Positions 1-20,000 are shown, counted from the stretch's first letter. The stretch is 20,000 nucleotides of DNA from an uncultured virus (IMG/VR IMGVR_UViG_2853092212_000004) (IMGVR_UViG_2853092212_000004); one strand, 5' to 3'. The notes: generated by a model from the letters alone, not told the origin. Numbers and translations: made by a program.

Positions 1-553
1 GCAACTGCTTTGTTTTCTTCAATTACCTTAACATTAAAATATTTCTCAGCTTCATTTGCTGGTAACCAAGTCTCTTTATCCATTAAATCTTTTATAGTTT
101 CTATATCAATGCCATCTTTTAGCTTAGTTTTATATACATTTTCAATTCCTATTTGAATAGTGTCTAAATCATCAGCCATTTTTCTCATATCTGTTGAATT
201 TCCCCATACTATGTTGCTTGGTTTATGAATCATCAGGTATGAATTGTTTGGCATTATTATTTCATCAGCTGCCATGCAAATAACACTAGCTATTGATGCT
301 GCCATCCCATCTATATGACATTTTTTCTTTCCAGTTGCTCTATTTAACATATTATATATAGCAAGTCCAGCAAATACAGAACCTCCACCACTATTTATAT
401 AAATATTTAAATCTTTTCCTTGTGCTTCATTAAGTGCTTCAACCACATCTTGTGGGCAAGTATCTGTATCACACCACTTTTCCCACTCATCGCCAACTAT
501 ATCTCCATAAAAATATATATCTGCACTAGTATCTGTTGAATTTTTAACTTTTA
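1..553 (-). pseudogene. ClpP-type (S14) phage prohead protease, main body, separated from its start by an IS630 insertion; runs off the window edge
   Basis: Manual translation: KVKNSTDTSADIYFYGDIVGDEW...LNIYINSGGGSVFAGLAIYNML...IDGMAASIASVICMAADEIIMPNNSYLMIHKP...MDKETWL (Clp protease Ser/His motifs). Lies directly after the portal once the IS is removed. Confidence 0.92.
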
Positions 554-596
554 TATAAATTTTAATAACTAACTGCTAATATCTTACGGGGTAAAC

Positions 597-902
597 CTAC
601 TGTATAAAATAACAAAGCTTTTTTAATTTACCCTTGTCCAAATTTAATACATCTAAATGTGACTTAACTTGTTGAATTAACTGAGAAAAAACTTCAAATA
701 CAGTATTATGAATTACAGCTTGGCGTAAATTTTTCCAAAGGTGCTCAATTGCATTTAACTCAGAACAATATGGTGGAAGGTATAAAAAAGAAATATTTTC
801 TATACCTTTTAAGAAATCATCTATACCTTTAAAATGATGATATCTAGCATTGTCCGCAATCAATATAACCTTTTTATTTTGATAATTTTCAGAGACCGTA
901 TT
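597..902 (-). CDS. IS630 transposase, C-terminal DDE part (separate +1 frame)
   Basis: ILIADNARYH and LYLPPYCSELNAIEHLW are IS630 DDE_3 motifs. The frame is open back to about 902, overlapping the end of the upstream ORF. Confidence 0.9.
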   Translation of the reverse strand, partial: NTVSENYQNKKVILIADNARYHHFKGIDDFLKGIENISFLYLPPYCSELNAIEHLWKNLRQAVIHNTVFEVFSQLIQQVKSHLDVLNLDKGKLKKLCYFIQ

Positions 903-1647
903 TTAAAAAAGACTTAAAATTATCTGAATTTCCTTTATCAGAAATTTGATAGATAAGATCACCGGTCTCAGGGTTAGTAGCACCAAATACAACAGCTCTT
1001 TTTCTTGTGCCACCTGGTAAAGTTTTAACTATAGGCTGAACTCCGACTTTAGTCCAAACGGCAGTCGCAGACGGCTCTGATGTTACAATAGCTTCATCTT
1101 CATAGAGAATTACAGTATTTTCGTCTTTTGATATTATCAAATTCGATAGTTCTTCTCTAAAATTAGTTAAAGTTTCTTTATCAATTTTATTACTTAATCT
1201 TTTAGCTCTAGTTTTTGAGTAGTTAAGTCTAGAAAATATATTATAAGCTGTACCAAGTGAAATTTTTTTATTGAAGTTTAAACTTACCCAATTGACAAGA
1301 AGTTCACCAGTCCAATTATTATAATTGAGCCCGGAATTATAGGGTGATTCTTTTAAAATATTATCAACAATAGCGAGTTCATCGGATGTTAAAATTGTTT
1401 TCTTTGGAGGGTGTTCTAAATCTTTCAAGCCCTCTAATCCAAATTTATTATATCTATGAATAGTCGTTCTAATTGTAGCATCAGATTGTTTTAAAAGAAG
1501 AGAAATTTCAACACTAGATTTACCTTCAAATAAATGCAAGATAGTTAATAATCTAGTTTTAATTTTGGAATTTTTCTCACTTGTATATAACGCTTTTATA
1601 GTTTCATATGATGCATGCTTTGTATTAACAGTTAATCTTTTTCTCAT
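889..1647 (-). CDS. IS630 transposase, N-terminal part (HTH domains and first catalytic Asp, ILYEDE)
   Basis: AGGAGG RBS before ATG at 1647. Motifs: TIHRYNKFGLEGL, WT..L..W winged-HTH, YEDEA. Confidence 0.9.
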   Translation of the reverse strand: MRKRLTVNTKHASYETIKALYTSEKNSKIKTRLLTILHLFEGKSSVEISLLLKQSDATIRTTIHRYNKFGLEGLKDLEHPPKKTILTSDELAIVDNILKESPYNSGLNYNNWTGELLVNWVSLNFNKKISLGTAYNIFSRLNYSKTRAKRLSNKIDKETLTNFREELSNLIISKDENTVILYEDEAIVTSEPSATAVWTKVGVQPIVKTLPGGTRKRAVVFGATNPETGDLIYQISDKGNSDNFKSFLKYGL

Positions 1648-1730
1648 ATGGGCCTCCTGCTTAAATATTTGATATTTTAGTATGTCCATATATGAGAAAT
1701 TTAAATAGCAACCTGTAATTAAAATTTATA

Positions 1731-1751
1731 TAGATAACTTAACCTACTCAC
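1731..1751 (-). pseudogene. First 7 codons of the ClpP-type prohead protease (GTG AGT AGG TTA AGT TAT CTA)
   Basis: GTG overlaps the portal 3' end. Removing 554-1730 plus one TA gives the in-frame MSRLSYL-KVKNSTD. Confidence 0.85.
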
Positions 1752-3006
1752 TATTACCGCCACCTTTGTCGTATTGTTTTCCTAAATCTTTTAAGAAAAT
1801 ACTTGCGCCATTACCTACAATTAACTGATCTGTTCCCTCTATATAAGATAAATTTTCTTTTTTTCTTACTTCAGCTATAGTCATATAAGAATTATTTATG
1901 CCTGCAACATAAGATGCTGTCCTACTAGCTAAATCGCTTCTTAAAATGCTATCAACATTAAACTGCCAGTAATAACCTTCCTTATCTTGCTCATCCTCAG
2001 TAAGTAATTTATAATCCATTTCCTGCTCATAAGTAGTCAAAGTATTTTGCAACGTATCACTATAGAATGCTTTATTCTGTTGCTCTATGTTATTGTAAGT
2101 GCTTTTCTCCATATCATTAAGCTGAAATCCCTTGACTCCAAATGCATTAGCAATATGTCTTGTTGTTAGCCCTTGTAATTGAAAGAACTGACTATTGACT
2201 AGTTTAGTTTCTAATTGTTCAACCTTAAAATCGGTTGGAATAGGTACAACCTTACCAGCATTTTTAGCTCCACCCATATCAGCGAATTTCTTTTTGATTT
2301 TCTGTTGTTTTGCATCATTCAAATCACCAATATATTGAACAATTATCGGGTCCATTAATCCATTTTTATATCTGTCTTTTAAGATCTTATTGGAATATTG
2401 CTCATTTGCTATTACATCAGCAATATATTTTTTAATGCTCGTGCCTTTCAACCCATCCATGCTGAAGTTTTTAAAATGCACTATATTATCACTTGTATAT
2501 AGTAATTCTCCTTTTTTACTATCTGAATATAAATAATAAACTGCATTTTTCTTATCTAATATTCCTGTATTATCTACTATAATTTGAACTCTTGTACTGT
2601 CTAACAAATATAAAGCAGTTATATTCCCCTTAATATCATTTCCCATTACCCAAAATGAATTACCATGCTCTAATCTTTGGAATTCTGTTGCCCACAAAAA
2701 ATCATGTGCGTTAGTAAATGGATTTGGTCTTTTCTTTAAAAGCTTATATAAGTTATGGTCAACTGCCTTATTTGCACCTTTTTCAGTTTCTTGCATTAAC
2801 TTAATTGGTAATTTTGCAATTGCATTGCATCTTATTTGCATACATGCATAATACGATGCACTTGTTAATTTAGAGTTAGAAATTTCTTCTATGCTTGTAT
2901 GAAAAAAGCTTTCTAACTGTTCTAGCGTTGGATTAGTTCCTATTGTTTCAACTTCAGATGTTGATTGATTTTTAAAAGTATTCTTTATTTTACTTATAAC
3001 TCCCAT
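1744..3006 (-). CDS. Phage portal protein, HK97 family
   Basis: AIAKLPIKL, LKKRPNPF, HGNSF, IVHFK, IANAFGV, STYNNIEQQ, MTIAEVRKKENL motifs. AGGAGGTG RBS favours ATG at 3006. Follows TerL. Confidence 0.95.
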   Translation of the reverse strand: MGVISKIKNTFKNQSTSEVETIGTNPTLEQLESFFHTSIEEISNSKLTSASYYACMQIRCNAIAKLPIKLMQETEKGANKAVDHNLYKLLKKRPNPFTNAHDFLWATEFQRLEHGNSFWVMGNDIKGNITALYLLDSTRVQIIVDNTGILDKKNAVYYLYSDSKKGELLYTSDNIVHFKNFSMDGLKGTSIKKYIADVIANEQYSNKILKDRYKNGLMDPIIVQYIGDLNDAKQQKIKKKFADMGGAKNAGKVVPIPTDFKVEQLETKLVNSQFFQLQGLTTRHIANAFGVKGFQLNDMEKSTYNNIEQQNKAFYSDTLQNTLTTYEQEMDYKLLTEDEQDKEGYYWQFNVDSILRSDLASRTASYVAGINNSYMTIAEVRKKENLSYIEGTDQLIVGNGASIFLKDLGKQYDKGGGNSE

Positions 3007-3022
3007 TTGCTTTATCACCTCC

Positions 3023-4765
3023 TTACCATTCATCTTTCTCTAGCCACTCATCTGTATCAGTTATATCTATAAATTCATGATATAGTGCTAATTTAAAGGC
3101 ACATAATAAAGCATCAACTGGGTCAATTCTTTTTGTTGTAGCATCTTTATCAATTTTTATAAGACCATTATTAGTTTTTATTACTGCATTACTCATTGCG
3201 TAATTTAATAATGGATTATTAGTATAGATAACATTTCCACAATAAATCTGCTCTCTAAATCCTTGTGTAGATTCATTCAAGGATTTATGACTTTGGAATA
3301 CTTCTTCAACTACATACCCCTCATTGCTTAAATCAATCATCATTTTACTTGCATTTGCTGGATCAAAACATAATGTTTCTATTCTCCAGTTATTTTTCTT
3401 ACAAGTTTCTAATACATAATCCATAACTTGTTGCTGATCTACTATTTCAGTATTAGTTATAGTTAAATAACCAGACCTTTCCCATGAATCATAAGGAACT
3501 TTATCTACTGCCATCCTTTCCCTTAGTTTTGTTCGATTAGGTATAAAAGAATGACTAAAACAAACGTATTTTACTATTTTCTTACCACTAGAATCTAACT
3601 CATCACTTAAAATAGGTATAATAAAAGCCACCGAAGTTAAATCTATCTTCGCTGACATATCAAATCCAACATATACTACCCTATTTCTTAGATCATAAGG
3701 TATCTCTTTTACTTCGCATTTCTTCCATTTAGCCATATTCATATAGCCATTTTCCTTGGCTTGCACCCATTTATTAAGGCATTTTGTTAGAAATGCAATC
3801 ATCTTTTCAGGAATTTCTTTGGCGATTTTATACTCTCCACGTATTTTTTTAATACCTGCATCATATGTCATTCTAATTGGATTCGCTTTTTTCCAACTTT
3901 CCTCATCCTCAATGTCATCATCTTCATCTATTTCACATATATCAATAAAATATTCTTCATTATCAATATCGACATTCGGATCTAGTATCTTCGAGCAATA
4001 AGTATACTCTTGAGTAAAACATGGGTAAGTTAAATCAACTCCAGCAGTAGTAATAATCATTAATAGACTTTCTTTAGTATTACCGCCTAACCCTAGGTCA
4101 TAAAACTCAGTTGTCTTGTGCTGATGATATTCATCTAATACCAGTAAAGCTGGATTGCTTCCATCCCCTTCCTTACCGTCTTGTTTGTTAAGCGGTTTTA
4201 AGCTGCTAGTAGTTTTTACATGCTGTATACTGTTCTTTGTTATTTTAAATTTGCCTCTTAGTGGAGACCCTTTTAACATATTCTTGCACTCATTGAATAT
4301 AACTTCTGATTGTTCTCTTTTTACTCCAGCACAATAACACTCATAAATTTCCTTATTCTTAGTGGCCCTCGTAGACATTTCATAGAGTGTTACTCCAGCT
4401 TCCATTTGTGACTTAGCATTTTTTCTAGCCACTTCTATAAAAGATTTTGTAAATCTCCTTAAATACGTTTCTTTATGCTCCCATCCATAAATCTGACATA
4501 AGCAAAACTTTTGCCACGTATTTAAAGTTATAAATTGACCTGCTAATACACCTTTGCTATGCTTTAGATATCCAAACCATTTAACAATCTTATTAGCTTC
4601 TTCTTCATTCCAATAATACTCAAATGGTGTACTTAATATATTTAATTCAGAATTTTTTATATCATTTAAAAATCTTAGACATGCCCATTTATGCTTTTGA
4701 CCACTTGGGATTATATTATTTAAACAATCATTAGAATATTTAATTAACTCTTCTTTAATAGTCAC
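3023..4765 (-). CDS. terL: Terminase large subunit
   Basis: Walker A-like VARKNAKS, Walker B LLVLDEYH, IITTAG, nuclease GFDMS..DLTS and RIDPVDAL. 580 aa. Confidence 0.96.
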   Translation of the reverse strand: MTIKEELIKYSNDCLNNIIPSGQKHKWACLRFLNDIKNSELNILSTPFEYYWNEEEANKIVKWFGYLKHSKGVLAGQFITLNTWQKFCLCQIYGWEHKETYLRRFTKSFIEVARKNAKSQMEAGVTLYEMSTRATKNKEIYECYCAGVKREQSEVIFNECKNMLKGSPLRGKFKITKNSIQHVKTTSSLKPLNKQDGKEGDGSNPALLVLDEYHQHKTTEFYDLGLGGNTKESLLMIITTAGVDLTYPCFTQEYTYCSKILDPNVDIDNEEYFIDICEIDEDDDIEDEESWKKANPIRMTYDAGIKKIRGEYKIAKEIPEKMIAFLTKCLNKWVQAKENGYMNMAKWKKCEVKEIPYDLRNRVVYVGFDMSAKIDLTSVAFIIPILSDELDSSGKKIVKYVCFSHSFIPNRTKLRERMAVDKVPYDSWERSGYLTITNTEIVDQQQVMDYVLETCKKNNWRIETLCFDPANASKMMIDLSNEGYVVEEVFQSHKSLNESTQGFREQIYCGNVIYTNNPLLNYAMSNAVIKTNNGLIKIDKDATTKRIDPVDALLCAFKLALYHEFIDITDTDEWLEKDEW

Positions 4766-5247
4766 TAAATATCACCGAACTCGTCTGTAATATCTTCTTG
4801 CTGCTTATTAGTTTTAACTGTAGCAACTTTTAATCTACTATCAATAGTCATCCCACAAAGTGAAGCAAACTTTCTCATTTCTTCTGCATAATTTTTTTGA
4901 ATTTTTATTAATGGATTTTCAACTGTTATAATACCTGACTTTGTCATTTTCTTTGATATTAGGGGCTTATCCTGCAATTCAGCTGTTGCTTTTAAATATA
5001 ACGAATATGAATTACAATATCCACCTAAATTATTCAAATCTAGATTTCCAAGTATATCAATTTTATCAATCTCCTTAACAACTCTTCTAAATTCTTTTTT
5101 TGCAATATCATCGATAAGCCAAGAAGGTGCTTTTTTCAATTGCTCTTTCCCTAATACCAGCATTTCTTCTTGCTGTTCCTTCTGGATTTTTTCCTCATTA
5201 GTTAAATGCTTCTTTTGCATTTCTAATGACTTCCTTCCCCTTGGCAT
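4765..5247 (-). CDS. terS: Terminase small subunit, P27 family
   Basis: APSWL...AKKEFRRV, YCNSYS, ENPLIKIQ, GMTIDSRLK motifs. Directly upstream of terL. Confidence 0.92.
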   Translation of the reverse strand: MPRGRKSLEMQKKHLTNEEKIQKEQQEEMLVLGKEQLKKAPSWLIDDIAKKEFRRVVKEIDKIDILGNLDLNNLGGYCNSYSLYLKATAELQDKPLISKKMTKSGIITVENPLIKIQKNYAEEMRKFASLCGMTIDSRLKVATVKTNKQQEDITDEFGDI

Positions 5248-5289
5248 TTTTTACACCTTCTTTCCTTTTAAATTTTACTTTTTTAATTT

Positions 5290-5372
5290 TTTATTGGGAT
5301 TTTTGCGGAATGAAAGCTGGGGGTGCGGTCTAGAAATTTATCTTAAAAACATTTCGGGCATCCCCCTATGCT
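5290..5372 (-). other. Putative cos (packaging/cohesive end) region; candidate cut core CGCACCCCC at 5319-5327
   Basis: GC-rich island (CTAGACCGCACCCCCAGC) in the HNH-terS intergenic gap, the usual cos position in HK97-like HNH/P27 phages. The exact overhang is inferred. Confidence 0.55.
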
Positions 5373-5373
5373 A

Positions 5374-5796
5374 TTATTCCTCTATATCAAATTCTTTTTT
5401 AAATCTATCTACTAACTCATTTAATTCATTAATAACCTCATTATATTCACCACTCTCCATCCTATTATGGATAACTCTATGATTACTTTCCGTCAGATAT
5501 ATAAGATTATCTAGAGCAAATCTCTTTTCCCATTCTCTTTTAATAGGCACAATATGATGGACTGTTTGACCATACTCTAATTTATTTGAGACATAATAAC
5601 TATAAATATCAATATATTCATATAACTCTTTTGCTTTATCTTTGATCTTATTCCACTGATCACTTGAGTAGAATTTCTTCTCTTTGCTATTAATTTTGTC
5701 TTTATCATATTCTTTATATCTCTTTTGAGAGCAGTTACATTTAGATCCTGTTTGTATTCTCTTACCACACCTACTGCATCTTTTACATATCATCAC
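5374..5796 (-). CDS. HNH endonuclease (terminase-associated, HK97 gp74-like)
   Basis: N-terminal CxxC..CxC; FYSSDQW; VHHIVPI...DNLIYL..SNHRVIH. Located upstream of terS. Confidence 0.9.
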   Translation of the reverse strand: MMICKRCSRCGKRIQTGSKCNCSQKRYKEYDKDKINSKEKKFYSSDQWNKIKDKAKELYEYIDIYSYYVSNKLEYGQTVHHIVPIKREWEKRFALDNLIYLTESNHRVIHNRMESGEYNEVINELNELVDRFKKEFDIEE

Positions 5797-6287
5797 TCAT
5801 TCCATTCTTTCATAAGTTTTTTTCTCTCATCTGCTTCCTCTTTCTTAAGCTCCAATAATGCTTTATCTATTTCGGCTCTTGTAGGGTTATCCTTCCATCG
5901 TCCTTGCTTTCTATTGATTAGCCAGAACTTAATTGCCTGAACATCTGCTGGTATCTCTTTTGTTACTTCAACTGTACCTAAGTTTTCTTTCTGACATTTG
6001 TTGCCTCTATCGTCATAATAAATGTCTTTTAATTTAACTGCTACAGTCTCTTTGACTTCATATCCAGTAGCCTTTTTATATAATGCATTTTCAACTTTGA
6101 AATCAGCCTGATTTTTGCCCCTTTTTAAACTTTCTAAAATGTCTAAATGATCTCTTTTATAGTTCTCTAAGGTCGCTCTACTTATGCCTAAATTATAAGC
6201 GATTTGCGTTTCAGATAATCCCATAGACGCCCATAATTCAACGTCTGCCAGTTTTTCTTTAACTTCATTCCATTTGCTTTTTGCCAT
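5793..6287 (-). CDS. HTH DNA-binding protein, terminase-small-subunit-like
   Basis: HTH GLSETQIAYNLGISRATL; VENALYKKATGY and PADVQAIKFWLINR..W motifs typical of HTH TerS-like phage proteins. AGGAGGTG RBS. Confidence 0.7.
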   Translation of the reverse strand: MAKSKWNEVKEKLADVELWASMGLSETQIAYNLGISRATLENYKRDHLDILESLKRGKNQADFKVENALYKKATGYEVKETVAVKLKDIYYDDRGNKCQKENLGTVEVTKEIPADVQAIKFWLINRKQGRWKDNPTRAEIDKALLELKKEEADERKKLMKEWNE

Positions 6288-6563
6288 GTGAAAACACCTC
6301 CTTTCTATTTAGACAATCATGATTTTAAATGCCTTGATTTTCGGTGTATTTCCCAACTTTTAAAACCTCACCTTTTTTTATATTTTTTATGGTCTACTGC
6401 AAATGTAGTTAAAGCATTGATAATACTAGCCTTATATCTATTTTTCTATTTATCAGTTAATAGGTAATAACATGGAGGATTACTGATATCTTTTTTAAGG
6501 TACATATATTAGTAATAATTTTTTAAAACTATATAAAATAAGTACCAGTTTATTTTTTACGCA

Positions 6564-7214
6564 TTATATATCTTCATCAGCAATTTTAGCTGCATCCTCT
6601 TTCATCTTTTCTTTAATACCTAGGTACCGTTTTGTTTCTTCTATTGATTGATGATTTAATGCAATTCTAACTTTTTCTAAATCTCCACCAGATCTCTCAT
6701 ATATTCTTGTAGCATAAGTTTTTCTAGGACTATGACCACTTATATGTTTTAGTCCAATAACTTTTCCAACCTCAGTAAGTATTAAGCTATATGATTTTTG
6801 TTCTATTGGTTCAATGCCACTTTTAGATTTATTTGAAGGAAAAGCATATTCTGCTCTTTTTTTACCTTTGATATAGTCTCTTAAATATTTCTCTAAATTG
6901 TTGCCAATATATACTTTTCGCTTTTCAGGCTTCTTTCGGTTAGGATATCTATTTAAATTAGCGATCCATTGATTGTATTGTTTTGATTCCTGAATTAAAA
7001 AATATCCATTTTCTAGCGCATCTTTTATTTCTCCTATTGTAAGTTGAACTAAATCTTGCATTCTATAGCCTGTAGCTCTAGCCAATATAAATAATATTAA
7101 ATTTCTTTCAGAATACCTTTTACTATATTCAATTAAAGCTTCCTTAAATCTCTCATACTTATTTTGTGGTATTGGTGCTGCTGTACCTTTTTCCCAATCT
7201 CTTACTCGTTCCAT
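6564..7214 (-). CDS. Short tyrosine recombinase (catalytic-domain-only, Xer/Int family)
   Basis: Catalytic residues TGYRMQDL (R), HSPRKTYA (HxxR), ALNH (H), TKRYLG (Y). At 216 aa it is too short for an arm-binding domain. Confidence 0.92.
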   Translation of the reverse strand: MERVRDWEKGTAAPIPQNKYERFKEALIEYSKRYSERNLILFILARATGYRMQDLVQLTIGEIKDALENGYFLIQESKQYNQWIANLNRYPNRKKPEKRKVYIGNNLEKYLRDYIKGKKRAEYAFPSNKSKSGIEPIEQKSYSLILTEVGKVIGLKHISGHSPRKTYATRIYERSGGDLEKVRIALNHQSIEETKRYLGIKEKMKEDAAKIADEDI

Positions 7215-7215
7215 C

Positions 7216-7404
7216 TTATTTCACCTGCTTTATCGCTCCTTTGTGTCTTGTATATGAACTGTGAGACATTAACTCTCTTATATCACGTTCACTTAATTTC
7301 TCGCTTTTCTTTTTATTATTCATTTCCATAAGCTTTTTATAATTTCCAATATCAGTTTCTCTCAAAACATCTTTTACCCTCATAAACTCCCTCCTAAAAT
7401 CCAA
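7216..7404 (-). CDS. Small basic hypothetical phage protein
   Basis: Tightly packed in the operon. An AGGAGGG RBS suggests the internal ATG (MRVKD) may be the true start. Confidence 0.65.
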   Translation of the reverse strand: MDFRREFMRVKDVLRETDIGNYKKLMEMNNKKKSEKLSERDIRELMSHSSYTRHKGAIKQVK

Positions 7405-7429
7405 TTAAAAAGAGCTGCTATATTATTTT

Positions 7430-7801
7430 CTAATATAACAACTCTTTATTTTCATTAACCAACCTTTTAGGTGTATCCCATGTAACAATTGGAGCAACTT
7501 CTCTGTTAATTACCAAATCTCCATCAGGTTTAGTTTTATATATTGATCTATTCTTTTTTATAAATGTACTATCACCCATGTATTTATTAGCTTCATAATT
7601 CGTAGCCTTTATACTTTCACGTCTTTGAACAACTGCTATATCATGTTTATGTTTCAAATGACTAAAGTTTCTTTGGATGTACTTTCTAACTGCTTCAACT
7701 TTTTTCCCTAACTTCTTAGCGATTTGATTTGCATCATATCCCTTTAAATACAATTCTTTTATTGGATTTTTATCCGCTTTAGCTTCCAAAAGCTCCACCA
7801 C
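7430..7801 (-). CDS. HTH DNA-binding protein (sigma region 4/LuxR-like HTH)
   Basis: LYLKGYDANQIAKKLGKKVEAVRKYIQR HTH. First gene after the putative late promoter. Confidence 0.7.
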   Translation of the reverse strand: MVELLEAKADKNPIKELYLKGYDANQIAKKLGKKVEAVRKYIQRNFSHLKHKHDIAVVQRRESIKATNYEANKYMGDSTFIKKNRSIYKTKPDGDLVINREVAPIVTWDTPKRLVNENKELLY

Positions 7802-7917
7802 CTTAAAAATGAATATAGTTCACCCAAACCATAAGACTGGACATTCCTTACTTTTATAAAAGTAAAATGAGAAATATGAACTTGTATTTTGTGTTTATTA
7901 CTTATTTATGTACATAT

Positions 7918-7985
7918 ATTATCATAAATTTTGGGACATTTGTGGGACATTTTTAAGACATTTTCGGGACACTTTTAGGACATTC
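7918..7985 (-). promoter_or_regulatory. Putative late promoter with five 11-bp-spaced direct repeats (GGACATT), likely late-activator binding sites
   Basis: GGACATT 7934-7940 and 7945-7951, AGACATT 7956-7962, GGACACT 7967-7973, GGACATT 7978-7984. TATGATAAT -10-like box on - at 7918-7926. Lies just downstream of the ArpU/RinA-like gene. Confidence 0.75.
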
Positions 7986-8013
7986 TATAAAAAAATAAGG
8001 ATGCATTTGCACC

Positions 8014-8343
8014 CTATAATACTATCTTTTTAGCAGCTCTATTTAAAATTCTATTTAACTGCCTTTCTGTTCTATCAATTTCATTAGCGGCTTTTTTCTT
8101 ATCTTTACAATCTATTAAAACTAATTTTATAACCTTATATTCTTTTTCAGGCAATAAATTTAACATATTATCAATTCTTTTATTTTCATTTTTTAATCTA
8201 TTAATTTCCTTAGTTAAATTTTCTATTCTTATGTCACTTTCATCTGATCCACTTAGTCTTAAGTTTTCAATTTCAATTTCTAAATTATCAATCTTACATT
8301 TTCTTTCTCTATAGATATTAAATATACTTTTAATTTCTGCCAT
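8014..8343 (-). CDS. Late transcriptional activator, ArpU/RinA-like (coiled coil plus C-terminal sigma-4-like HTH)
   Basis: IDNMLNLLPEKEYKVIKL...KKAANEIDRTERQLNRILNRAAKKI. Position at the end of the early operon, before the repeat array. Confidence 0.75.
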   Translation of the reverse strand: MAEIKSIFNIYRERKCKIDNLEIEIENLRLSGSDESDIRIENLTKEINRLKNENKRIDNMLNLLPEKEYKVIKLVLIDCKDKKKAANEIDRTERQLNRILNRAAKKIVL

Positions 8344-8384
8344 TTTTATCACCTATCCTTTATAAAATATGGTATAATTTAGAT

Positions 8385-8460
8385 AGGTTGATTAGAGAAC
8401 TAACGTTCCAAGGTCTATTCTCTAATTGAGGTAGGTGTTCGTGATGAACACCTTTATTTT
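8385..8460 (+). ncRNA. Candidate ~76-nt antisense small RNA
   Basis: Extended -10 TGGTATAAT 8370-8378; stem ATTAGAGAA/TTCTCTAAT; terminator AGGTGTTC-gtgat-GAACACCT followed by TTATTTT. Confidence 0.5.
8433..8460 (+). terminator. Intrinsic terminator-like hairpin (palindrome copy 1)
   Basis: 8-bp stem AGGTGTTC/GAACACCT plus T-rich tail. Confidence 0.6.
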
Positions 8461-8467
8461 AGTATTA

Positions 8468-8827
8468 CTAATGAAAAATAACCTTTCTAGTAATAATTCC
8501 TGCCTTGTTTAGATTATCATATATACTCTTTAATTCCTGCTTGTACCAATCCAAATAAGGATTTCTCAATGCACTATCTTCTCTATTATCACAACACCAC
8601 CAATCAGCAACTTTTAACACTTCAGTTCTATGCTTTAGTACAAGTGGTTCTGGATATTCAAATAATTTCTTTATAATATACACAAAAGTCTTTCCAGTAC
8701 ATCTCCCAGTCATCCTCATATCTATCAACATTGGCTCATTTAAAAGATACTTACGTTGCCATTTATAAAATTTTATATTTAAAGCTTTTTCTATTTCCTT
8801 TATTAGCTCTTCACTCATTATATCCAT
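8468..8827 (-). CDS. Hypothetical phage protein (GRCTGKT P-loop-like motif)
   Basis: AAAGGAG RBS; 119 aa ORF flanked by a 12-bp direct repeat. Confidence 0.75.
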   Translation of the reverse strand: MDIMSEELIKEIEKALNIKFYKWQRKYLLNEPMLIDMRMTGRCTGKTFVYIIKKLFEYPEPLVLKHRTEVLKVADWWCCDNREDSALRNPYLDWYKQELKSIYDNLNKAGIITRKVIFH

Positions 8828-8862
8828 AAATTAATTACTCCTTTCTACATACTGTTTTAGTA

Positions 8863-9429
8863 TTACGCATTAGTTTTCAAACTCTGTTTATAAGCTTTAT
8901 AGTAAAATAAATTGTCTACGCATATTCCTATAGTTATTAATATAAACGCTATATTTACTGGTATTGATACTACAAAACTAATTCCAAATCCTAATAAACT
9001 ACTAAAATTACTTATAATAGTCGAATTGTTATCAAATTGCTCTCTTATAGTTTCTGAATTATATCTCATTGCTCGTAACTTATTATTACCGCAAATAATA
9101 TTCTTACTAATTAATGCAAACAAAAATGTATCTAACAAATAATAAGCTACATTGCTTATTGAGCTTGTACATATTAATATTCCTATAATCGAGTATGCTA
9201 TACCTTCTAATAATAATAGCTGTCCATATATTCTATATAAGTTCTTATGCTTATTCCATATGATAGGGAATAACACTCCAGCTAAACACATTATTATTGA
9301 ATTAAAAGCTATCATCTTTTCTCCAACATCTTTAATTATAGTAAAATGTACTACTGGATAAGCTATTGAATAAAATAAATTACTCAGAAAATTTGCTACT
9401 AATAATTCATCTTTTATAAATTGTTTGAT
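8863..9429 (-). CDS. Multi-pass membrane protein (about 6 TM segments, half-MFS-like); probable ATC start, or ATG at 9315
   Basis: Frame is open 38 codons upstream of ATG 9315, to an ATC preceded by a GGGGGTGA RBS. Several hydrophobic segments. Confidence 0.7.
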   Translation of the reverse strand: MKQFIKDELLVANFLSNLFYSIAYPVVHFTIIKDVGEKMIAFNSIIMCLAGVLFPIIWNKHKNLYRIYGQLLLLEGIAYSIIGILICTSSISNVAYYLLDTFLFALISKNIICGNNKLRAMRYNSETIREQFDNNSTIISNFSSLLGFGISFVVSIPVNIAFILITIGICVDNLFYYKAYKQSLKTNA

Positions 9430-9472
9430 ATAATCACCCCCTAGTTAGTGCATTCTTTCTACACTTTGTGCA

Positions 9473-9781
9473 TTATTTACTCTTCATTAATTGTTCAATT
9501 CTTTTATTAATATCCTCCCATTTCTTACGTTTCTTTCTATCAGCTTCAATAATATCTATAATTTCTTTTCTATTTTTGGCTTTTGTTATATCTCCAGTAT
9601 CAATTTTATTTTTTTTCTCTAATCTATTTAATAATGCTGTAATTAAATAATGTCTAGCTGTTGAAATTCCACCATCTTTACTAATACAAAAATAAGCATT
9701 ATTGCTGATAATACAGTCAACTAATTCTTCTTTGGTCATTTCATTTAATAGTTTTCTAACCTCAATGTTTTTAGCACTCAT
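9473..9781 (-). CDS. Hypothetical phage protein
   Basis: AAGGAG RBS; flanked by an 18/20-bp direct repeat. Confidence 0.75.
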   Translation of the reverse strand: MSAKNIEVRKLLNEMTKEELVDCIISNNAYFCISKDGGISTARHYLITALLNRLEKKNKIDTGDITKAKNRKEIIDIIEADRKKRKKWEDINKRIEQLMKSK

Positions 9782-9822
9782 TCCTTTTACTCCTTAACTC
9801 TACACTTTACGCATTATTACAA

Positions 9823-10197
9823 TCAATTTTTATATTTATACCAATTATGATTTTTCTTTAATATCTCTAAATTTTTATTATGAATTGATACGTCTTTTTC
9901 AGTGGCTTGTCTTAATTCCTCTATATTTTCCTTAGTGATTGTTAATAGAATATCGTCACAATCTTCACTGACTGCATAACATATGAAATAATCATAATCT
10001 TCATAGAATTCATTTTTACCAAAGGTTTCATGCATTACTTTAAAGAATTTCTCCATTTGATCTAATTGAATAGGTCTTAATACCAAAAATTCATTTGAAT
10101 TTTCTTGTAGCTCAATAACTGCTATCTCTAATCCAGCTACTAAGTTCCAATCATCTATAGCATTTTCTTTTACTTTAGCAATTAATTGTTTTATCAT
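9823..10197 (-). CDS. Hypothetical phage protein (acidic)
   Basis: GGAGGGAG RBS; 124 aa ORF. Confidence 0.75.
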   Translation of the reverse strand: MIKQLIAKVKENAIDDWNLVAGLEIAVIELQENSNEFLVLRPIQLDQMEKFFKVMHETFGKNEFYEDYDYFICYAVSEDCDDILLTITKENIEELRQATEKDVSIHNKNLEILKKNHNWYKYKN

Positions 10198-10223
10198 GAT
10201 CTCCCTCCATATATATTTTTTGC

Positions 10224-10736
10224 TTATAGCTCTTTATAAAATTTATCACTTACTGATCTTCCAAGAATTAATTCTAGTCCTTGCTTACTTAGCCAAAAGT
10301 AAATACATTCATCATTATTTGGATGATTAGTACCTTTTTCAGCAAAGCCTTTTTCAACTAATTCATTCCAATCCTTATCTTTTTCCTGAGTAAAAAAATA
10401 ATTTCTATATGGTTTATTTTTTCTTCCTATACCAATACAATGTCTCATTATATCTAATTGATATTGAGTTACATATTCTAATAAATTTTTGACTTCCGTA
10501 TTTTCTCTATTGTATAAAGAGCAATATCCCTTTTGGCATCTATAAAATGCAACTGGTTCTTCATCTTCCTTAACTGGTTGCCTTATTCTTTTACACCTTG
10601 ACGCTGATAACCATTTATCAGCATATTTTTTATAACTTCCACCATCTAACATAGGCAGACCAGTTTTCTTGCATGATGCTGCTGTATAAAATCCATATCC
10701 GTTTGCTACTAGCAAATCTTTTATATTATTACTCAT
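10224..10736 (-). CDS. Hypothetical phage protein, possibly a two-domain fusion
   Basis: AAGGAG RBS before ATG 10736 (MSNNIK). C-terminal MRHCIG...YRNYF...WNELVEKGFA...F.LSKQG resembles a small wHTH-like phage domain. Confidence 0.75.
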   Translation of the reverse strand: MSNNIKDLLVANGYGFYTAASCKKTGLPMLDGGSYKKYADKWLSASRCKRIRQPVKEDEEPVAFYRCQKGYCSLYNRENTEVKNLLEYVTQYQLDIMRHCIGIGRKNKPYRNYFFTQEKDKDWNELVEKGFAEKGTNHPNNDECIYFWLSKQGLELILGRSVSDKFYKEL

Positions 10737-10753
10737 AATTGTTACTCCTTCCC

Positions 10754-10990
10754 CTATACTTCCTTTCGTTTGCACCTGGAACACAACCCCATATTTGCAT
10801 GATAATCTATACTAGAAATTGTAGCTCCGCATAAATAACATTCTTCATTATCTTCCTCGTCTTTATTAGATATATATCCCAATTCCTTGAGTTCTTTTTT
10901 TAAAGCTTCTCTTATATCCAGACCATGCTCTTCTATTCTTTTAATTGCTTTTGGAACTATTATGTCTACAATATCCTTAATAACTCCCAT
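10754..10990 (-). CDS. Small protein with C-terminal CxxC...CxxC zinc finger
   Basis: CYLCG...GLCSRCK. Translationally coupled (TAATG) to the upstream gene. Confidence 0.7.
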   Translation of the reverse strand: MGVIKDIVDIIVPKAIKRIEEHGLDIREALKKELKELGYISNKDEEDNEECYLCGATISSIDYHANMGLCSRCKRKEV

Positions 10991-11238
10991 TAAATCACCT
11001 TCTCATCAATTTTAGTAACATACCACATATCAAATATTTCTTTTTCTTCAATGCAGTAATATATTTGCCATGTTCCTATTACTGGATTAAAGAATTTTAA
11101 TCTATCTTTCTTCTCCACCTTCTCAACCTTATAACTTGCTCCAGTGATCTTACTTGTTATAATAATATCTTTATTGTCTATAACCTTTTCCCAGGCTGAC
11201 AAGAATGTAAATTCAACTGATCTATTTATTTCAATCAT
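10990..11238 (-). CDS. Hypothetical phage protein
   Basis: AGGTGA RBS; 82 aa. Confidence 0.7.
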   Translation of the reverse strand: MIEINRSVEFTFLSAWEKVIDNKDIIITSKITGASYKVEKVEKKDRLKFFNPVIGTWQIYYCIEEKEIFDMWYVTKIDEKVI

Positions 11239-11256
11239 ATTTCACCTATTTTTATC

Positions 11257-11285
11257 AAGGGGATCTCTCCCCTTATATTTTTTTT
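11257..11285 (+). terminator. Hairpin AAGGGGA-tctc-TCCCCTT with T-tract on +
   Basis: 7-bp GC-rich stem followed by ATATTTTTTTT. Confidence 0.5.
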
Positions 11286-11346
11286 GCAGTAACCGTAACA
11301 TTAGCAATTGTAATCCCTGCTGCTAACACTCCTAGTCCTGCAAGTA

Positions 11347-11502
11347 TTAACTTACTATATCTTTCAAATTCTTATAAAAGACTTGCTTTTCTTCTTCTGA
11401 TAAACCTTTAGTAAATTCTTCAAAGATCTCTTTTAAGTCCTTATCAGGCTTTTCAAAATACGCTTTAACAATCTTTTCTGTTTTCTCATTAAGTTTGTCC
11501 AT
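11347..11502 (-). CDS. Small hypothetical protein (51 aa; below the ORF-track cutoff)
   Basis: AGAGGTG RBS; MDKLNEKTEKIVKAYFEKPDKDLKEIFEEFTKGLSEEEKQVFYKNLKDIVS. Confidence 0.7.
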   Translation of the reverse strand: MDKLNEKTEKIVKAYFEKPDKDLKEIFEEFTKGLSEEEKQVFYKNLKDIVS

Positions 11503-11522
11503 CAATAACACCTCTTTTATAA

Positions 11523-12521
11523 TTACTTATCCCATCCTAGTAATCTCTTTTCTAATGAATCATAGTCATATTCTCTTGCCTCAAAGTTATTAAATCTCAG
11601 CGGTTTCACAATATTATCATTTTTAACTCTTGCCTTAGATTCATCTCTGCCTTTTGTTTGCCAGTTCTGTAATATCCCCGAAAGATAACCATAATTATTT
11701 ATTTTTCCACGTTTTACGCATTCAGTAGCTGCTTCCATCATCCAGTTAGCTCCAAAAACTTTAATATCTGCATCTATAAATTCTTTTAACTTGGCACTAC
11801 CTATAAAACCACATTTTTGAAAATGAGCATAAATATTAATCATATCTTTTTCATCGACTACAACAAACGACTCATTGTTATTGGTTATAGTGTTAGGATA
11901 TTGGTTATTGGATTTAGGATTATGGTTATAGGTTATTGGATTATGGTTTTGTCCACTTATCGGTAACGTATCGTCAAACTCTACTGTTTGAGCCATTCCT
12001 TCAAAATTTATTTTTTTATCAGACACGTTATACGTATCGTTATTTATTTCATTCTGATTGGTATACGTATCGTCTAACGACACGTTGTTTATTGCAGATA
12101 AATATTCCTCTATAAGTTGTTTAATAGATGCATTTTTTACATTAGTTACAATTTCTTTTATAAGGGTTTTATCAACTACATTCCCCAAGTCTTTTTTTAT
12201 ACAATCTATCATAGGCTTCCCACCCTTATTTAAATTGTATTTACCATAATTTTTAATGCATATTTCTTTAGTTTCGTCATTGTACACTACTAACTTATGA
12301 GTATTAATAAACCTTGTCATAAGGCTATTTATAGACTCTATACTGTATCCTAAATCAAAAGCCATTTGTTTCTTCACTATTCTATAAATACCTATCATGT
12401 TAGTACAAGGATTAGTAAGAAGATATAAATAAAAATATTTATCCTCTGGTGTCATATCTTCCATTACTTTAGGATCATTCCAAAATTCTGTATAAACTAT
12501 TCTAAATGCCATAAATTTCAC
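11523..12521 (-). CDS. Phage replication initiator, DnaD/DnaB_2-domain protein
   Basis: N-terminal wHTH FRIVYTEFWND...EDKYFYLYLLTN; low-complexity linker; C-terminal DnaD-like NYGYLSGILQNW; tail FNNFEAREYDYDSLEKRLLGW. Confidence 0.88.
   Translation of the reverse strand: MKFMAFRIVYTEFWNDPKVMEDMTPEDKYFYLYLLTNPCTNMIGIYRIVKKQMAFDLGYSIESINSLMTRFINTHKLVVYNDETKEICIKNYGKYNLNKGGKPMIDCIKKDLGNVVDKTLIKEIVTNVKNASIKQLIEEYLSAINNVSLDDTYTNQNEINNDTYNVSDKKINFEGMAQTVEFDDTLPISGQNHNPITYNHNPKSNNQYPNTITNNNESFVVVDEKDMINIYAHFQKCGFIGSAKLKEFIDADIKVFGANWMMEAATECVKRGKINNYGYLSGILQNWQTKGRDESKARVKNDNIVKPLRFNNFEAREYDYDSLEKRLLGWDK
11878..12086. repeat. Putative phage replication origin inside the initiator gene: 7-bp tandem array plus ACGTATCGT iterons
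   Basis: About ten degenerate heptamers (TTATTGG/TTATGGT/TATAGGT-like) at 11878-11947. ACGTATCGT at 11966, 12032 and 12065. GACACGTT at 12022 and 12079. Confidence 0.65.
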
Positions 12522-12524
12522 TCC

Positions 12525-13598
12525 TTAATTATTTTGACTGAAAAGCCCTATCTTTCTCTTAAACCATATATATACTCCATCTGATATCTTATATAAAATC
12601 TTGGGGTTAATAGGCTTCCCAAAATCAATTTCTATAGATATTTCATCCACTTTATCAAAGCATTTAACTTGTATTGCTAAATAAGATTCCTTATAGTCCT
12701 CAATACTAATTGATAAAATATTATCTTTCGATATACTGCATTGTTTTATATAAAACATGCCTTTAATATAATCATTTGAAATAATAAGCCTAGGATGTTC
12801 AAACTCTTTTAAGGCTCTTTGAAACTTACAAATAATATCTTCCTCTTTAACTTCTTTAGATGCAGTTGGATACATTTCTTGAAGTAAATCCTTATCCAAT
12901 TTGCTTTCAATAGGCTGTTTTATGCCTTGTACCAAAACTTCGATTTCCTCTTTAGATTCCTTTGCATTTAAATCTTTAATTTCCTCATGAATAACTTTCT
13001 GTTCAGATTCTGATAAACTACTTAATGTATGTGCTTGAGTGAGTGTTATTTCCTCCTTATCAAGCTTTTCTTTAAGATCTGGTATTAAATCCTTATCTAC
13101 TTTCTTATAGCGCCCAACTTGGACGCCTGAAAGTCCTAAATCTTTTCCTATAAGATCTCTTGTCTTTCCTTGAAGCTTTTCTCCGTTATTTCTCTTTTGC
13201 TTATAAATGGCTTCAAGCCTTTTAATACCTTCCATTTTTTCGCTTGGTGTCAATTCTCTTTGCTCTGCATTTGCTTGTATTAGCATAAGCTCTGCATCTA
13301 AATCACTGAGGTTTTCTTTAACCTGACATGGTATTTTTTCATACCCAAGGCTTTTTAATGCTCTATATCTTCTTTCTCCTGAAAGAATTTCATACTTTGT
13401 AGGGGAATTAGAAATTTTTCTTACAACCAAATTATGCATAAGACCATTTTCTTTAATAGATTCTGCAAGCTCTTCTATTTCTCTAATGCCATAAAAATTT
13501 CTTTGCGATGGAACTAGACTATTTATATCTAGCTCCTGTGTAAATCCTTTATTCTCTACTCCGTTTATCCTATCTGCTATACCTTTTAAATAAGACAT
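12525..13598 (-). CDS. parB: ParB/Spo0J family partition protein
   Basis: IEELAESIKENGLMHNLVV, YEILSGERRYRAL (CTP-binding box), N..QRELTPSE, HTH. Overlaps the parA end. Confidence 0.92.
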   Translation of the reverse strand: MSYLKGIADRINGVENKGFTQELDINSLVPSQRNFYGIREIEELAESIKENGLMHNLVVRKISNSPTKYEILSGERRYRALKSLGYEKIPCQVKENLSDLDAELMLIQANAEQRELTPSEKMEGIKRLEAIYKQKRNNGEKLQGKTRDLIGKDLGLSGVQVGRYKKVDKDLIPDLKEKLDKEEITLTQAHTLSSLSESEQKVIHEEIKDLNAKESKEEIEVLVQGIKQPIESKLDKDLLQEMYPTASKEVKEEDIICKFQRALKEFEHPRLIISNDYIKGMFYIKQCSISKDNILSISIEDYKESYLAIQVKCFDKVDEISIEIDFGKPINPKILYKISDGVYIWFKRKIGLFSQNN

Positions 13599-14341
13599 TG
13601 CTGCATTTCCTCCACAAAACTTTTGTAGTCCTTAGATGCATTTGCTCTGATATTAAAATAGACCACTGGAGTAGAATTAAAAGTACTCTTAATTACATCA
13701 ACATTATCTCTTATAGTTTGTTTAAATAGCATATCCCCTAGTTCTTCTTTAAGCTCTTGCTTTATTTCTCTGTTGATTGTTGTAGATCTATCCATTGTTA
13801 CCAAAATCCCCAACAATTTTAATTCATCGTTAAATTCTTCTTTAACGCCTTGAATGCTACCCATTAGATATTCAAACCCATCTAGTGCAAATTTATCTAT
13901 TTTCAAAGGAACAACGACATATTTACTAGCAGCCAATGTATTAATAGACAACATTCCTAAACTAGGAGGACAGTCTATTAAGATATAATCAAATGAATCT
14001 TCCTTCTTACTATTGAGCCACTTTTTAAGCCTTGTTTCTCTTGCTTTCTTAGTATCTGCAAGTATTTCAGCTTCACTCATAATCAAATTTATGTTTGCAG
14101 GAACAATCCAAAGATTTTTATATATAGTTCCTTGTATTGGAACATCTTCACCAGCAAGCAATTCATATGTCCCCTTAGTATTAGGATTGTACACATTTAA
14201 GTACTTTGTAGCATTGCTTTGAGGATCAAGATCTATAATTAAAACTTTCTTCCCTTGTCTTCCTAACTCTGCTGCTACATTTACACATGAAGTTGTTTTA
14301 GCAACTCCACCTTTTATATTTAAAAAACTTATAATTTTCAT
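13586..14341 (-). CDS. parA: ParA/Soj family ATPase
   Basis: Deviant Walker A KGGVAKTT, LIIDLDPQSNAT, YILIDCPPSLG. Confidence 0.95.
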   Translation of the reverse strand: MKIISFLNIKGGVAKTTSCVNVAAELGRQGKKVLIIDLDPQSNATKYLNVYNPNTKGTYELLAGEDVPIQGTIYKNLWIVPANINLIMSEAEILADTKKARETRLKKWLNSKKEDSFDYILIDCPPSLGMLSINTLAASKYVVVPLKIDKFALDGFEYLMGSIQGVKEEFNDELKLLGILVTMDRSTTINREIKQELKEELGDMLFKQTIRDNVDVIKSTFNSTPVVYFNIRANASKDYKSFVEEMQQCLI

Positions 14342-14344
14342 CTA

Positions 14345-14373
14345 TTTACATCTCCAATCAAATAATTTATAAT
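14345..14373 (+). promoter_or_regulatory. Sigma-A-type promoter on the strand opposite the early operon
   Basis: TTTACA (14345-14350), 17 bp spacer, TATAAT (14368-14373). Confidence 0.65.
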
Positions 14374-14379
14374 GGAGAT

Positions 14380-14437
14380 ACGGAGTAGTGATCCGTATCT
14401 CAAACATTGGTGAACCTTTATGTAAGGTTCTTTTTTT
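14380..14437 (+). ncRNA. Candidate ~58-nt antisense small RNA
   Basis: Follows the sigma-A promoter. Hairpin ACGGA-gtagtga-TCCGT, then terminator GAACCTT-tatgt-AAGGTTC-TTTTTTT. Confidence 0.55.
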
Positions 14438-14438
14438 A

Positions 14439-14915
14439 TTAGTACCATTGTCTCCCCTCATGTGTTACGTGAAGCCAAACTTTACTCTTACCTTCTAAAA
14501 ATGCAAATCTTAAATATTCTTTTCTATAATGCTCTGTTTGAACTAAATCTTTATATTCTTTACGTACATACTTATGTAACTGTCTTTTCTTCCCATCAGC
14601 TTTAATTACATTGATTACATTACATACACTTACTACACATTCTTCATCATCTGGATCTTGTGCTACATGATCTATATCTTCAACATAATTAATTGCCTTT
14701 GGAGTAGTAATCATTCTTGCGTCTATACCCCTAGCATTAAAATAATTAACGATGAAATTCTTAAAAATCACTTTATTCTCTTCTGTTAAATCCTCGTACC
14801 CTTTAACTTGTAAAGCATCAATGCCATGACAATTTTTTAAATCCTCTAAGCAAGTGAGCTTATAATCATTTAATCCATTTTCTTGATATATTTTTTCAAC
14901 TTCGCTTCTCTTCAT
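14439..14915 (-). CDS. Hypothetical phage protein
   Basis: AAGGAG RBS before ATG 14915; 158 aa. Confidence 0.75.
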   Translation of the reverse strand: MKRSEVEKIYQENGLNDYKLTCLEDLKNCHGIDALQVKGYEDLTEENKVIFKNFIVNYFNARGIDARMITTPKAINYVEDIDHVAQDPDDEECVVSVCNVINVIKADGKKRQLHKYVRKEYKDLVQTEHYRKEYLRFAFLEGKSKVWLHVTHEGRQWY

Positions 14916-14993
14916 TTCTAACACTCCTTACACAATTTACACTTTGAATAATTCCCACAACAAAACCTAATTAAATGAACTTTTCTACTCTTT

Positions 14994-15036
14994 TTATCCA
15001 CAATTTTGCTACGCAATTTATGGCTATTGTGGATAA
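14994..15036. promoter_or_regulatory. Inverted pair of consensus DnaA boxes
   Basis: TTATCCACA 14994-15002 and TGTGGATAA 15028-15036, both intergenic. Confidence 0.6.
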
Positions 15037-15047
15037 AGTGAGGACAT

Positions 15048-15227
15048 TTAATTTTGCACATTTTTCTCTTTCCTTTCTTCTGCTAATTTTTCCATAATGC
15101 ATTTTGCTTCAATTTCAACTATTGGTGCGTAAAATTCTTTATCAGTCATGTCTAAAACTTCAATTATTTCTCGACTTAAGCATTTACCTGTTTTTCTATC
15201 GTAAGTACTTCTTAAAACTCCTACCAT
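15048..15227 (-). CDS. Small hypothetical protein (59 aa; below the ORF-track cutoff)
   Basis: GGGGGA RBS; MVGVLRSTYDRKTGKCLSREIIEVLDMTDKEFYAPIVEIEAKCIMEKLAEERKEKNVQN. Confidence 0.7.
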   Translation of the reverse strand: MVGVLRSTYDRKTGKCLSREIIEVLDMTDKEFYAPIVEIEAKCIMEKLAEERKEKNVQN

Positions 15228-15243
15228 ATTTCATCCCCCACAT

Positions 15244-15726
15244 CTATTCAATTTCTAATTTTTCTAGAGCTATAACTAATTCATTTGTACATCCCGATAA
15301 TTTTTTCAAATTATTAATTATATACTCTACTGTTGGCTTTTCATCTTCCGTTATTACTCCATCTTCCACAACATCCATCAACATTGTCGCCATTTTCTCA
15401 CCAGGTTTTAATAAATTAAATATACTAACTGAAAGTTTATATATATTTTTTATATTCTCTTGGCTTATTGGGCTAATGGTTAACTTTCCAATTTGACATT
15501 CATTACAGCAGTAATAATTTAATAATTCTGGAGCATTATAAATATCAGCCATCTTGCAAACAATATCTACTGGTATTGGTCTTCCTAACTCATAATTAAG
15601 CAAAGAATCTCTACTTATACATAAAGCCTCACTAGCTCCCTCCATATTTTTAAACTTATCCTCATGTTCTGCGGCTTGTTTTCTTGCCGATCTATATGCA
15701 GAATCTTTATTTTTACTCTTTTCCAT
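15244..15726 (-). CDS. XRE-HTH phage regulator (CII-like position)
   Basis: ASEALCISRDSLLNYELG..IPVDIVCKMADIY HTH; YCCNECQIG; EDGVITEDEK. Directly after cro. Confidence 0.8.
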   Translation of the reverse strand: MEKSKNKDSAYRSARKQAAEHEDKFKNMEGASEALCISRDSLLNYELGRPIPVDIVCKMADIYNAPELLNYYCCNECQIGKLTISPISQENIKNIYKLSVSIFNLLKPGEKMATMLMDVVEDGVITEDEKPTVEYIINNLKKLSGCTNELVIALEKLEIE

Positions 15727-15821
15727 TTATTTCTCCTTTCTCACTATTAAGTATTGGAATAATATTACATGTTTATATTCAAAAATTGGACTAGCCTTCT
15801 ATGTTGTATCCAATTTTTGCA

Positions 15822-16049
15822 TTATATAATTGTATTATAGTTCTTATTAGGAACGTGACTATCAAAAAAAATTTGTTCAATTGATAATTTAAAAAAGTCA
15901 GAAATCTTTTTTGCTTCATGAAGCGTAAATTTTACACTTCCACTTTCTTTTTTATAATAAGCAGCTTTTGTTTTTAATCCTAATAAATCCTTCATTTGAT
16001 CGACTGAAATTGAATTGTCAATTCTTAGTGTTTTAAGATTACTAAACAC
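15822..16049 (-). CDS. Cro-like XRE transcriptional regulator
   Basis: 75-aa HTH_3 pattern (LKTLR...MKDLLGL..AAYYKKESG..KFTLHEAKKISDFF). GGAGGTG RBS. Divergent from the repressor. Confidence 0.9.
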   Translation of the reverse strand: MFSNLKTLRIDNSISVDQMKDLLGLKTKAAYYKKESGSVKFTLHEAKKISDFFKLSIEQIFFDSHVPNKNYNTII

Positions 16050-16064
16050 TTTTAGTTCACCTCC

Positions 16065-16172
16065 GTTCTCATTGGGATACTTTAATTATAGTTTCTCAAA
16101 AGGAACTTGTCAACGATTTTAAAAAAATAATTTTCCAATTAGGAACATTAATATATTTTCCTAATAGGATAC
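16065..16172. promoter_or_regulatory. Four repressor operator-like sites (about GTWTCYNAWWAGGAAC)
   Basis: 16065-16080 (rc GTATCCCAATGAGAAC), 16091-16106 GTTTCTCAAAAGGAAC, 16131-16146 TTTTCCAATTAGGAAC, 16157-16172 (rc GTATCCTATTAGGAAA). Confidence 0.7.
16085..16113 (-). promoter_or_regulatory. Lytic (PR-like) promoter
   Basis: On -: TTGACA (16113-16108), 17 bp spacer, TATAAT (16090-16085); perfect sigma-A consensus. Confidence 0.85.
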
Positions 16173-16198
16173 TATATAATTATCTTGAGGTGTTGAGT

Positions 16199-16612
16199 AT
16201 GAATAGAATTAAACAACTTAGATTAGCTAAAGGCTGGACACAAGACGACTTAGGTGATAAATTATGTGTAAAACGTGCTGCTATTTCAAAATACGAAAAT
16301 GGTGGAATACCTTTAACTGATGATACCATTAGGAAACTTTCAGAAATTTTTGAAAAATCAGCAGATTATATTTTAGGGCTCACAGACGATAATGAAGATT
16401 TCATTATCAATAAAATAGATATCCCTAAAGAGTATACTGATAAATATAAAGTTACTTCCAGGGATAAAAAACAGTACTTGGAAGAAATGAAAAAAGCCAA
16501 TGAATCTTTTTTTATGAATGACGAATTCAATGATGAAGCCAAAAAAGATATGTTAGATTTAATGTCTGAATTATTTTGGGATGCTAAAGCTAAAAATAAA
16601 AGAAAAAAATAA
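16199..16612 (+). CDS. CI/ImmR-like XRE repressor (no S24 autopeptidase domain)
   Basis: MNRIKQLRLAKGWTQDDLGDKL.V.RAAISKYENG...SADYILG. GAGGTG RBS; TATAAT at 16175-16180. Confidence 0.92.
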   Translation: MNRIKQLRLAKGWTQDDLGDKLCVKRAAISKYENGGIPLTDDTIRKLSEIFEKSADYILGLTDDNEDFIINKIDIPKEYTDKYKVTSRDKKQYLEEMKKANESFFMNDEFNDEAKKDMLDLMSELFWDAKAKNKRKK

Positions 16613-16628
16613 CAGGTGGTGGGTTCAT

Positions 16629-17078
16629 ATGGTTGATTATAGAAAGAAGGTTCGAAGCCTCGTAAAAAAATACAAAACTAGAGACCCATATACCATAGCT
16701 AAGGGAGAGCGTATTGAAGTTAAATATAAATATCTATCTGCTAGTTCTCCTAAAGGCATATTCAAAAAGGTATTGAGAAAAAAATATATTGTGATAAATA
16801 TGACTAGGATTATTGATGATTTTGATTTAAATGTAGTTTTGGCACATGAATTAGGACATGCTGTAAGACATTCTAGCAATGCAACTTTTTTTCTGCATGA
16901 TCATACTTTTTATAATCGTGGAAAGTTTGAAATAGAAGCAAATGAGTTCGCTGCTGAATTACTAATTGATGAAAAGAAAATTGATAAAATATATTTGATG
17001 AACTGTTCAATTGAACAACTGGCATATGTTTATGCAGTTCCTGCTGAATTAATATCATATAAATTTAAAAACAAATAA
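16629..17078 (+). CDS. ImmA/IrrE family metallo-endopeptidase (anti-repressor protease)
   Basis: LAHELGH (HExxH) and EIEANEFAAELL; TRDPYTIA N-terminus. Adjacent to the XRE repressor. Confidence 0.92.
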   Translation: MVDYRKKVRSLVKKYKTRDPYTIAKGERIEVKYKYLSASSPKGIFKKVLRKKYIVINMTRIIDDFDLNVVLAHELGHAVRHSSNATFFLHDHTFYNRGKFEIEANEFAAELLIDEKKIDKIYLMNCSIEQLAYVYAVPAELISYKFKNK

Positions 17079-17092
17079 AGGGGATTGAAATT

Positions 17093-18007
17093 ATGAGTGA
17101 CTATGAAAAAATGGAATTTAGAAAATACACAGGAAAAGCTGAAAGAGATAAATATTTAAACATACTAAAAGGTATATTAAGTGGAATTTCTATTGATGAA
17201 GAAATTGGTCAAAAAGAAATTGATGAACTTAGTAATTGGTGTTCTTTATTAGGTGAATATTCCGACAAAACACCATTTAATGAACTTTTACCTATTATAT
17301 CTGATGCGCTGTCTGATAATATTCTTACACCTGAAGAAATAGAAGATATAAACTGGGTAATTGATAATTTTATATCTAAAAAGAGAAATAATTATTATGA
17401 CCCCATTACGCATGGATTACAAAATCTCCAAGGATTGCTTCATGGTATATTTGCAGATAACTATATTACTGATGATGAAATTAAATTATTAAAAAAATGG
17501 ATAAATAAGAATGATTATTTAATAGGTTATTATCCTTATGATGAAATATCTACTCTTCTAACATCGATTTTGAGTGATGGAATCATTACTGATGATGAAA
17601 GAAATATTTTAAAAGTATATTTTTCTGAATTTATAGATAAAGATAGCTCTATTGAAATTGATTTTAAAGAAATAGAACAATTAAAAAATGATTATACAAT
17701 TGAAGGTATATGTTCTGTATGTCCTGAAATTAATTTTGAAGATAAGACATTTTGCTTTACTGGTGCGTCTACTAAAGCAACAAGAAAAGACTTTGAAACC
17801 CTAATTCCTTCTTTGGGAGGACTATTTTCAAATTCAGTTACCAAAAAGACAGATTATCTTATAATAGGTGACAACGGGAATACTTGTTGGGCTTATTCTT
17901 GCTATGGACGAAAGGTTGAACAAGCCATAAGTCAAAGAAAAAAAGGACAAAAAATAATAATACTTCATGAAAATGATTTTTGGGATGCTGTTGAAGATAA
18001 TAAATAA
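17093..18007 (+). CDS. BRCT-domain protein with duplicated N-terminal TerB-like helical repeat
   Basis: C-terminal FEDKTFCFTG...LGG....VTKKTDYLIIG...YGRKVEQA...IIILHENDFW is BRCT. Two N-terminal repeats of L.G.L.GI..D..I...EI..L..W...LSD..IT..E. Confidence 0.8.
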   Translation: MSDYEKMEFRKYTGKAERDKYLNILKGILSGISIDEEIGQKEIDELSNWCSLLGEYSDKTPFNELLPIISDALSDNILTPEEIEDINWVIDNFISKKRNNYYDPITHGLQNLQGLLHGIFADNYITDDEIKLLKKWINKNDYLIGYYPYDEISTLLTSILSDGIITDDERNILKVYFSEFIDKDSSIEIDFKEIEQLKNDYTIEGICSVCPEINFEDKTFCFTGASTKATRKDFETLIPSLGGLFSNSVTKKTDYLIIGDNGNTCWAYSCYGRKVEQAISQRKKGQKIIILHENDFWDAVEDNK

Positions 18008-18028
18008 TGGTGTTCGTGATGAACACCA
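18008..18028. repeat. Palindrome copy 2 (TGGTGTTC-gtgat-GAACACCA)
   Basis: 19-bp core identical to 8434-8452. Confidence 0.85.
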
Positions 18029-18082
18029 CATAATATAAAATAATATGCACATACTATATGTACTATTATTTAACTAAAGGAG

Positions 18083-18388
18083 ATGTTAATAATGGCAGAT
18101 AATAATGAGATTTTTGATTTACTTACTAAAATGTATTCAGAAATGCAAGAAATAAAAGAAGATGTTCAGAATATCAATATGAAAGTTGATAAAGGCTTTA
18201 ATGAAGTTAATGCTAGAATTGATAATCTTTCTAGTGGATTAGGCAAAATGGTTGCTAGTGAAGTAGCTGATGAGCTTTCTGAACAATTTAAATCAATAAA
18301 AACTGATGTTAAATTTATTAAGCGTAAAGTCCAAGACACTGAGGAAGATGTATTTGTTATTCAGGATCATTTAAAAATAATAAAATAA
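18083..18388 (+). CDS. Small coiled-coil hypothetical protein
   Basis: AAAGGAG RBS (probably serving ATG 18092); heptad-rich acidic sequence. Confidence 0.75.
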   Translation: MLIMADNNEIFDLLTKMYSEMQEIKEDVQNINMKVDKGFNEVNARIDNLSSGLGKMVASEVADELSEQFKSIKTDVKFIKRKVQDTEEDVFVIQDHLKIIK

Positions 18389-18393
18389 TTAGT

Positions 18394-18430
18394 ATTAATC
18401 CAGTTGATATATTACAACTGGTTAATTTAT
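18394..18430 (+). terminator. Intrinsic terminator-like hairpin before the integrase
   Basis: CCAGTTG (18400-18406) / CAACTGG (18415-18421) followed by TTAATTTAT. Confidence 0.55.
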
Positions 18431-18441
18431 AAGCCTCAAAA

Positions 18442-18453
18442 GAACATACATTC
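18442..18453. promoter_or_regulatory. Possible LexA (SOS) box upstream of the integrase
   Basis: GAACATACATTC is one mismatch from the Firmicute GAAC-N4-GTTC core. Confidence 0.4.
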
Positions 18454-18485
18454 TGATTAAATAATTACTGGGAAGGAAGAAAAAA

Positions 18486-20000
18486 ATGAAAGCAGCTATA
18501 TACGCACGTTATTCATCAGATAATCAGAGAGAAGAAAGTATAGATGCCCAAATTAGAGCCATAAAGGAATTTGCAAGCCATAATAATATTCAAATAGTAA
18601 AAATATACACTGATGAAGCACGTTCTGCTACAACAGACGATAGACCTCAATTTTTACAAATGATAAAAGATTCAGAATTCAATATTTTTAATACTGTTAT
18701 AGTTCATAAATTAGACAGATTTTCTCGTAATAGGTATGATAGCGCTTTTTACAAAAAGAAACTTAAGGATAATCATGTAAAATTAATTTCCGTATTAGAA
18801 CATTTAGATGATTCACCTGAAAGTATAATACTCGAATCAGTTCTTGAAGGTATGGCTGAATACTATTCAATTAATCTTAGTCGTGAAGTCATGAAAGGGA
18901 TGAAAGAGACTGCTCTACAATGTAAACATACTGGTGGAACTCCACCCTTAGGTTATGATGTTAATCCAGATAAAACTTATTGTATAAATGAGAAAGAATC
19001 TAATGCTATAAGACTAATATTCCAAATGTATGCATCTGGCACTGGATATACTCCTATTATTGATAAATTAAATGATTTAGGCTATAAGTCTAAAACAGGT
19101 AAAAGCTTTGGCAAGAATAGCTTATATGGAATATTGACTAATGAAAAATATAGAGGAGTTTATATTTTTAATAAATCATCAAAAAAAATTAATGGCAAGA
19201 GAAATTCACATAAAATTAAATCGGAAGATGAAATAATAAAAATCGAAGGTGGTATGCCTGCAATTATATCAGAAGATCTATGGAAAAGAGTGAAGATTAA
19301 AATGGACAGTAATAAAATTAATAAAGGTGCTAATACTGCAAAAGCTATTTATCTTTTAAGTGGCCTTATCTATTGTGGAAAATGTGGTTCAGCCATGACT
19401 GGTAATAGAAGATATGCTGGAAGAAATAAGAGCCTATATGAAACTTATGAATGTTCTAATAGAAAAAGAACAAAACAATGTGATATGAAAGCTATAAATA
19501 AAGATTATGTTGAACAAGTGGTTATTGATGACCTATATAATAATATATTTTCAGATTCAGCTATAGAAAATATAGTGCCTGATATTTTTGCATTTATAAG
19601 CGAACAAAATAAAATAATTAACGAAGATATTAAAATTTATAAAAAAGAATTAGCTGATATTCAAACCAAAATTGATAATATGCTAGACGCTATTGCAAAT
19701 GGTTTTTATAATTCATCAATGAAAGAAAAATCAGATCAGTTAGAAACTAGAAAAACAACATTGCTTATAAGAATAAATGAAGCTGAAAGAGAGGCAAAAT
19801 TAAATTCACCAACGGAAGATATGATAAAAAAATATTTAAAGAAAGATTCTGATATAAAACAAAAAAGTTTGGAAAACAAAAAGAAAGTAATCCAAACTCA
19901 TGTTCAAAAAATCACTGTCTATGAAGACAGAATCACAACTGACACAATTGTGAGCCTTATTGGTGGAGGCGACGGGTGTCGAACCCGTGTCCGAAAGTAG
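18486..20000 (+). CDS. Large serine recombinase (phage integrase)
   Basis: AAIYARYSSDNQ (catalytic Ser), VHKLDRFSRN, recombinase domain PPLGY, zinc ribbon LLSGLIYCGKCG...YEC...C, coiled coil. TAG at 19998-20000. Confidence 0.96.
   Translation: MKAAIYARYSSDNQREESIDAQIRAIKEFASHNNIQIVKIYTDEARSATTDDRPQFLQMIKDSEFNIFNTVIVHKLDRFSRNRYDSAFYKKKLKDNHVKLISVLEHLDDSPESIILESVLEGMAEYYSINLSREVMKGMKETALQCKHTGGTPPLGYDVNPDKTYCINEKESNAIRLIFQMYASGTGYTPIIDKLNDLGYKSKTGKSFGKNSLYGILTNEKYRGVYIFNKSSKKINGKRNSHKIKSEDEIIKIEGGMPAIISEDLWKRVKIKMDSNKINKGANTAKAIYLLSGLIYCGKCGSAMTGNRRYAGRNKSLYETYECSNRKRTKQCDMKAINKDYVEQVVIDDLYNNIFSDSAIENIVPDIFAFISEQNKIINEDIKIYKKELADIQTKIDNMLDAIANGFYNSSMKEKSDQLETRKTTLLIRINEAEREAKLNSPTEDMIKKYLKKDSDIKQKSLENKKKVIQTHVQKITVYEDRITTDTIVSLIGGGDGCRTRVRK
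19961..20000 (-). ncRNA. ssrA: tmRNA 3' end (tRNA-like domain); prophage attachment site
   Basis: Minus strand reads CTTTCGGAC-ACGGG-TTCGACA-CCCGT-CGCCTCC-A-CCA: T-arm, acceptor strand with U70 (Ala G3:U70 identity) and encoded CCA. TTCGGAC before the T-stem is typical of tmRNA rather than tRNA-Ala. Confidence 0.85.

Follow-up and report, generated by a model that had tools for sequence, protein, structure and literature searches.

The early operon of this uncultured virus, whose record spans 36.8 kb and from which a stretch of 20,000 nt (the window) was analysed, contains a series of small genes separated by copies of a short motif. This raises the question as to whether the motif marks places where single genes are gained, lost or replaced and, if so, by what means, or whether it acts on gene expression or is a chance likeness. 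A preliminary description of the window had taken the motif for a crossover site in an undescribed, integron-like cassette system, served by the 216-aa tyrosine recombinase of the phage. The features that bear on these possibilities are collected in Table 1.

Table 1. Junction boxes, genes and related features of the window (coordinates counted from its first letter).
Feature	Coordinates	Strand	Remarks
gene A	9823..10197	-	124 aa, without family match; conserved, anchors the variable stretch on its left
junction box J1 (AATAATGCGTAAAGTGTAGA)	9799..9818	-	3 nt past the gene A stop; upstream of the C1 RBS
C1	9473..9781	-	102 aa, no family match; single-gene module between J1 and J2
junction box J2 (AATAATGCACAAAGTGTAGA)	9458..9477	-	contains the C1 stop codon; 18/20 positions as in J1
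leader CTAACTAGGGGGTGA (RBS)	9434..9448	-	common to three unrelated downstream ORFs
C2	8863..9432	-	150 aa from ATG 9315, or 188 aa from in-frame ATC 9427-9429
junction box B (TAATGCGTAATACTAAAA)	8855..8872	-	TACTAA type; contains the C2 stop
C3	8468..8827	-	119 aa, no family match; single-gene module between ATACTAAAA repeats
junction box after C3 (TAGTAATACTAAAA)	8457..8470	-	followed by a hairpin, no gene
palindromic hairpin (AGGTGTTCGTGATGAACACCT)	8433..8453		right-hand border of the variable stretch
62-aa ORF	7216..7404	-	directly upstream of the recombinase and conserved together with it
tyrosine recombinase	6564..7214	-	216 aa, catalytic domain only
half box (TAATGCGTAA, then A-rich sequence)	6557..6566	-	at the recombinase gene stop
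weak variant (AATTATTCAAAGTGTA, then AATTGTGTAAGGAG)	14938..14953	-	upstream of gene 14439-14924

All motif copies of the preliminary description were found. On the minus strand, TAATGCGTAA occurs at 6557-6566, 8863-8872 and 9807-9816 and TAATGCACAA at 9466-9475; an 18/20 direct repeat lies at 9458-9477 and 9799-9818, TTTTAGTATTAC at 8457-8468 and 8855-8866, and the 11-mer TTTAGTATTAC at 8458, 8856 and, as a third copy within the terminase gene, at 4073. The three exact copies of the motif in the window are the only ones in the whole record, and 42 matches with up to two mismatches were counted against 29.8 expected. The motif had been said to supply stop codons, and those at 9473, 8863 and 6564 do lie within it, but not at one fixed position: at 9473 and 6564 the gene ends with the first TAA of the motif, at 8863 with its last; at the copy 9807-9816, the stop (TGA, 9823-9825) precedes the motif by 6 nt. 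TAATGCRYAA belongs to a degenerate junction box, of which it is the stop-proximal half and which consists of a stop, a TGCRYAA-like sequence and then TACTAA or TGTAGA, and whose 5' half also takes the forms TGCGTAA, CGCAAT, CACAAT and GTCAT. The variant at 14938-14953 does stand upstream of a gene, as described, but is weak, with AAAGTGTA and the RBS context as the sole parts shared with the boxes. Units are ordered box-RBS-ORF-stop-box, direct repeats bracket C1 and C3, and a strong promoter-like site was not seen between 9900 and 8400 on the minus strand, in agreement with the cassette-like layout proposed earlier. The hairpin that borders the variable stretch (z -5.06; equal folding in 0/200 shuffles) is kept in relatives and occurs a second time at about 18008-18026.

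Within the window, such copies could be a chance likeness of AT-rich stop-codon contexts, combined with ordinary mosaic breakpoints at gene boundaries. The two TAA triplets bar the motif from two of the three coding frames and so bias it towards gene ends. The 10-mer is expected 0.04 times, and 0/200 shuffles contain three or more copies; 121 different 10-mers, however, are present at least three times in the window, and 60% of 300 dinucleotide shuffles have at least one 10-mer with an expectation of 0.05 or less and three or more copies (mean 1.06 such 10-mers per shuffle, vs. two, overlapping, in the real window). Pairs of 20-mers with up to two mismatches number 4 in the window vs. a mean of 4.45 and a maximum of 9 in 40 shuffles. 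Once the look-elsewhere correction is applied, the within-window repeats are not beyond chance, and the reality of the boxes rests on comparison with relatives, which shows them to be real.

For this comparison, the window was aligned by blastn with nine related loci and compared with contigs X4 and X5 from two other samples. Homology ends at 8455-8461 in seven loci and at 8867 and 9458 in L007, and it begins exactly at 9799 in L002, L003, L011 and X4; X4 joins 8869 to 9799 across 617 other letters, and X5 joins 8864 to 9455 across 918 letters. As aligned, the breakpoints at 8455-8461, 8864-8869, 9455-9458 and 9799 are box edges, which is where the preliminary description had predicted the limits of gene presence and absence. 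Relatives have at least five different sequences downstream of J1, and three are found downstream of J2 (in the window, L007 and G004). C2 is replaced by 918 nt in X5, by 3,053 nt in L007 or, jointly with C1, by 617 nt in X4. The 15-nt leader CTAACTAGGGGGTGA, with a TGTAGA box ahead of it, precedes C2, a 252-aa ORF (G009/G005) and a 325-aa ORF (G001), among which similarity is undetectable (best blastp E-value 2.7 or worse). A C1 homologue (75% identity, L020/G002) has another upstream gene and still has TGTAGA boxes on both sides, C3 is found with three different upstream genes and retains ACTAAAACAG...TGTAGAAAGGAG after each of them, the version of the 5' half differing from gene to gene, and in G013/L008 ACTAA and the hairpin come directly after the upstream gene of G012, with no C3 in between. 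Homology also breaks away from the boxes, at 7925/8328 (an allele swap of a sigma-like gene) and at 10754/10760. Of box junctions, 37/41 are synteny breakpoints, vs. 107/149 of the other junctions with spacers of at least 8 nt (Fisher p 0.014), in a crude test in which junctions are not independent and the majority of box-less junctions are breakpoints too.

Boxes follow many unrelated small early genes in low-GC phage records, related as well as unrelated, in a single orientation and in the early non-structural region only. We counted them in 16 phage sequences (484,684 nt), with gene calls from a simple longest-ORF procedure and related junctions partly de-duplicated. Junctions make up 3.6% of the bases, and sense-strand junctions hold 15 of the 37 unique occurrences of CAATACTA and 29 of the 270 of TGTAGA, vs. 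0/21, 0/130 and 3/298 for the reversed controls ATCATAAC, AATCATA and AGATGT, which amounts to an enrichment at gene junctions. The box is rare in two 6.1-Mb host genomes and is not a host-wide motif, with 4 and 5 copies of YCRCAATACTAA (at least 4 of the 9 after a stop codon) vs. 5 and 3 of its reversed control. Taken together, the comparisons show boxes recurring after unrelated genes and homology breakpoints falling on them. Chance likeness is close to negligible as an explanation: it is already contradicted by boxes that stand after unrelated genes in many records while reversed words are near zero, by linkers of 15 to 45 nt that are common to unrelated downstream ORFs, and by the recurrence of identical breakpoints in independent samples.

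With a probability of roughly 0.6, the motif copies are part of linker (boundary) sequences at which short-homology recombination exchanges ORFs precisely. In a group of Clostridium prophages, such linkers would stand between the small, promoterless accessory genes of the early operon. Each full linker would span the 20-45 nt between a stop codon and the next start codon, with a TGCRYAA-like box first, TACTAA or TGTAGA after it and a strong ribosome-binding site last. Because linkers are alike and face the same direction, recombination between the linkers of a phage and those of another phage or a resident prophage would replace an ORF precisely, and recombination between non-allelic linkers would gain or lose a single-gene module and leave a direct repeat around it, of the kind seen at C1 and C3. 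Exchange is here read from its end products in assembled contigs, and we infer that it proceeds through short homology, by general recombination of host or phage or by template switching, and not through a dedicated site-specific enzyme. Linkers of 13-45 nt with 70-100% identity are short for RecA-type recombination, and a single-strand annealing protein was not found within the 20-kb window of the 36.8-kb record.

Alternatively, the boxes could be conserved through an action on the early transcript or the DNA, as a stop-associated signal, an RNA-processing site, a translational coupling element or a regulator-binding site, with breakpoints matching them merely as the sole conserved letters between genes. 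We consider this tentative and on balance unlikely, although it is compatible with the linker reading. Apparent homology runs up to the edges of any conserved box, so that a box conserved for expression, with crossovers anywhere nearby, would look alike. The same box stands beside gene families unique to G014, an unrelated phage of ERF/SSB/RecU type with an SPP1-like portal, which function explains more easily than descent, and some of the TGTAGA boxes overlap an extended Shine-Dalgarno sequence that matches, as its complement, the 16S 3' end of the host genomes. On the other hand, the boxes have no fold and no Rfam match at E <=1, their distance to the RBS varies from 0 to about 20 nt, and motif copies with up to two mismatches do not exceed chance level in the early promoter region; at four junctions (after C3 in the window and in G006/L001, L008 and G008) a box is followed by a hairpin and no gene, which speaks against a part in the initiation of a following gene.

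Two phage signals would be comparable to boxes that act in this way. The start-associated sequences of cluster K mycobacteriophages (SAS/ESAS) are, according to PMC3203893, asymmetric motifs of ~13 bp and unknown function that occur in one orientation in the non-structural half, adjoin genes of different families and are nearly absent from the host genome; the boxes resemble them in asymmetry, single orientation, non-structural location and rarity in the host, a likeness that favours the expression reading. However, the RBS is part of SAS, which are found 3-7 bp ahead of the start codon (PMC3203893), whereas TACTAA-type boxes are anchored 0-7 nt past stop codons, at variable RBS distance and sometimes with no gene after them. 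The stoperators of cluster A mycobacteriophages, as presented in PMC3029335, lie in short intergenic regions, are asymmetric, follow the direction of transcription and in some cases overlap stop codons, all of which applies to boxes too. They number 24-34 near-identical 13-bp sites genome-wide and match the operator (PMC3029335), whereas the present copies are more degenerate, amount to 4-5 in 1.4 kb plus the half copy at 6557, and have no match at the early promoter.

The preliminary description's own reading, in which the 216-aa recombinase, perhaps together with the 62-aa protein, excises and inserts single-gene cassettes at the boxes, is in our view very improbable. Integrons comprise promoterless single ORFs with a 3'-end attC site in a co-oriented array, together with an IntI integrase, and their content differs between relatives. 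The early operon shares with them promoterless co-oriented ORFs, a site after each and variable content, and further points for this reading are the breakpoints at the sites, the direct repeats around C1 and C3, a half box at the stop codon of the recombinase itself and the catalytic R, HxxR, H and Y of this protein (PF00589 match, residues 25-199, E 1.9e-18), which are in place and align with XerH. Beyond layout, however, the analogy does not carry. The boxes are asymmetric, without dyad symmetry or paired binding arms, and, unlike the imperfect palindrome of attC, they show no folding above that of shuffled sequences (z -0.33 for J1, -0.76 for J2, +0.15 for box B and +0.44 for the half box of the recombinase gene); neither an IntI-type integrase nor an attI/Pc arrangement was identified. 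The recombinase has no N-terminal core-binding domain, reaches 55.2 bits with the NCBIfam XerA/integron-integrase model (cut-off 220) and scores far below the cut-offs of Xer models.

Box and enzyme are also found apart. The preliminary description had held that boxes occurring equally in phages without the recombinase would refute its reading, and in line with this box-bearing G014 and G017 gave no PF00589 match in their records (71% and 84% complete), the early-to-late gene interval being fully present in G014; together with the folding values, this argues against a dedicated recombinase. Conversely, G011 has the recombinase and, within 20 kb examined, boxes at 0/25 junctions. The copy at the recombinase stop is the 5' half of a box only, kept in 7/8 close relatives, changed to TAATCCGTAA in L004/L030 and absent from G003, G001 and G002, whose orthologues have 73%, 42% and 25% identity. 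Between the array and the recombinase gene downstream of it there are 1.25 kb with three other genes. Orthologues down to 25% identity occupy the same early/late border and keep the 62-aa partner, whose stop TAA is separated by one base from the recombinase ATG in the window, so that the recombinase is a conserved core gene.

An ordinary role is available for it, contrary to what had been supposed. The phage encodes ParA and ParB (with 0 matches to either in the 16 kb examined of G001, which has the recombinase), and dimer resolution is believed to be the function of the Xer-like recombinases that plasmid-type prophages carry (PMC8026635). This suggests by analogy that the recombinase most likely resolves dimers of a ParA/ParB-partitioned replicon. 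The same source describes phiCD38-2, a plasmid-type prophage, as a Clostridium temperate phage with ParA/ParB, one Xer-like tyrosine recombinase and a serine recombinase (PMC8026635), a combination seen here as well. The present phage differs in its short recombinase, far below Xer cut-offs, and in having a large serine integrase and appearing integrated, as the record end adjoins an apparent tRNA 3' end.

For the linker reading, the concept of short boundary sequences already has precedents (PMC3029335, PMC2839356). In modular theory, as cited in PMC3029335, short conserved boundary or linker sequences at mosaic module junctions allow general recombination to exchange genes precisely, and here, too, the two partners of a mosaic junction share a short conserved sequence, beyond which one flank is unrelated. 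C1 and C3, as single-gene insertions flanked by boxes, resemble gene 68 of mycobacteriophage Island3, a single-gene insertion flanked by a repeat (PMC3029335). Unlike such boundary sequences, the boxes form a 13-45-nt family with a consensus, recur at several junctions in a row and are also found in an unrelated phage type. In T4-type phages, PeSL (promoter-early stem-loop) cassettes have repeated intergenic elements flanking non-essential ORFs in a hyperplastic region, to which the insertions, deletions and replacements that distinguish close relatives have been mapped (PMC2839356), much as boxes lie where genes are gained, lost or replaced. A PeSL consists of a sigma-70-type promoter and a terminator stem-loop, and mini-circles have been shown (PMC2839356), whereas the boxes, inside one operon, have neither promoter nor stem-loop, the only hairpin being the one that closes the variable stretch. 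The earlier observation is confirmed and its interpretation partly supported: nothing ties the boxes to the tyrosine recombinase, and as judged from the sequences compared here they would mark single-gene swap points between Clostridium prophages.

Phage genomes are mosaics, and an open question is whether their joints lie at special conserved linkers or reflect random illegitimate recombination followed by selection. The window analysed here covers the right half of a 36.8-kb provirus record (29% G+C), the closest named relatives of which are prophages within the Candidatus Clostridium helianthi and Clostridium puniceum assemblies. A long early operon on the - strand has a perfect promoter and encodes, in order, a regulator, ParA, ParB, a DnaD-like replication protein, a run of small genes that match no family, two sigma-like regulators, a 62-aa ORF and a 216-aa tyrosine recombinase, followed by a TerS-like protein, HNH, TerS, TerL and portal. 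The lysogeny module at the right end (+ strand) comprises an RstR-like repressor, ImmA, a BRCT protein and a large serine recombinase, whose ORF is still open at the window end. The small genes considered below (A, C1, C2 and C3) have no informative match in Pfam, PHROGs or NCBIfam, and PADLOC returned 0 defence gene matches among 10 proteins.

Coordinates of features in and around the variable early stretch
Feature	Position	Strand	Remark
Early promoter	16113-16085	-	TTGACA-17-TATAAT
Inverted repeat	~14995-15035	-	CCACAAT-N20-ATTGTGG; includes TGCGTA; downstream of ORF 15048-15227
Gene A	9823-10197	-	
Junction box J1	9799-9818		AATAATGCGTAAAGTGTAGA
Gene C1	9473-9781	-	
Junction box J2	9458-9477		18/20 copy of J1
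Gene C2	8863-9432	-	
Box B	8855-8872		
Gene C3	8468-8827	-	
Further box	8457-8470		after C3
Palindrome, first copy	8433-8453		GGTGTTC-N5-GAACACC, 19-21 nt; closes the variable stretch, just upstream of a sigma-like gene
Palindrome, second copy	~18008-18026		separates the BRCT gene from the lysogeny-module gene that follows
Sigma-like gene	8014-8352		
Sigma-like gene	7430-7801		
Tyrosine recombinase	6564-7214	-	216 aa
Transposase ORF	889-1689	-	HTH_32 and DDE_3 domains; amid late genes
tRNA-like end	~19960-20000	-	end of the record

Several features outside the variable stretch deserve mention. The transposase ORF is IS630-like by domain content, and the stretch ~562-1730 around it is missing in three related loci (L002, L003 and L007), where homology covers 1-561 and resumes at 1731; this looks like a recent IS insertion into the prophage. 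At least six relatives retain the inverted repeat, a candidate for a regulator site or a small hairpin. From its tRNA features, the end of the record presumably corresponds to the 3' part of a tRNA gene, and ARAGORN predicts no complete tRNA within the window. A 12-nt sequence from this end is present at both ends of a 37.4-kb contig carrying a close relative (G004:C51), and is therefore a likely att core.

The preliminary description had drawn attention to a motif, TAATGCRYAA, at the 3' ends of early genes, and on re-checking the window all of its coordinates are correct. The register of the motif relative to the stop codon varies: at 9473 and 6564 the motif's first TAA serves as the stop, at 8863 its last TAA does, and for the 9807 copy the stop lies 6 nt upstream of the motif. 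Such a lack of fixed register points to a signal in DNA or RNA and away from a coding constraint. Taken as a single word, the 10-mer occurs three times against 0.04 expected, and none of 200 shuffles held three or more copies. Because the word had been picked after it was seen, a look-elsewhere correction was applied: the AT-rich window contains 121 different 10-mers with at least three occurrences, 60% of 300 shuffles hold at least one triple of equal improbability, and 20-mer pairs with at most two mismatches are no commoner in the window (4) than in shuffles (mean 4.45). Judged from the window alone, the repeats could have arisen by chance.

Comparison with relatives supports the proposed cassette-like anatomy and the prediction that gene swaps break at the motif. 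Homology with the window ends at 8455-8461 in seven loci, at 9799 in three, and at 8867 and 9458 in L007, all of these being edges of the repeats, with the caveat that a conserved box alone pulls apparent homology out to its edges. Contigs from two further samples behave similarly: one from X4 joins 8869 to 9799 with 617 letters of different sequence between, one from X5 joins 8864 to 9455 with 918, and a second X5 contig diverges at 9799. All 23 sequencing runs are represented by contigs, and breakpoints are seen as end products only. At least five different sequences follow J1 in different phages, and three follow J2. A C1 homologue (75% identity) has another upstream gene and keeps TGTAGA boxes on both sides, and C3 is preceded by ACTAAAACAG...TGTAGAAAGGAG behind three different upstream genes, with the 5' half in each gene's own version. 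One locus without C3 (L008) has the upstream gene found in the phage record G012, followed directly by ACTAA and the hairpin formed by the palindrome. Finally, a leader, CTAACTAGGGGGTGA, with a TGTAGA box before it, heads three ORFs without detectable mutual similarity, which were apparently swapped exactly from linker to linker. Breakpoints at 7925/8328 and 10754/10760 are exceptions that lie off the boxes. At the level of junctions, synteny breakpoints fall at 37 of 41 box junctions vs. 107 of 149 others (p 0.014, with crude gene calls and non-independent junctions).

In viral contigs, exact and degenerate 20-mer/19-mer searches found the junction after gene A only in the same small phage group; three of the seven loci (L014, L016, L018) were discarded as chance matches, being unrelated stretches that read as coding sequence. 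A clean-indel screen with collinear blastn HSPs gave eight raw events, four of them distinct events in the output, including the IS insertion; none of the distinct events lay in the variable stretch, where flanks are too short for the method. As a separate observation at 9427-9432, C2 lacks an ATG, GTG or TTG near its strong RBS, its first ATG being at 9315, and has an in-frame ATC where unrelated ORFs behind the same leader carry TTG; either a rare start codon may be in use or the start may have been damaged by exchange.

In its wider context, TAATGCRYAA comprises a stop codon and the 5' half of a longer box. Among 16 phage sequences totalling 484,684 nt, two recurrent forms follow stops: the stop, T, 0-6 nt and YRCRCAAT-ACTAA (the TACTAA type), or the stop, a TGCRYAA-like sequence, 1-3 nt and TGTAGA. 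Anchored listing yields 38 and 29 distinct junction sequences, respectively, some of them weak matches and the related ones only partly collapsed. Sense-strand junctions, which make up 3.6% of bases, contain 15 of the 37 unique occurrences of CAATACTA and 29 of the 270 of TGTAGA, whereas reversed-word controls score 0/21, 0/130 and 3/298. In every genome the full boxes fall within the variable early region. In two 6.1-Mb host genomes YCRCAATACTAA has 4 and 5 copies, which does not exceed the reversed control (5 and 3); of these nine, four or more follow stop codons, one being the related prophage itself. The 14-mer CTACGCAATACTAA gave more than 105 loci in viral contigs, mostly random matches among the 80 retrieved; where the GC content of the locus was below 0.36, five of 26 matches were judged to be stop-codon junctions (L039, L058, L074, L090, L095). 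Rfam gave no match at E ≤1, and pairing of the box with a downstream complement as a hairpin was seen in one host-genome copy (L157) and is not general. The phage record G014 also carries a repeat of its own (L150, 10470-12000), with four consecutive junctions between 50-61-aa ORFs reading stop-GTCAGAAAGG(G/A)TGTAG(G/A)AA-start and TGTAG placed between RBS and start codon; these four near-identical TGTAGG junctions are a separate kind of repeat, not to be pooled with J1.

The boxes may also be cis-acting expression signals, comparable to the SAS of cluster K mycobacteriophages as portrayed in PMC3203893, and this could hold alongside a role as linkers. That an unrelated phage also carries boxes beside unrelated genes speaks for a direct function of some kind. 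A role at start sites, however, fits poorly with boxes that are anchored to stops rather than starts, four of which are followed by a hairpin and not by a gene. Some TGTAGA boxes overlap an extended Shine-Dalgarno sequence complementary to the 16S 3' end of these hosts; many others lie apart from the RBS. TACTAA was also considered as a -10 element for a sporulation-type or phage sigma factor and dropped, since a mere 0-20 nt separate the box from the RBS and a -35 would have to sit in unrelated coding sequence.

The tyrosine recombinase, to which the preliminary description had tied the boxes by analogy with integrons, consists of a catalytic domain only (PF00589, residues 25-199 of 216). Its R, HxxR, H and Y align with XerH, and it scores far below every Xer and integron-integrase model cut-off. 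A 250-nt non-coding stretch (6288-6563) lies downstream of its gene. The gene is common to eight IMG/VR loci and two genome contigs (83-100% identity); a genome-contig search returned only two close relatives and one spurious match. Orthologues of ~25% to 73% identity (blastp; somewhat higher by genome search) occupy the same place in more distant relatives, directly ahead of the late genes and in most cases behind the 62-aa ORF, and given this constant position the gene behaves as a core gene. Seven of eight close relatives retain the half box at its stop; it is altered in L004/L030 and absent at the 73%, 42% and 25% orthologues. The proposed tie is not supported: two box-bearing phages, G014 and G017, have no PF00589 match (records estimated 71% and 84% complete), G014 being of the ERF/SSB/RecU kind, with a portal of SPP1 type and an early/late interval that lies fully in the record, and the recombinase-bearing G011 has a box at 0 of 25 junctions in the 20 kb examined. 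Nor is the integron analogy supported: unlike attC or paired-arm core sites, box regions are asymmetric and do not fold (z -0.76 to +0.44). As ParA and ParB are present, dimer resolution is an ordinary candidate role for the enzyme; PMC8026635 lists ParA/ParB, a Xer-like recombinase and a serine recombinase for phiCD38-2. In the relative G003 the recombinase allele is 73% identical between flanks of 95-99% (the 7430-7801 sigma-like gene, 62-aa ORF, TerS-like gene and HNH), so the recombinase gene has itself been swapped as a unit.

At the right border, the palindrome has no T-run after it on the - strand, and so may be an operator or bidirectional stop rather than an early-operon terminator. 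Two copies flank a 335-354-aa gene in L001, L004, L005 and L008. Many relatives, and contigs from X2, X4 and X5, carry a 53-58%-identical allele in place of the 8014-8352 sigma-like gene, with breakpoints at 7925 and 8328.

The best fit to these data is the linker or boundary-sequence idea, as set out in PMC3029335; the best-documented modern form of this idea is the PeSL-mediated shuffling of T4-type phages (PMC2839356). Similar, co-oriented intergenic sequences would allow general or phage recombination to replace, insert or delete whole ORFs. We regard as very unlikely a hitherto undescribed system of sequence-directed gene-cassette exchange acting in early regions of Clostridium phages, in which a trans-acting factor (here perhaps the recombinase with its 62-aa partner, in G014-type phages another enzyme) would recognise the boxes as recombination signals, and single accessory genes would be excised and inserted at one set position behind TGTAGA or TACTAA. 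On present evidence the boxes do not represent a new recombination machinery. This Clostridium prophage group is a compact case for the question of mosaic joints: it has four junctions in succession, a single pair of anchors encloses six or more alternative contents, ORF replacement is exact, start through stop, and the boxes have a recognisable consensus common to an unrelated phage type. The linker model is thus directly testable in a non-pathogenic, solvent-producing Clostridium group, and the boxes provide a handle to find exchangeable accessory genes in Clostridium prophages, candidates for defence or counter-defence genes.
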